From an uncultured bacterium (lineage in GTDB: Bacteria > Babelota > Babeliae > Babelales > Babelaceae): DNA of 64,000 bases. The position numbers were made by a program, and so were the translations under genes. The stretch is from assembly GCA_963722385.1 (NCBI GenBank), contig CAVRKK010000002.1, forward strand, positions 704,001 through 768,000, given 5' to 3'. The notes under the pieces are model-generated. The model had not been told where the DNA came from. It saw only the letters and a program-made list of their open reading frames with translations, and made no database searches. This document shows positions 1 through 64,000 of the stretch, piece after piece; position 1 is the first letter of the stretch; every line of letters begins with the position of its first letter.

Positions 1-42
1 TTTTTAGTCTAGCATAAACGTTTCTATTTGTCAATTATAAAA

Positions 43-1830
43 TTAATTATTATTTTTCGCATCTTCATGATTTTTTATAACCTGCAGGCCATAATCCTTC
101 AGCTTGGCATCACTCACCACCGTAGGTGCATCCATTAATGGCTCATGACCTGTTTGCGTTTTAGGAAATGCTATAACTTCCCGGATCGACTCACCGCCGA
201 GCAAAAGCATGACGAATCGGTCGATGCCAAGCGCGATGCCCCCCAGAGGAGGAAATCCTAACTCGAGTGCTTCCAGCAAGAAGCCAAAGTGGGAGTGCAT
301 GGTCGACTCATCGAAGCCTAAAAGTTTAAATACTTGTGCTTGGAGTTCTGGGCTATTGATGCGAATCGAGCCCCCGCCCAACTCGACACCGTTAAGCACT
401 AAGTCATATGAACGAGCTTTCATGAACGCAGGGTCTTGCCTTTCCCAGCCCTCTTGTGGAGCGGTAAATGGATGGTGGGCAGAGGTCCAGCGTTTGTGGT
501 CAGTATTCCATTCAAGAAGCGGGAAATCAGTAACCCACAAAAATGCAAGCTGGTTGGTTGGTATGAGCGTGAGCGCATGGCCTAACTGGAGGCGCAAGCG
601 GCAAAGCTGCGTCCATGCCTCTTTATAGGGCGCAGCAATAAGAAAGAAAGTATCACCGGGCTTAAGATGCGTAAAGCGCGCTTGGAGCTGACCTATAAAC
701 TCTGCGGGCAAGAACTTGGCAATAGGCGATTCAATTTGACCATGCTCATTAACGCGGAGCCACAGCATGCCTTTTGCGCCATTCTTGATTGCTTTTTCAA
801 CCCAGCTTTCAAGCTCTGATCGCGTGAATGTGCTGTCTTGGACATAGAGGGCGCCTATTTTGCCACCTTTATCAAGCACGGAACGTAAAAAGCTTAACGG
901 GGTCGAGACAAAGAGCTCTGTCACATCCTGTATCTCGAGCCCAAAGCGAATATCAGGCTTGTCGCAGCCATAACGAGCAAACGCTTCGTCATGAGTCATG
1001 CGCAATAAGGGAAGCGGTAGGTCGGTGCCAAATACTTTTTTCAATACATAATGGCACAGCCCCTCAGTGAGCGCTTGTATGTCCCCTTCCTGAATAAAAG
1101 ACATTTCTATGTCAAGCTGGGTAAACTCAGGTTGACGATCGGCGCGTAAGTCTTCATCTCGAAAGCAACGTGCTACCTGAAAGTAGCGCTCAATACCACC
1201 AGCCATTAAAATCTGCTTGTATAATTGGGGAGATTGTGGCAAAGCGTAAAAATTTCCCTTATGCATGCGTGAGGGTACCAGAAATTCACGCGCGCCCTCG
1301 GCAGTGTTTTTCGTAAGAAGAGGTGTTTCTATTTCGTAGAATCCACGATTACTCAAGAACTCCCGTATGGCAAAAATGACTTCATGCCTAATGCGCAGTC
1401 GCTCGGTCATTAATGGTCGTCGCAGATCGAGATAGCGGTATTTAAGCCGCAGCTCTTCTTCGACATGCTCAGCTTCGCTGGGGGCAAAGGGAAGCGCTTT
1501 CGCTTTATTAAGTATGGTCAGCTCATAAGCCTGAACCTCAAAAGCGCCTGTAGGCAATTCTTCGTTAATCGTTCCTGGCTTACGGTGAACAACCGTGCCT
1601 TTGATCGAGATAACATACTCAGAGCGTAGAGAATGGGCAGACTCAAATGAATCTTCGGAAAACTCTTTGCTAAAAACGAGCTGAACGATGCCGCTCCTAT
1701 CACGGAGATCAACAAAAATGAGCCCGCCATGGTCTCGGCGCTTATCAACCCAACCAACAAGCGTGACCGATTTGTTAAGGTACTGACCCGTAATCTCACC
1801 GCAAAAGCAGGTGCGTTCAAAAAATTTCAT
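43..1830 (-). CDS. aspS: Aspartate--tRNA ligase
   Basis: [64 protein letters not shown] and GIDR motifs. Confidence 0.98.
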
Positions 1831-1947
1831 AAATTCAAAGCCCCAATCAATAAAATGATGCTTATTAGTTAGTGTAGCATGTTTTAAGAAATTTACCGAG
1901 CCAACACTTTAGAGAAATGAGGCGAACAAGCAGAATGAAACTGCAAG

Positions 1948-3201
1948 CTATAAACGATGGTCAATGCTTAATAAGGCTTGCTTGTCGAGCGCAAGGTCTT
2001 TTAAGCATGCGCTTATTGCTTCAGCAACGTATGGCACCAATGCCTTCCAATCATCTTTATTTTTAAGGCCGCATTCTAAGGCGAGCGCAGGTATGCTGAT
2101 TCCCACAAGAGGCTTACATGGGATCCCGTATGGTGCTCGTATAGTAACAGGCAAGGATATGCCCGATGATTTGAGTGCTTTGGTGAGCATGTCAGCAAGC
2201 GAGCGATTGGCCTTAAATAAAGACTTATATGCCTGATTATAGGCAGTAAGCGATAGGCTGCTATCGGGTTTATACCATGAATCACTGGTGGGATCATATG
2301 AGCAATAAGAGAGCGATAGCTGCAGGTCGCTGGATTCTTCTTGGTAAAAGTTGACGCTCAGGTAAAGGTCGGCGCGAAGTTTGTTGGCAAAGGTAGCGCT
2401 TTGCAACGGCTCGAGAGCTTGCCCGGGCAGACGCGTCAGGATCACTCGCGCATTATTAAGCTTGATCTCGAGGGCTTCTTTAAGTTGTTCGGCGCACTGA
2501 AGTGTCAAACCACGCTCAAAGGTCCCCGCAATAATTCTTCCTGGCGCAAGTGCGTCACCGGCGGGGTCGAACATAATGGTTAAGGGTGCCTCAGGGTTTC
2601 TACGGGTCTTCATCTGCTCGCTGAGCTCTTGGAGAGAATATTCGATGCTTGTTGGTGCTGCAAGAAAGCCGCTTATTGGCCAAGCAAGCGAAAAATCTAA
2701 ATGCGGATCCTGCAAAGGAGCATGGTGGACTAAAAATCGTATGCTTTGTGCCGGTATATTCGCATCTCGCAAGGTTTTTAAAAGACTTTCGGCAAGCATC
2801 CACTTATCGAGCGCGCTTTTTTCTTGGTCAAAAAGGCTGCGATCAAGCGAGATAAAGAGCTCATTGGTATGCCGAGACAAGCAAAGGGCCTGGAGCATAC
2901 ATGGCTTTTGTATAACATTTTCCTCATCTAAGAGGTTGAGCCAATTATGAACGAGGTGCGTGCAGGATGCGATAGGATCGGAAGGCCAGAGTAGTTCCTT
3001 TTTTTCGCGCCTAAGCTCTTGTTTATGCCAATACCAAAAGGTGATAGCTTTTTTGACCGCTGGTGCCAAGGGACGCGTTACCGGTAGAGTGAACCCTGGC
3101 AAATGGAGCGTAAGGGTAACCCAATTGTTATAAAAGAAGAAAAAAAGTATGCCCATCATTAAGGCAGCAAGCGACGCAATAACCGTAAAGATTTTATTCA
3201 T
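1948..3201 (-). CDS. Membrane-anchored protein: GerMN-like region plus degenerate N-acetylmuramoyl-L-alanine amidase domain
   Basis: N-terminal TM helix; C-terminal DPAG..., VILTR, ANKLRADLYLSV and PALALECG match Amidase_3 layout, but the Zn-binding His residues are replaced. Confidence 0.65.
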   Translation of the reverse strand: MNKIFTVIASLAALMMGILFFFFYNNWVTLTLHLPGFTLPVTRPLAPAVKKAITFWYWHKQELRREKKELLWPSDPIASCTHLVHNWLNLLDEENVIQKPCMLQALCLSRHTNELFISLDRSLFDQEKSALDKWMLAESLLKTLRDANIPAQSIRFLVHHAPLQDPHLDFSLAWPISGFLAAPTSIEYSLQELSEQMKTRRNPEAPLTIMFDPAGDALAPGRIIAGTFERGLTLQCAEQLKEALEIKLNNARVILTRLPGQALEPLQSATFANKLRADLYLSVNFYQEESSDLQLSLSYCSYDPTSDSWYKPDSSLSLTAYNQAYKSLFKANRSLADMLTKALKSSGISLPVTIRAPYGIPCKPLVGISIPALALECGLKNKDDWKALVPYVAEAISACLKDLALDKQALLSIDHRL

Positions 3202-5369
3202 GGCTTTTCTTGCAAAAATGTCTGCAAAAACGTTACACGGCGAACACTCTTATTATTATTAAGTGCTATAGCGAGCGCTTTTGGCTCACCAACTATAACG
3301 CAGAGCGATTTTGCGCGTGTTATTGCCGTATAGAGCAGATTGCGCTGGAGCAGGGTAAAGTGTTGAGCAAAAAGAGGAATAATAACGGCAGGGTATTCTG
3401 AGCCTTGGCTTTTATGGATGGTGATAGCATACGCAAGTACAATTTCATTGAGATCGGTTACGTCATATTCGAGTACGCGATCACCAAAGGTAATACCAAT
3501 GACCCGTTCGGTAAGATCGATTGATTCGATCGTGCCAATGTCGCCATTAAAAACAAACTTATCATAATTGTTGCGAATCTGCATGACACGATCGCCCACT
3601 TTAAAGCAGGTGCCATTGAGCATGATATGGTCTTGTGTTTGCGGATTGAGCAGCCCCTGCAAATGATGATTGAGTACGTGTGTACCGGCTGATCCTCGGT
3701 TCATGGGCGACAATACGATGGCGTCATCAGGCGTCAGACGATGCTTGGCAAGCTCGCTAAAGAGCAAGCGTTTAAGGTGGTGCGGTAATGTTGTTGCATC
3801 AGGCTCTTTAATAAAAAGAAAGTCTTTACGTGACCCCGGCAGAAACACCACGGGGAATTCTCCTTTGTTGATGCGGTGGGCATTAGCGATGATAAGGCTA
3901 TCCTGTGCCTGACGAAACACCTCGGTCAAGCGTACGCATGGAATCAGCGTGCTATCGATGCAATCATTGAGAAAGTTGCCAGGGCCAACTGACGGAAGCT
4001 GATCAATATCGCCAATAAAGAGCACATGCGCGTCAAATGGCAGAGCCTTAATGACCGCATGGGCCAAAAAAATATCGATCATCGATGCTTCATCGATGAT
4101 CAAGAATTGTAAGGACAATGCATTATTTTCGTTATGCTTAAAGCTCATGGTGAGCGGATCGAACTCAAGCAACCGATGTATCGTAGCGGCGGGCCTATGA
4201 GTACCTTCGGTTATACGCTTGGCCGCTCGCCCGGTGGGTGCTGCGAGCTTATAAATTACGTGCTCGCTTTCAAGAAATTTGAGCAGTTCGCGGATGAGCG
4301 TCGTTTTGCCGGTACCCGGGCCACCGGTAATAATGGTTGCTTTGTGCTGCAGGCACGTTATAATACCCTGAATTTGGTTATCGTTGAGCGAAATGCGCCC
4401 CTTTTGCGTAGAGAGCTTGGTGTACACGGCATTGATATCAAACACAAGTGGTGAGCGGCGACCAATGAGCGCCTTAAGCTTGTGAGCGACTCCTTGTTCG
4501 GCATTATAACACCGTGTCGTTGTGAGAAAATGCTGCTCAGCCTGAGATACAAGCTTAATCTTTCCTTGGTCATGGAGATTATGAAGTGCGGTTTTTAATG
4601 TTTGCGCAGTCTTTTCATCGTCAGTTAACCCGAGCAGCGCGTGAACACTTTTTTTAAGTTCCTGAATCTCACTATAAAGGTGCCCCTGCTGCGATGCGGT
4701 AAGAAGCCCAAACAGAACACCGGCAGTGATTCGCTGGGGCGAGTCAATTGCAAAGCCCAACTTTTGAGCTATCTCATCTGCCGTCTTAAAGCCGATGCCC
4801 CATACTTCTTCAGCCATACGGTAAGGGTTCTGCATAATATAGGCAACGGTGTTATGCTTGTAATGCTTATAAATGCGCGCAGCATATGCGGCAGAAACGC
4901 CCTTATCTTGTAGGAATACCATGATGTCGGCGATTTCTTTGTGCTCCTGCCAGGCTTGCGTGATCAGGCCAGCGCGCTTTTGGCCCATGCCCGATACTTC
5001 GGTCAGGCGATTAGGGTGCTTATCTATAACGGCGAGAATATCTTTGCCAAAATAATCGACGAGCTTATCAGCGTAAGCCTTGCCGATGCCTTTTATAATC
5101 CCTGAGCCGAGGAATCTTTTAAGACCGATAATGCTGCTGGGCAGGATGCCGCGACAAGAAGATGCTTCAAATTGGCGGCCGTACTTGGGGTCGACAACCC
5201 AGCGGCCCGTAAGATCGACATCCTGGCCAGCATGTAAAGGAGGAAACTTGCCTTTAACGGCAACCGTAGCTGCTTTTTCAACATCAAGTAAGAATACGGC
5301 ATACCCCGATTCAACATCTTGGTAAAGAAAGCGATTTATAGTGCCATTTAAGCAAGAATTTTCATCCAT
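3198..5369 (-). CDS. recD2: ATP-dependent RecD-like DNA helicase
   Basis: KYGRQF, GIGFKTADEIA, GGPGTGKT, APTGRAAKR, IIDEASM, GDIDQLPSVGPG and HKSQGSEY motifs. Confidence 0.95.
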   Translation of the reverse strand: MDENSCLNGTINRFLYQDVESGYAVFLLDVEKAATVAVKGKFPPLHAGQDVDLTGRWVVDPKYGRQFEASSCRGILPSSIIGLKRFLGSGIIKGIGKAYADKLVDYFGKDILAVIDKHPNRLTEVSGMGQKRAGLITQAWQEHKEIADIMVFLQDKGVSAAYAARIYKHYKHNTVAYIMQNPYRMAEEVWGIGFKTADEIAQKLGFAIDSPQRITAGVLFGLLTASQQGHLYSEIQELKKSVHALLGLTDDEKTAQTLKTALHNLHDQGKIKLVSQAEQHFLTTTRCYNAEQGVAHKLKALIGRRSPLVFDINAVYTKLSTQKGRISLNDNQIQGIITCLQHKATIITGGPGTGKTTLIRELLKFLESEHVIYKLAAPTGRAAKRITEGTHRPAATIHRLLEFDPLTMSFKHNENNALSLQFLIIDEASMIDIFLAHAVIKALPFDAHVLFIGDIDQLPSVGPGNFLNDCIDSTLIPCVRLTEVFRQAQDSLIIANAHRINKGEFPVVFLPGSRKDFLFIKEPDATTLPHHLKRLLFSELAKHRLTPDDAIVLSPMNRGSAGTHVLNHHLQGLLNPQTQDHIMLNGTCFKVGDRVMQIRNNYDKFVFNGDIGTIESIDLTERVIGITFGDRVLEYDVTDLNEIVLAYAITIHKSQGSEYPAVIIPLFAQHFTLLQRNLLYTAITRAKSLCVIVGEPKALAIALNNNKSVRRVTFLQTFLQEKP

Positions 5370-5371
5370 TA

Positions 5372-6031
5372 TTATCGAGCTTCTGCTTGAGCCTTTTTAA
5401 GGGCAGCTTCTTGAGCCTGCCGCGCTTTTTTGACCCCTTCTTCAAAATTCTTAGTTGATTCTGGTAGTGAGCTTTGTACATCCATGAGCAAAATCGTAAA
5501 TTCATTAAGAAATACGCTCAAGGACTTAAACGATTGAAGATACCTGCGCATAAATTGTTGCTCGTCCATCTCGAACCATTTTACCAAGATTGAATTTTTA
5601 CGGTTGCGTGCAGCACACCAATGTGCAACAACATCCTCAAGCTCGCGCTTCTTGTCTTGTACAATGCCCTTGAAAGGCAGCGTAATAGTATGCACTTGGC
5701 TGAGCGCATTCTCGAACACTTCTTTTAAGAGCGCTTCTTCTACTTTTTTTTGTTGAGCACCGACTTGAGTATTTTTTGAAAGGGCATGCTCAATTTCAAC
5801 AAGTTCTTTTACCGTGCGTTGAGCGCCTTTATATCTAAGGGGGCTTTTATCTCGTCTATTTAGTTGTCCAAAGTGAGCGATTATTTTTACCATGGGACCA
5901 ATATCAATTACGCCATCCATAAGGACAAGGTATTCTGATTCGATCTTTATTTCCTGAGGAGTATTTGCAGAAAAAGCGGGATATGCCAAACACGATATGA
6001 GTAACGTACGGCATATAATTTTACTGGTCAT
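5372..6031 (-). CDS. Secreted helical hypothetical protein (paralog 1 of 3)
   Basis: Signal peptide; shares the MDG, ELVxxE and W-x8-10-W patterns with the two neighbouring ORFs. Confidence 0.75.
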   Translation of the reverse strand: MTSKIICRTLLISCLAYPAFSANTPQEIKIESEYLVLMDGVIDIGPMVKIIAHFGQLNRRDKSPLRYKGAQRTVKELVEIEHALSKNTQVGAQQKKVEEALLKEVFENALSQVHTITLPFKGIVQDKKRELEDVVAHWCAARNRKNSILVKWFEMDEQQFMRRYLQSFKSLSVFLNEFTILLMDVQSSLPESTKNFEEGVKKARQAQEAALKKAQAEAR

Positions 6032-6722
6032 GATATTCCTTTGCTATTCTTGTCTCTACGATTATCGCTTCTTTGTGTTGATCATTAAGCGCCTCTAAAA
6101 GCTGCTTGCATGACTTTTCACATGAAGTTTGCAAATCCATCAAAAAGAGGGCTATATGATTTAACAATGCGTCAAGCTTACACAAGCTTGGCGCAAGCTT
6201 TTTTAGTAAATTTTCGGGGTCTTCTATATTATAATGCTCACAACGAGTAAGCGGTGTTTTGAGCTTTCTTTTCTTGGCCCAGTAATCAAGCAAGGTGCAG
6301 TACATTTGTCGTATGGAAAACTTAGGCGCATAGTGTTCTTTTATCTCATTAAGATAGGGACGTAGAAGATTGCACGCTTGTTTAATGCTTTCTTGGTATG
6401 CGCTTCCAAACACCTTAACGCGGTCTTTTTCGATTGGCCGCGGTTGTTGCGCGACAAATAATTTTTCGAGAACAGCAAGATTTTTTAAGCCATAGAGCTT
6501 GCCCTGATGGCTAATAAGTCCTTTGCCCTCTTTATCGCCTTCGCGTAATTCCTTGATGCCAAGCTCAAGCTTGATAATTTTAAAGCAATCAATTTTCGGG
6601 GTACCATCCATGAGCGTTATTATTTCATGGTTAAGTACCATAGGGGATTGTGGTTCTTGCCCCTGCACACTAGACGCTAGGATCAATGATAACAGGGCAA
6701 AGCTATATCTTAAAGAAAACAT
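6021..6722 (-). CDS. Secreted helical hypothetical protein (paralog 2 of 3)
   Basis: Likely start MFSLRY after an AGGAGG site; signal peptide; HEIITLMDGT motif. Confidence 0.75.
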   Translation of the reverse strand: MFSLRYSFALLSLILASSVQGQEPQSPMVLNHEIITLMDGTPKIDCFKIIKLELGIKELREGDKEGKGLISHQGKLYGLKNLAVLEKLFVAQQPRPIEKDRVKVFGSAYQESIKQACNLLRPYLNEIKEHYAPKFSIRQMYCTLLDYWAKKRKLKTPLTRCEHYNIEDPENLLKKLAPSLCKLDALLNHIALFLMDLQTSCEKSCKQLLEALNDQHKEAIIVETRIAKEYHDQ

Positions 6723-6787
6723 AGTGAGCCTCCTTATAAATGAAGCGAGCATCGTTGACCCGTAACGTAAGCAAAAAAAGTTTGCTG

Positions 6788-7402
6788 TTACTTTTTTATG
6801 TTTTTACGGGAGAATTCAGCCCATGAATTTTTACATGATAAGCGAACATCCCACAAAAACGTACTAAGATGATCCAAAAACTCATCGAATTTTTTGTAGG
6901 TGATTGCCAGCTTCTTAAGTTGTCCCATTTCTTGGCCTTGGCTTTGGCGAGCCCACTCAGTTAAGAGCGAGGTAACGTTTTTTTGTTTTGCCCAGGCTTG
7001 AATGAGTATGCCCATTTGAGATTTAAATCCTTGCGCCTCCCTCAAGTACGGGGTTGAAAAGGCTTCAAATTGCACTATCGCATTAAGAAGTGTTTCTTCA
7101 TGAGCTTTTGAAAAGCTATCTAAGTTACCAGCATTGCGTGCTTTTCTTTCTAAAGCAACAAGTTCACGAAGGGTATATTTGCTGCCGTGGTGAGTAATGA
7201 GTTTTTGCGCGCCTTTGTTCATGCCGAAGCGTAAATTTTGGATATTTCTTTCAAGAGCCAGCATTTTTACTGAATCGCAACGGGTTGTTCCGTCAATCAC
7301 GTCGATTATTTCGTGCTTAACTTTCATAAACTCCTCAGCCATAGCAAGAGGCGAAAAGCTCAGCAAAAGAGAAATTGATAATGTAGCCAGAAATTTTTGC
7401 AT
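6788..7402 (-). CDS. Secreted helical hypothetical protein (paralog 3 of 3)
   Basis: Likely start MQKFL; signal peptide ending AMA; HEIIDVIDGT and FLWDVRLSCK match paralog 2 (FLMDLQTSCE). Confidence 0.75.
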   Translation of the reverse strand: MQKFLATLSISLLLSFSPLAMAEEFMKVKHEIIDVIDGTTRCDSVKMLALERNIQNLRFGMNKGAQKLITHHGSKYTLRELVALERKARNAGNLDSFSKAHEETLLNAIVQFEAFSTPYLREAQGFKSQMGILIQAWAKQKNVTSLLTEWARQSQGQEMGQLKKLAITYKKFDEFLDHLSTFLWDVRLSCKNSWAEFSRKNIKK

Positions 7403-7434
7403 AAGTGAGTACCTTTTCTTGTGGTTATTTCTCA

Positions 7435-9069
7435 TTAATATATAAAGCGAAGATCTAAGGCAAGCGTAAAATCGCGACCAATACCATGGCTTGCCACCGT
7501 AATATCACCACGTAATCCAATGCGGAAAATACCGGCGTCATGGTCAAGGTCAACTCCAACGCTTCCAAAAAGCTTATGTTGTTCGCCAAAGGGGTTAAGC
7601 GCCCGTTCGACAAGGAATGAGCGGGCCGGTATATTATTAAGGTCGATTGTTTCTTTGTTTTGGCGCCAATAATCATATCCTATAGACGCCTTAGTGCACC
7701 CGTATTGCCACAATAATGCGGTGGTAAAGTTAAAAATGGCGCCAGGGCTCACGGTAACGTTAAATACCTTAGGAAAAAGATTGTCAATGAGGGCTCTTTC
7801 AATAAACCTCAAGTCTGATTCAGCATTTTTTGAATTTTCAAAGTCGCGGTTAAACTCTTTCAGATTAATCTTCTTAATAAAAAAGCGTTCTTCTTTTGAT
7901 GGCGCGACGTATTGGATTGAGCCTTGCGAGATGATACCAAAATTATCATTAAATTGACACTGGTATTCGACCATAGGCGCGATGGTTACATGCCCATTGT
8001 TACCCAAAGACGTGTTAGCGATATTGGCGGTTAGGTGGTCAAGTACGCCAAACGCAAGATTTTCAAGCATTTTGAGTGAGCGAATTTGGCGAGTTTTTAA
8101 GTTGGGAGTATCTATTTCAAGCAAGAGAGAGCAAATAATCTCTTTTAAGTTTAGTTCCGGCGGTCTCAGCGTTTTGCAAAAAGTACCGCCGATAATACCT
8201 TCCTTAAAAGAGACAGCCGTTGGCAGTGTTATAAAACCGCCGAAACTCCAACGACCATAATCACACTGATAAGGCGTATATAGACCATAAATACGCATGT
8301 CGCCCAGCCCGAACTTGTCGCCAACCAAATGCTCAGTCAGAATTTCTTCAGCTTCCTCTTGGCTGGAATTGGTAGCAAATTGGTTAAGTATATCTGAGTC
8401 GGAAATACGTTTGCGCTCTTCATTGCTCAGAAAGAAATTTCTTTCGAGGTAATACAAAGGAACTGAGAATTGCAGCAATATATTTTGTTGGCGCGAGCAG
8501 GCCCTGAAAAACAAGCCGGTTCGCCGCTCTTGAAGCTTAATGTGCCTAAAGAGGGGCAAAACATCTTCAACGCTGAGTTCCATAAATGTTGTAGTGATAT
8601 GGTCTAGTTTTCCTATCAAATCTTTGCCGCTTAAATTAATATACGACTCAATATGGGGATTAGAATCAGTAAAGAAAATCTTGCTAGTCTGATTATAGAA
8701 AGGAAGAATGGCAAGATCCAGGCAATCTTTGTCATTACACGTCCAGTTAAAGGTGGGCAAATCATGTAAGTTTCTATTGAGAATAGAGTTGCTATGCAAA
8801 TAAATCGAATGCTTTAAAAGATCAATAAACCCGCTTTGCTTAATTTTTTTGACAACGAGCTCAGTTGTACAAGGAATAGGATCGCTCTTGAAGTTATCGC
8901 TTGTGTAATAATCGAAATATTCTTGCCGCTGGTTAATAAATTCTTGATCATCGCTTGGTTCTTCGGTATCAGCAAATTCTTGCTGATTTTTAACTTGAGC
9001 AGAGAGCGTCAACGTAAAGGCCCCAATCAAGAATAGCAGAAGAAAAGAAAGCTTTTTGATATCCTTCAT
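7435..9069 (-). CDS. Putative outer-membrane beta-barrel protein
   Basis: Signal peptide, amphipathic beta strands, C-terminal LALDLRFIY; LGNNGH motif resembles FGNDGH in 26578..28209. Confidence 0.6.
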   Translation of the reverse strand: MKDIKKLSFLLLFLIGAFTLTLSAQVKNQQEFADTEEPSDDQEFINQRQEYFDYYTSDNFKSDPIPCTTELVVKKIKQSGFIDLLKHSIYLHSNSILNRNLHDLPTFNWTCNDKDCLDLAILPFYNQTSKIFFTDSNPHIESYINLSGKDLIGKLDHITTTFMELSVEDVLPLFRHIKLQERRTGLFFRACSRQQNILLQFSVPLYYLERNFFLSNEERKRISDSDILNQFATNSSQEEAEEILTEHLVGDKFGLGDMRIYGLYTPYQCDYGRWSFGGFITLPTAVSFKEGIIGGTFCKTLRPPELNLKEIICSLLLEIDTPNLKTRQIRSLKMLENLAFGVLDHLTANIANTSLGNNGHVTIAPMVEYQCQFNDNFGIISQGSIQYVAPSKEERFFIKKINLKEFNRDFENSKNAESDLRFIERALIDNLFPKVFNVTVSPGAIFNFTTALLWQYGCTKASIGYDYWRQNKETIDLNNIPARSFLVERALNPFGEQHKLFGSVGVDLDHDAGIFRIGLRGDITVASHGIGRDFTLALDLRFIY

Positions 9070-9335
9070 AACGCCCTTTAAAAAAATCAAAATGTTGAAG
9101 AATTAGTTTAGCAATATTTTAGTTATTTGACAAAACTGCTTTCAATCAGAATTTAAGTTGGCAATAAGTATTATTTTTTGACGTATATTTTGTAAAGCCT
9201 TAAAGCTTATTTGCTGAAATGCTTTCCTGTTTGCATGGTAAATGGGCAATGAATTGGTGGTCGATTTTTTTTGGAAGAGGTCTAAACTTAAAGGATAGTG
9301 TGGTTAACTTGAGTAACAAGAGCGTGAGGCAGTCG

Positions 9336-10061
9336 ATGGTTACTTCCCCGATATCCCCTAAGCCTTTGTTGGTAGTTGAAGGCAATATAGGCGCTGGCAA
9401 ATCGACATTTTTGCGCCTTATTGGCGATGTCTTGGATGCACAGCTTATTTATGAGCCAGTTGACGAATGGCAAAATGTTGGGGGCGAGAGTCTTTTAGAA
9501 TATTATTATCAGGACAAGCATCGTTGGGCATATACATTCCAGAGTTATGCATTTTTGACGCGTATTCGTGCCCAAGAGAAACATGCTCAGCATGGTAAAA
9601 TGATGCAAATACTGGAGCGATCTGTTTATTCAGACCGATATTGTTTTGCCCAAAACCATTTTGAACTGGGTACCATCAAGCCAATAGAGTGGCAGCTCTA
9701 TTGTGAGCTTTTTGAATGGTTTGTGGAGCAGCATGCTCCTAAACCAGATGCTTTTATTTATCTACGGGCTGATCCCAAGATTTGCCTCGAGCGCTTGCGC
9801 ACGCGTAATCGCTCAGAAGAGGTAGGTGTTCCCCTTGATTATCTAAGGCGAATTCATGATAAGCATGAGGATTTTCTTGTTCATCGCAAGGGCATCGCGG
9901 GATATTTAAGCTCGGTTCCGGTGCTTATTCTTGCATGTGATGAAGATTTTGAGCATAATAAACAAAAAGGGGACTCGCATATGAGTACCGTTATTGAATT
10001 CTTGCTAAAGCAGTTTCAACAGGATGGCTTATCAAGAGCAACGTTTGTGAGGGAATTATGA
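9336..10061 (+). CDS. Deoxynucleoside kinase
   Basis: VEGNIGAGKST P-loop, EPVDEW, ERSVYSDRY and RNRSEE; likely start ATG 9336 after GAGG. Confidence 0.93.
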   Translation: MVTSPISPKPLLVVEGNIGAGKSTFLRLIGDVLDAQLIYEPVDEWQNVGGESLLEYYYQDKHRWAYTFQSYAFLTRIRAQEKHAQHGKMMQILERSVYSDRYCFAQNHFELGTIKPIEWQLYCELFEWFVEQHAPKPDAFIYLRADPKICLERLRTRNRSEEVGVPLDYLRRIHDKHEDFLVHRKGIAGYLSSVPVLILACDEDFEHNKQKGDSHMSTVIEFLLKQFQQDGLSRATFVREL

Positions 10062-10309
10062 GCGAAGATATGGCAGTATATGCTAAAGTAGCGGCTTATT
10101 TAGGTGCTGCTTTTGCTATCGGGATTGGCACATTAGGACCCACCATGGGCCAGGGCATGATTGGCTCGAAGGGGTGCGAAAATATTGGCAAGTATCCTGA
10201 AAGTGCCAATAAAATTCAAACAGCGATGTTTGCTGGCCTGGCGATGGTTGAAACATCGGCACTTTTTGCATTTTTAACGGCACTATTTTTAATTCTGCTT
10301 GCTCGATAA
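10058..10309 (+). CDS. atpE: ATP synthase F0 subunit c (single hairpin)
   Basis: GIGTLGPTMGQG Gly motif; essential Glu in AMVETSALF. Confidence 0.92.
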   Translation: MSEDMAVYAKVAAYLGAAFAIGIGTLGPTMGQGMIGSKGCENIGKYPESANKIQTAMFAGLAMVETSALFAFLTALFLILLAR

Positions 10310-10315
10310 AATCGC

Positions 10316-10675
10316 ATGATAAATATAACCGTCTTGCTCCAGATAGCGCACTTTTTAATAGCGTACTGTATACTTGAGCGCTTTTTTTTGCGTTATGGTG
10401 CGCGTCAGATTCAGGAACAAGACGCGCTCTTTGCTCAAAGGCAGCAGGCGATTGCCGGCGCTCAAGAAGTGACGAAGGAACTGCAAAGCCATGTTTCTCT
10501 TTCTTGGCGGCATCAACAGCACCTCTTGCAGGCAGCGAGTCCTGAAGTAATTTTCCAACCGCAAGAATCGCATGTTCCTCGTTTTGAGCCGGTACCGGCC
10601 AGGATAAGCGATGCGCAAAAGCAGGCGCTGATTGAAGTCTTGAAAAACAGCGTTATTAAGCATGTGATACCATGA
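10316..10675 (+). CDS. ATP synthase F0 subunit b'-like (divergent)
   Basis: INITVLLQIAHFLI N-terminal TM followed by helix; position within atp operon. Confidence 0.7.
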   Translation: MINITVLLQIAHFLIAYCILERFFLRYGARQIQEQDALFAQRQQAIAGAQEVTKELQSHVSLSWRHQQHLLQAASPEVIFQPQESHVPRFEPVPARISDAQKQALIEVLKNSVIKHVIP

Positions 10676-11166
10676 TGATGATCGACCCCTTTTTCCGCCT
10701 CCTCAATTTTGGGATATTTTTAGCATTGGCAGCGTACTACGTTAAAAGAAACCTGATTGGGTTTATCAGAAGCCAATTGGTTCGTAAAAAAAATGCCCTT
10801 TATGCATTTGACCAAGAGGAAGTATCGCTTCAGACTGTTCAAGACAAGCTGCATGATCAGCTTCAGCAGCAAGACGCTCTCTATCATGGGCTTACGGCTA
10901 AGATAGCGCGCTGGCGGCAAGGATTTTTAGCTGAGCAAGATATGAAAAAGCAAAAGGCCGCCGTGGTCAATCAGCTCCTGGTAAGCAGATTAGGTAAGCA
11001 GCGGGAGGCTTATGTGCGCAATACAGCACTCCGTGACGTATTGCCTCAGGTGTTTAACGAATCTTTAGCTGAGCTCGCTGCTCAATTTAGTGACGAGTCC
11101 CGCGCTCAGGCATTTAATCAAAAGGCGATCGAAGCTTTAAAGGGCGAGCATGAGTATGAGTTATAG
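10672..11166 (+). CDS. atpF: ATP synthase F0 subunit b
   Basis: FFRLLNFGIFL TM followed by coiled coil; located before delta. Confidence 0.75.
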   Translation: MMMIDPFFRLLNFGIFLALAAYYVKRNLIGFIRSQLVRKKNALYAFDQEEVSLQTVQDKLHDQLQQQDALYHGLTAKIARWRQGFLAEQDMKKQKAAVVNQLLVSRLGKQREAYVRNTALRDVLPQVFNESLAELAAQFSDESRAQAFNQKAIEALKGEHEYEL

Positions 11167-11701
11167 CCAAATAGATCTTGCTTATAAGTATGCGCGTGCT
11201 TTTTTGAATGTTTACGGCAAAGGGCTTGCGGTAACGGATGCTCAACAGTTAGCTGAAATAAGCCACCAGCTTGGTAATATCAAAAAATTTCTTGTTTTTG
11301 CCGACCTTACGCATCTGGCCCATGATGCGCATGATACAATTATGCATTTTTTGGCGCCATTTGGCGTACATTTGAAGCTTAGCCAGCTTGTAATGCTTCT
11401 TGCTCAAGAATCAAGGCTTGCTCTTTTGGCCAATGTGCTTGATGCTCTTGTTGATCTCTTTCAGCAAGAAAGGGGAATTGTGCCCTGCGCAGTGACAAGT
11501 GCTTACCCCTTAACGCAGGAGCAAAAGGGCCAGGTTGAACAAGCGATCAGCGGCTGGCTGGCGCCTCGGGTTTCAGAAATGGTATATAAACTTGATAAAA
11601 ATCTTATCGCTGGTATCCGCATTCAGCTAGGCTTAACAATAGCAGAATGTTCGATTGCTCAAGAAGTGCAGAAAATGCGCAACAACGCATTAGTGGGGTA
11701 A
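11150..11701 (+). CDS. atpH: ATP synthase F1 subunit delta
   Basis: AYKYARA, VTSAYPLT and LDKNLIAGIRI motifs. Confidence 0.88.
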   Translation: MSMSYSQIDLAYKYARAFLNVYGKGLAVTDAQQLAEISHQLGNIKKFLVFADLTHLAHDAHDTIMHFLAPFGVHLKLSQLVMLLAQESRLALLANVLDALVDLFQQERGIVPCAVTSAYPLTQEQKGQVEQAISGWLAPRVSEMVYKLDKNLIAGIRIQLGLTIAECSIAQEVQKMRNNALVG

Positions 11702-11704
11702 AGC

Positions 11705-13210
11705 GTGGAAATTAAAAATACTGATTTAGTAGCGCTTTTTGAAAAGGCTCTTTTGCAAAAACAAGACTATAAGTTCGAAGAAATGGGCTTGGTAATTCAA
11801 GTAGCGGACTATACCTGTAAAGTATATGGCCTGACCAATGCGGTTTTTGGTGAGCTTGTTGTATGTCAAGGTGGCAATAGAGGAATTATTTTAAATCTTG
11901 ATGAAAATATTGTTACGGTCTTTTTGCTTGATGCCAATATTCCTGTTGCTGAGCACGAACTGGTCAAGAGGACGGGCGGGGTCTTTAAGGTTCCTGTTGG
12001 TATGCAGTTGCTGGGTCGGATTCTTAATGCTCAGGGCAAAGCTATTGATGGCCTTGAACCGTTGTCCTTTGAGGAAGAGCGTCCCACCGAGGCCCGGATA
12101 CCGGGTATTATTGAGCGCAGCCCGGTCAATGAATCGCTTGAAACGGGCATCTTGGCGGTTGATGCGCTGGTACCAATTGGCAAGGGCCAGCGAGAATTGA
12201 TTATTGGCAACCGTAGTACAGGAAAAACATCACTTGCGATAGATACCATAATTCACCAAAAGGATAAGAAGGTCTATTGCATTTATGTGTCAATTGGTCA
12301 ACGGCAAGCGAACGTTGTGCGCATTGCTCAAATGCTTGAGCAACATGGGGCCTTGGAATACACAATAATGATAAGCGCTGACGCGAGCGATCCCGCGATC
12401 AATCGCTATCTTGCTCCTTATGTTGGGTGTACGATGGGTGAGTTTTTTAGGGATAAGGGGTTTGATGCGCTTATTGTCTATGATGACCTAAGCAACCATG
12501 CGGTTGCCTACCGGGAAATGTCGTTGCTTATGAGGCGATCGCCTGGCCGAGAAGCATATCCTGGTGATGTTTTTTATCTCCATTCGCGCTTGCTTGAGCG
12601 CGCGGGCAAGCTGGCTCGTGGCGGGACCCTGACGGCGCTTCCCATTGTTCAAATTCAGGCCAATGATATAACTGCCTATATCCCCACCAACTTGATTTCG
12701 ATTACCGATGGCCAGATCTTTCTGGACACTCAATTGTTTAACAGTGGTGTTCGGCCAGCGGTCAATGTTGAGCTTTCGGTCTCTCGCGTAGGCGCCGCAG
12801 CCCAAACAAAAGCCATCAAGCAGGTTACGCGGGCGCTGCGTCTCGAGCTTGCCCAATATCATGACCTTTTGGCATTTGCTCAATTTGGTACCGAGCTTGA
12901 TATTATTTCTCAAAAGAAGCTTGAGCGTGGTGCGGTTATTATTAACTTACTCAAGCAAGAGCCGCTTGAAACCTATTCTTTTGTGGATCAGGCGCTCATG
13001 TTCTTCTTGCTTAAAGAAAATTATCTGGATAAAGTCCCTCTTGCCCAAGTTCATGACATGGCGGTGCGCTTTGCGAGCTACGTTCGCTTAGCCTACCCAG
13101 AATTGTATAGTGGTATCACGCTTGCCCAAGATATCTCGCCAGAAGCTTTAAAGAGCTTAAAGGGCATAGCGGCTGAGTTTGCTCAGCTGTTTGTTGCTGG
13201 AGGGGCATGA
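11705..13210 (+). CDS. atpA: ATP synthase F1 subunit alpha
   Basis: PIGKGQRELIIGNRSTGKT, GREAYPGDVFYLHSRLLERA and ITDGQIFL motifs. Confidence 0.98.
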   Translation: MEIKNTDLVALFEKALLQKQDYKFEEMGLVIQVADYTCKVYGLTNAVFGELVVCQGGNRGIILNLDENIVTVFLLDANIPVAEHELVKRTGGVFKVPVGMQLLGRILNAQGKAIDGLEPLSFEEERPTEARIPGIIERSPVNESLETGILAVDALVPIGKGQRELIIGNRSTGKTSLAIDTIIHQKDKKVYCIYVSIGQRQANVVRIAQMLEQHGALEYTIMISADASDPAINRYLAPYVGCTMGEFFRDKGFDALIVYDDLSNHAVAYREMSLLMRRSPGREAYPGDVFYLHSRLLERAGKLARGGTLTALPIVQIQANDITAYIPTNLISITDGQIFLDTQLFNSGVRPAVNVELSVSRVGAAAQTKAIKQVTRALRLELAQYHDLLAFAQFGTELDIISQKKLERGAVIINLLKQEPLETYSFVDQALMFFLLKENYLDKVPLAQVHDMAVRFASYVRLAYPELYSGITLAQDISPEALKSLKGIAAEFAQLFVAGGA

Positions 13211-13261
13211 TGGAATTGCTCTCGAGCTTGATTTTATATTTATCAATAAGTCTTGCTGATT

Positions 13262-13280
13262 TGATATCATAATGACATCA
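13262..13280. promoter_or_regulatory. Palindromic operator upstream of hicAB
   Basis: TGATATCAT-A-ATGACATCA (8 of 9 pairs) overlapping a CATAAT -10-like box. Confidence 0.5.
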
Positions 13281-13310
13281 TAAGAGGATGTCTTCAGCGA
13301 TAGATTATTA

Positions 13311-13544
13311 ATGAGTTCTCGTGAAAAATTGATCCAGAAAATTTTTGCTGTGTCTCCAATCTCTTATGAGGAGGCTGAGAAACTCTTGCTAGCCGGGTAC
13401 TCACTTATGATTAAAGGGTCTCATCATGGGTTTAGAAAAAAAGGGTTTAAAAATATAATTCTTAAGAAAAGAGGGCAGCTTATAGCGTACCAAATTAAAG
13501 ATTTGCAAGAGGTTTTAATTAATCATGGTTACAAAAAAAAATAA
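13311..13544 (+). CDS. hicA: HicA-family toxin
   Basis: 77 aa basic protein with KGSH motif and YQIK. Confidence 0.85.
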   Translation: MSSREKLIQKIFAVSPISYEEAEKLLLAGYSLMIKGSHHGFRKKGFKNIILKKRGQLIAYQIKDLQEVLINHGYKKK

Positions 13545-13920
13545 GAAGATAAAAGATATTAATTATTATCTTGGCTTGCCTTGGACATTTACGATTGAAC
13601 AAGATAAAGACGAGTTTGGAAATAAAATATACGTTATAAGGGTAAATGAAATTCCAGAAGCGGCGACTGATGCTTCTTGTTTAGAGGATGCGATCGCTTT
13701 AATCGAGGAAGCCTTGGCGCTTGCCATAGAAATAAGGCTTGATCTGGGGGAAAAAATTCCTGAACCCGTAGGCAAGGAATATAAGGGGAGCATTGCTTAT
13801 AGAACAACCCCCCGACGGCACTATATTATTGCTCGTGAAGCCCAAAAGCGAGGACAGTCGTTGAGCAAATTTATTGATACTTTGGTTGATAGTGTTACGG
13901 AAGCCTTAAGAAAAAATTAG
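13525..13920 (+). CDS. hicB: HicB-family antitoxin
   Basis: YYLGLPW, GEKIPEP, YKGSIAYR and a C-terminal RHH-like segment; overlaps hicA. Confidence 0.88.
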   Translation: MVTKKNKKIKDINYYLGLPWTFTIEQDKDEFGNKIYVIRVNEIPEAATDASCLEDAIALIEEALALAIEIRLDLGEKIPEPVGKEYKGSIAYRTTPRRHYIIAREAQKRGQSLSKFIDTLVDSVTEALRKN

Positions 13921-13989
13921 TCTCATAAAATAGTCTCGAGGTGGTTTTCTGGCGGAATTTCTTGTAAAATAAGTAATATATCGACAAAA

Positions 13990-14066
13990 GCGCCCATAGC
14001 TCAGTTGGATAGAGCAACAGATTTCTAATCTGTAGGTCGTAGGTTCAAATCCTACTGGGCGCACCA
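13990..14066 (+). tRNA. tRNA-Arg (anticodon TCT)
   Basis: GCGCCCA/TGGGCGC acceptor stem, anticodon arm ACAGA-TTTCTAA-TCTGT, GGTTCAAATCC T-loop, encoded CCA. Confidence 0.97.
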
Positions 14067-14169
14067 AACTATTTTTTCCTGAGAAAGCTATATATTTATT
14101 GACTATTAGGCTAATTTTGTTTTAAACTCGTTGATAATGATATCAAACGAGAAAAACAAGGAGTTAGTT

Positions 14170-14730
14170 ATGAATAAATTACTGTCCGTATTTATAGCGG
14201 TACTCATTATGAGCTTTAATACTGCTCAAGGCTATTTGTTGTTTATCAAAAAAGAGGGAAATAAGCCAAATCTTATAGACTTAACTCAGCAGAGTTTATT
14301 AGCAAACAAAATTGGCCTCAACGAAAAAGATGAATTGGGAAACACGCCGTTAACGATAGCGGCGAGCAACGGGAATGATAAGCTGGTAAGGTTTCTAATT
14401 AAATCTGGAGCAGATATCAACCTTCAGGGATCATTGGGTACCCCGCTCATCTCGGCTGTTTTTAATAAACAGGCTATAATAGTCCGTTTACTTTTGCAAG
14501 CAAAGGCTAATCCAAACATAAAAAGCACGAACGGCGTAACTCCATTAATGTCTGCTTCGTGGCGGATGAGTAGAATGATGGTAGATGAGCTTCTTAAGGC
14601 CGGAGCCGATGCTAATCAAAAGACCCCAGATGGCGAAAATGCTCTAAGCATGTTGGAAGATCGAAAGAAGTTTCAGGAGAAAGAATATCAAGAGATAAAA
14701 AGCATCTTACAGGCTCATATGAAAAAATAA
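14170..14730 (+). CDS. Secreted ankyrin-repeat protein
   Basis: Signal peptide; GNTPLTIAA, GTPLISA, GVTPLMSA and GENAL ankyrin repeats. Confidence 0.9.
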   Translation: MNKLLSVFIAVLIMSFNTAQGYLLFIKKEGNKPNLIDLTQQSLLANKIGLNEKDELGNTPLTIAASNGNDKLVRFLIKSGADINLQGSLGTPLISAVFNKQAIIVRLLLQAKANPNIKSTNGVTPLMSASWRMSRMMVDELLKAGADANQKTPDGENALSMLEDRKKFQEKEYQEIKSILQAHMKK

Positions 14731-14740
14731 GAAGCGCTTG

Positions 14741-14772
14741 GTTATGCGGGCAGGCAAGATGACCCGCATAAC
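14741..14772 (+). terminator. Stem-loop after ankyrin gene
   Basis: GTTATGCGGG...CCCGCATAAC 10-bp stem. Confidence 0.5.
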
Positions 14773-14843
14773 AATTTCGTTGAACTTTTCTTGAGCTTTG
14801 TTATTTTCTTGTATGCGTAGGTAAGAATAAAACGGGGGAGCTT

Positions 14844-15065
14844 ATGCGCATTACGTCCAGAGGCCAAGTAACTATTCCTAGAGAAATTAGAGAAAAGCTT
14901 GGGCTTCTTGTCAAGATGGAAATTGAGTTTTATATTGAGGCACAGGAGCTAAGGCTCAAGAAAAAGAGCCCCAAAAGAGGGGAAGAGTTAATTCAAAAAC
15001 TAACTTCAAAGAAATTTATCAAAATGTCTACTGACGAAATAATGGCTTTGACGCGAGAAGAATAA
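14844..15065 (+). CDS. AbrB/MazE/SpoVT-family antitoxin-like protein (no adjacent toxin)
   Basis: ITSRGQVTIPREIREKLGL and MSTDEIMALTR. Confidence 0.88.
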   Translation: MRITSRGQVTIPREIREKLGLLVKMEIEFYIEAQELRLKKKSPKRGEELIQKLTSKKFIKMSTDEIMALTREE

Positions 15066-15106
15066 GTCTCTGTGTTTTTGCCCAGTGACGTAATTTATGC
15101 GTACTT

Positions 15107-16429
15107 CTAAAATTCTGATGCATCATCGCAAAAGACAATAAATTGTCTGGCCCTTGCCGCAGGCCAGGCCCATTGGCTATCCTGTAAAACATCGTTTTCA
15201 TCCCAACTGAGCACACTGCTTGTATAACGCGTTGGCGCTATATTGAGGGTACTCTTTTTTGGGTAACGAACCAACCTAAAACCAACCGTTTTCCCCTTGC
15301 TGTCCTCAAATACGATAGGTCTGAAGAGTCCTTTATAATGACCAGGTACCCGTGAGGTTTCATAAGAGCCGCCGAATAAAAGTTGTGCATTTACCTCGGC
15401 ATACCAATCTGAGGGAGCAAGCCCTACCTGATCTCGGGTAAACTGCCATACGTTGCCCAGAAGGTCCCATATTCGTCTGTTACCTAAGAACCAAAAAGCA
15501 CCGCTCGTAACGGCATGAGTTTGGTCGTTTGTAGCAGGTGCTTCACTGGGTAAAGAATCATATGATTTGCCCGAACTGGCATATAAAAAAGCTTCTAATT
15601 CTCGTACTGAGGGAAGGGCATAGGTATACGCTGTATCTTTTTTATTAAGCTTTTCTATAAATTTTTGGATTTCAGCATAAGAAACATTTTCTACGGGAAA
15701 ATCAGTGCATATACTACCGGGAAGAGCAAGGGGGCGTGCTCTTACTCCCATGGGTCCCGTAACGCCGCGTGGTCCTGTTCGACTACTCGGTATTATTCTC
15801 CAACGCGTCTTGAATCTAATTGGCGGGTTTTCGGTAAATACAACACTCTTAGATTGAATGCCATCAGAAAAAAATGCAGGGTTATATCCCATTACTTCGA
15901 ACCACTGTGCTTGTGTTACCGGAGTTTTTTGTAATTCTATACCGGCTTCAATATCAAAAGATTTTTGGTCAAGCTTGCTCACATAATGGCCATCGGGAAT
16001 GGTCACAAAATCTAAAGAAACCTCTATGTCTTTGACGTCCTCATGTGCTTCTTGTTGGATTTGAGTTTGGTGTTTAAGCTCTTCGATCTTTTGAGCCACC
16101 CAGCTTTTTACTTTGGTAATATCGCAGTGGTCGGTGAATTGCTTATGGCTTATTACTTCTTCAAACTGTTTTGAGTACATAAAAGCGGTATGGGATGATG
16201 CCGCTTCAGCCGGATCAATTGGATTAATGAGCTTGTCTTTTCCCAATATCCGCTCAAGGTGCTTTAAGTCAATGATATTTTTGTTAAGTAAGTCATCAAG
16301 AAAAGCTATGAACATGCTTGTCGTTTTGTCGGTTATCTCCCTTGTGCCGTTGCTGGCAGAGTCAGAACGCAAGCAAGCAGGATGAATGAGCAGCGTTAAA
16401 AGAGCAAGCGTGAGCGATATTTTGTTCAT
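15107..16429 (-). CDS. Secreted/lipoprotein with FGE-sulfatase (SUMF1-like) domain
   Basis: TPVTQAQW, PVENVSY, DLLGNVWQ, GGSY and VGFRLVR motifs. Confidence 0.8.
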   Translation of the reverse strand: MNKISLTLALLTLLIHPACLRSDSASNGTREITDKTTSMFIAFLDDLLNKNIIDLKHLERILGKDKLINPIDPAEAASSHTAFMYSKQFEEVISHKQFTDHCDITKVKSWVAQKIEELKHQTQIQQEAHEDVKDIEVSLDFVTIPDGHYVSKLDQKSFDIEAGIELQKTPVTQAQWFEVMGYNPAFFSDGIQSKSVVFTENPPIRFKTRWRIIPSSRTGPRGVTGPMGVRARPLALPGSICTDFPVENVSYAEIQKFIEKLNKKDTAYTYALPSVRELEAFLYASSGKSYDSLPSEAPATNDQTHAVTSGAFWFLGNRRIWDLLGNVWQFTRDQVGLAPSDWYAEVNAQLLFGGSYETSRVPGHYKGLFRPIVFEDSKGKTVGFRLVRYPKKSTLNIAPTRYTSSVLSWDENDVLQDSQWAWPAARARQFIVFCDDASEF

Positions 16430-16446
16430 AGCTTTTCCCGTATTAG

Positions 16447-17433
16447 TTATGAAACCTGCTCGAAGATTTTCTTAATGCTGCTTACCGAGCCCAGGAGCGC
16501 CGTGGCTTCATAAGGTACGATAATAAGCTTATTATCTTTGCCTTCTGCCAATTGTGGCATCATGCGTAGGTACTGAAGCGCAATAAGATAGGCAGCTGGG
16601 TCTTGCTGTGGCAAAGCTCGTGCCAAAAGTTCGAGTGCTTGTGCTTCTGCGTTGGCCGAACGTAACCGTGCTTCTGCCTCGCCCTCGGCAATGATCGCCT
16701 TGGCTTCGGCAATGCCTTGTGCTTCAAAAACGCGCGATTCTTTATCACCTTCTGCCCGCAGAATGGATGCACGCTTGGCGCCTTCCGCTTCCAAAATTAC
16801 GGCGCGGCGGTCACGCTCTGCCCGCATCTGCTTTTCCATGGCCTGACGAATATCAGCTGGTGGATTAACCTCTTGAAGCTCGACACGGGTAACCTTTACG
16901 CCCCACTTATCGGCCGCTTCATCAAGTGTTGCACGTAAGCGTGAATTAATCTGATCCCGCGATACAAGCGTCTCATCAAGGTCCATGGAGCCAATTAAGT
17001 TACGCAGCGTTGTTTGTGCTAATTTTTCTATGGCTTCTGGCAAGTTGTATACTTCGTATACGGCAGCACGGGGATCGGTGATCTGATAGTACACAAATGC
17101 GTTAATCTCAGTGGTAACGTTATCCTTGGTAATAACTTTTTGCTTAGGAAAATCATACACCGCTTCCCGTAAGTCAATGCGCTCAACAACCTTAGTAAAG
17201 CGATGATAGCGCGCGCCCTCAATCTCTTTAACATGTGTCCACATAACGCGCCGCGGGGCCTCAATAAAAGGTATAACGATATGGAGTCCAGGGCCCAGCG
17301 TTCGCTCATAGCGCCCTAAGCGCTCAATAATAATAATTTCAGCCTGTTGTACTAAATAGATCGACTTAATGAGATAGATTAAAACTAAAAGCCCGAATAA
17401 TCCACCAAAAATAAGCCCTAGAGGAAATAGCAT
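16447..17433 (-). CDS. SPFH/band-7 (QmcA-like) protein
   Basis: ERLGRY, ITKDNVT, WGVKVTRVELQ and QMRAERDRRA motifs. Confidence 0.93.
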   Translation of the reverse strand: MLFPLGLIFGGLFGLLVLIYLIKSIYLVQQAEIIIIERLGRYERTLGPGLHIVIPFIEAPRRVMWTHVKEIEGARYHRFTKVVERIDLREAVYDFPKQKVITKDNVTTEINAFVYYQITDPRAAVYEVYNLPEAIEKLAQTTLRNLIGSMDLDETLVSRDQINSRLRATLDEAADKWGVKVTRVELQEVNPPADIRQAMEKQMRAERDRRAVILEAEGAKRASILRAEGDKESRVFEAQGIAEAKAIIAEGEAEARLRSANAEAQALELLARALPQQDPAAYLIALQYLRMMPQLAEGKDNKLIIVPYEATALLGSVSSIKKIFEQVS

Positions 17434-17443
17434 AGTGGCCCTT

Positions 17444-17887
17444 TCATAATGATGTAAGTTCTTTAACAACAAGGTGACAGCCTTGAACAGCAACGATTTC
17501 AACCATAACCCCTTCATGTATTACTCCCTCATGCAACCCATAGGCAGTCCAGGTCTCGCCCCGTATTTTAACCAAGCCCGATTCGATACGCCCTTGAATT
17601 GGCTTCATGACAAGAGCATGTTTGCCTATAAGAGCAGCCGTATTAGTTGGCAAGATCCGTGCTTCTTGCACGCGAGCAATCCACCAGCGCGAAAAAATGA
17701 TACCAATGAGCGTTACCCCGACGAAAAGCGCACTCTGCGCCTGGCCATTCATGCCATACCATGCCGCGCAAGCCCCCGCAAGCGCACCGGCGGTACCAGC
17801 AAGCCCAAACACAAACCCAGGGGTAATGAGCTCAACCAAGGCAGCAACAACGGCGGCAACAAGCCATAAGAGAATTATGTTGTCCAT
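17444..17887 (-). CDS. NfeD-like membrane protein
   Basis: N-terminal TMs, OB-fold GLVKIRGETW; canonical partner of SPFH genes. Confidence 0.88.
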   Translation of the reverse strand: MDNIILLWLVAAVVAALVELITPGFVFGLAGTAGALAGACAAWYGMNGQAQSALFVGVTLIGIIFSRWWIARVQEARILPTNTAALIGKHALVMKPIQGRIESGLVKIRGETWTAYGLHEGVIHEGVMVEIVAVQGCHLVVKELTSL

Positions 17888-18260
17888 AACTAATTACTTT
17901 CTTGTTTTTGTCTATCAGTATGCCATAATCGTAAGAAGTGGCAAATCGATATTTCTATTGATAAATAAAGAAATTTTAAGAACGGGGCAGCGTGCATACC
18001 AGATCCATGCGGAATCTAACCCATAGGGGCAAAATTTACGAGACTTGCCTTCTAATGACGACCAAAATGTATTATAATGGAGAAAAGTCACGGCTTTTCT
18101 CCATTTGGCTGAGGTTTCGTCGCATCTTTTGAGAGCCGAGAAGTTTTTATCGGAATTATTTTTATAGCCATGTGCTTTAGCTGCCCTCGATGACATTTTT
18201 CTTGCTTTCGTGTATACTAGCTTGTAAAATCGCTTAAAATCGGGTGGGTTATTATCACTT

Positions 18261-18734
18261 ATGACGCGAAAAAAAAGCAAAGGTTACTTTTCTATCTCTG
18301 CTGTAGCTAAAATGTTCTCGGTACACCAACAGACAATTAGGATGTACGAAAAAGAGGGGCTTGTTTCTCCCAAGCGCTCAGAGGGGAACACCCGGCTTTT
18401 TTCTGAGGAGGACATTAACCGTCTGGAAGAGATTATTTATTTAACCCACACGCTCGGCATTAATTTGGCAGGAGTAGAAATGATATTAAAGCTTAAAAAA
18501 CATATCAAAAAGCTCCAAAAAGAGATGAATGAGCTCTTTAAGCATGCTCATCAGGAGCTTGATAAAGAAGCCGAAACCGCTAAAGTGCTTATTGAAAAGA
18601 GCTCACAAGGTCTGATTGCCCTCAAGCAGGGACGGGAAGCAACGCCTGCATTGATCGATTCGGAGAAAAAGCATGACTTGGTGGTTTCACCCTTGGTCAT
18701 GATAAAACCATCGCCAAAAAAGATTGTACGGTGA
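18261..18734 (+). CDS. hspR: MerR-family heat-shock repressor, HspR-like
   Basis: ISAVAKMFSVHQQTIRMYEKEGL, RSEGNTRLFS and GINLAGV; upstream of htpX. Confidence 0.8.
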   Translation: MTRKKSKGYFSISAVAKMFSVHQQTIRMYEKEGLVSPKRSEGNTRLFSEEDINRLEEIIYLTHTLGINLAGVEMILKLKKHIKKLQKEMNELFKHAHQELDKEAETAKVLIEKSSQGLIALKQGREATPALIDSEKKHDLVVSPLVMIKPSPKKIVR

Positions 18735-18737
18735 CCT

Positions 18738-19622
18738 ATGTGGAAAAATCAATTCAAAACGGCCGTTTTACTCGCTACAATGAGCGGATTACTCATGTTT
18801 ATGGGAAGTCTTATTGGTGGTGCAAAAGGTGTTACTATTGCCTTTATCATTTCTCTTGTAATGAACCTCATTACCTATTTTTATTCAGATAAGATCGTAC
18901 TGGCGCTTTATCGGGCACGCCCGCTTGATCAAAATCAATATCCGGATATCTACGAGATGGTCTCTGGGCTTGCCCAACAGATGGGGCTGCCTATGCCCAA
19001 GTTATGGATTATTGATACGCCGATGGCTAATGCGTTTGCTACCGGGCGTAATCCAAGTCATGCCTCGGTGGCGGTAACAACGGGGATCTTGCAAATCCTT
19101 GAGCCTCATGAGCTGCGCGGGGTACTTGCCCATGAATTGAGCCACGTCAAAAATAGAGATATTTTAATAAGTACCGTTGCTGCGACGCTTGCTACCGCGA
19201 TTGGTTATTTTGCCACCATGTTGCGCTACAGTGCTTTTTTGCAGACAACGAGCAGTAATGACAAAAGGCAATCCAATAACCCCTTGTTTCTTTTTGTGGC
19301 GGCAATTCTTATGCCATTGGCCGCCTCGCTGATTCAGCTGGCTATATCTCGTTCACGTGAGTATTTGGCCGATGAGTCAGGTGCGCATATAAGCAATGAT
19401 CCGCTTGCCCTTGCTTCTGCCCTTAAAAAAATAGAAAGCAATGTTGCGGTGGCCCATTTGAGAAATGATGATGTCGCCCATGCTTCCACGGCGCCGCTTT
19501 TTATCATCCATCCCTTTCTTGGCAAAGGTATTATGAACCTTTTTATGACGCATCCTCCAACACAGAGTAGAATTAAGCGGTTACAAGAAATATATCAAGA
19601 AATTAACTCACCAAAAAGATAA
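18738..19622 (+). CDS. htpX: Zinc metalloprotease HtpX
   Basis: NAFATGRNP, HELSH, SRSREYLAD and THPP motifs. Confidence 0.95.
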   Translation: MWKNQFKTAVLLATMSGLLMFMGSLIGGAKGVTIAFIISLVMNLITYFYSDKIVLALYRARPLDQNQYPDIYEMVSGLAQQMGLPMPKLWIIDTPMANAFATGRNPSHASVAVTTGILQILEPHELRGVLAHELSHVKNRDILISTVAATLATAIGYFATMLRYSAFLQTTSSNDKRQSNNPLFLFVAAILMPLAASLIQLAISRSREYLADESGAHISNDPLALASALKKIESNVAVAHLRNDDVAHASTAPLFIIHPFLGKGIMNLFMTHPPTQSRIKRLQEIYQEINSPKR

Positions 19623-19646
19623 CGTAGTATTCAGCAGGGAGCTCTC

Positions 19647-20096
19647 ATGATCAACGAAGAAGGACCTTTTGAGCGCTGCCAGTTTGTGCTTTCAGCAGAG
19701 CTTCTCAAGCTGCTTGAGTGGCTTATTGATTTTGAACAAGATAGCTTAAAGAAGCTCATTAAGCGCGCAATTCAGCATGGCTTTATAAAGCAAGGGCTCC
19801 GTTATAGCGCAAACAGTAATCCAGAGGCGCTCCAGCAGAGCATAATCGATTTTTTTACCATTATCGACATCATATTGCACGAATCAATCAATGAAGACGA
19901 TGTGCGCCAAGCCCTAAAGCATGATTTGATCCCAGCGCTCAATAATTTTGATACCAACCCCTATGACTCATCAAGCGTGGCTATGAGTATACATAAAGCA
20001 ACAGCAAAAACGCACAAAGGGAAAGACCCTAAAGATGTGCTTTGCCAAGAGTTGCTCAAGCGCTGGAAGCCTGATAAGCAGTCAACTATCCATTGA
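19647..20096 (+). CDS. Hypothetical protein
   Basis: 149-aa ORF with GGGAG RBS, followed by a terminator. Confidence 0.7.
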   Translation: MINEEGPFERCQFVLSAELLKLLEWLIDFEQDSLKKLIKRAIQHGFIKQGLRYSANSNPEALQQSIIDFFTIIDIILHESINEDDVRQALKHDLIPALNNFDTNPYDSSSVAMSIHKATAKTHKGKDPKDVLCQELLKRWKPDKQSTIH

Positions 20097-20117
20097 TGGA
20101 ATAGAACTCGCCCCTTT

Positions 20118-20142
20118 AAAAAAGCCCTGGTAAAGGCTTTTT
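20118..20142 (+). terminator. Intrinsic terminator
   Basis: AAAAAGCC...GGCTTTTT. Confidence 0.55.
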
Positions 20143-20220
20143 CTTGAGAATTTGCTGTGGGTATTGCAATTTGCAATTACCCTGCAGTAAAGTAAGAAAA
20201 GAATTAAAAAGGGGGGGCAA

Positions 20221-20418
20221 ATGAAAAAATCGCTCATTGTCTTTTTAGGGATTAGCCTCGTATTAGACTATTACGTCAGCCGTTCTCTCAAAGGGCAATG
20301 TAAGACACTTATAGCGGAAAAGCCGTTTGCAAATACTAAAGCGCAGGCATCTCGGTCGCGTATGGCAAGTGCTTTGGACTCCCAGAGGGCGAGCATATTG
20401 CCAGCGGGCGCTTCTTAA
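20221..20418 (+). CDS. Small hypothetical protein
   Basis: GGGGG RBS-like site and MKK + hydrophobic N-terminus. Confidence 0.4.
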   Translation: MKKSLIVFLGISLVLDYYVSRSLKGQCKTLIAEKPFANTKAQASRSRMASALDSQRASILPAGAS

Positions 20419-20444
20419 AGCAGGGAGATAGAGGTATACAAAAG

Positions 20445-20723
20445 CTAGGCGATGAGGCGAAACACGCCCCGGTAATCCTTATCTTTGACAAAGGGCTCAA
20501 CTTCAACATCCAAGGGCTTTTTTGCGGTGTCCTGCTTATAAAAAAAGTCGACAAACGCTTCAATATTTTCTTTTGAGCCACAGGCTACAATTTTGATGGT
20601 GTCAGTGCCGACAGCTTGCATAAGGCCTTCAAGCGACAAGGCCTGGGCTTGTTTTTGTACCGTTTCGGTAAAAGTTTTGGTTATCTTAAGTGTGCACGTA
20701 ATTTTGATACATTTATTCATCAC
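20445..20723 (-). CDS. Acylphosphatase-like protein (degenerate)
   Basis: Size and pattern AQALSLEG...IKIVACGSKENIEAF...FRLI; lacks the VQGVGFR active-site loop. Confidence 0.55.
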   Translation of the reverse strand: MMNKCIKITCTLKITKTFTETVQKQAQALSLEGLMQAVGTDTIKIVACGSKENIEAFVDFFYKQDTAKKPLDVEVEPFVKDKDYRGVFRLIA

Positions 20724-20799
20724 TTCTCCTAGTGGTAGCTGTTTGGTTATCCCTCATTCGCATGAAGGTACCAAATCCCCTTCTCTTCTGTCAAACACG

Positions 20800-22848
20800 T
20801 TATCCTAAATTGGCAGGGCATTGCCAATCAAACATCTTAGCCGTAATCCCAAATTTGCCCGCGAGTGATTTGAGAACGAGAGGTGCTTTTTTCATAAATT
20901 CCTCGCCGGTGCCATAGGGACCAAATAAGTCATGTTCATTTTTTACATAATCATTAATTATGGTCCCTGGGGTTTTTGCAAGGTTGAGCCACCCTAAAAT
21001 ATACTGGTAAAGGCGTGTTGCGTGATTCAACTCTTCAGGGTCAACCGGTCCTACTAAGAGATGCTGAGCTTCTTTAAAGAGTAAATCGATGCTGAAGAAA
21101 GCGTTCTCATGCTCGATATCTTTGAGATCGGCAAAATGGTAAGCATGAGCAAGGAAGACCATCAGAGCATCACTAAAATACTCCAGCTCAATAGTATCTT
21201 CACTCTGATGCTGTGCTAGTGGGGGCTTCAGCATAATTTTCAGGAGCTCGTAAATTTTTTGCGCATATGATGTGTCGCTCATGCGGGGCGATCTAAATAC
21301 AAGGTTCTCCGCTTCCGTTACCAAACAGGTGAGCAGATGTTCATATTCTGTTGTTGAATGTATCGCGGCAACCTTACTCAGCGGCTGATCCGTGAGGTTT
21401 TTAAGCTCGGGGCACGGCTTGCAAAGACTGGTGCCTATTTTCGGCATCCATTGCGCAACCAAGTTATTGAGCTTATGGCGATATTCTTTCGTTTGTGCGC
21501 CTGACAAGAATGTATAGCGGTAGATCTTAACGCCGCTTTGCGGGTTAAGCATGAAGTCGTTCGTCAAAAGTATACGTCCTTGTATTTTATTAATGTTGGA
21601 CCAACCGACTGCTTGCGGGTTTTTTCGATAGATGTCGAGGTACGTTTTTACGTCGAGATTCTGCGGTTCGAGCTTTTCTAGAGTTTCCGTTTGCTCGTTT
21701 TTAAGCGTAATGGGGTATATTTTGTATTCATAAGCAAGCGATAAGCACTGTTCCCAGAGCTTGGTCTGCTCTTGGCAATTAAGAGGAGCGCCGTATGGGT
21801 ATGATAAATATACGTAATCATTAACTTTGTCGGGCGGTATAAATATTTGTAATAGGTTGCCTTCTGGTACATTAAAATATTGCTTGTAAAGAAGGGCCAG
21901 CTCGTTAATAAACTCTTGGGGCAATTGGCCCGGCATCAATTTGTTTAAAAAACTGCGAATTATCGAGGGGTACTCTATACCAAAAACGGGTGATTCGCTA
22001 TGGCTTTCTAAAAAATAGTATTCGAGGGTAGACTCGCCTTCATCGGCAGCAGCAAACAGAGAAAAATTTACTGAAAGGAGTAGGTTGCGTATAGCAGCTC
22101 GGTCGTCTGAATCAAATCCTAGTCGTAGCACATCAGCCAGCGTAGCGTCATAGAGAGATTTTCCCGGGATTCTCAGGTAAGCAAATGCTGGGTTAGGCGC
22201 GGCCTGGGAGGCATACGTACGCAAGGCATTATCAAGGTCATAGAGGAAAGCAAATATATTATCTTGGCCATGATAAAAGACAAACATGTCTTTATTTCTT
22301 CGCTCTTGGTTGATGATGCGAGAGATAAAATCTACCATACGTGGCTTGTTAAATTGTTCGCGATAAAAGGGAAACGTATGAGCAAAGGCCTCAGTTTGGG
22401 TAAGATTTTTGAGATCCTGTGGCTTAAGAAGTACGTCGAGTTTCTGTTTGGCCGTTTTTTCAGGCCAGGGCACATCATGTATCTTAAGGGGTACGGCTTG
22501 CTGACTTAAGCCAAAAGTCACTTGTAGGGTTTCAAGTAATCGTTCGATGATAACAATATTAGCCTCCTCGAGATCATCGAAATCTAAAATTTCTGTGGGA
22601 TTATCAAGATAAAGCTCGATCAGCAAAGAAATTCGGGTACAAAGATCACCGGCTTCTTTTTTGGTTGTTTCATTTACCGATTGTGCCAATAAATGTTGGG
22701 CCTCTCTGATGAGTACCCTTACTTTTTTATCGAATTCTTCGGGCGTGGCGAGCGCCATGTCTTTGCTCATGATGGTATCGGCGAGGAACGCACCGTAATT
22801 GTTCGCGATGATCGAGAGAGTGATTATTACAAAAAATATTTTTTTCAT
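20800..22848 (-). CDS. Secreted hypothetical protein, possible ADP-ribosyltransferase-like core
   Basis: Signal peptide; FVFYHGQ strand; repeated EAQHLL helices. Confidence 0.6.
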   Translation of the reverse strand: MKKIFFVIITLSIIANNYGAFLADTIMSKDMALATPEEFDKKVRVLIREAQHLLAQSVNETTKKEAGDLCTRISLLIELYLDNPTEILDFDDLEEANIVIIERLLETLQVTFGLSQQAVPLKIHDVPWPEKTAKQKLDVLLKPQDLKNLTQTEAFAHTFPFYREQFNKPRMVDFISRIINQERRNKDMFVFYHGQDNIFAFLYDLDNALRTYASQAAPNPAFAYLRIPGKSLYDATLADVLRLGFDSDDRAAIRNLLLSVNFSLFAAADEGESTLEYYFLESHSESPVFGIEYPSIIRSFLNKLMPGQLPQEFINELALLYKQYFNVPEGNLLQIFIPPDKVNDYVYLSYPYGAPLNCQEQTKLWEQCLSLAYEYKIYPITLKNEQTETLEKLEPQNLDVKTYLDIYRKNPQAVGWSNINKIQGRILLTNDFMLNPQSGVKIYRYTFLSGAQTKEYRHKLNNLVAQWMPKIGTSLCKPCPELKNLTDQPLSKVAAIHSTTEYEHLLTCLVTEAENLVFRSPRMSDTSYAQKIYELLKIMLKPPLAQHQSEDTIELEYFSDALMVFLAHAYHFADLKDIEHENAFFSIDLLFKEAQHLLVGPVDPEELNHATRLYQYILGWLNLAKTPGTIINDYVKNEHDLFGPYGTGEEFMKKAPLVLKSLAGKFGITAKMFDWQCPANLG

Positions 22849-23013
22849 GGTTTTCCTTTAATAACTACTTGAATTACATTATAGTTAATAATTTTATTTA
22901 TTGTCAATATTAGAAAATATTGGGCAAGTTTTATGAGTATTCGGCAAAAAGAGCGCCACGTGGTATAATAAAAAGCACATTACGGTCCATTATGGCCAAC
23001 CAAGGTATGTTTC

Positions 23014-24456
23014 ATGAAACACGAGATTGTGAGAGTTCGTTTTGCCCCATCGCCGACGGGTTTTATGCATTTGGGAAATGTTCGTGCCGCGCTTATGAAC
23101 TTTCTTTTTGCACGCCAGCGTGGTGGTACTTTTATTCTCCGGCTTGAGGATACGGATCCTGCGAGAAACGTTGATCCGGGTGGCAAGCATATCATGGCTG
23201 ATTTAGCGTGGCTGCAGCTTGCCTATGACGAGGGTCCTGGTGTTGGAGGACCCTATGCGCCCTATGCACAATCGCAGCGAACTCCTATTTACCAAGAATA
23301 TCTTGTCCTTTTGCAAGCAAAAAACTTAGTGTACCCATGCTTTTGTTCGACTGAGGAGCTTGAAAAAAAACGTGAGCGGCAGCGGGTTCTCAAGTTGCCA
23401 CCGCGCTATGACCGGGCATGCTTACGGCTTACTGAGTCGGAAAGAGCGGCGCTCTTGCAGAAAAATACACCCTTTATTTGGCGCTTTAAGCTGAGCACTG
23501 GCACGGTTGCCGTAGAGGATATGGGGCGCGGCGTCTTAACCTATGATCTCAAGCATTTTTCTGATTTTCCCCTTTCGCGTCAAGATGGTAGCTTTACGTT
23601 TATTTTTGCCAATTTTGTCGATGATCTTATTATGAAAATAACCCATATTATACGCGGTGAAGATCATCTTAGTAATACAGCTCTTCAGGCGGCTCTTTAT
23701 GAAGCCCTTGACCAGCCGGTTCCTCTTTTTTGGCACTTGCCCACTATTTGCAATAACGAGGGGAAAAAGCTTTCGAAGCGGGATTTTGGATTTTCTCTTA
23801 CTGATCTGCACCAGGCAGGTTTCTTGCCTGAGGCCATTGACAACTATTTAGCAATTATTGGCGGGTCATTTGAGCATGAGATTATGAGTTTGGCGGAACT
23901 TATAAGCATATTTAATTTTAATAACTTAGCATCGAGTGGGCCAATTAAGTATGATCTTGAAAAATTACGCTGGGTTAATCATAAGTGGCTTGAGCGGTTG
24001 GCCATCGATGATCTGGCAAGCCGTTGTCGGCCGTATCTTATACACGCGTATCCTGCTGTTGAATCGCTCGATTATCAAGTTCTTGAGCAGCTTATAGCGA
24101 TGGTAAGGACAGAGGTCATGGTCATGCACGATATTGTGCCAGCTCTTGCCTTTTATTTCAAGCAGCCGCAGCTTGTGCCGGAGCACCTAAAAGACGTAAA
24201 GCCGGTGATAGCAGAAATTATTGCTCAATGCCTCCAACATGCGGGCCCTGTTTTTAGTGGCGAGCATTTTCTTGAGTTTATTAAGAAAGCTGCCCAAGAA
24301 GCGGGTCTTGCGACCAAAGAGATCTTCTCGGCCTTGCGGCTTGCGCTTACCGGCGGGCAGCGGGGGCCAGGCATCAAAGAGTTGCTCGTTGTTCTTCCTG
24401 CCGAAGAGGCTTATGGGAGATTGAGTCAGTTCGTTAATCAAGTTCGTGGGAAATAA
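23014..24456 (+). CDS. gltX: Glutamate--tRNA ligase
   Basis: RFAPSPTGFMHLGN, RLEDTD, IRGEDH and KKLSKR motifs. Confidence 0.96.
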   Translation: MKHEIVRVRFAPSPTGFMHLGNVRAALMNFLFARQRGGTFILRLEDTDPARNVDPGGKHIMADLAWLQLAYDEGPGVGGPYAPYAQSQRTPIYQEYLVLLQAKNLVYPCFCSTEELEKKRERQRVLKLPPRYDRACLRLTESERAALLQKNTPFIWRFKLSTGTVAVEDMGRGVLTYDLKHFSDFPLSRQDGSFTFIFANFVDDLIMKITHIIRGEDHLSNTALQAALYEALDQPVPLFWHLPTICNNEGKKLSKRDFGFSLTDLHQAGFLPEAIDNYLAIIGGSFEHEIMSLAELISIFNFNNLASSGPIKYDLEKLRWVNHKWLERLAIDDLASRCRPYLIHAYPAVESLDYQVLEQLIAMVRTEVMVMHDIVPALAFYFKQPQLVPEHLKDVKPVIAEIIAQCLQHAGPVFSGEHFLEFIKKAAQEAGLATKEIFSALRLALTGGQRGPGIKELLVVLPAEEAYGRLSQFVNQVRGK

Positions 24457-24523
24457 ATAAAGAGCAAGTGTTTTCGGTTTGCAAACGGGGCAAATTAAAT
24501 ATAGCAAGCAATAGAACAGTAAC

Positions 24524-25093
24524 CGCCTCCGCGGCGCATACGGCAGGCGCATAACTGAACAAGAGATTCCGGAACAATCAGCCTTAAAAAAGAAAATTAG
24601 CTTGTTGCTCAACGAATATGCCTGCGCGGCGGTGCGGCAAGCGGGGTTCGCGCAACCTACGCCAATCGCCTTCTTTCGAAGGCTGCTCCGGACAAAACAT
24701 GCGTTACTTCGCATGTTTATGTCCTATGCAACCTGTGCGCCGCTTTCCCCGGCCCCTTCCGCCTACGTTTTTCGCTCTTCTTTAGAAGAGCTACTTCGGA
24801 CAAATTAGGCGCTACTCCGCCTAATTCTGTCCTTGCATCCCAGAAGGATGCGCCGGGCCACTACGGAGGGCCTCATCAGACTTTTATTTATTAAGGGTTT
24901 GGATAAAGAGATTACAGCAAAACAAAAAATCTATTCTCCGTTAGGAGAATTGCGTTTGCCGAAATCATGCGCCCCGCATGGTTATGGCACGAGAAGAGAA
25001 AGAAAAACTGCTTGCGCTACTACGCATATTGGTGTGGGTGCAGGGCCGCTGCCCTGCTGCCCGCGGCATAGGCGCCCCAGCTGGGTAGGCGAT
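24524..25093. repeat. Structured dispersed repeat, copy 1 (inverted relative to copies 2 and 3)
   Basis: Reverse complement near-identical in blocks to 29779-30264 and 37192-37641; GC-rich terminal inverted motifs; many hairpins. Confidence 0.92.
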
Positions 25094-25112
25094 ATTTATT
25101 CTATTCTTTAGT

Positions 25113-25871
25113 CTAGATGCCCAGTAATAATTTTGTGAGTGGTGGGCCTATGAGTACATAGCTGATTGCTCCAAGCGCCAGGAGCGGACCGAAGGGTATG
25201 CGTACTTGCATGACCGAAGCCTTACTGGTACGAGCCGTGAGAAGGTACCAAAGCGCGATTACCATTCCTGCCACTGACCCGATGACGAGCGAAAGCCAAG
25301 CGCCAATAATACCTGTAAACGCGCCGATTAAGGCAAGCAGATCAAGGTCGCCAAGCCCGAGCCCCTCTTTGCCCTTTCGTAGCCAAAAGAGCTTCCGAAT
25401 CGACCATAACAAGCCGTAGCCAAACAGCGTTCCCCCAATGCTTGCTAATGGCGCTAGCGGCAAGAGCCCTAAAAGGCTGCATATGACGGCAACGGGAATG
25501 ATATAGAGGGTTGCGGCGCGCAATATTACCATTTGCTCAAGGTCTGTTCGTATGCTTACTATAAGTGCTGAAAACAAAATCGCATAAGCAAAAAAGAAAT
25601 GATGATCAACCCGTACCCAAAGCAAGGTCAAACTGATGGCGCATAGGAGCTCAATTAAGGGGTAAAGCCATGAAATGGGCGCTCTACACGAACGACAACG
25701 CCCGCGCAGTGTAATCCATGAGATTATGGGGATTAGGTCGTAGACGGCCAAGGTCTTTTCGCAATGGGGACAAAAAGAACGCTTGATAGCCCAGGAATAA
25801 CCATAAAGCCCACGAAACGCTATTACGTTTAAAAATGACCCCCAGCATAAGGCTGCGAAAAATACTCCAAT
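25113..25871 (-). CDS. pilD: Prepilin peptidase (A24)
   Basis: Upstream in-frame GSFLNVIAFR and RSFCPHC, then RGRCRSC, YPLIE, GLGDLDL and PFGP; no ATG/GTG/TTG upstream of the N-terminal motif, so the start is placed at ATT 25871. Confidence 0.88.
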   Translation of the reverse strand: MGVFFAALCWGSFLNVIAFRGLYGYSWAIKRSFCPHCEKTLAVYDLIPIISWITLRGRCRSCRAPISWLYPLIELLCAISLTLLWVRVDHHFFFAYAILFSALIVSIRTDLEQMVILRAATLYIIPVAVICSLLGLLPLAPLASIGGTLFGYGLLWSIRKLFWLRKGKEGLGLGDLDLLALIGAFTGIIGAWLSLVIGSVAGMVIALWYLLTARTSKASVMQVRIPFGPLLALGAISYVLIGPPLTKLLLGI

Positions 25872-26242
25872 TACGATGATGAGTCCGCCTTAATCTTTTC
25901 GAAGAGCTCCTCAAGGGCTTGATGCTTTTCAAAAAGCGTATCGTATTTAAACATAAGCTCTGGCGTGTAACGCCGATTAAGCTGCTCTGCAAGAGCTTTG
26001 CGCAGTGACGGCCGATACAGCTTGAGCACTTCCAAAATTTTATCAAATGCGGCCTCGCCGCCCGGCGTATAGAAAAAGACGGTAGCTATTTTGCCATCAG
26101 GAGAAAGCTGGACCCGATGAGGGAAGATCCCCTCAAGGCGCGAATCATCCAAAGCAGCCTGGCGAAAAAGCTCAGCAACGGAATGCAAGAGCTGCTTTTC
26201 GCGCTGAGATTGCTTTATTGTCTTAACTGGAGGCGTTGACAT
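25871..26242 (-). CDS. rbfA: Ribosome-binding factor A
   Basis: VQLSPD..ATVF, LRKALA, RYTPELMFKYD motifs. Confidence 0.9.
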   Translation of the reverse strand: MSTPPVKTIKQSQREKQLLHSVAELFRQAALDDSRLEGIFPHRVQLSPDGKIATVFFYTPGGEAAFDKILEVLKLYRPSLRKALAEQLNRRYTPELMFKYDTLFEKHQALEELFEKIKADSSS

Positions 26243-26257
26243 GATACTCGGTAGTTA

Positions 26258-26491
26258 TTAGATAATGTGATGCGCAGCCATACGAAGTAAGTTTTGCTTA
26301 ATGGCGCGCATAAGCTTCTTGCGGCGCTTTTGAGCATGAGACTCGTGATACACGATGCGCTTCATATCACGGACTATTCCCTCGCGCTCCGTTTTTTTCT
26401 TAAATTGTCGTAGCGCTCGTTCAACTTTTTTCTCGTCGAGACTATCGTTAATGACGACAACGATGTTACCTTTGTGGTTATGAGAAGCCAT
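26258..26491 (-). CDS. rpsU: 30S ribosomal protein S21
   Basis: VERALRQFKKKTEREGIVRDMKR...KRRKK. Confidence 0.85.
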   Translation of the reverse strand: MASHNHKGNIVVVINDSLDEKKVERALRQFKKKTEREGIVRDMKRIVYHESHAQKRRKKLMRAIKQNLLRMAAHHII

Positions 26492-26577
26492 AATAGTTGT
26501 TTATGTCCTTTCTTAATAGTACGATCTATTTCCTGCTCTTTATCTTTATTGTATAGTTTCTCTGCTGTCATGTCCAG

Positions 26578-28209
26578 TTAAAAGAATATATTGAAAGATC
26601 CCAAGACCGTTGTTGATCGATACCCATTTTGCTGAAACAGGGGGATCTGCCATACAATGCCGAGCATTATATTAGGGGAAATCTCGTAATTAAGGGCGCC
26701 GTTAATGATATGTATCCTAAATTCAGATTCGTTGTGGAGCTTTTTCGTCAAAATCCGGCGCTTGTGTCGTTCATGGTGCTTATGGTGGTTTTTCTTATGG
26801 GGAACTACCATAATTCCCTCACTTGATGAGCCTCTGGTAGGCCGCTCATCGATCGAGACTACGTCAAAGTCATCTTTGTCATGATTGATGACCATGTACT
26901 GTACATAGGCTGAAAACCGGTCGAGAAATCGATAGGCATTAAGGTATGCTGCAAAGTGCCAGTTAAAGCCCGGTTGTACTCGCATGGTGGTAAGTTCAGG
27001 GAAGACCCCTGATTGCAGTTCATTGGTAGGCGCGGGGAATTTTGTGTGAACTTTTGGCGCAAATCCGGTAATACCCCAATCGCCGCCTATTTCAAATGCG
27101 TCGACAAAGTCAAAGGTGACGCCCGCGCGGCCGCCATATGACCAGTGGCCATCATTGCCAAAGGGCAAGGCGAACAGGTTGTTGTGGCGCATTTGTTTAC
27201 CGCTTGGGATGGTAAAGCCAAATGAGGCAAATGGCGTAATGACCGTGAATGGCCAGTCGCATCTATCCTTATTAATGGGGTACATGCGTGCCCAGTTAAG
27301 ATCTACCTCTATATCCTCAAAGCCAGTCTTGCTAAAAGGCGCCGGGGTAAGTAAATTCTCATCGATATCAAGGCCGAGAAGCCGTTCTAATTTTTGCTTT
27401 TGGTTAATAATCCGGTCCATGACAAGCCCTTTACAAAGGCAGTTTGGGATGTTTATGCAGCAGTCTGCATTGACGCATATGTTGTCGGTATCAGAAAACG
27501 GTTCAACGTCACTGACAATACTGCAGCACGTTGACGTTGCACTTGGGCATGGCATATCTTGTAAGCCAGCTGGGGTTGTACAGTTGCGAACGGGGCACGT
27601 TTGGCCACTGGCAGTACAAGAAAAGTCGATAAAGTCTGGCTCTTGGAAAATGTGGGAAACGCCGCCACTGATCTGTATGGTAAAGTCGCAGGGCAGGCCT
27701 ATTTCTGCCTCGAGGCGAGACCCGTATTTTCTGTATAAGATAGGTACGGAAAGGAAGCCGAAATTCATTTCACGATCAATGCCTGCCGGTTCAGTTAACA
27801 AGTTAACGCCGAGATCAGTTTGGCATGCAGTCACGGTATTGGAAGTATCCAGATCAAGCCCACGAATGAGCTGTTTTCGCTTGTGCGGGTCGTAGAATGG
27901 CCCGAGCATGTTCCATCGGCCTTTTAGGTCTCCGAGCTCGGCATCTTCAAATTCGGTGAGGTCGCCGCCAGCTACTGCTGATTGTCGAAACACAGAAAAT
28001 GAAACACGTAAGTTGTCGTTGCATGATTCTTCGCAATAATCCTCGAGCTCATTGCGCCGGCTACGTGTCAAGAAATCATAAGGGTCATTGGTAGAATAAA
28101 GAGGATAGGGATCGTTATTGGTCAACCTCGTTAAAGCAACAGCTTCTAACGATTGGCATACCAGCAGTATGAGTACAATAAGGCAGTATTTTACGAGCCG
28201 TGCTAACAT
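26578..28209 (-). CDS. Putative outer-membrane beta-barrel protein with Cys-rich and His-rich inserts
   Basis: Signal peptide, terminal Phe (GSFNIFF), amphipathic strands, FGNDGH motif. Confidence 0.6.
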   Translation of the reverse strand: MLARLVKYCLIVLILLVCQSLEAVALTRLTNNDPYPLYSTNDPYDFLTRSRRNELEDYCEESCNDNLRVSFSVFRQSAVAGGDLTEFEDAELGDLKGRWNMLGPFYDPHKRKQLIRGLDLDTSNTVTACQTDLGVNLLTEPAGIDREMNFGFLSVPILYRKYGSRLEAEIGLPCDFTIQISGGVSHIFQEPDFIDFSCTASGQTCPVRNCTTPAGLQDMPCPSATSTCCSIVSDVEPFSDTDNICVNADCCINIPNCLCKGLVMDRIINQKQKLERLLGLDIDENLLTPAPFSKTGFEDIEVDLNWARMYPINKDRCDWPFTVITPFASFGFTIPSGKQMRHNNLFALPFGNDGHWSYGGRAGVTFDFVDAFEIGGDWGITGFAPKVHTKFPAPTNELQSGVFPELTTMRVQPGFNWHFAAYLNAYRFLDRFSAYVQYMVINHDKDDFDVVSIDERPTRGSSSEGIMVVPHKKNHHKHHERHKRRILTKKLHNESEFRIHIINGALNYEISPNIMLGIVWQIPLFQQNGYRSTTVLGSFNIFF

Positions 28210-28272
28210 TACTATCCTTTCTCATCGCTCCGAATTTGCTGTGTTTACGTATAGCATCTTTGAGCAAGAACC

Positions 28273-29448
28273 TCAACTGATCATGTGCTGCCAAATTCCT
28301 TCAAGGGCGTATAGGCACATGATTACGGCGCTTGCGATGCCAGCTCTTGCTATCCAGCGTTCTTTGGCCGTGCTTGGCATAAGATTGGCAGCAAGTGGCC
28401 AAATTGCGCTTGCAAGAGGAATAATTATACAAAGCGCTGCTCCATTAAAGAAGAGATCGATGCTCTTAAAAAAGACGCTCATTACCGCCACCGCTACGGT
28501 GAGGCCGATAACCGCCTGGTTGGTAGTGATTTTAAAAGGCAGCGCGGATAGCCCCGAAAGCGAGTGAACGAGGGACCCAAGTGACCATAAGAGAGCATGG
28601 ATAGTGCCCATAATGGTGATAATGATTGCGCAGATAATAAAGGTGATGAGCCATGAGTATTCGGGAAACAAGGCGTACAAGAAATCGGAAAGCGAACCGC
28701 CCTTGAGAACGAGTGCTCGTGGGATGCCTAAAAAGGTTGATGCTACGAACGTGATATATATTGCGCTTACCGCTATGATTGACCAGGTTATCGCTCGCGG
28801 GACAACACGTTCAGGTTTGTCGACCAGTGCGTGGAGTGCGGTAACTGCTTCGAAGCCAAAAAAGCCAAAAATAACCACTTTGGTTGCTCGTAAGATCGAA
28901 TTGGGGCCATAGGGTAAAAATGGGCTTAAGTTGCTAATTTTCGCCTTCGTAAAGCAGAGTATTGTTATAATAACCAGGGGTAAAATGGTGAGTGCTATCA
29001 ATACTATTTGCCCACTATGTAGAATGCGCGTGCCCATGAGTAATGATGCTGCGAGCGAGAGAAGCGCAACCATCGATAAAAATACAGCCGATATGTTGGG
29101 GAAAAGCGTATGAAGGTATAATCCTGTCATGCGCGTTAAGAGGCCCATGGCGACGGCAACCCCTGCTATATATAACAATGCTGCGGCGAGACCAAGCGAT
29201 TTGCCACCCCAAGCGGCAACGTAGGCGTAGAAAGAGCCTTCGTGAGGATAATATTGGGCAACGCGGGCAAGAGAATAGGCGATGGACCAAATGGCTCCAA
29301 TGACAAAAAAGTACGTGAGGATGGCGGCCGGGCCGACGGTACGCTGTAGTTGTTCAGGGATCATAAAGACCCCAGCCCCGATCATGGCATTCATCCCAAC
29401 AATGATGGCCATCGCAAGGCCCATTTTTTTATCGTTATTCGTCGTCAT
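28273..29448 (-). CDS. APC-family amino acid permease
   Basis: GMNAMIGAGVF, GSFYAY and FGFFGFEA motifs; about 11-12 TMs. Confidence 0.9.
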   Translation of the reverse strand: MTTNNDKKMGLAMAIIVGMNAMIGAGVFMIPEQLQRTVGPAAILTYFFVIGAIWSIAYSLARVAQYYPHEGSFYAYVAAWGGKSLGLAAALLYIAGVAVAMGLLTRMTGLYLHTLFPNISAVFLSMVALLSLAASLLMGTRILHSGQIVLIALTILPLVIITILCFTKAKISNLSPFLPYGPNSILRATKVVIFGFFGFEAVTALHALVDKPERVVPRAITWSIIAVSAIYITFVASTFLGIPRALVLKGGSLSDFLYALFPEYSWLITFIICAIIITIMGTIHALLWSLGSLVHSLSGLSALPFKITTNQAVIGLTVAVAVMSVFFKSIDLFFNGAALCIIIPLASAIWPLAANLMPSTAKERWIARAGIASAVIMCLYALEGIWQHMIS

Positions 29449-29507
29449 TAGTTTTTTCTCGTATACTAAAATTAAGATTAAGCAGCTTGTGAGCTATAGG
29501 AAATTGT

Positions 29508-29762
29508 ATGATGTATTGCGCTTATTATCAAGGATATGTTGTTAAAGAGCAGACGTGGTTTTTAGTGGCAGTGTTGCGAAGTTACGAGCACCTCGCGTTT
29601 GACAGAACATTTGATAAGCAAAGAGGGCTTTTCGAATTTTTTGTGCCAGTGGAGCTTGAGCATTTCTTGGTTACGTTGCTTGGTCATATGCGCGAGCTCG
29701 GTGTGGTCTCAAGCTTTGTTAAGCTTCCTAATCGTTTGCTTGATCCCAGCGAAAAAGTTTGA
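29508..29762 (+). CDS. Small conserved hypothetical protein (DUF4911-like)
   Basis: FLVAVLRSYEHLAFDRT...FEFFVP pattern. Confidence 0.6.
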   Translation: MMYCAYYQGYVVKEQTWFLVAVLRSYEHLAFDRTFDKQRGLFEFFVPVELEHFLVTLLGHMRELGVVSSFVKLPNRLLDPSEKV

Positions 29763-29776
29763 AGTGCTTATGCTCT

Positions 29777-30266
29777 AACGCCTACGCGGCGGGCGCGATT
29801 ACGCATCGAGCGGCAGGGCGGCGGCCCTGCACCCATTGATTTGGCATCTGTCACTATCTTGCTATATTCTTTTTTTCTTCCAATGCCATAACCATGCGGG
29901 GCGCATGATTACGGCAACCGCAATTCTCCTCATGGAGAATAGATTCTTTTCTTTGCAGTAATCTCTCTATCCAAACCCTTAATAAATAAAAATCTGATGA
30001 GGCCCTCCGTAGTGGCCCGGCGCATCCTGCCGGGATGCAAGGACAAATTAGGCGGAGTAGCGCCTAATTTGTCCGAAGTAGCTCTTCTGTTAGAAGAGCG
30101 AAAAACGTAGGCGGAAGGGGCCGCTTGGATGGAGATCCAAAGGAACGGTGGCGTGGGGTGCATGACATAAACATGCGAAGTAACGCATGTTTTGTCCAGA
30201 GCAGCCTTCGAAAGAAGGCGATTAGCGTAGGTCGCAAGCATGCCTGCCGCCCGCCGCGGAGGCGTT
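29777..30266. repeat. Structured dispersed repeat, copy 2
   Basis: Ends AACGCCTACGCGGCGGGCG / CGCCCGCCGCGGAGGCGTT form an inverted repeat with one mismatch; internal hairpin array. Confidence 0.92.
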
Positions 30267-30314
30267 TTGTTGTGGCGGCAGCTTTGAAGATACGGTCTAA
30301 CTTAATCGATTCAG

Positions 30315-30770
30315 CTACTCAAGATCATCATGCTCAATCTTGAGCTCGCCATCCTGATTTATGGTCAAAAAGTCTGGATCACCATCACCATCAATATCCC
30401 CGGCGGCACCTATCTTAAAAGCCTGCCCTTGCGCGAAGGTTCCTTTAAGCGCGCCAGCAGGCGCTTTTAACGCACCCGTTAAAAAATTTTTTTTCTCCGA
30501 GCCTTTACTAAACCCATACGTATATTGTAACTGCCCGTCGGCCTTCCAGCCCAAACTGTGGGGGCCCATTATGTTTGACGTGTAAACGCCATGCTCAGCA
30601 TAATAAGCCTTTTGAGCAATATACAGTGCACGCAATTGCGTATAAGCCTCAGCCCTCTTGGCTTTAGCAAAAAATCGCATAAAATTGGGCAGCGCAATCA
30701 TTGATAAAAAAGCAACAAGCGCAAGAACAATCATAAGCTCAATCAAAGTGAACCCGCTAGCTTTTTCCAT
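30315..30770 (-). CDS. Type IV pilin-like protein
   Basis: Class III signal MEKASG|FTLIELMIV, AKAKRAEA and GDIDGD. Confidence 0.92.
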   Translation of the reverse strand: MEKASGFTLIELMIVLALVAFLSMIALPNFMRFFAKAKRAEAYTQLRALYIAQKAYYAEHGVYTSNIMGPHSLGWKADGQLQYTYGFSKGSEKKNFLTGALKAPAGALKGTFAQGQAFKIGAAGDIDGDGDPDFLTINQDGELKIEHDDLE

Positions 30771-31094
30771 ATATCTTCCCCAACAAAGCGCATACATATG
30801 CTAAGCATTTATCATAACGTCTTTTAAACACAACGCAATAGGCGGAAAAAGCATTTTTTACGAGATGCGAACTTTGCGAATTTTTATGCAAAAACACAAA
30901 GAACTCAGATTTGGCATGGTATTACGAGGCCGTTAGTCTCGACTTTTGCAAATTTATATGACAATTTGATAATTTAAAAAATGATTCACTGTAAAACTAA
31001 TTTTTCTTTGACATTTTAAGAAATATCGTTACATTATTCAAAGACAAGGTACGTTTTAACCAATACTTAAAGCATGCAGAGACGGAGATATAGC

Positions 31095-32519
31095 ATGATG
31101 GATACCATTAAGCAAACGCTTAGCAAGGGGATTCTGGGTGCAAACAAGCAGCGCACATACACAGAAATAATCGATTTTCTTGATAAACGTTGGTCGATTC
31201 CCCAGGACAAAAACAGCCTAGAGCGCGTAAAGGCTCTTGATGCAGCATTTGACCATCCCTCGCAAAAATTACCGGTTATTCTGGTGGCTGGCACAAATGG
31301 CAAAAGCTTAACGATTCACTTTACTGCTCAATTGCTCAAGACAGAAGGACTTAAGGTGGGAACCTTTTATGCGCCGCACATCTTGACCTATAATGAGCGC
31401 TTTGCCATTAACCATGAAATAATTACCAACAAGAGTTTTGCGGAAATAGCCAATGAGGTTATCAATACCGCGGAGAGCCTGGAGCTCAAGACTGGATCGC
31501 AAGAGCTTTTGACTATTATGGCGCTCGAGTATTTTATTCAGCAAAAAGTAGACGTTGCCGTGCTTGAGGTTGAGCAGGGGGCTCTTTACAATCCTGTTTC
31601 AATCTGCGCGCCTAAAATTGTAACCATTACTCGTGTGACGCCGCATGACATAGCAGTTGACGACAAGAAGCTCGAAGACATGACCCGCGAAACGATGAGC
31701 CTCGTCAAAAAAGGGACCCACGTTATTTCTGGCGATCAGAGCAAGACGCACTTGCATATTATGCAAGAGCTCACGGAGAACTTGCAAGCACAATGGGCAA
31801 TGCCTATTCGTAAACTCGCTGCGCTCGGCTATCCTTTTGAGCAACTGCATGGCCGCTGTGCCGCGTTAGCTGAAAGAACAGCGCAAATTTTCGTTGAAAA
31901 AGTATTAGCGCGCAATGCGACCCTCGTTATGGATAGCATCTTAACCAAGCAAAAAGGGCAGCGCGGTAGGCCGACTATCGAAGAAAAAAGAAGAGCTGAG
32001 CTCTATCCTAAAAAGACTATCGACCAATTCTGGAAAGAAACGGTGAGCGAACTGCCGTGTCGCTTCCAACTGCTTGATAAAGAAAAGCCAAGCATATTGC
32101 TTGATAATGCGCGCAACGTCGATGCATTTAAAAATCTGCTTCTCGGCATACGCCTTCTCCATTACCAACGCCCCCTTAAAGGCCTGTCCATCGTCGTTGC
32201 AGCAGCGCAAAATACCTTACATAGCGAAGAGTTTATCAAGCTGCTCCGCTACTTCTTTAAGAAAACATCGGGACAACTCTTCCTGTGCCCCCTTGAGCAA
32301 CCGCTGCCAGGCGTTAACGAGAATAGTTCATGGAACGTTGAGCAAGTCACCAACGATGTTAAAAGCATGAAGGTAAAGGCGCGCGCCTGCAAGAATTTTG
32401 AGGAAGCATTCGACCTTGCCAAAAAATCAGTCGATGAACGGCATGGCCTTGTTGTTGTTACGGGGTCCCAGTCGATTATTCATCAGTATTGGCAACATAA
32501 AGGGCTCAAAAAATTCTAA
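31095..32519 (+). CDS. folC: Folylpolyglutamate synthase/Mur-ligase-family protein (divergent)
   Basis: VAGTNGKS, PHI..YNERF, VDVAVLEV and VVTGS motifs; several canonical residues altered. Confidence 0.65.
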   Translation: MMDTIKQTLSKGILGANKQRTYTEIIDFLDKRWSIPQDKNSLERVKALDAAFDHPSQKLPVILVAGTNGKSLTIHFTAQLLKTEGLKVGTFYAPHILTYNERFAINHEIITNKSFAEIANEVINTAESLELKTGSQELLTIMALEYFIQQKVDVAVLEVEQGALYNPVSICAPKIVTITRVTPHDIAVDDKKLEDMTRETMSLVKKGTHVISGDQSKTHLHIMQELTENLQAQWAMPIRKLAALGYPFEQLHGRCAALAERTAQIFVEKVLARNATLVMDSILTKQKGQRGRPTIEEKRRAELYPKKTIDQFWKETVSELPCRFQLLDKEKPSILLDNARNVDAFKNLLLGIRLLHYQRPLKGLSIVVAAAQNTLHSEEFIKLLRYFFKKTSGQLFLCPLEQPLPGVNENSSWNVEQVTNDVKSMKVKARACKNFEEAFDLAKKSVDERHGLVVVTGSQSIIHQYWQHKGLKKF

Positions 32520-32538
32520 AGCCTGCTAATAACTCACT

Positions 32539-32566
32539 AAAGCCCCATTTCGATGGGGCTTTTTTT
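32539..32566 (+). terminator. Intrinsic terminator
   Basis: AGCCCCAT-TTCG-ATGGGGCT followed by a T tract. Confidence 0.85.
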
Positions 32567-32670
32567 ATTGCCAAAAATCTAAACTGCTTGGCTGGAAGTG
32601 ATTCTAGTTGCGTGCGCTCCGTGATAACTTTATACTGGTAATTATATATACAAGCCAAGGATACATTATC

Positions 32671-33408
32671 ATGCAAGGGTTTGAACTATTTGAGCACCAT
32701 GCGTGGCGCCCTTTTGAACGTATGGGGTGGACGCACTCATTTTGGACTATCGACATCGATACGATTCTATTTACCTGGCTTGTTCTTTTGCTTATCGTAA
32801 TCCTTGTGCTTTTGGGACGCTGGAGCCTCAGTCGGCCCGATAGTATTCCTGGCTACCTCGCGCAAGCATACGTGCGTAGCTTTGTGAACATGATAACACA
32901 ATCACTCGAGTACTTTAATTATCGCTACTTTGCCTTTATCGCGAGCCTGTTTACGTTCATCTTTCTGTGCAACATACTTATTATTCTACCCTATGGCGAA
33001 GAGCCGACCAAGAATATCAATACGACGCTCGCGCTGGCTCTCGTATCGTTTGCCTATGTTCAAAAAGAAAGCATTAAGGCACATGGATTGTGGGGCTATA
33101 TCAAAGAATTTTTTAAGCCCTTTTTTATTTTTTTCCCGCTCGAAGTTTTAGGCAAGCTCGCCACCATCGTCTCCCTCTCGTTTCGGCTTTTTGGCAATAT
33201 ATTTGGCGGCTCCATTATTAGCACGATGTGGCACAGCGCTATTGCCGGATCAATACTTGGCCAAATAGCTGGTACGCTTATGGGGGTCAGCATAATTATT
33301 ATGCTCTTTTTTGGCCTGTTTGAGGGTCTTATCCAGGCATTCGTATTTTCAATATTGACCTTAACGTATCTTTCAATGGCTACTGCACAAGAAAGCACTC
33401 ATGAATAG
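32671..33408 (+). CDS. atpB: ATP synthase F0 subunit a
   Basis: PTKNINTT, SLSFRLFGN (essential Arg) and IQAFVF..LT..Y. Confidence 0.95.
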   Translation: MQGFELFEHHAWRPFERMGWTHSFWTIDIDTILFTWLVLLLIVILVLLGRWSLSRPDSIPGYLAQAYVRSFVNMITQSLEYFNYRYFAFIASLFTFIFLCNILIILPYGEEPTKNINTTLALALVSFAYVQKESIKAHGLWGYIKEFFKPFFIFFPLEVLGKLATIVSLSFRLFGNIFGGSIISTMWHSAIAGSILGQIAGTLMGVSIIIMLFFGLFEGLIQAFVFSILTLTYLSMATAQESTHE

Positions 33409-34345
33409 CATTGCCCATTCAGCCACCATTGGTGCGCTTGTTGTTTTACCTGCCCTCGGTGTAGGTATTGGTCAGGGCCTTGTCAACAAGGCGGCGCTCG
33501 AAAGCATTAATCGGCAACCAGGTGCTGAAACAGCCCTGAGGCGCCTCGCCCTCATTTCTATGACTTTAAGCGAAACAGCTGTTTTGCTCGGCGTGGTCAT
33601 GGCGATTCTGTTGTTGGGATCGACGCCGAAGGTTCCCTATAGCATGTTTGCTTACGCCGGCATTGTCAGCGCGCTCGCGCTGCCGGCCTTTATTGTGGGC
33701 ATCATAGCAGCGGGGCCTGGCCGCGCTGCCCTTGAGGCCGCAACGCGCCAACCACTCTTTACGGGCAAGATCACGCAGCTCCTTTTGCTTACCCAAACGG
33801 TTCTTCAGACACCGACAATATTTGGCTTTATTATTGCGCTTATGTTACGCAGCCAGCTCAATACCATTAGCTCATTGAGTGACGCTTTACGCTTGTGTGC
33901 AAGCGGCATGACATTTGGTATAGCATGTATCGGGCCGCTCTTAGGATTGAGCTCCTTTACCAAAAGGGTTTGTCGGATTATCGGTGTCAACCGTGATATC
34001 TATCCACGCTTGCGTACCTTTACGTTTATCAGCCAGGCACTGATTGAGGCGCCCATTGTATTCGCGCTTATGGTGGCGCTTATTTTAGCAATCATAACCC
34101 CGACCGGGGCTTTGGTGGCTGACAGCAGTGCATTTCTTGCGGTAGCCTGCGCGATGGGGCTGAGTACCCTAGGCACCGGCTTGAATTCAGGGCGCGTCGC
34201 TACGCAGGCAGCCAAGCAAATAGGCCTACATCCCGAGCACTACAGTACGCTCGCCAAAATGAGCATGATCTCGCAAACCTTTATTGATACCTCATCAATT
34301 TACGGGCTGCTGCTCTCGCTTATTATTCTGCTCACCCGTTCCTAA
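33401..34345 (+). CDS. ATP synthase subunit c, four fused hairpins
   Basis: Four c-like units (RQP loops in units 1-2); ion-site residues in LSETA, VLQTP, LIEAP and FIDTS; overlaps atpB. Confidence 0.85.
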   Translation: MNSIAHSATIGALVVLPALGVGIGQGLVNKAALESINRQPGAETALRRLALISMTLSETAVLLGVVMAILLLGSTPKVPYSMFAYAGIVSALALPAFIVGIIAAGPGRAALEAATRQPLFTGKITQLLLLTQTVLQTPTIFGFIIALMLRSQLNTISSLSDALRLCASGMTFGIACIGPLLGLSSFTKRVCRIIGVNRDIYPRLRTFTFISQALIEAPIVFALMVALILAIITPTGALVADSSAFLAVACAMGLSTLGTGLNSGRVATQAAKQIGLHPEHYSTLAKMSMISQTFIDTSSIYGLLLSLIILLTRS

Positions 34346-35155
34346 TTCTTGATACACTTCCTGGCGGTCACGGTCATACGTAAAGCGTATCGATGAGGCA
34401 GCCTGGCTGAGCAGTTCATTTTCATAATCTTTTAATGCCTGCTTAACCCGGTTTTGCCGAATCGTATTTTCGATCTCACTCATACGCTTTTTGTCCTCTT
34501 CCGCATTACCTGTAACCAAGGGAGCCTGTCGCTCAGGGTTTTTCGCTATGATCTTGGTAAGTTCAAAGCCGCCTTGTATCTGTTCAATAAGTACAATTTC
34601 CCCTGGTACTTTTTGTCCAAAAAGCTGCTTATCCTGCGCGAGGTCATGTATATTTACCGTAAAGGGTGCTCCCCAGGCGATGGGCTTGGTAAGCGTTTGC
34701 GTGGCAAGCTCTTTCTCGAAATCAGCATTGTTCTGATTGCTCTCAACGGCCGCGGTGATGAGCGTTATACTTGCTGGCTCGATCGGTGCGTGTTTCTTCC
34801 AATAGTCCTCAATGTGGCTCTGCTCAACTGGCGAGGAGTGGATATCTTGAATGCGGAACCGCTGGAGTTGGTCAATCGTTTCCCGGCGCCGGAGTTGGTC
34901 GCGGCCTTCTGCCAGCGTATAGCCGCGTGACTTAAAAAGCATCTCTAATTGTTCTAAGTCGCAGTTATTGAGCTTTTGCAGCTGCTTAAGGTACTTGTCG
35001 ATATCTTCGTCGGTAATACGCACGTTAAATTTCTGCGCATCGATAAGCATCAGATGCTCAAGCACGACGTCGCGCAAAGTGCGTGGCTCACCCGACAAGA
35101 GCGGTCGCACATCGCGCGTCAAAATAAGCACGGTATCGGCCTGTCCGGCAATCAC
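34295..35155 (-). CDS. SurA N-terminal-domain chaperone-like protein (start uncertain)
   Basis: LMLIDAQKFNVRITDEDIDKYL...GYTL; adjacent to a PrsA-like gene; 5' end appears frameshifted. Confidence 0.7.
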   Translation of the reverse strand: MIAGQADTVLILTRDVRPLLSGEPRTLRDVVLEHLMLIDAQKFNVRITDEDIDKYLKQLQKLNNCDLEQLEMLFKSRGYTLAEGRDQLRRRETIDQLQRFRIQDIHSSPVEQSHIEDYWKKHAPIEPASITLITAAVESNQNNADFEKELATQTLTKPIAWGAPFTVNIHDLAQDKQLFGQKVPGEIVLIEQIQGGFELTKIIAKNPERQAPLVTGNAEEDKKRMSEIENTIRQNRVKQALKDYENELLSQAASSIRFTYDRDRQEVYQELGTGEQNNKREQQPVN

Positions 35156-35274
35156 GGCCCTTACTTGTTCAGGACGTATTTCTGCCGCACCAACACCCAG
35201 CGCTATAAAAGCCGAGCAAAATACCTAAAAATAAAAAATAATAGTTGTACATATGCATATAAAAACCCCTATGA

Positions 35275-35302
35275 ACAAGCAGCGAGAAAGCTCGCTGCTT
35301 GT
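35275..35302 (-). terminator. Stem-loop terminator
   Basis: ACAAGCAGCGAG-AAAG-CTCGCTGCTTGT 12-bp stem. Confidence 0.7.
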
Positions 35303-35314
35303 GTGTTGCTTATG

Positions 35315-36430
35315 TTAAGCAGCCTGTTGCGGCCCTTTTGCCGGTTTTGGCGCGACGGGCGCAGGAGCTGGCTTTTCTACTGGTTGCTCAGCTGGTTCGG
35401 CCGGTGCAAGTGGTTGTAGTGCCTGTTTGCGTTTGTTCAAGTACTCTTTATTGACCTCGACCTTGTATTTTTTCTTGAGGTCTTCCATCTTCTTCGCGTG
35501 AAGCTCGTTAAACTTTTTGCCTGTAATGATCTGTTTGACGGCGTCTTTTACTTGGCCAACATCAGCATGTTGAGCTTCTTGCTTGCTTGTTATGGCAACG
35601 ACGCGATACTTGCCGTCGGCGCCCTTAACCACGTCGGTCGAAGGGAAAGTCTTTGAGCCGAGGATCTTGTCTTTTACCTGGGTATCAATGGTGCTTTGGG
35701 AGTTGACGAGACCGTAATCAGTAACTTTCTTTTTAGCATCTTTTGCTACCTGATCGATGGAGCTTTGTTTTACTTTTTCAGCAAGCTCTTGGGCTTCCTT
35801 TTCATTAGCGGCTTCGATACCCTTAGCCTTAACCCCGCTTGGTGTTACGAGGAATGGTGGTCTTTGGAAGGCTGGCTCTTTGTCCTTCTTTTCTTCGTAA
35901 TATTTCTTAATTTCGTCGTCGGTCACCGTGATCTCTTTCGCGAGCTCATTTTCGAAGGCGCGTAGTGCGAGGTCGCGGTCGACTGCTTCGTGGACACGCG
36001 CGGCGTTTTTGCGATACTCAGGGGTTTGGTCGATACCGCTTTCTTGGACCCAGCGGAGCATGGTTTTTTCAAGCGCCATGGCGTCAAGAATTTGCGCGTA
36101 CATCTCGTTTTGGTTTTCCTCTGGGATATAAGGGAGCATGTCCTTAAGTGCTGGCTGGGCTTCCATAATTAACTGGATATTTTTCTCGTAGTCTTTGCCG
36201 GTGGCTGCGGTTTGACCGCCGAAGGTAACGACTGGTTCTTTGAGCAGCTCGGGGCTCATGCCGGCAATAACTACTTCTTCTTCTTCCACGACAGGCCCAT
36301 GTTGGTCACATGAAACGCAGCCGCTTGTTTCTTTTTTCATGGCGAAAGGGTTGTTGCAGCCTGGCAGTAAGGCAACCACGGAGAGAAGAAGCAGCTTGTT
36401 AAGGCAGTGGCGAGAACTTTGGTTCATCAT
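35315..36430 (-). CDS. PrsA/parvulin-like foldase lipoprotein
   Basis: Lipobox LPGC, ITVTDDEIKKYYE and LKKKYKVEVN. Confidence 0.75.
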   Translation of the reverse strand: MMNQSSRHCLNKLLLLSVVALLPGCNNPFAMKKETSGCVSCDQHGPVVEEEEVVIAGMSPELLKEPVVTFGGQTAATGKDYEKNIQLIMEAQPALKDMLPYIPEENQNEMYAQILDAMALEKTMLRWVQESGIDQTPEYRKNAARVHEAVDRDLALRAFENELAKEITVTDDEIKKYYEEKKDKEPAFQRPPFLVTPSGVKAKGIEAANEKEAQELAEKVKQSSIDQVAKDAKKKVTDYGLVNSQSTIDTQVKDKILGSKTFPSTDVVKGADGKYRVVAITSKQEAQHADVGQVKDAVKQIITGKKFNELHAKKMEDLKKKYKVEVNKEYLNKRKQALQPLAPAEPAEQPVEKPAPAPVAPKPAKGPQQAA

Positions 36431-36509
36431 AAGCGGTCCTTTTGATAGTAATTAAACAGTTAGTCCTTCTGCGTAGAGTATCACACAAGTTCCCTTCGTG
36501 CAAAATCTT

Positions 36510-37169
36510 CTACAAAGCTCTGCAAGCAAGAAGCACGCTTAACGACCGGGGATTTTCGCCGAACAGCGTTTGAGCGGCTGATCTAAGCGTTGACCCGGTA
36601 GTCATCAAGTCATCTACCAGTATAACATGCTTTCCATCAATGAGGTTACGATTGCTTTTTTCAATTTCGAATGCCTCAGTAACATTTGCAAATCGCTGCT
36701 GAGCGGGCAAGCTTGCTTGGAACTGTGTGCACTTTACGCGCTTAAGCATAGCTACAACCGGTTTTTTTATACAAGCTCCTAGTTCCTGTGCCATAACTTC
36801 CGCCTGGTTGAAGCCTCTTTTCGCGTAGCGTGTCCAATGAAGCGGTACCGGGACAAGTAGGTCACCGTCAATTGTTTGGAGCGGCAGGCGTTGTATCATG
36901 AGAGCACCAAGTTGTTTGCTGGCGATGCTATTGCCATGGTGCTTGGCAAGAATGAGTGATTTAAGCGGTTCTTCGTAGCGGCCGGCGGCGTACACGCGTA
37001 TCTTGCATGTTGCACTGAGCACTATTTCTTCTGAAACAACCGGTGTTATGAGCCGCGAGCATTTTGCGCAGAGCGGTTGTTCGTATTCGGTCCAGTCGTG
37101 GCAGTAAAAGCAGAAGCTCGGTGCTATGAGCTGGAGAAGGCTTTTGCGTAAAAGTTTAAGCATATACAC
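36510..37169 (-). CDS. comF: ComF-family competence protein
   Basis: CxxC...CxxC, VPVPLHWTR..RGFNQ and LVDDLMTTGST. Confidence 0.93.
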   Translation of the reverse strand: MYMLKLLRKSLLQLIAPSFCFYCHDWTEYEQPLCAKCSRLITPVVSEEIVLSATCKIRVYAAGRYEEPLKSLILAKHHGNSIASKQLGALMIQRLPLQTIDGDLLVPVPLHWTRYAKRGFNQAEVMAQELGACIKKPVVAMLKRVKCTQFQASLPAQQRFANVTEAFEIEKSNRNLIDGKHVILVDDLMTTGSTLRSAAQTLFGENPRSLSVLLACRAL

Positions 37170-37191
37170 TCTCCCAATTAGCTAAATTTGA

Positions 37192-37641
37192 ATCGTCTAC
37201 CTGGCAAAGGCGCCTATGCGGCGGGCAGCAGGGCAGCGGCCCTGCACCCACACCAATATGCGTAGTAGCGCAAGCAGTTTTTCTTTCTCTTCTCGTGCCA
37301 TAACCATGCGGAGCGCATGATTACGGCAAACGCAATTCTCCTCACGGAGAATAGAAAGTTTCTTATATGTCAACAGCAGCTTCTCTATTAAAAGAGAACT
37401 AAAATTTTTAATAAAAATCTGATGAGGCCCTCCGTAATAGCCCGGCGCGTCCTTTTAGGACGCAAGGTGCATGAGTAGGGCCGCTTGGATTGGGTCCAGG
37501 GTGAAACCTGGCGCACAGAGTGCAGAGGTGTTTGCGAGAACACCTCTGCCGCCCGCCGCGGAGGCGTATTCATTAAGCGATAGCGATAAGCTAATCTTTT
37601 TTAAGGCTGATTGTTTCGGAAGCTTTCGCTCAGTTATGTGC
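37192..37641. repeat. Structured dispersed repeat, copy 3 (shorter)
   Basis: Inverted ends at 37211 and 37566; 5' half near-identical to copy 1; lacks two internal hairpin modules. Confidence 0.9.
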
Positions 37642-37656
37642 ATGCTGCAAGCAACA

Positions 37657-38115
37657 CTATTTAAATTTAGTAAAAACAAGCATTAGAAACACCCCACCCA
37701 CGACCGCTATATCCGCAGCATTAAACAACGTAGGAAACTCGATACCACCGTATCCCAATCGTATAAAATCAACCACAGCCCCATACCAAACGCGATCAAA
37801 AATATTGCCAAGCCCGCCGGCTATGACAAAAGCCTCGCCTAAAATTAAGTATCCTCCATAAAATCGCTTATATGCATAATATGCCATATAAGAAATAAGC
37901 GCAAAGAGTGCTATTGTCATCAGTCCATACGCTATGGGATTATCGAGCGGGAGCATACCCCATGAAATACCCTTATTGTAAATAAGATGACAGGATAATC
38001 CCGGCATAAGCTCCTGCGGCAACGAGCATGATCTTATGGCCCATAACTTTGTTAAGCGGTCAATAACGGTAATCAACATGATAAGCAGGCAGTACCACGT
38101 CAGTGCAATCTTCAT
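37657..38115 (-). CDS. lspA: Lipoprotein signal peptidase II
   Basis: DRLTK, NKGISWG, GGLGNIFDR, VVDF and FNAAD motifs. Confidence 0.95.
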   Translation of the reverse strand: MKIALTWYCLLIMLITVIDRLTKLWAIRSCSLPQELMPGLSCHLIYNKGISWGMLPLDNPIAYGLMTIALFALISYMAYYAYKRFYGGYLILGEAFVIAGGLGNIFDRVWYGAVVDFIRLGYGGIEFPTLFNAADIAVVGGVFLMLVFTKFK

Positions 38116-40427
38116 CGAATAGCAACTCCCAGCTTTTGTAAAGATCCATGTACCGCATGAAGCACGTTATCAATATCCTCTTTGGTAAGCGTTTTAGTTT
38201 CATCGCTTACTTTAAACCTAAGCGTTAACGACCGTTGCTCATGCCACTCGTTCTTTTCGTAATAGTCTGCTAAGTAGACATCGCGTATACGATGATCGCT
38301 CATCATAATCGCCCGCTCAAGCTGAGCGCAGGTGATGTCAAACGGCGCAAGCACGCTCACATCTAAGTGGGTACTCGGATACTTAGGCAAGGGCTTGATG
38401 AAAACGGGAGGCTTGACATACTCACGCAAAAAGGTGCCATCTAATTCAGCAATAAAAGCACTACCGGGCGCTATCTTATCTAATACCAAAGGGCTTATCA
38501 TGCCAGCATAGCCAATACTCGTCTCCCCATGATAGAGCTGCGCTGTTTGATAAGGATGATACCATGGCGCTGGCACCACCGCAGCTTTTTGCCACATAAC
38601 GGAGATCCCGAGCATATCAAAAAGGCCTACAAGGTCAGCTTTTGATGCGTAAAAATCGACAGCCTGACTCGGGTCATACCATGCGGCAGCTAAGCAATAC
38701 CGCTCGTCTATTCTCTGCTCCTGCTGATGCCACACCCGTGCCCACTCAAAAAATCGTAAAGCCTGTTTCTGATTGCTATTTACCGCAATCGCGTGCAGCA
38801 AATGGGGAACGAGCGAGGTTACTAAGCGGCACCAATGCTCAGAGACAGGGTTGCTTACCCCAGGGGACCCTTCAGGCTCCCAATCGAGCAGCCGTAAGAA
38901 CTGTTCATCGTAAAGGGGATAACTTGCTATCTCATGCATTTTTAACCCAAATGCGCAATACCTCTTGAGCCGCCTGACACAAAACACCTGATGATTGTCA
39001 ATGGGTATGCATACACGCCGTGGCACCTCGCGTTCAAGAGTGCCGTAACCGACAAAACGTACGATCTCTTCAACGAGATCGTCTTGGATAGTAATATCGC
39101 GCAAACGGAAGGTTGGTACGGTGACAACATACGCTTTCTCGTCTTCGGCAATGCCAAATTCCAGCGCGGTCAATATCCGCATGATATCCTGTGAGGGAAT
39201 ATCTATGCCAACCTTTTGCGTGACAAAATCATGCTCGAGTATGATTGTTCGGGGACAAGCCGGCTCGCCTAACGAAACGAGCTCCTGATTAACGGTATAA
39301 GCAATCCCCCAGTCGTTCAATAAGCGCAAAAAGCGCATGAGCGCTGTAGTATTTTGATTTGGGTCAAGCCACTTTTCAAACCGCGCCGAAGACTCTGTTC
39401 TTTTTTTGTGGGCGAGCGAGCTTTTTCTAAGAGCTGCCGGCTGGAAGTGCGCCGACTCTACTAAAGTGCTTACGGTCGCCATACTTATGGATGCTGCCGT
39501 GCCACCCATAATACCAGCAAGTGCCAACGGTTGATCTCCCTGTGCGACAACACTGTCAGTAGGTGATAACGTAATAACCTGGCCATCAAGCAATTCAAGG
39601 CGCTTGCCGGGCAAGGTGGTAACATGTAATAGTTCGCCCGTAAGTGCCGATGCATCAAAAGCGTGCATTGGTTGTCCAATGTCGTACATCACATAGTTGG
39701 TAGCATCGACAAGCGCATTAATAGGCCGCGCATCGATGGAAGCCAAACATTGGGCCACAAAGGGGACGGAATGCTTATTTTCAATAGTGCTTATAAAGAT
39801 TCCCGCAAACCTGTCGCAAACGCCAGGATCGTCAATCTCAAGCGTAAAGCGACTATCAGCGATAGGTGCCCGATACCCATAATTTTTAATAATCTTTTGT
39901 ACAATAAGTTCTTCTTCGGGTACCATATGCACGCCAAGCAATGCAGCAATTTCACGCGCAATACCACGATGACTCCAGAGGTCGGGCCGATGTGTGAGTG
40001 ACGTGTTATCGAGCGTGATGAGGTAATCTTCTTGAAGACAAGCATCTTTCCACCCACCTTGCACAAGCTCAGCAGGACAGGAAAGTGGCGGCAGAAGCCC
40101 CTCTTTCGTGCCGGCAAAATCTTGTATTGTCGCATAGCGATAGAGTTCATGATCTTTCTTAATAAGGCACAATGAGCCAACAGCAGTATCTTTGCGATGG
40201 GGCAGCATAAAGGTGCTGTTCCATTCAGGGCAGTACAAAACTGCCTGGTCGCCCTTCTGTTGCGTCAAATAAGCAAGCCCACACGACGGTAAATCAAACG
40301 ATACCCTGCAACATGATTCAATTTCTGCCGTCGTGTTATTAAATCGATCTACCAAGGCATCAATATCAAGATGCTGCCAAGCAATATCCTGAATATGCTC
40401 AAAAACCCATGCCAATGATAATTTCAT
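38112..40427 (-). CDS. pheT: Phenylalanine--tRNA ligase beta subunit
   Basis: MKLSLAW, HRPDLWSHRGIAREI, VDATNYVM, GQPMHAFD, DLVEEIVR and SLTLR motifs. Confidence 0.95.
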   Translation of the reverse strand: MKLSLAWVFEHIQDIAWQHLDIDALVDRFNNTTAEIESCCRVSFDLPSCGLAYLTQQKGDQAVLYCPEWNSTFMLPHRKDTAVGSLCLIKKDHELYRYATIQDFAGTKEGLLPPLSCPAELVQGGWKDACLQEDYLITLDNTSLTHRPDLWSHRGIAREIAALLGVHMVPEEELIVQKIIKNYGYRAPIADSRFTLEIDDPGVCDRFAGIFISTIENKHSVPFVAQCLASIDARPINALVDATNYVMYDIGQPMHAFDASALTGELLHVTTLPGKRLELLDGQVITLSPTDSVVAQGDQPLALAGIMGGTAASISMATVSTLVESAHFQPAALRKSSLAHKKRTESSARFEKWLDPNQNTTALMRFLRLLNDWGIAYTVNQELVSLGEPACPRTIILEHDFVTQKVGIDIPSQDIMRILTALEFGIAEDEKAYVVTVPTFRLRDITIQDDLVEEIVRFVGYGTLEREVPRRVCIPIDNHQVFCVRRLKRYCAFGLKMHEIASYPLYDEQFLRLLDWEPEGSPGVSNPVSEHWCRLVTSLVPHLLHAIAVNSNQKQALRFFEWARVWHQQEQRIDERYCLAAAWYDPSQAVDFYASKADLVGLFDMLGISVMWQKAAVVPAPWYHPYQTAQLYHGETSIGYAGMISPLVLDKIAPGSAFIAELDGTFLREYVKPPVFIKPLPKYPSTHLDVSVLAPFDITCAQLERAIMMSDHRIRDVYLADYYEKNEWHEQRSLTLRFKVSDETKTLTKEDIDNVLHAVHGSLQKLGVAIR

Positions 40428-40563
40428 AAATAAATCGTCCTATAAGCTTACCAGAAGATTAGCTGCCCTTTTCAGAATAAGCAAAAAGGGAAAAAGTAGC
40501 AAATAGGCCGAAATTTTGGCCTGGCATGATGAGTAAAAATATTTAATGCGGCAATAATAGTTA

Positions 40564-40591
40564 AAGAGACTGCTTGAAAAAGCAGTCTCTT
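40564..40591 (-). terminator. Stem-loop terminator
   Basis: AAGAGACTGCTT-GAAA-AAGCAGTCTCTT immediately after the 40593 stop. Confidence 0.7.
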
Positions 40592-40592
40592 C

Positions 40593-40910
40593 TTACGAAA
40601 TGTTTCGGTGAAACAACCAGGGCTTGGCAGGGTGATGTTGGACAATATAGCAGAGGAAGTCGCCGCCTTCTGGGACCGGTGATACACCGCTATACATTGA
40701 ACCGGCTTCGTTGCCCCAACAGTCTAAATTGTGACGCCAGATCCAGGTTTGTATCTTGTTTATTTCTTCTTGGTCGGTAACGCAGGTAGATGGGTTGTTT
40801 CGAACCATTTCCTTGAAATTAGGGCAGGCAACATCAACCTGAGCATGAGCAGCTGCGCCAAGTGCAAGGGCTCCAAGAGCTAAGGCGGTAAAGACTTTTT
40901 GAAAAATCAT
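40593..40910 (-). CDS. Small secreted Cys-containing protein
   Basis: AAGGAG RBS, signal peptide ending AHA, four Cys. Confidence 0.7.
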   Translation of the reverse strand: MIFQKVFTALALGALALGAAAHAQVDVACPNFKEMVRNNPSTCVTDQEEINKIQTWIWRHNLDCWGNEAGSMYSGVSPVPEGGDFLCYIVQHHPAKPWLFHRNIS

Positions 40911-41180
40911 ACGATCTCCTTCTTTATAAAGTGTTATAAGCCTATTTTTATAAGTATATAAAACCGAGCTTAAATAAATCAATATTTTATATTTGAATAT
41001 CATATCCGCGGCAGTGGCAATGCTTGCTTGTCTGACGAATCATATGACCTGTAGCGCATTCTTGATTGTCTGTATGCCTTCTGGTACAATTATGATATAA
41101 ATATACCAGCTGTAATAGTGGACAATATCTTATTTTTGAGGGTGCGAGGTTTATCATTCGCAAAGAAAAACGCGCTGGCT

Positions 41181-42101
41181 ATGGAAAAAATTTTACTGTA
41201 TTACAAATATATCGACATTGAGAATCCTGAGCTTGTAGCTCAATGGCAGAAATCGTTATGCGGCGATCTTAAGCTGCGTGGCCGTATAATTATTGCTCCT
41301 GAAGGCATTAATGGAACGGTGGGCGGTACGATAGAAGCTCTTGAGCACTATAAAGCTCAAATGGATGCTCACCCGCTTTTTGCGGGTATTGATTTCAAAG
41401 AGAGCCCTGGTAGTGCTGCGCATTTTCCGCGCCTTTCCGTAAAAGTAAAAAAAGAAATAGTAAGCCTGGGGATTGACCCGGCCCAGCTTGGTGCATCTAA
41501 TGGTGCGGCCCATCTGAAGCCTGCAGAGGCACATGAGCGTATAAAAGCAGGTTCTCCTGACCTTGTGATTTTTGACGTGCGCAATACCTATGAATCTCGC
41601 ATTGGTAGTTTTGATGGCGCTCTTAATGCCGATATCAGCAATTTTAGGGAATTGCCTGCTTATATTGATAAAAATAGCGATCTGTTTAAGAATAAAGAGG
41701 TGATCATGGCGTGCACGGGAGGTGTCCGCTGTGAGCGTGCTTCGGCATATCTTTTAGCCAAGGGCCTGGCGCGGACGGTCCACCAAATTAAAGGCGGCAT
41801 TCACCGCTATCTGGAAGAATTTCCCGAGGGCTTTTTTCGCGGCAAAAATTTTGTTTTCGACGGGCGCCTTGCATTAAGCACCGATGCTGAAACTATTATT
41901 GCCCAGTGTGAATCATGCAATCAACCCTATGATGAATATAGCCATTGCGTCAATACGCTCTGTAATAAATTTCTCATTTTATGCCCGAGCTGCCAGCTCA
42001 CGGCGGAAGATACGTGCAGCCCTCAGTGTCGGGACGTTGTAAAGCTGGATGCTTCCAAGCGGCGCACCGCTCCTTTTAGACTTTTTTGCAAGGCGAGTTG
42101 A
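41181..42101 (+). CDS. trhO: Rhodanese-domain tRNA U34 hydroxylase (UPF0176)
   Basis: LLYYKY, EGINGT, DVRNTYE, CTGGVRCE and GKNFVFDGR motifs. Confidence 0.9.
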   Translation: MEKILLYYKYIDIENPELVAQWQKSLCGDLKLRGRIIIAPEGINGTVGGTIEALEHYKAQMDAHPLFAGIDFKESPGSAAHFPRLSVKVKKEIVSLGIDPAQLGASNGAAHLKPAEAHERIKAGSPDLVIFDVRNTYESRIGSFDGALNADISNFRELPAYIDKNSDLFKNKEVIMACTGGVRCERASAYLLAKGLARTVHQIKGGIHRYLEEFPEGFFRGKNFVFDGRLALSTDAETIIAQCESCNQPYDEYSHCVNTLCNKFLILCPSCQLTAEDTCSPQCRDVVKLDASKRRTAPFRLFCKAS

Positions 42102-42103
42102 CC

Positions 42104-43123
42104 ATGATACTACCAGCGCTTATTACCCCTAGCGTCTCTCTTGCCGATAAGAATTGGTTTCAGACGGGCGGCCCTGCTCGTTTTTTTTGTGAGCCAGTGT
42201 CCTGCGATGAACTAAGTGAGGCACTTAGGGTAGCGCGGCAGTATAATTGGGATGTGTTTATGCTTGGCCAAGGGGCAAACGTACTCATAAGTGATGACGG
42301 TATTGATGGGCTTGTTATGCGACCGCAGCTTACGATGCTTGAAATTGTTGAAGAGACCGCGACTCATGCGTATGTTCGAACTGGCGCTGGTGTCCCTTTC
42401 CCAGCATTAATCGATTATTGCTTAAAAAATAATCTGACGGGGCTTGAGGAATTCAGCGGCATTCCCGGCACCGTGGGCGGATCGGTATTTATCAATATCC
42501 ACTATTTTGAGTTCTTGCTCAGTGATTTTTTGGTGGCCGGGACGGTTATTGAACGGGCGACAGGAGCAATACTGCAGGTGGGTCACTCATGGTTTAATTT
42601 TTCTTACAATTACTCGATGCTGCACGAGCAGCGTCATGTGTTGGGCGATGCGCTTTTTAAAGTCAAAAAAGCAACGGCACTTGAGGCGGCATACGCTTGT
42701 GGGCGCCAACGAGAAATAATACGTCATCGTGCCCAGCGCTATCCCATGCAACGCACCTGTGGTAGCTTTTTCCGCAATTTTTATGAGGCTGAGGTAACTC
42801 ATACAAGCGGTGGTAAAAAGGTAATCTACGTTGCTTATTATTTGGATAAAGTCGGCGTTAAGGGGGATCTTGTTAGAGGGGGCGCTTACGTTTCACCTAA
42901 GCATGCGAATATGATCGTATCAACGCACGACTGCAGTTCAGCTGACATCGTGGCAGTAGCCCGCGCTATGCAGCAGCGGGTATATGATAATTTTGGTATT
43001 GTAGCGCAACCTGAATGCCGGCTCGTGGGGTTTAAGGAGTATCCTCTCCTCGATACTCGTTTGCGAGCTGCATCAAGTCACTCGCCACAGCACAATCAAA
43101 CTCCTGCTCAAATGCTTCTATAA
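42104..43123 (+). CDS. murB: UDP-N-acetylenolpyruvoylglucosamine reductase
   Basis: GGPA, GQGANVL, GLEEFSGIPGTVGG, CGSFFRN and KHANMIV motifs. Confidence 0.93.
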   Translation: MILPALITPSVSLADKNWFQTGGPARFFCEPVSCDELSEALRVARQYNWDVFMLGQGANVLISDDGIDGLVMRPQLTMLEIVEETATHAYVRTGAGVPFPALIDYCLKNNLTGLEEFSGIPGTVGGSVFINIHYFEFLLSDFLVAGTVIERATGAILQVGHSWFNFSYNYSMLHEQRHVLGDALFKVKKATALEAAYACGRQREIIRHRAQRYPMQRTCGSFFRNFYEAEVTHTSGGKKVIYVAYYLDKVGVKGDLVRGGAYVSPKHANMIVSTHDCSSADIVAVARAMQQRVYDNFGIVAQPECRLVGFKEYPLLDTRLRAASSHSPQHNQTPAQMLL

Positions 43124-43823
43124 TTTTCCAGATTGTTTTGCCATCAAGCATAACTTTGTTTAGTTCCAAGCCGTGGTCGAGCAAGATAGTGAGTGCTTCG
43201 AGATCATTGAGCAAGATAACGAGAAAGGCAAGAGGCAGTGATTTCTGCCCTAAAACAAGTGCGCTCGAGGGTTTTGCTCCCTCAACCAATAAGCGGCGAA
43301 AAACGGCGTAACGATCGGGCGAATTAGCATCAACAAAGGCGATAATAAAAGCGATAGTAAGGTAGTCTGCTTTGACCTTCATATCGAAAATTTCGATCTG
43401 ATAGGCGAGGTCGATGGGGCCGCTCAAAAAGAAGTCCATTGCATTGATGTCGCCATCAAGCATTGTTTTAACAAAAGGGTCCTGCTCGCCTAAGGCAACA
43501 ATTTCTTGCCAGAGAAGGCCTTCTTGAAACTGCTTTTTAAGCTCAAAAAGGCAGGGTACATAGGTTCTTAAAAAGTTATTAAAATTTTTTTCGATACGCC
43601 TGCTGCCAATATGGTGAGCCAGCTCTTGCCAATACGCGGGAGAATTGCAGGATGGTCTGATTAAAGAGCAATAAGGGCGGGCAACCGTTGTATTAAAAGA
43701 GTCATTGCTAAAGCATATGGGGGTTTGTTCCCATGATAATGCCCAATCAAAGCCATAAGGCTTGGAGGGACTTGCCGTAAAAGTGCTGACCAAAAGAATT
43801 ATAAGGCCATATTTTTTGCTCAT
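43032..43823 (-). CDS. Secreted hypothetical protein with ankyrin-like C-terminus
   Basis: Signal peptide; LLVEGA and LLDHGLELN. Confidence 0.55.
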   Translation of the reverse strand: MSKKYGLIILLVSTFTASPSKPYGFDWALSWEQTPICFSNDSFNTTVARPYCSLIRPSCNSPAYWQELAHHIGSRRIEKNFNNFLRTYVPCLFELKKQFQEGLLWQEIVALGEQDPFVKTMLDGDINAMDFFLSGPIDLAYQIEIFDMKVKADYLTIAFIIAFVDANSPDRYAVFRRLLVEGAKPSSALVLGQKSLPLAFLVILLNDLEALTILLDHGLELNKVMLDGKTIWKIIEAFEQEFDCAVASDLMQLANEYRGEDTP

Positions 43824-44057
43824 ATTCTTATTTACCTGATTTGATTGAATAATGTGCTTATTAGTTGCTAACAAGGGATGCCTGGCTGCTTGGCGATTAT
43901 TCTTTGCCAGTAACTATTTAAGGCTACACGCTTATGTAAATTAGTCAACTCAAAATAATAGTCTATTAATAATATAATGCTATTAAGACAAATAAGATTT
44001 TCTCGCGGGATTTTAAAAATTGCTTTTTCGGGGGGAATTGAGTTTGTTTGACACGAA

Positions 44058-44089
44058 TATGAGCAGGTTTTTAAAAAGCCTGCTCATAT
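44058..44089. terminator. Stem-loop terminator
   Basis: ATATGAGCAGG...CCTGCTCATAT. Confidence 0.6.
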
Positions 44090-44256
44090 CGAAGCTATCT
44101 TATATTATCTAAATTCCACGACGTATTTCTTTGCCGTCGAAAGTTAACGTTTCGCAATCAGTCAGCAATGTTCCTAGGGAAGGTTTTGGAAAAATTTCTA
44201 GGGAGTGAGCCACGACCAATCGAAAAGTTGGGGCGCCCAACAGTGGCTACGTAAGA

Positions 44257-44742
44257 TTAATTAATGCTTAGATCACGCGCGCTTATAGTACACACACCGT
44301 CAATACATGTTTTGCACAGTGCGCCAACACAAGAAATGCTTGAAGTCGTTGAGGTACTCATAGTAGATGATTGTTTTGCATTATCATCCTTTGCTTCTTC
44401 GCGCTTTCCTAACCTCTGCATAACTTCTCGTAACCAATCAAGAGAGCCCGTGCAATTAAAGGTGTCGTCGAGCAAAGCTTCGAATTTGCTTTTCTTTTCC
44501 TCTTGCTTTACCGGGAAGAAGATCCCCTTAAGCAGCAGCGTTGTCAATCCATAAGCGAGGCGCTTAACTTTCTGCTTATAATATGCTTGCTCATTCTCAG
44601 AAAGGCCTTGTTCCATCAGTTCCGCAAGCAGTTCAAATTTCGCGAGGTGCTCAGGCGAGCCACAAACAATAGTCGTATTATCATGAGCTTGTATCGTAAC
44701 GGCTACCAAGGCGCAAAAAATCGCTAATACCAGTTTATTCAT
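44257..44742 (-). CDS. Secreted hypothetical protein
   Basis: AAGGA RBS, signal peptide, Ser/Thr linker and 4-Cys tail. Confidence 0.65.
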   Translation of the reverse strand: MNKLVLAIFCALVAVTIQAHDNTTIVCGSPEHLAKFELLAELMEQGLSENEQAYYKQKVKRLAYGLTTLLLKGIFFPVKQEEKKSKFEALLDDTFNCTGSLDWLREVMQRLGKREEAKDDNAKQSSTMSTSTTSSISCVGALCKTCIDGVCTISARDLSIN

Positions 44743-44913
44743 GTTTATCCTTCATTTTTATTAGTAAAAGATTAAAAGCCCGTTCTGTTTATTAATATAT
44801 ATAAAATAACAACGGTGGCAAGACTAAGGCAACGGGCCATAATAATTTGTTGCAAATTGCTGTTATAATCAAATATAATTTAAGTATAGTTTTCTATTAT
44901 AAGGAGTTGCCAG

Positions 44914-45144
44914 ATGAAGAAATATTTTGCATTTTTGCTCATGTTAGCGGTTCCTCTTGCATTAAAGAGCCTTGGAAGTTATGATCCCATAAGCGCATGC
45001 AACGGTTTATCTGAGGGAGATAATTGTACAGCCTTGCTATCTAATGCTGACGAAATCTACATAAACGGCATTTGCCAGCCTTTGGGGGGGGCCTCTTCTC
45101 TCCTATCGTGCACTGAATATCCGAGCGAATCTAGTCCAGATTAG
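44914..45144 (+). CDS. Small secreted 4-Cys protein
   Basis: AAGGAG RBS, signal peptide, ACNGLSEGDNC...GIC...LSC. Confidence 0.7.
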   Translation: MKKYFAFLLMLAVPLALKSLGSYDPISACNGLSEGDNCTALLSNADEIYINGICQPLGGASSLLSCTEYPSESSPD

Positions 45145-45191
45145 GAAGCTAAAGATAATCTTAAGAGAACAATGCCAAGCCGTAAAGACAG

Positions 45192-48100
45192 TTATAGCTC
45201 ATCTTGAGCAGATGCGTAATTAACAGAACCAGCCCCTCGGTAGCGAGCAAAGTACTTATAGACAGTATAAGCAACAATGCCTGCAACAACTGCTCCTGTT
45301 AGAGCGCCAACACCACCGATAATAGGCCCTACGATGATGCCAATATTAGGAGAGCTACCACTACCATCTCCTGAATATCCTCCAGTGCTGCTTGTTCCAA
45401 AGATTTGCGAAATTGATACATCATCGGAGTAAAAGTTTGCAGTAGCAAGAAGAGCATTTCCTGTGTCTGAAAGAATTGGAGAGAAAGCTATTGATACACA
45501 GTAGGTAGAATTACCAGGTAAAATGTGCGTCGTACGATTTCCCAAAACAGCGTCTTTTGAAAATTCAATAAGAGCGATCGTATCAGAGCCACTATTGCTG
45601 GTTGCGAGAAAAGAACCATCGGCTGACAGACTAATGGATCCTGGCTGCGCATTGCCCTGGGCTATTTGGCGTGATTGTCCTTCTGATAAAGCGCCATTAA
45701 TAATAGCAAAAAGCGTAATATCATCGGAGCCACTATTAGCAACAACAATAACGGTATTTTCATGAGTATCTAGGAAAGAGACAACAGAACTAGGAACTGA
45801 TGATATTTTTGGCAGCGGCTTTGACATACCGTTGCTTAGTATACCATTGGTTAATTTAAAAAGAGTTACATCATATGATTGAGCATTTGCGGTAACCAGA
45901 TGGCTATTATCTGGCGTAAAGGTTAACGCTACTGGCTGCGTAGAATTACTTGGTAAGCGGTATGAAAGAGGATTGTTGGGAATTCCTGCTACAAAGTTAA
46001 AAAGCGTAACATCATTTGAGCCACTGTTCGCGGTTGCAAGATAGTTATTATCGGAAGAAAAGACAACAGCATGAGGCTTTATAGAGCCATCTGGTAAAGG
46101 ATAAGAGCTTGCTCCTCCTAGCTGCCCCCCTGAAATTTTAAAAAGAGTTACGTCACTTGAGTTACTGTTTGCTGTTGCAAGGTTTGTGCTGTTTGGCGAG
46201 AATGTAATTCCTACAGGACCAGATGAATTTGCTGGTAATGGATAGGAAACACCAGGAAAGAGAAGTTTTGTGGCGTTAACCGGGTTTATTTGGAAGAGCG
46301 TTACATCATCTGAGTTTTGGTTTGCTGTTGCTAAGTATTGTTCATTGTTGGAAAAAGTGACTGCTGCTGGATTTTTAGAGCCTGGAGGCAAAGAAACCGA
46401 AGTAAAGGTGCTTGAAAAACTGCCACAGTTAAAAATGGTAACGATATAGGGATTGCTATTAGCGGTAGCAAGATACAAGCTGTTGGGCGAAAACGCTACT
46501 GATCGAGGAGCACTATAGCCGCCAGGTAAAGCGTAGGAAGCTGGTCTTGTTAGAATGCCTCCAGCTTCTACATTAAAAAGTGTTACTGAGTAAGAGCTAA
46601 AATTAGCTGTGGCAAGATGTAACCCATCAGGTGAAAAGGCTACTGAGTATGGGGAACTAGAGCCGCTTGGTAATGCGTATGACATTGCTCCCGATAACAC
46701 GCCCCCTGATCCGACCTGGAATGTTGTTACATCATGTGAGAAATAATTAGCAGTAGCAAGATATGAACCATCAGGCGAAAAGGCTACTGAGTAAGACTCA
46801 CTAGAGCCACTTGGTAATGCATATGAAACTGCCCCCGACAATGCTCCACCGGCGCCAACTTGGAATATCGTCACGTCACTTGAACCGTAGTTAGCGGTAG
46901 CAAGATATAATCCATTGGGCGAAAATGCTACTGAGTAAGGGTAGGAACTTGGTAATGCATATGAAACTGCCCCAGCCAATACTCCACCGGCGCCAACTTG
47001 GAATATTGTTACATCATTTGAGCTCGCATTAGCAGTAGCAAGATATGATCCATCGGGCGAAAATGCTACTGTCCAGGGAGAGCTAGAACCACTTGGTAAT
47101 GCATATGAAACTGGTCCAACCAATACTCCACCTGCACCAACTTGGAATATCGTTACGTCATTTGAACCCTCATTAGCAGTAGCAAGATACGATCCATCGG
47201 GTGAAAACGCTACTGATAAAGGATTGCTTGAACCGCTTGGTAATGCATATAAAACTGTCCCAGACAATGCTCCGCTTGCACCAACTTGGAATATCGTTAC
47301 GTCATTTGAGCCCTCATTAGCACTAGCAAGATATGATCCATTGGACGAAAATGCTACTGAGTAAGAAAAGCTAGAACCACTTGATAATGGATACGAAACT
47401 TTCCCAGATAATGCTCCACTTGCACCAACTTGGAATATCGTTACGTCACCGGAACTGATAGCACTAGCAAGATATGATCCATCGGACGAAAATGCTATTG
47501 AGGAAGGGCCAATAGAACCACTTGGTAATGCATATGAAACTGTCCCAGACAATGCTCCACCTGCACCAACTTGGAATATTGTCACGTCATTGGAACTGCC
47601 GTTAGCAGTAGCAAGATATGAGCCATTAGGTGAAAACGCTACTGAGAAAGGATTGTTTGAACCACTTGGTAATGTATACGATGTTCCTCCCGATAGTATT
47701 CCTCCTGCTCCTACCTGAAATATCGCTACATCACTCGACCCATCATTAGCAGTAGCAAGATATGAGCCGTTAGGTGCAAATGCTACCGAGGAGGGAGCCG
47801 AAGAACCGCTTGGTAATGCATATGAAACTACCCCAGACAATACGCCACCTGCACCAACTTGGAATATTGCCACGTCACTGGAACTGTAGTCAGCAGTAGC
47901 AAGATATGATCCATCTGGCGAAAACGCTACTGAGAAAGGATAGCTAGAACCGCTTGGCAATGCATATGAAACTGCCCCAGACAATACGCCACCCGTTCCA
48001 ACTTGGAATATGGTGACATTATTTGAGCTCTCATTAGCACTAGCAAGATATGATCCGTCGGGCGAAAATGCTACTGAAAAGGGCGAACCAGAACCGCTTG

Positions 48101-48491
48101 GTAATGCATATGAAACTGCCCCAGACAATACGCCACCCGTTCCAACTTGGAATATTGTTACATTATTTGAGCTCTCATTAGCACTAGCAAGATATGATCC
48201 ATCGGGCGAAAACACTACTGAACGCGGATCGGAAGAACCAAGCGGCAATGTATACGAATTTTGGCTACTCACCACGCCTCCAGTACCTATCGTAAATAAT
48301 GTTACACCATCTGAGTCACTGTTAGCTGTAGCTACGTAAGACCCATTAGGGGAAAACGCTACTGATTGTGGATTTAATTGAGCCGATGAAGCATAACTTG
48401 TACCTGTCAGCCTGCAGAGTGCTGCTTGCAACTGAGTAGTACATAAAAACAAGATGCCTACTAAAAAATACTTAAGATAATAAGCGGACAT
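45192..48491 (-). CDS. 21-repeat beta-propeller membrane protein, paralog A
   Basis: Signal peptide, 21 SVAFSPDG/ATAN repeats of about 48 aa, C-terminal TM and short tail. Confidence 0.9.
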   Translation of the reverse strand: MSAYYLKYFLVGILFLCTTQLQAALCRLTGTSYASSAQLNPQSVAFSPNGSYVATANSDSDGVTLFTIGTGGVVSSQNSYTLPLGSSDPRSVVFSPDGSYLASANESSNNVTIFQVGTGGVLSGAVSYALPSGSGSPFSVAFSPDGSYLASANESSNNVTIFQVGTGGVLSGAVSYALPSGSSYPFSVAFSPDGSYLATADYSSSDVAIFQVGAGGVLSGVVSYALPSGSSAPSSVAFAPNGSYLATANDGSSDVAIFQVGAGGILSGGTSYTLPSGSNNPFSVAFSPNGSYLATANGSSNDVTIFQVGAGGALSGTVSYALPSGSIGPSSIAFSSDGSYLASAISSGDVTIFQVGASGALSGKVSYPLSSGSSFSYSVAFSSNGSYLASANEGSNDVTIFQVGASGALSGTVLYALPSGSSNPLSVAFSPDGSYLATANEGSNDVTIFQVGAGGVLVGPVSYALPSGSSSPWTVAFSPDGSYLATANASSNDVTIFQVGAGGVLAGAVSYALPSSYPYSVAFSPNGLYLATANYGSSDVTIFQVGAGGALSGAVSYALPSGSSESYSVAFSPDGSYLATANYFSHDVTTFQVGSGGVLSGAMSYALPSGSSSPYSVAFSPDGLHLATANFSSYSVTLFNVEAGGILTRPASYALPGGYSAPRSVAFSPNSLYLATANSNPYIVTIFNCGSFSSTFTSVSLPPGSKNPAAVTFSNNEQYLATANQNSDDVTLFQINPVNATKLLFPGVSYPLPANSSGPVGITFSPNSTNLATANSNSSDVTLFKISGGQLGGASSYPLPDGSIKPHAVVFSSDNNYLATANSGSNDVTLFNFVAGIPNNPLSYRLPSNSTQPVALTFTPDNSHLVTANAQSYDVTLFKLTNGILSNGMSKPLPKISSVPSSVVSFLDTHENTVIVVANSGSDDITLFAIINGALSEGQSRQIAQGNAQPGSISLSADGSFLATSNSGSDTIALIEFSKDAVLGNRTTHILPGNSTYCVSIAFSPILSDTGNALLATANFYSDDVSISQIFGTSSTGGYSGDGSGSSPNIGIIVGPIIGGVGALTGAVVAGIVAYTVYKYFARYRGAGSVNYASAQDEL

Positions 48492-48529
48492 AAACTACTC
48501 CCTATGCAATCTTCCTTGAAATGACTTTT

Positions 48530-48558
48530 ATTTTAGAAAATATTTTATTCAACGTCAA
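48530..48558 (-). promoter_or_regulatory. Sigma70-like promoter
   Basis: TTGACG-17-TAAAAT, conserved upstream of both paralogs. Confidence 0.65.
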
Positions 48559-48646
48559 ACTAAAGAAAGGCAGAAAGGCAACGCCCTGCCTACTATAGGC
48601 GACACAACATACTCGTAGATGAGGCGACACTAACTTCATGGAACTT

Positions 48647-51600
48647 TTATAACTCTTGTCCCACAGGTGCCACATCTGGGGAGTAATTAACGCTACCTAT
48701 ACCACGATGGCGAGCAAAGTACTTCCAGGCAAAGTAAGCAGCTATGCCAATTACCACAACGCCTGTTAGAGCGCCAACACCGCCAATGATCGGTCCTACG
48801 ATGATGCCAATATTCGTAGAGCTACCACTACCATCTCCTGAATATCCTCCGGTGCTGCTTGTTCCAAATATTTGTGAAATGGATACATCATCGGAGTAAA
48901 AGTTGGCGGTAGCAAGGAGAGCATTTCCTGTGCCTGAAAGAATCGGAGAGAAAGCTATTGATACACAGTAGGTAGAATTACCCGGTAAAATGTGCGTAGT
49001 GCGATTTCCCAAAACAGCGTCTTTTGAAAATTCAATGAGAGCGATCGTATCAGAGCCACTATTGCTCGCTGCAAGAAAAGAACCATCGGCTGACAGACTA
49101 ATGGATCCTGGCTGCGCATTGCCCTGGGCTATTTGGCGTGATTGTCCTTCTGATAAAGCGCCATTAATAATAGCAAAGAGCGTAATATCATCGGAGCCAC
49201 TATTAGCAACAACAATAACGGTGTTTTCATGAGTATCTACGAACGAGACAACAGAACTAGGCACCGATGATATTTTTGGCAGTGGCTTTGACATACCGTT
49301 GCTTAGTATACCATTGGTTAATTTGAAAAGAGTTACATCGGATGATTGAGCATTTGCGGTAACCAGATGGCTATTATCTGGCGTAAACGTTAACGCTACT
49401 GGCTGAGTAGAATTACTTGGCAAGCGGTATGAAAGAGGATTGTTGAGAATGCCCTCTACAAAGTTAAAAACGGTGACGTCATTTGAGCCACTGTTCGCTG
49501 TTGCAAGATAATTATTATCGGAAGAAAAGGCAATGGCATGAGGGTTTATAGAGCCACCTGGTAACGCGTAAGAGCTTGCTCCAATTAGCTGTCCTACCGA
49601 AACTTTAAAAAGAGTTACGTCACTTGAGTTACTGTTTGCTGTTGCAAGGTTTGTACTGTTTGGCGAGAATGTAATTCCTACCGGGCCAGCTGAGCCTATG
49701 GGTAATGGGTACGATACTCCAGGAAAGAGAAGTTTTGTGGCATTAACTGAGTTTACTTGGAAAAGAGTTACATCATCTGAGTTTTGATTTGCTGTTGCTA
49801 AATGCTGTTCATTGTTGGAAAAAGTGATTGCCGCTGGATTTTTAGAGCCCGGAGGTAAAGAAACCGAAGTGAAGGTGCTTGAAAAACTGCCGCAGTTAAA
49901 AATGGTAACTATATAGGGATTGCTATTAGCGGTAGCAAGATACAAGCTGTTGGGCGAAAACGCTACTGATCGAGAAGCACTATAGCCGCCAGGTAAAGCG
50001 TAGGAAGCTGGCCTTGTTAGAATACCTCCTGCTCCAACCTGGAATACTGTTACGTTACTTGAGTTAAAATTAGCAGTAGCAAGATAGGAACCATTGGGCG
50101 AAAAGGCTACCGATTGAGGGTAGCTAGAACCGCTTGGTAATGCATATGATACTGCTCCCGATAACACTCCTCCTGCTCCAACCTGAAATATGGTTACATC
50201 ATTTGAGCCGTAATTAGCGGTGGCAAGGTAGGAACCATCGGGCGAAAAGGCTACTGAGAAAGGCCCGCTAGAACCGCTTGGTGATGCATATGACACTGCT
50301 CCCGATAACACACCTCCTGCTCCGACCTGGAATATTGTTACGTTGTTTGAGTCTGCATCAGCAGTAGCAAGATATGAACCATCGGGCGAAAATGCTACTG
50401 AGTAAGGACGGCTAGAACCGCTTGGTAATGCATAAGTGGATGCTCCTGATAACACACCTCCCGCTCCAACCTGGAATATTGTTACGTTGTTTGAGGCTGT
50501 ATTAGCAGTAGCAAGATATGAACCATCGGGCGAAAAGGCTACTGAGAAAGGCCCGCTAGAACCGCTTGGTGATGCATATGACACTGCTCCCGATAACACA
50601 CCTCCTGCTCCAACCTGGAATATTATTACGTTGTTTGAGTCTGCATCAGCAGTAGCAAGATATGAACCATCGGGCGAAAATGCTACTGAGTAAGGGTAGA
50701 TAGAACCGCTTGGTAATGCATATGACACTGCTCCCGATAATACTCCTCCTGCTCCAACTTGAAATATGGTTACATTGGCTGAATAGTAATTAGCAGTAGC
50801 AAGATAGGAACCATCGGGCGAAAAGGCTGCTGATAAAGGCTCACTAGAACCGCTTGGTAATGCATATGACACTGCTCCCGATAACACTCCTCCTGCTCCA
50901 ACCTGGAATATGGTGACATCATTTGAATAATTAGCGGTAGCAAGATAAGAGCTATCCGGTGAAAAGGCTACCGATTGAGGGTAGCTAGAACCGCTTGGTA
51001 ATGCATATGACACTGCTCCCGATAACACTCCTCCTGCTCCAACCTGGAATATGGTGACACCATTTGAATAATTAGCGGTAGCAAGATAAGAGCTATCCGG
51101 TGAAAAGGCTACCGATTGAGGGTAGCTAGAACCGCTTGGTAATGCATATGACACTGCTCCAGACAACACTCCCCCTGCTCCAACCTGGAATATTGTTACA
51201 TTGTTTGAGCCTTCATTAGCAGTAGCAAGATATGAACCATCGGGCGAAAAGGTTACTGAGTAAGGCGTGTTAGAACCGCTTGGTAATGCATATGACACTG
51301 CTCCAGACAACACTCCCCCTGCTCCAACCTGGAATATTGTTACATTGTTTGAGCCTTCATTAGCAGTAGCAAGATATGAACCATCGGGCGAAAAGGTTAC
51401 TGAGTAAGGCTTGTTAGAACCGCTTGGTAATGCATATGATACTGCTCCCGACAATACTCCTCCTACTCCAATCTGGAATATTGTTACATCATTTGAGAAT
51501 ATATTAGCGATAGCAAGATATGAACCATCGGGCGAAAAGGTTACTGAGTAAGGAAAGCTAGAACCGCTTGGTAGGACATATGACACTGCTCCCGATAACA

Positions 51601-51958
51601 CTCCTCCTGCTCCAACCTGGAATATGGTGACATCATTTGAGCCTGAATTAGCAGTAGCAAGATACAAGCTATCCGGTGAAAATGCTACTGACTGGGGATG
51701 GGATGAGCCAAGCGGTAATGTATACGAATTTTGGCTACTCGCCACGCCTCCCGTACCTACCGTAAATAATGTTACGCCATCTGAGCCACTGTTAGCTGTA
51801 GCTGCATAAGACCCATTAGGCGAAAAAGCTACTGAAATTGGATTTAATTGGGCAGACGAAGCATAACTTGTACCTGTCAGTCGGCAGAGCGCTTGCAACT
51901 GCGTAGCACATAAAACCAAGGTGCCTAATAAAAAATACTTAAGATAATAAGCAGACAT
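48647..51958 (-). CDS. 21-repeat beta-propeller membrane protein, paralog B
   Basis: Same architecture; C-terminal 7 repeats near-identical to paralog A. Confidence 0.9.
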   Translation of the reverse strand: MSAYYLKYFLLGTLVLCATQLQALCRLTGTSYASSAQLNPISVAFSPNGSYAATANSGSDGVTLFTVGTGGVASSQNSYTLPLGSSHPQSVAFSPDSLYLATANSGSNDVTIFQVGAGGVLSGAVSYVLPSGSSFPYSVTFSPDGSYLAIANIFSNDVTIFQIGVGGVLSGAVSYALPSGSNKPYSVTFSPDGSYLATANEGSNNVTIFQVGAGGVLSGAVSYALPSGSNTPYSVTFSPDGSYLATANEGSNNVTIFQVGAGGVLSGAVSYALPSGSSYPQSVAFSPDSSYLATANYSNGVTIFQVGAGGVLSGAVSYALPSGSSYPQSVAFSPDSSYLATANYSNDVTIFQVGAGGVLSGAVSYALPSGSSEPLSAAFSPDGSYLATANYYSANVTIFQVGAGGVLSGAVSYALPSGSIYPYSVAFSPDGSYLATADADSNNVIIFQVGAGGVLSGAVSYASPSGSSGPFSVAFSPDGSYLATANTASNNVTIFQVGAGGVLSGASTYALPSGSSRPYSVAFSPDGSYLATADADSNNVTIFQVGAGGVLSGAVSYASPSGSSGPFSVAFSPDGSYLATANYGSNDVTIFQVGAGGVLSGAVSYALPSGSSYPQSVAFSPNGSYLATANFNSSNVTVFQVGAGGILTRPASYALPGGYSASRSVAFSPNSLYLATANSNPYIVTIFNCGSFSSTFTSVSLPPGSKNPAAITFSNNEQHLATANQNSDDVTLFQVNSVNATKLLFPGVSYPLPIGSAGPVGITFSPNSTNLATANSNSSDVTLFKVSVGQLIGASSYALPGGSINPHAIAFSSDNNYLATANSGSNDVTVFNFVEGILNNPLSYRLPSNSTQPVALTFTPDNSHLVTANAQSSDVTLFKLTNGILSNGMSKPLPKISSVPSSVVSFVDTHENTVIVVANSGSDDITLFAIINGALSEGQSRQIAQGNAQPGSISLSADGSFLAASNSGSDTIALIEFSKDAVLGNRTTHILPGNSTYCVSIAFSPILSGTGNALLATANFYSDDVSISQIFGTSSTGGYSGDGSGSSTNIGIIVGPIIGGVGALTGVVVIGIAAYFAWKYFARHRGIGSVNYSPDVAPVGQEL

Positions 51959-51995
51959 AAACTACTCCCTATGCGATCTCTTTGAAATGACTTTC

Positions 51996-52024
51996 ATTCT
52001 AGAAAAGATTTTATTCAAAGTCAA
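51996..52024 (-). promoter_or_regulatory. Sigma70-like promoter
   Basis: TTGACT-17-TAGAAT. Confidence 0.65.
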
Positions 52025-52242
52025 AACTAAAGAATGGCAGGCCAGGGCCGCCTCATCTTGGATTGACAATAAATCCAAAGCGCTAGCTTGCCAAACAATG
52101 GCCGCGTCGTTTTCAACAAGCTGGCCGCTCTACTCTTAACGGTTGTGATATTTTCAGGAGCATATCCTTTGCGAATGCTACTCTCTTGATTTTACGAGAC
52201 TTCTTTCGGTATGGTAACGCTAATCCTTCTTTTAAGGAAACA

Positions 52243-53949
52243 ATGATGTATAAAAAAGCCTTATTATATCTTCTCTGCATCCTATGCGCACATAAACCTG
52301 TGCATGCGCAGAATCAAGAAGCTGCTTCAGCACAAGGTTGCTGCCCATCAAGTGGCCAACCACCCGCCTCATGCGGGCTGCTGACAAGCAGCTCCGATCT
52401 GAGTCGTGTGCACCGCTTAACCTGTGCACAATACGCAACCGCTCAGCTGTCACCCGATCAAACATTGCTCATCGAGAACTCCCCAACAACGAAAAACAGT
52501 ATCGCTTTTGCCGCAAAGCTCGCTGCTCAGCGCGGCCAAATTAGCACCACCCTTAAAGCACATGCCTACGTCAATCACCCAGCCGGCGGCGCCGTTTTTC
52601 CCAAAAATGGTGACCTGGCGGGAGCCCTTGATGCTGCTATTACTGCAATCCGAAACGCTGGAACAACTGTTCAAAAAGGCAACACGTTAAGCCGTTTTGT
52701 GCCGCTGTTTCGGAAGTTTCAGTTTATGGTGTTAACCGACCTCTACCATTACATAACCAGTATTTATACAACCTTTAACCTTATTCATAAAAATACCGTC
52801 CTCGGCTACGTCGTGGAGGAACCGACCGACGCGTTTAACAAAAAGTCACTTATTATTACGCACTTGCTGAACGTTATTCAAGACCAGATGTTCTTTATCT
52901 GCTCTTATCACCAACCCCTCGTTCCGAAGCATTTCGGGCTTAAAGCAGGCAGCTTGATGCTCCAGCACGATAACACCGCCGATCCTCTGTTCTTCATCGC
53001 CGATTTCACGCAACCGCTTTTTGCCGGCGACCTTGCTACCCAAGGGCAGAAAATAGCTCACGAAAATCTTAAAAAAACTCAAACAGTTTATCTCAATACG
53101 CTTAAGACCATACTTGCTTTCTTTGGCGCCTACGCTCACTATCTTTATGAGCCAGCTCCAGCTCCCGCGCTGCCGGGAGCAAATGCATTTTCCGTACTCG
53201 CTGAGCATATCAAGCAGCTTATGGAGAACAATCCTTTCAATCGTCGTACGCAAGAAATTGCCGCGAGCAATGCAACTTCTAAAGATAAAATAGACGCTCT
53301 GCGCGAAGCGCGAAAAAGCCTCGCACCAATCAATCCGCCCCTGCTCCATTACAATGATGCTTCACTACGCGCCTGTAAAGTGATTCCTGCCCTTGCTCGC
53401 GAGCTTCCCTTGCATGCCCAAACCGTCGGCTGGCCGGACCACTTAGTAAAAAGTGCACAAGCAGGCACGCAAGCAACAAGTCGTGGTGGTGAGCGCATGG
53501 GCTTTGTCATCGCTTACTTTGAAGACGCACAGCAGCGCAGAACACAAAACCTTGCAAGCGCCGTCAAGCTGTTTATTAATCTGCCAACCGTCAATGGCCC
53601 CTATGCGCAAGAAATCAAAAAGCAGCCTGAATGGCTCAACTCAACGCAAGGAATCATTGCAATGCTCGGCGCCTGCTTGGGCGATTACAGCACGTTAGTT
53701 GGCATGGATGTGCTTAGCCCCTGCACCGAACGTATCCTTTGCGCTGCCCTCGGACAAGCATGCTCAGGTCTTTCATCAGCGGGATGCCAAGCAGAAATGG
53801 CGCTTATTGAACAGACGCAGCAGCAATACATGCAGGCGCTCCAAGGAACCAAGCAGCCACCGCCACCACCGCCGCCGCCATCAACCAGTACCATCCCTCA
53901 GCAAGGGTTTGGGGCTCTCGGTCAGTATACAACACCATCGGGCTCATAG
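52243..53949 (+). CDS. Secreted hypothetical protein with poly-Pro tail
   Basis: AAGGA RBS, signal peptide ending VHA, QPPPPPPPPS. Confidence 0.75.
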   Translation: MMYKKALLYLLCILCAHKPVHAQNQEAASAQGCCPSSGQPPASCGLLTSSSDLSRVHRLTCAQYATAQLSPDQTLLIENSPTTKNSIAFAAKLAAQRGQISTTLKAHAYVNHPAGGAVFPKNGDLAGALDAAITAIRNAGTTVQKGNTLSRFVPLFRKFQFMVLTDLYHYITSIYTTFNLIHKNTVLGYVVEEPTDAFNKKSLIITHLLNVIQDQMFFICSYHQPLVPKHFGLKAGSLMLQHDNTADPLFFIADFTQPLFAGDLATQGQKIAHENLKKTQTVYLNTLKTILAFFGAYAHYLYEPAPAPALPGANAFSVLAEHIKQLMENNPFNRRTQEIAASNATSKDKIDALREARKSLAPINPPLLHYNDASLRACKVIPALARELPLHAQTVGWPDHLVKSAQAGTQATSRGGERMGFVIAYFEDAQQRRTQNLASAVKLFINLPTVNGPYAQEIKKQPEWLNSTQGIIAMLGACLGDYSTLVGMDVLSPCTERILCAALGQACSGLSSAGCQAEMALIEQTQQQYMQALQGTKQPPPPPPPPSTSTIPQQGFGALGQYTTPSGS

Positions 53950-53958
53950 GAGAATGCC

Positions 53959-55596
53959 ATGCGTATGCTCGTTATAGTGCTGTGTGCGATGATCGGATTA
54001 CCGAGTTTGGCTACACGTGCCCAAATAAGACAGCAATTCATCGATCTTCTTACCAGCATGCCCGCCAAAGACCAAACGGCAGCGCTGGTCGCCGTGCTTG
54101 ATGAAATGCATACAGAGCTTAAAACCAAAGCGCCAGGCGAGCATTATAAATACCTGCTGCTCAAAAAGCAGCTCGACCACTGTACTCCCCTGATAGAAAA
54201 TATGACCAAGCGCTACCAGCCGAGCGATGGTCCATTGTCATCTAAAGCGCAGCAGCTTAAGTATGTTATTAGTAAGGCGCTCAGACAAGAACGCATGCTC
54301 CTTGCCCGCGAGCGTGATATACGTAAAGCGGATCAAGTGGGGAAGTTTTGGCAACGCTTTGCTGCGCTACGCGACGATCTCAGCCAAAGCGTAACACCCC
54401 AAAACTTCATCATCGATATGCTTATCAACATTATTATCGTATCGGGTGAGTCATATGCCCAAGAGCTCTTTAGCGCAGAAGATAAAGCTGAAGAGGATAC
54501 GCTCACCGGTAAAATAAAAAAGGTACAGCAACAGTTTAAAGATACTCAAAACCAGATGAAGCAAAAGACCGGTCAGCTTATCAAAAACTTGAGCAAAGAC
54601 TTTTCAACACAGGCGCAAAACATAAAGAAAACCCTCGGTTATGCGCAAGAGCAATTTGCCCAAGAAGTAACGTATGTGCAGCGGATGATCAACCTGAGTA
54701 TGCCGCCCCTGCGCTTTATCGTTGATGGCATACCGGGTGACCTTTTTTTCAAAGCAGCCCCTATGAAAGTTCCCGGCAATTACCCATGGTACAACGTTTA
54801 CCAGATTCCCGATTGGGCATTTGATCCCGTAAGTGCAAGCTTTATCCAGCGCGGTGCGTTTGCCTATGACCTTGCCTCAAAAAATATTGTCCAGGCAACA
54901 CCCGGCGCACCAGCAGGCACGATCCATCAGGTGCTCGCAGACCCGGGACAATGGCGCGATGCATCGAATAACGTCAGCACCGTCTATGCGGAGCAAAACC
55001 AGATTTTTACCGAGTATTTCACCAATAAAAGCTCGTATCAAGTCCAGGCCGAAATTACGCTCATCAACGTTGCCTACCCTTTTTGCGCTGGCATTATATT
55101 TAATCGTGCGCGCTGGCTTGCCGGTAGTCTCGACCGTGCTTCAACGTATCGCCTTGTCGGCCTTTATGGTACCCAACAAAATAGTACACCGAAGGTAGGG
55201 CTTTACCTGGGCCAAACAAGCTTTCAGTCGCTTGGCGGCGTTCTTCCGGTGGCAACATCGCCTCTCCATGCCATCGCTGCTGGAACAAGCGCTCCCTTAT
55301 ATACCTTCGCGCCAAGCGATGCCGCGAACCTGGGCAAGGACCCGGTTGTTTTTCGCATCACGCTGGTGACGCAAGAGCTGTCAGTCTACGTATCACTTGA
55401 GAAAAAAACGGGGACTACCTGGCAAAATCTTTATAGCGGCTCAGTTGCCAATTTTGACCCGGCCGAGAGCAAACTGGTCTTCTGGTATCACGGTATCGGT
55501 TTCATGGCACCAGGCTGCCAGGCATCTTTTAAGATCATCGCACCGCCAGATTTAGCTTTTAGCTCAACCAAGCAACCACGGGGAAGCACGCCATGA
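53959..55596 (+). CDS. Secreted coiled-coil plus beta-sandwich protein
   Basis: AGGAG RBS, signal peptide, helical N-half and beta-rich C-half. Confidence 0.75.
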   Translation: MRMLVIVLCAMIGLPSLATRAQIRQQFIDLLTSMPAKDQTAALVAVLDEMHTELKTKAPGEHYKYLLLKKQLDHCTPLIENMTKRYQPSDGPLSSKAQQLKYVISKALRQERMLLARERDIRKADQVGKFWQRFAALRDDLSQSVTPQNFIIDMLINIIIVSGESYAQELFSAEDKAEEDTLTGKIKKVQQQFKDTQNQMKQKTGQLIKNLSKDFSTQAQNIKKTLGYAQEQFAQEVTYVQRMINLSMPPLRFIVDGIPGDLFFKAAPMKVPGNYPWYNVYQIPDWAFDPVSASFIQRGAFAYDLASKNIVQATPGAPAGTIHQVLADPGQWRDASNNVSTVYAEQNQIFTEYFTNKSSYQVQAEITLINVAYPFCAGIIFNRARWLAGSLDRASTYRLVGLYGTQQNSTPKVGLYLGQTSFQSLGGVLPVATSPLHAIAAGTSAPLYTFAPSDAANLGKDPVVFRITLVTQELSVYVSLEKKTGTTWQNLYSGSVANFDPAESKLVFWYHGIGFMAPGCQASFKIIAPPDLAFSSTKQPRGSTP

Positions 55597-58500
55597 ACAG
55601 CCCACGCTTTCTTACCATAACTTTTTCTCTGCTTTGTGGCTCATGGTGCTTTGCCACGGATGCACCTCCAAAGAGCTTGGCTCATGTCATCAAAGAAACA
55701 CAGAAAAATGCGAAAACACAATCAAGTGGCCTGCAAGAAGCTGCTCAGCGCTTTATTTTTGCCGCATGGCCTGAGTACCCAAACCCGAGCCTCAGCGTTA
55801 CCAATCCTCCGCTCTACCCAACGCCATCAAGCAACCAAAAAGCAGTTACCAGCCTCTTCGGAGCTTCAGGGCTCCAGGTCGATGCGACCCTGCTCTCTTA
55901 TGTTCAAGCATTTTACTTTTATTTTGAATACTGCGTAAAGCGCGAGCACGCTGCCCAGCTCATAACGCTCGCCCAGCAGGCCAAAATTCCTTATGAGCAC
56001 ATCCTTGCACATGGCAGTTGGGACGAGCTTATGCAAGCGGTTGATCGCCAACGAAAAGGCGGTATCGTCTTTGGCAGCATAACACCCACCCAGGATGCAT
56101 GGGAAAGCCTAAGCAGCTTGCTTTCGATCACCTTTGAGCGAGAAAAGAAAGACCTGGGACAATTTTGGCAACTTATAACAACGACGTCTTTTTGGCGGGC
56201 ATTTCCCGTCACCAACCAGGACCTTGCCGCCTCATTGCTCTGGCAGGACTACCTCAAAACGATGGTTACCAATAGCTTCGTCCTTGATAGTCAGTTTTTG
56301 CAGATGCGGCACGCTAACGAGCAGCAACTCTTCCGCTATATTCCTTACTTGGAAACAGCCTACTACTTAGATGACTTTACCCAACAGCGCTATACTGCCG
56401 AATTAACTCAACTGGCGCTTCTGCTTAACGAAAACACACGCAAGCACTTCCTTGCACAATCACGCGACTGGGGTTCGCTCACGCAGGCTAAGACCAAAGA
56501 GTACGACTACCAAGCAATCGTAAAAGCTGCCGAGTGCTTCCAGCAATCCCCATTCTATCGCGTAATGCAAACACTCAGCCAGCCGACCTGCCAGCCAACA
56601 ACTGGCTGTGACCCCGCCTGCGATCCCACGTGCTCGTCGGCCAAAAAACCCGTTATAACGTGCAAAGAGAGCCCCTTCATCAAAAAAAAGGATGGTACGA
56701 TCGGCTTTCAGCATATTACGCTTCCTGCCCCTTATAAGCACGAGATGCTTTTCTTAAGCATGGCCATCACCCTGCAAACGTTAACCTATTACCTTTTCCA
56801 AGGTGAAAATCTTGCGCGCACGATGGCGGTACTTGCCAAAGACAAAAGCTCTTTTCCTTCAATTTTACTCTATCAAGCGACCGATGCTCTCTATCTTCAA
56901 GATTGGTCCGCTTTATCAGCGTCGCTTCCGACGGCAGCAGAAAATAACCTGCTTGCACAACAAGCAAACCGGCTGGGCGGGACATCGCCTAAGCCGAAAT
57001 CCGACAACGAGGCAGTTACCCCACAGGGATTTGTTGATTGGCTGGAGCACACGGGAAGCAAGGTAATTGGCGGGATCGAAAAGGTCGGCGGCGATATCTA
57101 TGCTACGGCAAAAGACGTCGCAGAAATAGCAAAAGATGAGGCCCAGGTCTTTTATTATCAGTCAGGCATGGCGGGCATTCTTCAAAACATGCCGCCAAAA
57201 GAAGCTCAAGAAATGGCAGAAACCTACAAAGACGCGGTAAGTGAGGACTTTAAAAACTTTGGCAAGGATGTTACCCACTTGGTCACCAATGTTGTCAAAC
57301 TGGCAACAACGGGAGCTGGCTCCCCGCTTGATCTTGTCTTGAAAGGCATCGGGGCTGTTTTAAATGACCCGAGCTTAAGCGTCGACTACGAACATATGCT
57401 CGATTCGGTAGCTGATGCGCTGGGAACTTTGATTGGCAGTAGCCTCGAGCTCGTAGGCGATGTGGCAACGCGCCTTAATACCGATGCCATTATACTGATT
57501 GCTGACGCGATCGTCGTGGTGGCAACAGCGGGGACGCATGGTACCGGCGCTGCCTTCATCAACGACTGGAAATTTATTGGCCGCGACATCGTTATATCAC
57601 TCTTAGAGACCGTCGTTATTGGTTTGGGAGCGATTAAAACCATCATCAAAGACCTGATCCAAGCGGTTGGTTATTTGATAAAGCTTATGACCGACGCGAT
57701 TATTGACCTCGGCGCCGGTGTTGCGGCCGTATTAAATCCCGCTGCCTGGCTCCAAGCGGGCGGGGTTGCCAACTATTATCATCAGTATCAGGCTGAGCTT
57801 GATACCCACAAGGAGCTCATTTCACAAATGGTAACCGTTGGCCTCTTGGTAGGCGTTACCATCGCGACAGGCGGGACGGGCGTATGGCTTGCCGTCGGCC
57901 TCGGCGCAACGCTGGCATTTGGCAGCTTCATGATCATGAGCGGGGCTCAGCAAGACACCGAAATAGCGGATGTTAAACAAGAAATAGCGCAGTATCTTGA
58001 CACGTTCACCATCTGGACGCGCAACCAAGAAATTGTTGGCACGTTCATGCAGAGTAGCCTTGTTGAAGAAGTCAAAGAGGAATTAAATGCTGAAATAAGC
58101 AATAAACAAATAGGTCTTGGATTTTACGAAAATTACTTTAACGAAACTTTTCGTGTCTTTGGCGAGCAGCAGAGCATGGCTTTAGGCGCTTACCAGAAAC
58201 AGCTGCTCAAAAAAGATGCCTATGGTATGATTGCCGACGATGTAGGCACCATGTATGGTCATATCACCGGATGGCTGAACTGGAACCCTTCGCAAGGACT
58301 TGCCCTCTATGAGCCTTGCCGTGGACACTTTGCGCAGGAGATTGCGCAGATTCCGGCAACCTTTACGAGCACTGACCAGGCAACAGGACAGCAGATGAGC
58401 GTCCCTCGCTTTTGGTTCTTGCAAAGCTTGACCAAAGATTTCGAACGCTCACCGGCAAGCGCGCTTGTTTTCGAAGCGCGGCTCCGTCCTCTTTATCTTT

Positions 58501-59948
58501 TGGACCAGTTCTATGTCGGTATCGGTATTGGTGGTGTACCGGTCGACGCCCAAGCTATTGCTCAATACAAGGGTACGATTGATCGGTATAATCATGCTAA
58601 GATGATCATCGTTAAAAAAGAGCAGGCAGGCAAACCGCCATCACTTGGCGTTTACGAGCATGAGGTAGGATCAGGTAAGGCCGGCTGGGTAGCGTCACAG
58701 CAAGCGCCTGCGTTCACGCCAGGAACATGGTATCGCTTCCGCGCAACCTTACAGGGGAGCTCCCTCGGAATACAGGTTTGGCCAGAAGGAGATTCCGCGC
58801 CATCACCAACCACGGTGCACGTGACACCATTGCCAAGCGTTGATGTGCAAAAGAGGCCTATCACGCGTGTTCCTTTCAGCGTTATATTTTCTGGGGCGTC
58901 AATTGAGTTTGATTGTGTCAATCCCGATGAGCGAAAGGCCATCACGGCCGTATCGAGCATTTATACTGGCGGCCCATCAAGCACCGAGGTGGCGCGTGAA
59001 AAAGTACAACAAGCCACCTATGAGCAGATAAGCAAGCCAACCTTTAATAAGATAAGCGACCTTGCACCAGCTTCGCCCTCGGAGCTTATTAAGGGACACT
59101 ACATTTACACAACACAGCAAACTAATATTGACGAGGCAAGTCAGCACAAAGTAACGACTGACTATGTTGCCTTTGCAGCACTTGCTCAGGAGCCCGCACA
59201 AGCTACTTCGATTGGTATGAGCCCGTTGGGAATTTTGGGGACACCACCAAACGCCCTCGTAAGTTTAGTGACCAATAAAGTGGTGAGCGGTCAAGCCCCA
59301 TTCTATCAAAATGCGATGTGGTCACAGTATGTGAGTCAAAATCAGGCAGCACAGAGTCCCGTTGGTCCAACGCTTATAGCACGTATCGATGATGCTCGTC
59401 ATGCCTATGCGACCTCACTTATGGGACAGCAAACGGTTGGAGCGTTTACGGTGACAGGCGTTAGCCTTGAGGCCATGCTTGCGGGGCAATATGTATATGC
59501 AACAATGATTAATAATCTTCCTGATTATGTTATTATGGCAACACTTGATGATCAGAACTTTGTTACTCTGTATGGCATGCCGTATGATCCATCAAATAAG
59601 CAGATCATTAATGGTCTTGTGAGCTTAGTCACGACGCAAATATACACGCTTAAGAGCACAATGCCAACATCAAATTTGGTATCAAACGCTATAACGCTTT
59701 TCACGGACACCTATGGCAATCTGCTACCCGATATCCAAGCAATGATTACCAAAGCGGCCGCTGCGCAGAAAAAGGCTGCAGGAACACCACAGCCTACCAA
59801 ACCAGCAACCGGAGCACCAACAACACCGACCAATATATCGCATACCGGCGCCCCATCGTATGGCAGTGCCGTTCCCGCCATTGGCCAATCATCGGGGAGC
59901 TTGAATCAGCAGCAACAAGATGCAAGCTCCGACACCGGCTGGGGTTAA
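55593..59948 (+). CDS. Large secreted protein with hydrophobic translocator-like segment
   Basis: ATGA overlap with upstream gene, signal peptide, VGLLVGVTIATGGTGVWLAVGLG segment. Confidence 0.78.
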   Translation: MNSPRFLTITFSLLCGSWCFATDAPPKSLAHVIKETQKNAKTQSSGLQEAAQRFIFAAWPEYPNPSLSVTNPPLYPTPSSNQKAVTSLFGASGLQVDATLLSYVQAFYFYFEYCVKREHAAQLITLAQQAKIPYEHILAHGSWDELMQAVDRQRKGGIVFGSITPTQDAWESLSSLLSITFEREKKDLGQFWQLITTTSFWRAFPVTNQDLAASLLWQDYLKTMVTNSFVLDSQFLQMRHANEQQLFRYIPYLETAYYLDDFTQQRYTAELTQLALLLNENTRKHFLAQSRDWGSLTQAKTKEYDYQAIVKAAECFQQSPFYRVMQTLSQPTCQPTTGCDPACDPTCSSAKKPVITCKESPFIKKKDGTIGFQHITLPAPYKHEMLFLSMAITLQTLTYYLFQGENLARTMAVLAKDKSSFPSILLYQATDALYLQDWSALSASLPTAAENNLLAQQANRLGGTSPKPKSDNEAVTPQGFVDWLEHTGSKVIGGIEKVGGDIYATAKDVAEIAKDEAQVFYYQSGMAGILQNMPPKEAQEMAETYKDAVSEDFKNFGKDVTHLVTNVVKLATTGAGSPLDLVLKGIGAVLNDPSLSVDYEHMLDSVADALGTLIGSSLELVGDVATRLNTDAIILIADAIVVVATAGTHGTGAAFINDWKFIGRDIVISLLETVVIGLGAIKTIIKDLIQAVGYLIKLMTDAIIDLGAGVAAVLNPAAWLQAGGVANYYHQYQAELDTHKELISQMVTVGLLVGVTIATGGTGVWLAVGLGATLAFGSFMIMSGAQQDTEIADVKQEIAQYLDTFTIWTRNQEIVGTFMQSSLVEEVKEELNAEISNKQIGLGFYENYFNETFRVFGEQQSMALGAYQKQLLKKDAYGMIADDVGTMYGHITGWLNWNPSQGLALYEPCRGHFAQEIAQIPATFTSTDQATGQQMSVPRFWFLQSLTKDFERSPASALVFEARLRPLYLLDQFYVGIGIGGVPVDAQAIAQYKGTIDRYNHAKMIIVKKEQAGKPPSLGVYEHEVGSGKAGWVASQQAPAFTPGTWYRFRATLQGSSLGIQVWPEGDSAPSPTTVHVTPLPSVDVQKRPITRVPFSVIFSGASIEFDCVNPDERKAITAVSSIYTGGPSSTEVAREKVQQATYEQISKPTFNKISDLAPASPSELIKGHYIYTTQQTNIDEASQHKVTTDYVAFAALAQEPAQATSIGMSPLGILGTPPNALVSLVTNKVVSGQAPFYQNAMWSQYVSQNQAAQSPVGPTLIARIDDARHAYATSLMGQQTVGAFTVTGVSLEAMLAGQYVYATMINNLPDYVIMATLDDQNFVTLYGMPYDPSNKQIINGLVSLVTTQIYTLKSTMPTSNLVSNAITLFTDTYGNLLPDIQAMITKAAAAQKKAAGTPQPTKPATGAPTTPTNISHTGAPSYGSAVPAIGQSSGSLNQQQQDASSDTGWG

Positions 59949-60799
59949 GTATGCTTTCGATGCGCAAGCGCTGCGTTAACGAAAAGCTCATATTCTTGGT
60001 TGACGGGCACTTCCTTATCGCCCATGCCAATTTCAGCTAATACACCATTGAGCACTTTTACCGCTTCCTTGTATTCGTCCCAACTTTGGGAAAGCTGGTT
60101 AACGGCTGCCGGCGGCAAGGCTTCTTCGTGAGATGGCTCGTAGATTGATTCTCTGTACGTATCGTAGTCTCTGAGCAATTTTTCTTCGCTATGCAGATAC
60201 GCTATCAGCGCGGTTTTAAGCTTATCAAGGTGAGCGATTGTTTCAGCCGAAGGCGCTGATACCGGTTTTTCACCTTCTTTGCCTCCCAAATGACCGCGTA
60301 TAGTATGTATCTTTTTGCTTAACTCTTCAAGCGCTGCTAAAAGTTCAGGGTCAAGTTCCTTGCCTTCTTTTTTGGCTTGTTCGATTTTAGCGTTTATTTC
60401 ATCGATCTGACGAGTAATCATAATTATTTGGGCGGCCAGCGACGTCGTTTCTCGACTTGGCGGCGCTTTCTTAAACTCCTGGAGAAGCTTGTTCATTTGT
60501 GCTTCTAAAGCAAAAACTCTGTTTTCCACATCTTTCCCGCGCCCCCGTTGTCTTCTTCTGAACTTACCCATTCTTTCGCGCTGCCGCCGCCTAAAGGTTT
60601 TCATGCGCTTACGCTGTCTGCGTTTAAATTTATGGTCGGCTTTTTTATGGTCGGCTTTTCGCGGCTTGATGACGTGCACCGTAACTGCTACATCAACAGG
60701 AATTCTTATTCTTTTTCTCTCTCTTCTTCGCTCGTGCGCACCAGCGTTACTCATAATAGTGAGGCATATAAACAAAAAGAGAAGCTTGCGGTATTCCAT
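59945..60799 (-). CDS. Secreted Arg-rich coiled-coil protein
   Basis: Signal peptide followed by repeated FRRRQR-like units. Confidence 0.75.
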   Translation of the reverse strand: MEYRKLLFLFICLTIMSNAGAHERRRERKRIRIPVDVAVTVHVIKPRKADHKKADHKFKRRQRKRMKTFRRRQRERMGKFRRRQRGRGKDVENRVFALEAQMNKLLQEFKKAPPSRETTSLAAQIIMITRQIDEINAKIEQAKKEGKELDPELLAALEELSKKIHTIRGHLGGKEGEKPVSAPSAETIAHLDKLKTALIAYLHSEEKLLRDYDTYRESIYEPSHEEALPPAAVNQLSQSWDEYKEAVKVLNGVLAEIGMGDKEVPVNQEYELFVNAALAHRKHT

Positions 60800-60818
60800 G
60801 ATACATCCTTTTTAAAGC

Positions 60819-60846
60819 AGGTGCATAGAGATTTCCCTATGCACCT
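60819..60846 (-). terminator. Stem-loop
   Basis: AGGTGCATAG...CTATGCACCT. Confidence 0.55.
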
Positions 60847-60853
60847 TTTAACA

Positions 60854-61714
60854 TTACGGCAGTATTGGACCTACTGGAGGAGCTGTAGGAGCTGCCTTTT
60901 TCTCATCGTATTCATCGAGCTTTTTCTCAATATCATCGAGCGTCATTGTCGCGACAGCCTTATCAGCCTCTGCCTTGGCTTCTTCGAGAGCCTGTGCACT
61001 AATGCCTTCACGATGGGCAAGCTGTGAACTCGCGATAAAGTCTAAGAACTCATCGCTTTCAGGGAAATTAATATTACCAAGTTCACGTGCTATACGTTCT
61101 CTCATCGCATATGCATGCGCGTAAATGCTATAGGCATGCAGAACCTGTTCAGCACGTTCTGACTCTTCGGGCCCAGTTGCTTCTGGTAAAGCTAACAAGT
61201 CTTTCATATCCGCTATAAGGTTCTTTTCACTGCGGGTAAGCAGAGTAATAGCTTTACCCAAGTCATTTAATTTATCTTGCTCGATTTTCTTTTCGGCTGC
61301 CAACGTAGCATTGGTTCCTTCGAGCTTTTTAATTGCGGTTTGATAGCTTTTGTAGTTCTTTCCGCATTTCTCTTCAGTATTTCTCTGCAGAGCTTTTTGC
61401 GTAATTAAAGCTGTTAATTTCTTCGCGAGCTGTTCAACTACCTCACCGGCATTCGGGTAAACCTTAAATTTCGTTTTATACCCTTCCTTCAGTTCTGCCT
61501 TACGCTTTTCTGCATTTGGAAAAGCAGCACCGCCTGGCAAAAGGTCCCAGTAGGCTGCCAATATTACTTTCATATCTTGGCTATTTTCTGGTGCAGCATG
61601 AAGTGCTGCTTCAAAGGCACTATACGCATCACCAAAGTGCTTTGGCGCTTGTCCAAACATGCTTGATACGGCCATCGCTGACACAAGCAACGTAGTTATC
61701 ATAAATTTCTTCAT
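60854..61714 (-). CDS. Secreted coiled-coil protein (paralog)
   Basis: AAGGAG RBS; KHFGDAYSAFE and LAAYWDL motifs. Confidence 0.75.
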   Translation of the reverse strand: MKKFMITTLLVSAMAVSSMFGQAPKHFGDAYSAFEAALHAAPENSQDMKVILAAYWDLLPGGAAFPNAEKRKAELKEGYKTKFKVYPNAGEVVEQLAKKLTALITQKALQRNTEEKCGKNYKSYQTAIKKLEGTNATLAAEKKIEQDKLNDLGKAITLLTRSEKNLIADMKDLLALPEATGPEESERAEQVLHAYSIYAHAYAMRERIARELGNINFPESDEFLDFIASSQLAHREGISAQALEEAKAEADKAVATMTLDDIEKKLDEYDEKKAAPTAPPVGPILP

Positions 61715-61763
61715 GGTATTCTCCTTATGGTTATGTATAAAAATCACGTATTACTCCTGCTAC

Positions 61764-62657
61764 CTATTTTGTAGCTTCGATCTTCTTACTCAACGCTTCG
61801 GCTGTTAACGCCAATTCGTGAGCAAGTGCTTCTGGATTTTCTTTTTGCACTGCTTCCAAAGTATCCTTTTTGAGCTTCTCGAGATCAACACCGAAACCAG
61901 CAAGCTGCCCACCCACAACGATATCAATGAGCGGGTACTCAGGTAAGAAATTGAATCCCAATGCTTTGCCTTCTCGACGGCTCAAATAAAGAGCCTTGAC
62001 ATAGGCAACATAGGCTTCATGAACATTGTCAGCAAGTTTGTCTTCATCTTTTTCAGCTTTACGCAAAACTTCGATGGCATCGGTCAAGCTTGTCGTAATG
62101 CTTGTCTCAATGTTAACGATCGCAGCCAAGTTTTTATACGCGGTATTTGATTGACCACAACTTTCTTCAAGCCGCTTATATTTTTCTTCTGCCGCAGTTT
62201 GAGCTGCTGCTTGCTCATCCTTACATGCTTTCATATCTGTCCTGTATTTATCTTCAGCTTGGACAAGTTCTGCTTGCACTTTGTCTTGGACATCTTTGCA
62301 CTTAGTCTGCACCTCAGTAAGCGCTATTTTTGCAGCAGCTTCGTCGGCCGTACATTGCGTTACATACGTTTTAAACTGAGGCAGGTAATTTGACAATTTG
62401 ACTTTTGACGGATCCTCGCCAAATTTACCTTTATACATATCGCGATCCCTTATATTTTTGCGGTCAGAATCAGGTTCAAGGTCCCATATGGCCGCAAGGG
62501 TTGCTCGCATGTTTTCGAAATATTTATCCGTTTTCTGGACAGCGTGCGTACCCGTTTCAAACAAGCTGAATGGGTCGGTAAAGTGCTTGTTTTGCGCGAC
62601 TCCTCGGGGCACCACGAGGCCAGCGAGGACAAACGCGAGTAAGACATAGTGCTTCAT
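61764..62657 (-). CDS. Secreted coiled-coil protein (paralog)
   Basis: GGAG RBS; KHFTDPFSLFE and LAAIWDL motifs. Confidence 0.75.
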   Translation of the reverse strand: MKHYVLLAFVLAGLVVPRGVAQNKHFTDPFSLFETGTHAVQKTDKYFENMRATLAAIWDLEPDSDRKNIRDRDMYKGKFGEDPSKVKLSNYLPQFKTYVTQCTADEAAAKIALTEVQTKCKDVQDKVQAELVQAEDKYRTDMKACKDEQAAAQTAAEEKYKRLEESCGQSNTAYKNLAAIVNIETSITTSLTDAIEVLRKAEKDEDKLADNVHEAYVAYVKALYLSRREGKALGFNFLPEYPLIDIVVGGQLAGFGVDLEKLKKDTLEAVQKENPEALAHELALTAEALSKKIEATK

Positions 62658-62868
62658 ATTTAAATCTCCCAATTAATACATGAATTAATTTTATAATATG
62701 CTTCATAATCATATTAGAAAATTTTAATATAAAAAAGCAATAGTTTTTTGGGTGAAAATTTGTCAGTTAATAGATAATTATAAATGGAGATAGTTGAGCT
62801 GAGTACTGAGAAACAAGAATGGTGGATTAAATTAATTAACCCACCATTCTTACAATCACTTAAGGAAT

Positions 62869-63009
62869 CTATTTCATATTTCCTTTTTGTGTAGGCGCTG
62901 AAGCGGTTTTTTCTTCTTTGCCCCACTTTGCCGTGCTTGCTTGTTTTTCCTGTTTTGGTGCTTCAGCCGCAGCATTTCCTGCAGCATGCTTTTTTTCGCG
63001 TTCTGCCAT
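62869..63009 (-). CDS. 46-aa hydrophilic small protein (not in ORF track)
   Basis: AAGGAG RBS; translates as MAEREKKHAAGNAAAEAPKQEKQASTAKWGKEEKTASAPTQKGNMK. Confidence 0.55.
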   Translation of the reverse strand: MAEREKKHAAGNAAAEAPKQEKQASTAKWGKEEKTASAPTQKGNMK

Positions 63010-63049
63010 GACAGATCTCCTTTATAAAGGTTTAATATAGACTTAAAAA

Positions 63050-63238
63050 CTATTCCGTTTTTGACTTCTTTTCATGACATTCATTACCACGGCAACGGTG
63101 AGGAGCAACGCCACCCTTGTGGCCTGCTTCTTGACGCGTCATCCCATGAGTATGCGGTGCAAGACCGCCTAATTTCCCTGCTTCCTGGTGTGTCATAGCC
63201 CCTGCTTTATGTTGTGTTTGACGTTTAGCCATAATCAT
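63050..63238 (-). CDS. KGG-repeat (GsiB/Em-like) stress hydrophilin
   Basis: MTHQEAGKLGG and MTRQEAGHKGG repeats. Confidence 0.75.
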   Translation of the reverse strand: MIMAKRQTQHKAGAMTHQEAGKLGGLAPHTHGMTRQEAGHKGGVAPHRCRGNECHEKKSKTE

Positions 63239-63476
63239 TCTCCTTATTACAGGTTATGGGTACTACTTAACTATCTTCACTCTAGCATAATAGAAACAAG
63301 GATTTCAATATTTTTGTCAAATAAACATTTTTACAAGATTGCATGATCAATACTATCTATATTATTTTATTTATTTCTGCCGCTTCACAATCTGTTGACT
63401 TGTCGCGCAGCAAAATGGCATTATAAAATCATAAAAGTAAATATTAATAATTTATTCCAATATTAAGGATGCCGTT

Positions 63477-64000
63477 ATGAAGCAATTTTTCAAATTATTT
63501 ATCATTGCAACGCTCCTGGGCGCCTATGGCGCGCAAGCTGGCGAATTTAAACCAGGCGAGCCCGAGAAACCGGGAGAACATGGCAAGCCGGAAAAAGGAC
63601 CTGAGCATGTGGTAACTCCTCCGGTGACACCATCAGGGGAAGCGGGCCAAGGTGAAGCAGCGGCAAAAAAAGAAGAAGAAGCCGCAAAAAAGGCTGCTGA
63701 AGGGGGAGGCGCCATTATACCGGTGATGCCGGGAGGCGGGGGAGAAAAGCCCATTGAAACAATAACAACGGATGTCGGATCTATCTTGCGTGGTGGTGAT
63801 GCTGAAAAAATCAAGGCTCTATCAGCCGACCAGCTGACGGCATTTATTAATGAACAAATTAGTGAAGGCAAAATTACGCAGCTACGAGACCTTCTTACTT
63901 TTGACCTTTACAACAAACTATCCGAAGATCAGCGAAATAGCATAGAGTTCACGCTAGGTAAGTCTGAAAATGAAGCAGCGAAGAAGCTTGGCCTCGACCT
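63477..64000 (+). CDS. Secreted hypothetical protein, runs off the window
   Basis: MKQFFKLFIIATLLGAYGAQA followed by a Pro/Gly/Glu-rich region; open to window end. Confidence 0.75.
   Translation, partial: MKQFFKLFIIATLLGAYGAQAGEFKPGEPEKPGEHGKPEKGPEHVVTPPVTPSGEAGQGEAAAKKEEEAAKKAAEGGGAIIPVMPGGGGEKPIETITTDVGSILRGGDAEKIKALSADQLTAFINEQISEGKITQLRDLLTFDLYNKLSEDQRNSIEFTLGKSENEAAKKLGLD

What the first reader, a model, noticed from the sequence alone, without database searches (positions are those of the whole stretch)
33401..34345. Four-hairpin fused c-subunit implies a hybrid F0 rotor
Seen: a 314-aa protein overlapping atpB comprises four c-subunit hairpins with E, Q, E and D at the ion-binding position. 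A normal 83-aa c-subunit is encoded separately at 10058. Known: Acetobacterium woodii mixes single c-subunits with a two-hairpin c1 lacking one carboxylate, and some methanogens have multiplied c-subunits. Inference: a hetero-oligomeric ring with altered ion/ATP ratio, possibly favouring ATP-driven pumping in a host-dependent cell, or a ring-assembly scaffold.
Basis: partly seen in the sequence, partly recalled or inferred. Interest (0 to 1): 0.78.

Follow-up and report, generated by a model that had tools for sequence, protein, structure and literature searches.

The report
Four-hairpin ATPase rotor subunit, Dependentiae
This gene encodes an ATP-synthase rotor (c) subunit made of four fused hairpins, one of them without the ion-carrying acid, which the parasitic phylum Dependentiae keeps beside an ordinary single-hairpin c subunit, so the two likely build one mixed rotor ring, a design studied so far only in Acetobacterium-type acetogens with a two-hairpin subunit.

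Summary
Confirmed. Window 33401-34345 (+) encodes a 314-aa protein of four F-type c-subunit hairpins (Pfam ATP-synt_C, four stretches, E 1.8e-26; AlphaFold2 pLDDT 97.3). E58, Q136, E216 and D296 sit at the ion-binding column. The gene starts 8 nt inside atpB.

The organism is a Dependentiae (TM6) bacterium. It has one F1Fo gene set, scattered over four loci, and a separate 83-aa c subunit.

The fused gene was found in 253 of 261 genomes of the phylum. It lies directly after atpB wherever the flank is present. All 40 relatives checked also keep a single c.

E-Q-E-D/E is one of two forms. A sister clade keeps acids in all four hairpins, so the fusion does not depend on losing a site.

Best reading (inferred, not shown): fused and single c share one mixed ring, as in Acetobacterium woodii but with four hairpins. 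The enzyme would be an ATP-driven, probably Na+, pump. A ring of fused subunits alone is not excluded.

I found no paper that describes this gene. This scan has noted the same gene before in at least 22 other Dependentiae genomes.

The parts
32539..32562 (+). Terminator-like hairpin (10-bp stem, T tail) between the upstream Mur-ligase/FolC-like gene and atpB. It probably marks the start of a separate atpB-c4 transcription unit.
   Evidence: a consensus scan only; the total number of sites is not above the shuffles. for the flanking genes.
32608..33408 (+). atpB, F-type subunit a (266 aa as called from a TTG start; the true start may lie downstream). It contains the stator Arg in the stretch S-F-R-L-F-G-N.
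   Evidence: PF00119 E 1.1e-40. It is the only PF00119 match in the genome. Motif position.
33401..34345 (+). Four-hairpin c subunit ('c4'), 314 aa. Its start overlaps the end of atpB by 8 nt.
33401..33637 (+). Hairpin 1 (aa 1-79). It has Q25 in helix 1, an N-R-Q-P loop and E58-T59, that is the Q....ET pattern.
   Evidence: In 176 orthologues: E 175, D 1.
33638..33874 (+). Hairpin 2 (aa 80-158). Q136-T137 replaces the carboxylate. Its R116-Q117-P118 loop is the most conserved motif of the protein.
   Evidence: Q 131, E 39, M 5, G 1 of 176. R 145, Q 144, P 147 of 148.
33875..34111 (+). Hairpin 3 (aa 159-237). It has E216-A217 and a G-x-N-R loop.
   Evidence: E 172, G 2, Q 1, D 1 of 176.
34112..34342 (+). 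Hairpin 4 (aa 238-314). It has D296-T297, Y301 and an H-P-E loop. Of the four, it is the most like the single c.
   Evidence: D 105, E 65, N 5, Q 1 of 176. hhalign score against the single-c profile 123.8.
10058..10309 (+). Ordinary single-hairpin c subunit (83 aa) with Q32, a K45-Y46-P47-E48 loop, E65-T66-S67 and F70. Its start overlaps the stop of a deoxynucleoside kinase gene by 4 nt.
10316..11166 (+). Two small ORFs (119 and 164 aa) in the position of subunits b'/b. This assignment rests on position only.
   Evidence: No Pfam ATP-synt_B match at E <= 1.
11150..13210 (+). Delta (OSCP) and alpha subunits, the end of this atp gene run.
   Evidence: PF00213 E 3.7e-23; PF00006 E 2e-80.

Best explanation
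The gene encodes a four-hairpin F-type c subunit, and this subunit likely sits together with copies of the ordinary 83-residue c subunit in one mixed rotor ring of the cell's only F1Fo ATPase. The enzyme would run mainly as an ATP-driven, predicted Na+-translocating, pump.

Shown: four c hairpins in one chain, with the normal c topology. Acids are conserved in hairpins 1, 3 and 4, and Gln in hairpin 2 of this clade. The gene is conserved across the phylum directly behind atpB. A single c with an intact Glu is also kept across the relatives checked. The window's genome has one set of all other subunits.

Inferred: both c types pass the same subunit a in the same ring. The fused arc is present in low copy, probably one per ring, because its start is coupled to that of the single-copy subunit a. 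Hairpin 2 passes the stator as a blank, as the Q-bearing hairpin of Acetobacterium woodii c1 does. The four non-equivalent hairpins give the ring a fixed asymmetric segment.
For: (1) It is a real c subunit. Pfam finds four stretches. AF2 gives pLDDT 97.3. The four hairpin loops hold 16 K+R against 3 in the linkers and termini.

(2) Selection acts on each hairpin separately. In 176 non-identical orthologues: h1 E 175; h2 Q 131, E 39; h3 E 172; h4 D 105, E 65. Each hairpin position is monophyletic across 38 genomes, with support 0.83, 0.999, 0.998 and 0.64. Hairpin 2 is not relaxed: mean pairwise identity is h1 0.33, h2 0.41, h3 0.44, h4 0.37.

(3) Both genes are kept. The fused c is in 253 of 261 genomes of the phylum and in 188 of 189 high-quality ones. 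The one high-quality miss is a gene cut by a contig end. A single c is found in 39 of 40 relatives with the first query and in the 40th with Pfam. E65 is present in 40 of 40 single c sequences.

(4) There is only one enzyme. The own genome has one PF00119 match, one gamma, one alpha, one beta and one unrelated third match, and one epsilon.

(5) The gene order is a, fused c ... single c, b-like ORFs. This order is read. That A. woodii has the order atpB-atpE1(c1)-atpE2/3-atpF is recalled. The passages of PMC7911925 seen say only that A. woodii and C. aceticum share the gene order. atpB lies directly upstream in 20 of 20, 19 of 20, 79 of 80 and 30 of 30 loci. These sets overlap. Both misses are contig ends. 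The commonest spacings are -4, -1 and +2 nt.

(6) The E-T to Q-T change is the same as in the ion-blind hairpin of A. woodii and C. aceticum c1 (alignment; PMC7911925 passages).

(7) The complex prediction used one c4 plus four single c, with the single c scored. It gave weak support: score 0.42 against a best control of 0.00 among 3. The mark was reached by 116 of 157 solved complexes and 2 of 215 mismatched pairs. At 0.60 or under it was reached by only 18 of those 157 and by both mismatches. The runs agree in at least 92% of contacts, and the partner's pLDDT is at least 66. c-rings have been solved, so the pass may come from memory.

(8) Pump mode. The own genome has three tandem ATP/ADP translocase ORFs, no COX1 and a membrane pyrophosphatase. 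Epsilon is 82 aa. Its open frame is 79-112 aa in all 39 of the 41 genomes (own included) where it was found. Passages of PMC4776705 and PMC6561590 say that TM6 bacteria lack an electron transport chain and probably run the ATP synthase in reverse.

(9) Na+. The Q....E[ST] motif is present in 34 of 40 single c sequences and in hairpin 1. The motif is as defined in PMC7911925.
Against: No call shows co-assembly. Two to four copies of the fused subunit alone would give 8, 12 or 16 hairpins, and these sizes lie within the known range of c-rings (recalled). The complex prediction is only a weak pass: one of its three runs scored 0.12, and I tested an arbitrary 8-hairpin composition. Shine-Dalgarno-like motifs do not separate the two genes, so the low copy number of c4 rests on start-stop overlap alone. 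No RNA data exist. The ion is not tested. Hairpins 2 to 4 lack the helix-1 Gln, and the window's single c has F70 where most relatives have Y. My 176 sequences are not a random sample of the phylum.
Confidence: 0.55

Rival explanations
1. The fused subunit alone forms the rotor ring (for example three copies: 12 hairpins with 9 sites in this clade). The single c would then form an alternative ring at another stage of the life cycle, or have another role.
For: Fused multi-hairpin c subunits form whole rings in archaea (PMC9171764 passages; the preprint 10.64898/2026.10.01.756066 mentions a 13-hairpin subunit). c4 stands in the canonical atpE position behind atpB. A fused-only ring would give a real gear change, 9 instead of 12 ions per turn. 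Several earlier notes of this scan read it this way.
Against: It leaves the single c unexplained. That gene is kept in 40 of 40 relatives with genomes of 0.5-1.9 Mb. It has E65 in 40 of 40 sequences and is the most conserved of the c units (0.48 mean pairwise identity). It heads the run of genes c, b-like ORFs, delta, alpha. Only one subunit a and one F1 are there to serve two rings.
Confidence: 0.22
2. The fused protein is not part of the mature rotor. It would be a template or chaperone on which the ring of single c subunits is built next to subunit a, or a stator-side partner of subunit a.
For: Its translation looks coupled to subunit a. The four hairpins are non-equivalent. No atpI-like gene was noticed beside atpB in the window (I did not search for one).
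Against: The membrane-buried acids of hairpins 1, 3 and 4 are nearly invariant, as is the Thr or Ser after them. This makes sense only for hairpins that carry ions past subunit a. The R-Q-P loop of hairpin 2 is the F1-facing motif of working c subunits (recalled) and is kept in 144-147 of 148 sequences.
Confidence: 0.08
3. It is an artefact: four tandem atpE genes joined by sequencing or assembly errors, or a decaying pseudogene.
For: One relative (G008) has the gene in two frames of 207 and 139 aa.
Against: The frame is open over its full length in about 250 independent assemblies, closed genomes among them. The hairpins are only 9-29% identical to each other, so they are not recent tandem copies. 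The linkers are conserved in length. A search for shorter forms found only 3 fragments.
Confidence: 0.01

Closest known systems
Subunit c1 (atpE1) of the Na+ F1Fo ATP synthase of Acetobacterium woodii and Clostridium aceticum: the F/V-hybrid ring c1(c2/3)9, PDB 4BEM chain J
   Same: It is an F-type enzyme with a multi-hairpin c encoded together with a single-hairpin c. One hairpin has Q-T in place of E-T, and the other units carry the Q....ET Na+ motif. It is the best sequence match (E 4.7e-22) and the best fold match among solved chains. The A. woodii ring of nine single c plus one c1 is documented (PMC9171764 passages).
   Different: The window's protein has four hairpins, not two. Solved chains cover only half of the model (TMq about 0.43). 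Its hairpins are old and very unlike each other (9-29% identity), against 58% between the two hairpins of C. aceticum c1 (PMC7911925). The two c genes lie in separate loci. It is kept by a whole phylum of ATP-importing parasites, not by energy-limited acetogens. A sister clade keeps all four acids. The hairpins group as (h1,h2) and (h3,h4), and 81.7 bits over two hairpins is no more than two single-hairpin hits. The fusion therefore looks independent of c1.
Multi-hairpin c/K subunits of archaeal A1Ao ATP synthases (2, 3 or 13 hairpins)
   Same: Covalent fusion of c hairpins, in some cases with loss of some ion sites (PMC9171764 passages; preprint passages).
   Different: Those are A/V-type proteolipids that form the ring alone. 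Here the hairpins are F-type. NCBIfam F-type models score 61-102 bits, while V-type K models score 10-36 bits against cut-offs of 101-211. The partner subunits are F-type a, delta and epsilon. A four-hairpin form is not in the list of forms given in those passages.
V-type proteolipids (eukaryotic c/c'/c'', Enterococcus hirae NtpK)
   Same: Duplicated hairpins with fewer acids than hairpins, in enzymes that work as ATP-driven pumps. They come next after 4BEM_J in the fold search.
   Different: They have two hairpins with one acid, belong to a different family and have a different stator. Here three (or four) of four sites are kept.
Ordinary single-hairpin F-type c subunits (for example the Spirulina, chloroplast and Ilyobacter chains hit)
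   Same: Each of the four hairpins matches them. All have the Gly-rich helix 1, the polar loop and the acid in helix 2.
   Different: Here four hairpins are joined in one chain, and each has its own conserved signature.

Membership tests
F-type ATP synthase subunit c (Pfam PF00137 ATP-synt_C) | Sequence match above the curated cut-off | tested here: met
   92.6 bits against a cut-off of 24, in four stretches. In the six-frame scan three of the four stretches exceed the cut-off on their own; hairpin 2 scores 20.6 bits.
F-type ATP synthase subunit c (Pfam PF00137 ATP-synt_C) | Helical hairpin with both termini on the outer side and a polar loop on the cytoplasmic side | tested here: met
   The AF2 model has eight helices in four hairpins, pLDDT 97.3. 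The loops hold 16 K+R against 3 in the linkers and termini. The orientation is inferred from the positive-inside rule.
F-type ATP synthase subunit c (Pfam PF00137 ATP-synt_C) | Membrane-buried carboxylate in the second helix | tested here: met
   Present in hairpins 1, 3 and 4 (E58, E216, D296). Hairpin 2 has Q136. Conservation.
F-type ATP synthase subunit c (Pfam PF00137 ATP-synt_C) | Encoded with F-type partner subunits | tested here: met
   It lies directly behind atpB here and in every locus whose flank is present.
F-type ATP synthase subunit c (Pfam PF00137 ATP-synt_C) | Found in the c-ring of the purified enzyme | not testable with these tools
   Needs biochemistry or cryo-EM.
Hybrid F-type rotor of the A. 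woodii kind (c1 plus c2/3) | A multi-hairpin c with an ion-blind hairpin (Q-T instead of E-T) | tested here: met
   Q136-T137 in the window. Q in 131 of 176 orthologues. Not met in the sister clade, where 39 of 176 have E.
Hybrid F-type rotor of the A. woodii kind (c1 plus c2/3) | A single-hairpin c gene in the same genome, serving the same enzyme | tested here: met
   The 83-aa c at 10058..10309. One a and one F1 set in the genome. Both c genes are present in 40 of 40 relatives.
Hybrid F-type rotor of the A. woodii kind (c1 plus c2/3) | The fused subunit has two hairpins (V-type-like, about 18 kDa) | tested here: not met
   It has four hairpins and 314 aa.
Hybrid F-type rotor of the A. woodii kind (c1 plus c2/3) | Both c types are encoded side by side in one atp operon | tested here: not met
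   The two genes lie 23 kb apart in the window. No single c lies within 1.5 kb of c4 in the loci scanned.
Hybrid F-type rotor of the A. woodii kind (c1 plus c2/3) | Both c types are assembled in one ring | tested here: inconclusive
   The complex prediction gave weak support only: 0.42 against 0.00 for the best control, and possibly from memory of solved rings.
Na+-binding c subunits (Q....E-T/S motif as given in PMC7911925) | Gln in helix 1 plus Ser or Thr after the carboxylate | tested here: met
   The single c has Q32, E65 and T66. The motif is present in 34 of 40 single c sequences. Hairpin 1 has Q25, E58 and T59. Hairpins 2 to 4 lack the helix-1 Gln. Actual ion use is not testable here.
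V/A-type proteolipid (subunit K/c) | Match to V-type K models above the cut-off | tested here: not met
   The best V-type K model scores 35.6 bits against a cut-off of 211.

The most novel reading that the evidence does not exclude
Dependentiae F-ATPases have an obligatorily asymmetric rotor: one covalent four-hairpin arc plus single c subunits. The arc would be the only docking site of the gamma/epsilon stalk and the nucleus that sets ring size. Hairpin 2 keeps the canonical F1-facing R-Q-P loop almost without change (144-147 of 148), whereas the single c carries K-Y-P-E. Stalk-to-ring attachment would then be position-specific, which is not known for any F-type enzyme.
Probability: 0.2. Interest if true: 0.8.

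Novelty: new variant of a known kind. Interest (0 to 1): 0.62.

Why it matters
Hybrid F-type rotor rings rest on one studied case, A. woodii, with C. aceticum inferred from sequence. The gene described here would add a second, independently evolved and much older case. It has a four-hairpin subunit, is fixed in a whole phylum, and occurs in two natural versions: four ion sites in the arc, or three.

That would give a natural experiment on three questions:
- what covalent linkage of c subunits is for (ring size, assembly, stalk docking), as opposed to what loss of a site is for (gearing);
- how an F-type enzyme is reshaped for permanent ATP-driven pumping, here together with an epsilon that lacks its C-terminal part;
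- whether these energy parasites run a Na+ rather than an H+ cycle.

Cultured strains in amoebae make it testable.

Tried and rejected
- Expression data: no RNA holder was listed for the stretch, so I could not compare mRNA levels of the two c genes.
- Shine-Dalgarno-like motifs upstream of 147 c4 and 39 single c starts do not separate the genes. All 39 single c have a match of at least 4 nt, and 25 of 147 c4 have none. The start calls are naive.
- Larger fusions: a search of proteins of 551-2000 aa found none (weak evidence by the tool's own note).
- Split or shorter forms: only 3 fragments turned up, one of them the broken gene of G008.
- ESM Atlas: the nearest clusters are 314-, 228- and 323-aa 'ATP synthase F(0) subunit c family' proteins labelled mostly Thermodesulfobacteriota (phylum known for 4-19 members). 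I treat the label as unverified.
- Occurrence outside Dependentiae: the genome-contig scan returned 80 loci. Of these, 36 are named Dependentiae, Babeliales, TM6, Vermiphilus or Chromulinivoraceae; 12 are 'uncultured Pseudomonadota'; 32 are 'bacterium' or 'uncultured bacterium'. Three of the 'Pseudomonadota' records coincide in contig length and coordinates with genomes that the genome search places in the window's own order (G026, G198, G204). That scan was keyed on a hairpin-3 motif and capped at 80 loci, so occurrence outside the phylum was not really tested.
No result was used.
- An IQ-TREE run of the hairpin tree was lost when the script machine fell silent. FastTree was used instead.
- I could not read model coordinates, so the arc curvature, and thus the ring size, could not be measured.
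- Close kinship with A. woodii c1 is rejected: its score over two hairpins is no higher than two single-hairpin hits.
Full report
WHAT IS THERE

The ORF 33401..34345 (+) encodes 314 residues and ends in TAA. Its ATG lies inside the last codons of the preceding ORF 32608..33408, an 8-nt overlap (ATGAATAG). That preceding ORF is F-type subunit a (PF00119, E 1.1e-40).

Pfam ATP-synt_C matches the 314-aa protein in four stretches (E 1.8e-26, 92.6 bits, cut-off 24). NCBIfam F-type c models score 61-102 bits, while V-type K models stay at 10-36 bits against cut-offs of 101-211.

I cut the protein into four ~78-residue units and aligned them with the 83-aa c subunit encoded at 10058..10309. The ion-binding column holds E58, Q136, E216 and D296, against E65 of the single c. 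The units are only 9-29% identical to each other and 18-26% identical to the single c.

AlphaFold2 on an 85-sequence alignment gives eight helices in four hairpins, with mean pLDDT 97.3 and pTM 0.93. The four hairpin loops carry 16 Lys+Arg, against 3 in the linkers and termini. That is the normal c topology: loops toward F1 (inferred from the positive-inside rule).

THE ORGANISM AND ITS ENZYME

The genome holds 1.6 Mb in 2 contigs and is 93% complete. Close homologues carry the names Candidatus Dependentiae, Babeliales, TM6, Vermiphilus pyriformis and Chromulinivoraceae.

The genome has these matches:
- one subunit a;
- one single c and one fused c;
- one gamma;
- one alpha, one beta and a weaker third PF00006 match;
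- one epsilon.

The genes lie in four places:
- single c, two b-like ORFs, delta, alpha (window 10058-13210);
- a, c4 (window 32608-34345);
- beta, epsilon (outside the window);
- gamma (outside the window).

So there is one F1Fo enzyme and two kinds of c subunit.

The genome also has three tandem ATP/ADP translocase ORFs, no COX1 match and one membrane pyrophosphatase. Passages of Yeoh et al. 2016 (PMC4776705) and Deeg et al. 2019 (PMC6561590) say that TM6 bacteria lack an electron transport chain, import host ATP, and probably use the ATP synthase in reverse to keep up the membrane potential.

Epsilon is only 82 aa here. Its open frame is 79-112 aa in all 39 of the 41 genomes (the window's own and 40 relatives) where it was found. 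It therefore lacks the C-terminal helical part. In other bacteria that part inhibits ATP hydrolysis (recalled), so its loss fits a permanent pump.

DISTRIBUTION

With the window's protein as query, 253 of 261 genomes of the phylum have a match at E <= 1e-15. All 261 are placed in one order by the tool. Among high-quality genomes the count is 188 of 189.

The eight genomes without a match are 53-96% complete. The 96% one (G036) has the gene cut off by the end of a 3.5-kb contig.

Subunit a lies directly upstream on the same strand in:
- 20 of 20 loci;
- 19 of 20 loci;
- 79 of 80 loci;
- 30 of 30 loci.

The two misses are genes at a contig edge. These four sets come from overlapping collections of species genomes and must not be added up. 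The commonest spacings are -4, -1 and +2 nt, as expected for coupled translation.

A single-hairpin c gene was found in 39 of 40 relatives with the fused protein as query, and in the fortieth (G022) with the Pfam model. In no locus was a single c seen within 1.5 kb of c4.

A search for proteins longer than 550 aa found none. A search for shorter ones found three fragments. Whether such a gene occurs outside Dependentiae was not properly tested. The contig scan was keyed on a hairpin-3 motif and capped at 80 loci. Three of its twelve 'uncultured Pseudomonadota' records are the same contigs as genomes of the window's own order. The Atlas label 'Thermodesulfobacteriota' is unverified.

CONSERVATION OF THE FOUR SITES

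I collected 176 non-identical full-length orthologues. Sequences under 295 aa and duplicates were dropped.

The sample is not random. It holds:
- 47 database proteins nearest the query;
- loci from 40 relatives;
- loci from the motif-keyed scan;
- 30 loci chosen from family f11.

The acid column reads:

| Hairpin | Residues at the acid column (of 176) |
|---|---|
| 1 | E 175, D 1 |
| 2 | Q 131, E 39, M 5, G 1 |
| 3 | E 172, G 2, Q 1, D 1 |
| 4 | D 105, E 65, N 5, Q 1 |

The patterns are E-Q-E-D 95, E-E-E-E 33, E-Q-E-E 28, E-M-E-D 5, E-Q-E-N 5 and E-E-E-D 4, with six others.

A midpoint-rooted FastTree splits the set into two clades. One holds 138 sequences, almost all with Q in hairpin 2. The other holds 38, of which 33 are E-E-E-E. 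In family f11, 29 of 30 are E-E-E-E.

Since every hairpin descends from a c subunit with an acid, E-E-E-E is the likely ancestral state of the fusion (inference). Fusion came first, and the blank site arose later in one large clade. The window belongs to that clade.

Hairpin 2 is not decaying. Mean pairwise identity is h1 0.33, h2 0.41, h3 0.44 and h4 0.37, against 0.48 for the single c.

FOUR DIFFERENT HAIRPINS

In a tree of 38 genomes x 4 hairpins plus 40 single c sequences, each hairpin position is monophyletic (support 0.83, 0.999, 0.998, 0.64). Hairpins 1 and 2 pair (0.975), and so do hairpins 3 and 4 (0.981). The fusion therefore predates the radiation of the sampled phylum. It arose by duplication of neighbouring units, not by doubling of a two-hairpin gene.

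Profile comparison with the single c gives h4 123.8, h3 104.4, h1 90.2 and h2 52.7.

Each position has its own signature (38 genomes):

| Feature (single-c numbering) | Single c | h1 | h2 | h3 | h4 |
|---|---|---|---|---|---|
| Helix-1 position 32 | Gln (38/40) | Gln (32/38) | Ser (28/38) | Leu (20/38), Gln (8/38) | Ser (30/38) |
| Position 61, one turn before the acid | Leu | Leu | Gln (24/38) | Gln (25/38) | Gln (35/38) |
| Loop | K-Y-P-E | x-Q-P | R-Q-P-F | x-N-R/K | x-N-P-E |

- Thr or Ser follows the acid column in all five units.
- R, Q and P of the hairpin-2 loop are kept in 145, 144 and 147 of 148 sequences.
- R-Q-P is the classical F1-facing loop of c subunits (recalled). It survives best in the very hairpin that lost its acid.

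HOW IT MOST LIKELY WORKS

Shown:
- two c genes, both under purifying selection, both with working-type acids;
- one stator subunit a and one F1.

Inferred:
- Both c types sit in one ring.
- The fused arc has low copy number, perhaps one, because its translation looks tied to that of the single-copy subunit a.
- The single c fills the rest of the ring.

The only studied parallel is A. woodii. Its Na+ F1Fo has nine single-hairpin c subunits and one two-hairpin c1 with one site (PMC9171764 passages). The second hairpin of c1 carries Q-T instead of E-T (PMC7911925 passages; alignment).

The window's gene order is a, fused c ... single c, b-like ORFs, cut in two between the c genes. That this equals the A. 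woodii order atpB-atpE1-atpE2/3-atpF is recalled. The passages I saw say only that the order is shared with C. aceticum.

The best solved match by sequence is A. woodii c1 (4BEM_J, E 4.7e-22, aligned to hairpins 3-4). It is also the best by fold. No solved chain covers more than half of the model (TMq about 0.43).

A complex prediction with one c4 and four single c gave weak support. The score was 0.42 (runs 0.48, 0.12, 0.42) against a best control of 0.00 among three. The mark was reached by 116 of 157 solved complexes and 2 of 215 mismatched pairs. At 0.60 or under it was reached by only 18 of those 157 and by both mismatches. The runs agree in at least 92% of contacts, and the partner's pLDDT is at least 66. 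As c-rings are solved, this may be likeness from memory.

The single c has Q....E-T/S in 34 of 40 sequences, and hairpin 1 has it too. This is the Na+ motif as defined in PMC7911925, so Na+ coupling is predicted but untested.

WHAT THE BLANK SITE DOES

- In a mixed ring of 4+n hairpins, one blank lowers the ions per turn from n+4 to n+3. That is about a tenth for a 10-hairpin ring.
- In a ring of three fused subunits it would be 9 instead of 12.
- A lower ratio lets a pump build a higher gradient per ATP (established thermodynamics).
- The E-E-E-E clade shows that this cannot be why the hairpins are fused.
- The purpose of the linkage itself is open. Candidates are ring size, assembly next to subunit a, or a fixed docking place for gamma/epsilon. 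The last is my most novel reading.

RIVALS

- A ring of fused subunits alone (0.22) is structurally possible but leaves the universally kept, best-conserved single c without a job.
- A scaffold outside the mature ring (0.08) does not explain the near-invariant buried acids.
- An artefact (0.01) is excluded by about 250 independent open frames.

LITERATURE

- No paper holds 'Dependentiae', 'ATP synthase' and 'c subunit' together.
- No paper holds 'four hairpins' with 'ATP synthase'.
- Five papers with Dependentiae, F-type and ATPase were seen as a listing only.
- The TM6 genome papers mention the ATP synthase only in general terms (passages). The Babela paper does not contain the words 'ATP synthase'.
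- A 2026 preprint on rotary ATPase evolution does not mention Dependentiae (term counts and passages).
- Matthies 2014 and McLean 2013 are not held. Brandt & Mueller 2015 was not seen.
- Public records call the protein 'ATP synthase F0, C subunit', 'F0F1-type ATP synthase membrane subunit c/vacuolar-type H+-ATPase subunit K' or 'hypothetical protein'.

EARLIER NOTES OF THIS SCAN

The same gene has been noted in at least 22 other Dependentiae genomes (25 findings), with readings like mine. These are unchecked AI notes, not independent evidence.

VERDICT

This is a real, ancient four-hairpin F-type c subunit found across the phylum. It is a new variant of the known kind 'multi-hairpin c subunit / hybrid rotor'. 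Its architecture is shown; its place in a mixed ring is probable but unproven.

Noticed in passing
L051:1501-1749 (own genome, G000:C2 about 662467-662715, outside the window): Subunit epsilon is only 82 aa: the N-terminal domain without the C-terminal helical part. Its start overlaps the stop of beta by 4 nt. Its open frame is 79-112 aa in all 39 of the 41 genomes (own included) where it was found, so the short form is phylum-wide.
   Followed up: partly
window 10058-13210 and 32608-34345; G000:C2:661454-662700; G000:C2:1014910-1015728: The F1Fo genes are scattered over four loci (c, b-like ORFs, delta, alpha; a, c4; beta, epsilon; gamma) instead of forming one operon.
   Followed up: partly
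window 9219-10061 and 10058: The single c gene starts 4 nt inside the stop of a deoxynucleoside kinase gene (PF01712, E 1.3e-58). This is an odd translational partner for atpE.
   Followed up: no
window 10316-11166: The two ORFs in the b'/b position (119 and 164 aa) give no Pfam ATP-synt_B match at E <= 1. The peripheral stalk is very divergent.
   Followed up: no
window 13525-14730: A HicB-like antitoxin ORF (131 aa) and an ankyrin-repeat protein (199 aa) follow alpha where gamma would normally lie.
   Followed up: no
G000:C2:903079-907247 (outside the window): Three tandem ATP/ADP translocase (TLC) ORFs. The third matches the model in two pieces.
   Followed up: no
L021 / L134 (G008:C12:18826-19765): One relative has the fused c gene in two frames (207 and 139 aa). 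This is a frameshift or an assembly error, in a genome with 7% contamination.
   Followed up: partly
c4 hairpins 2-4, position one helical turn before the acid column (window Q132, Q212, Q292): Hairpins 2, 3 and 4 lack the helix-1 Gln but carry a conserved Gln four residues before the acid column (24, 25 and 35 of 38). Hairpin 1 and the single c have Leu there. This may be a relocated ion ligand.
   Followed up: no
window 34295-35155 (-): A SurA_N-like ORF converges on c4. As called from a GTG start, it overlaps the last 51 nt of c4. Its true start is probably further in.
   Followed up: no
L099, L101, L102, L120, L122, L131, L138, L145, L149, L153, L166, L167: Twelve public MAG records with this gene are titled 'uncultured Pseudomonadota bacterium'. 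At least three are the same contigs as genomes placed in the window's own Dependentiae order, so the titles look like mislabels.
   Followed up: partly
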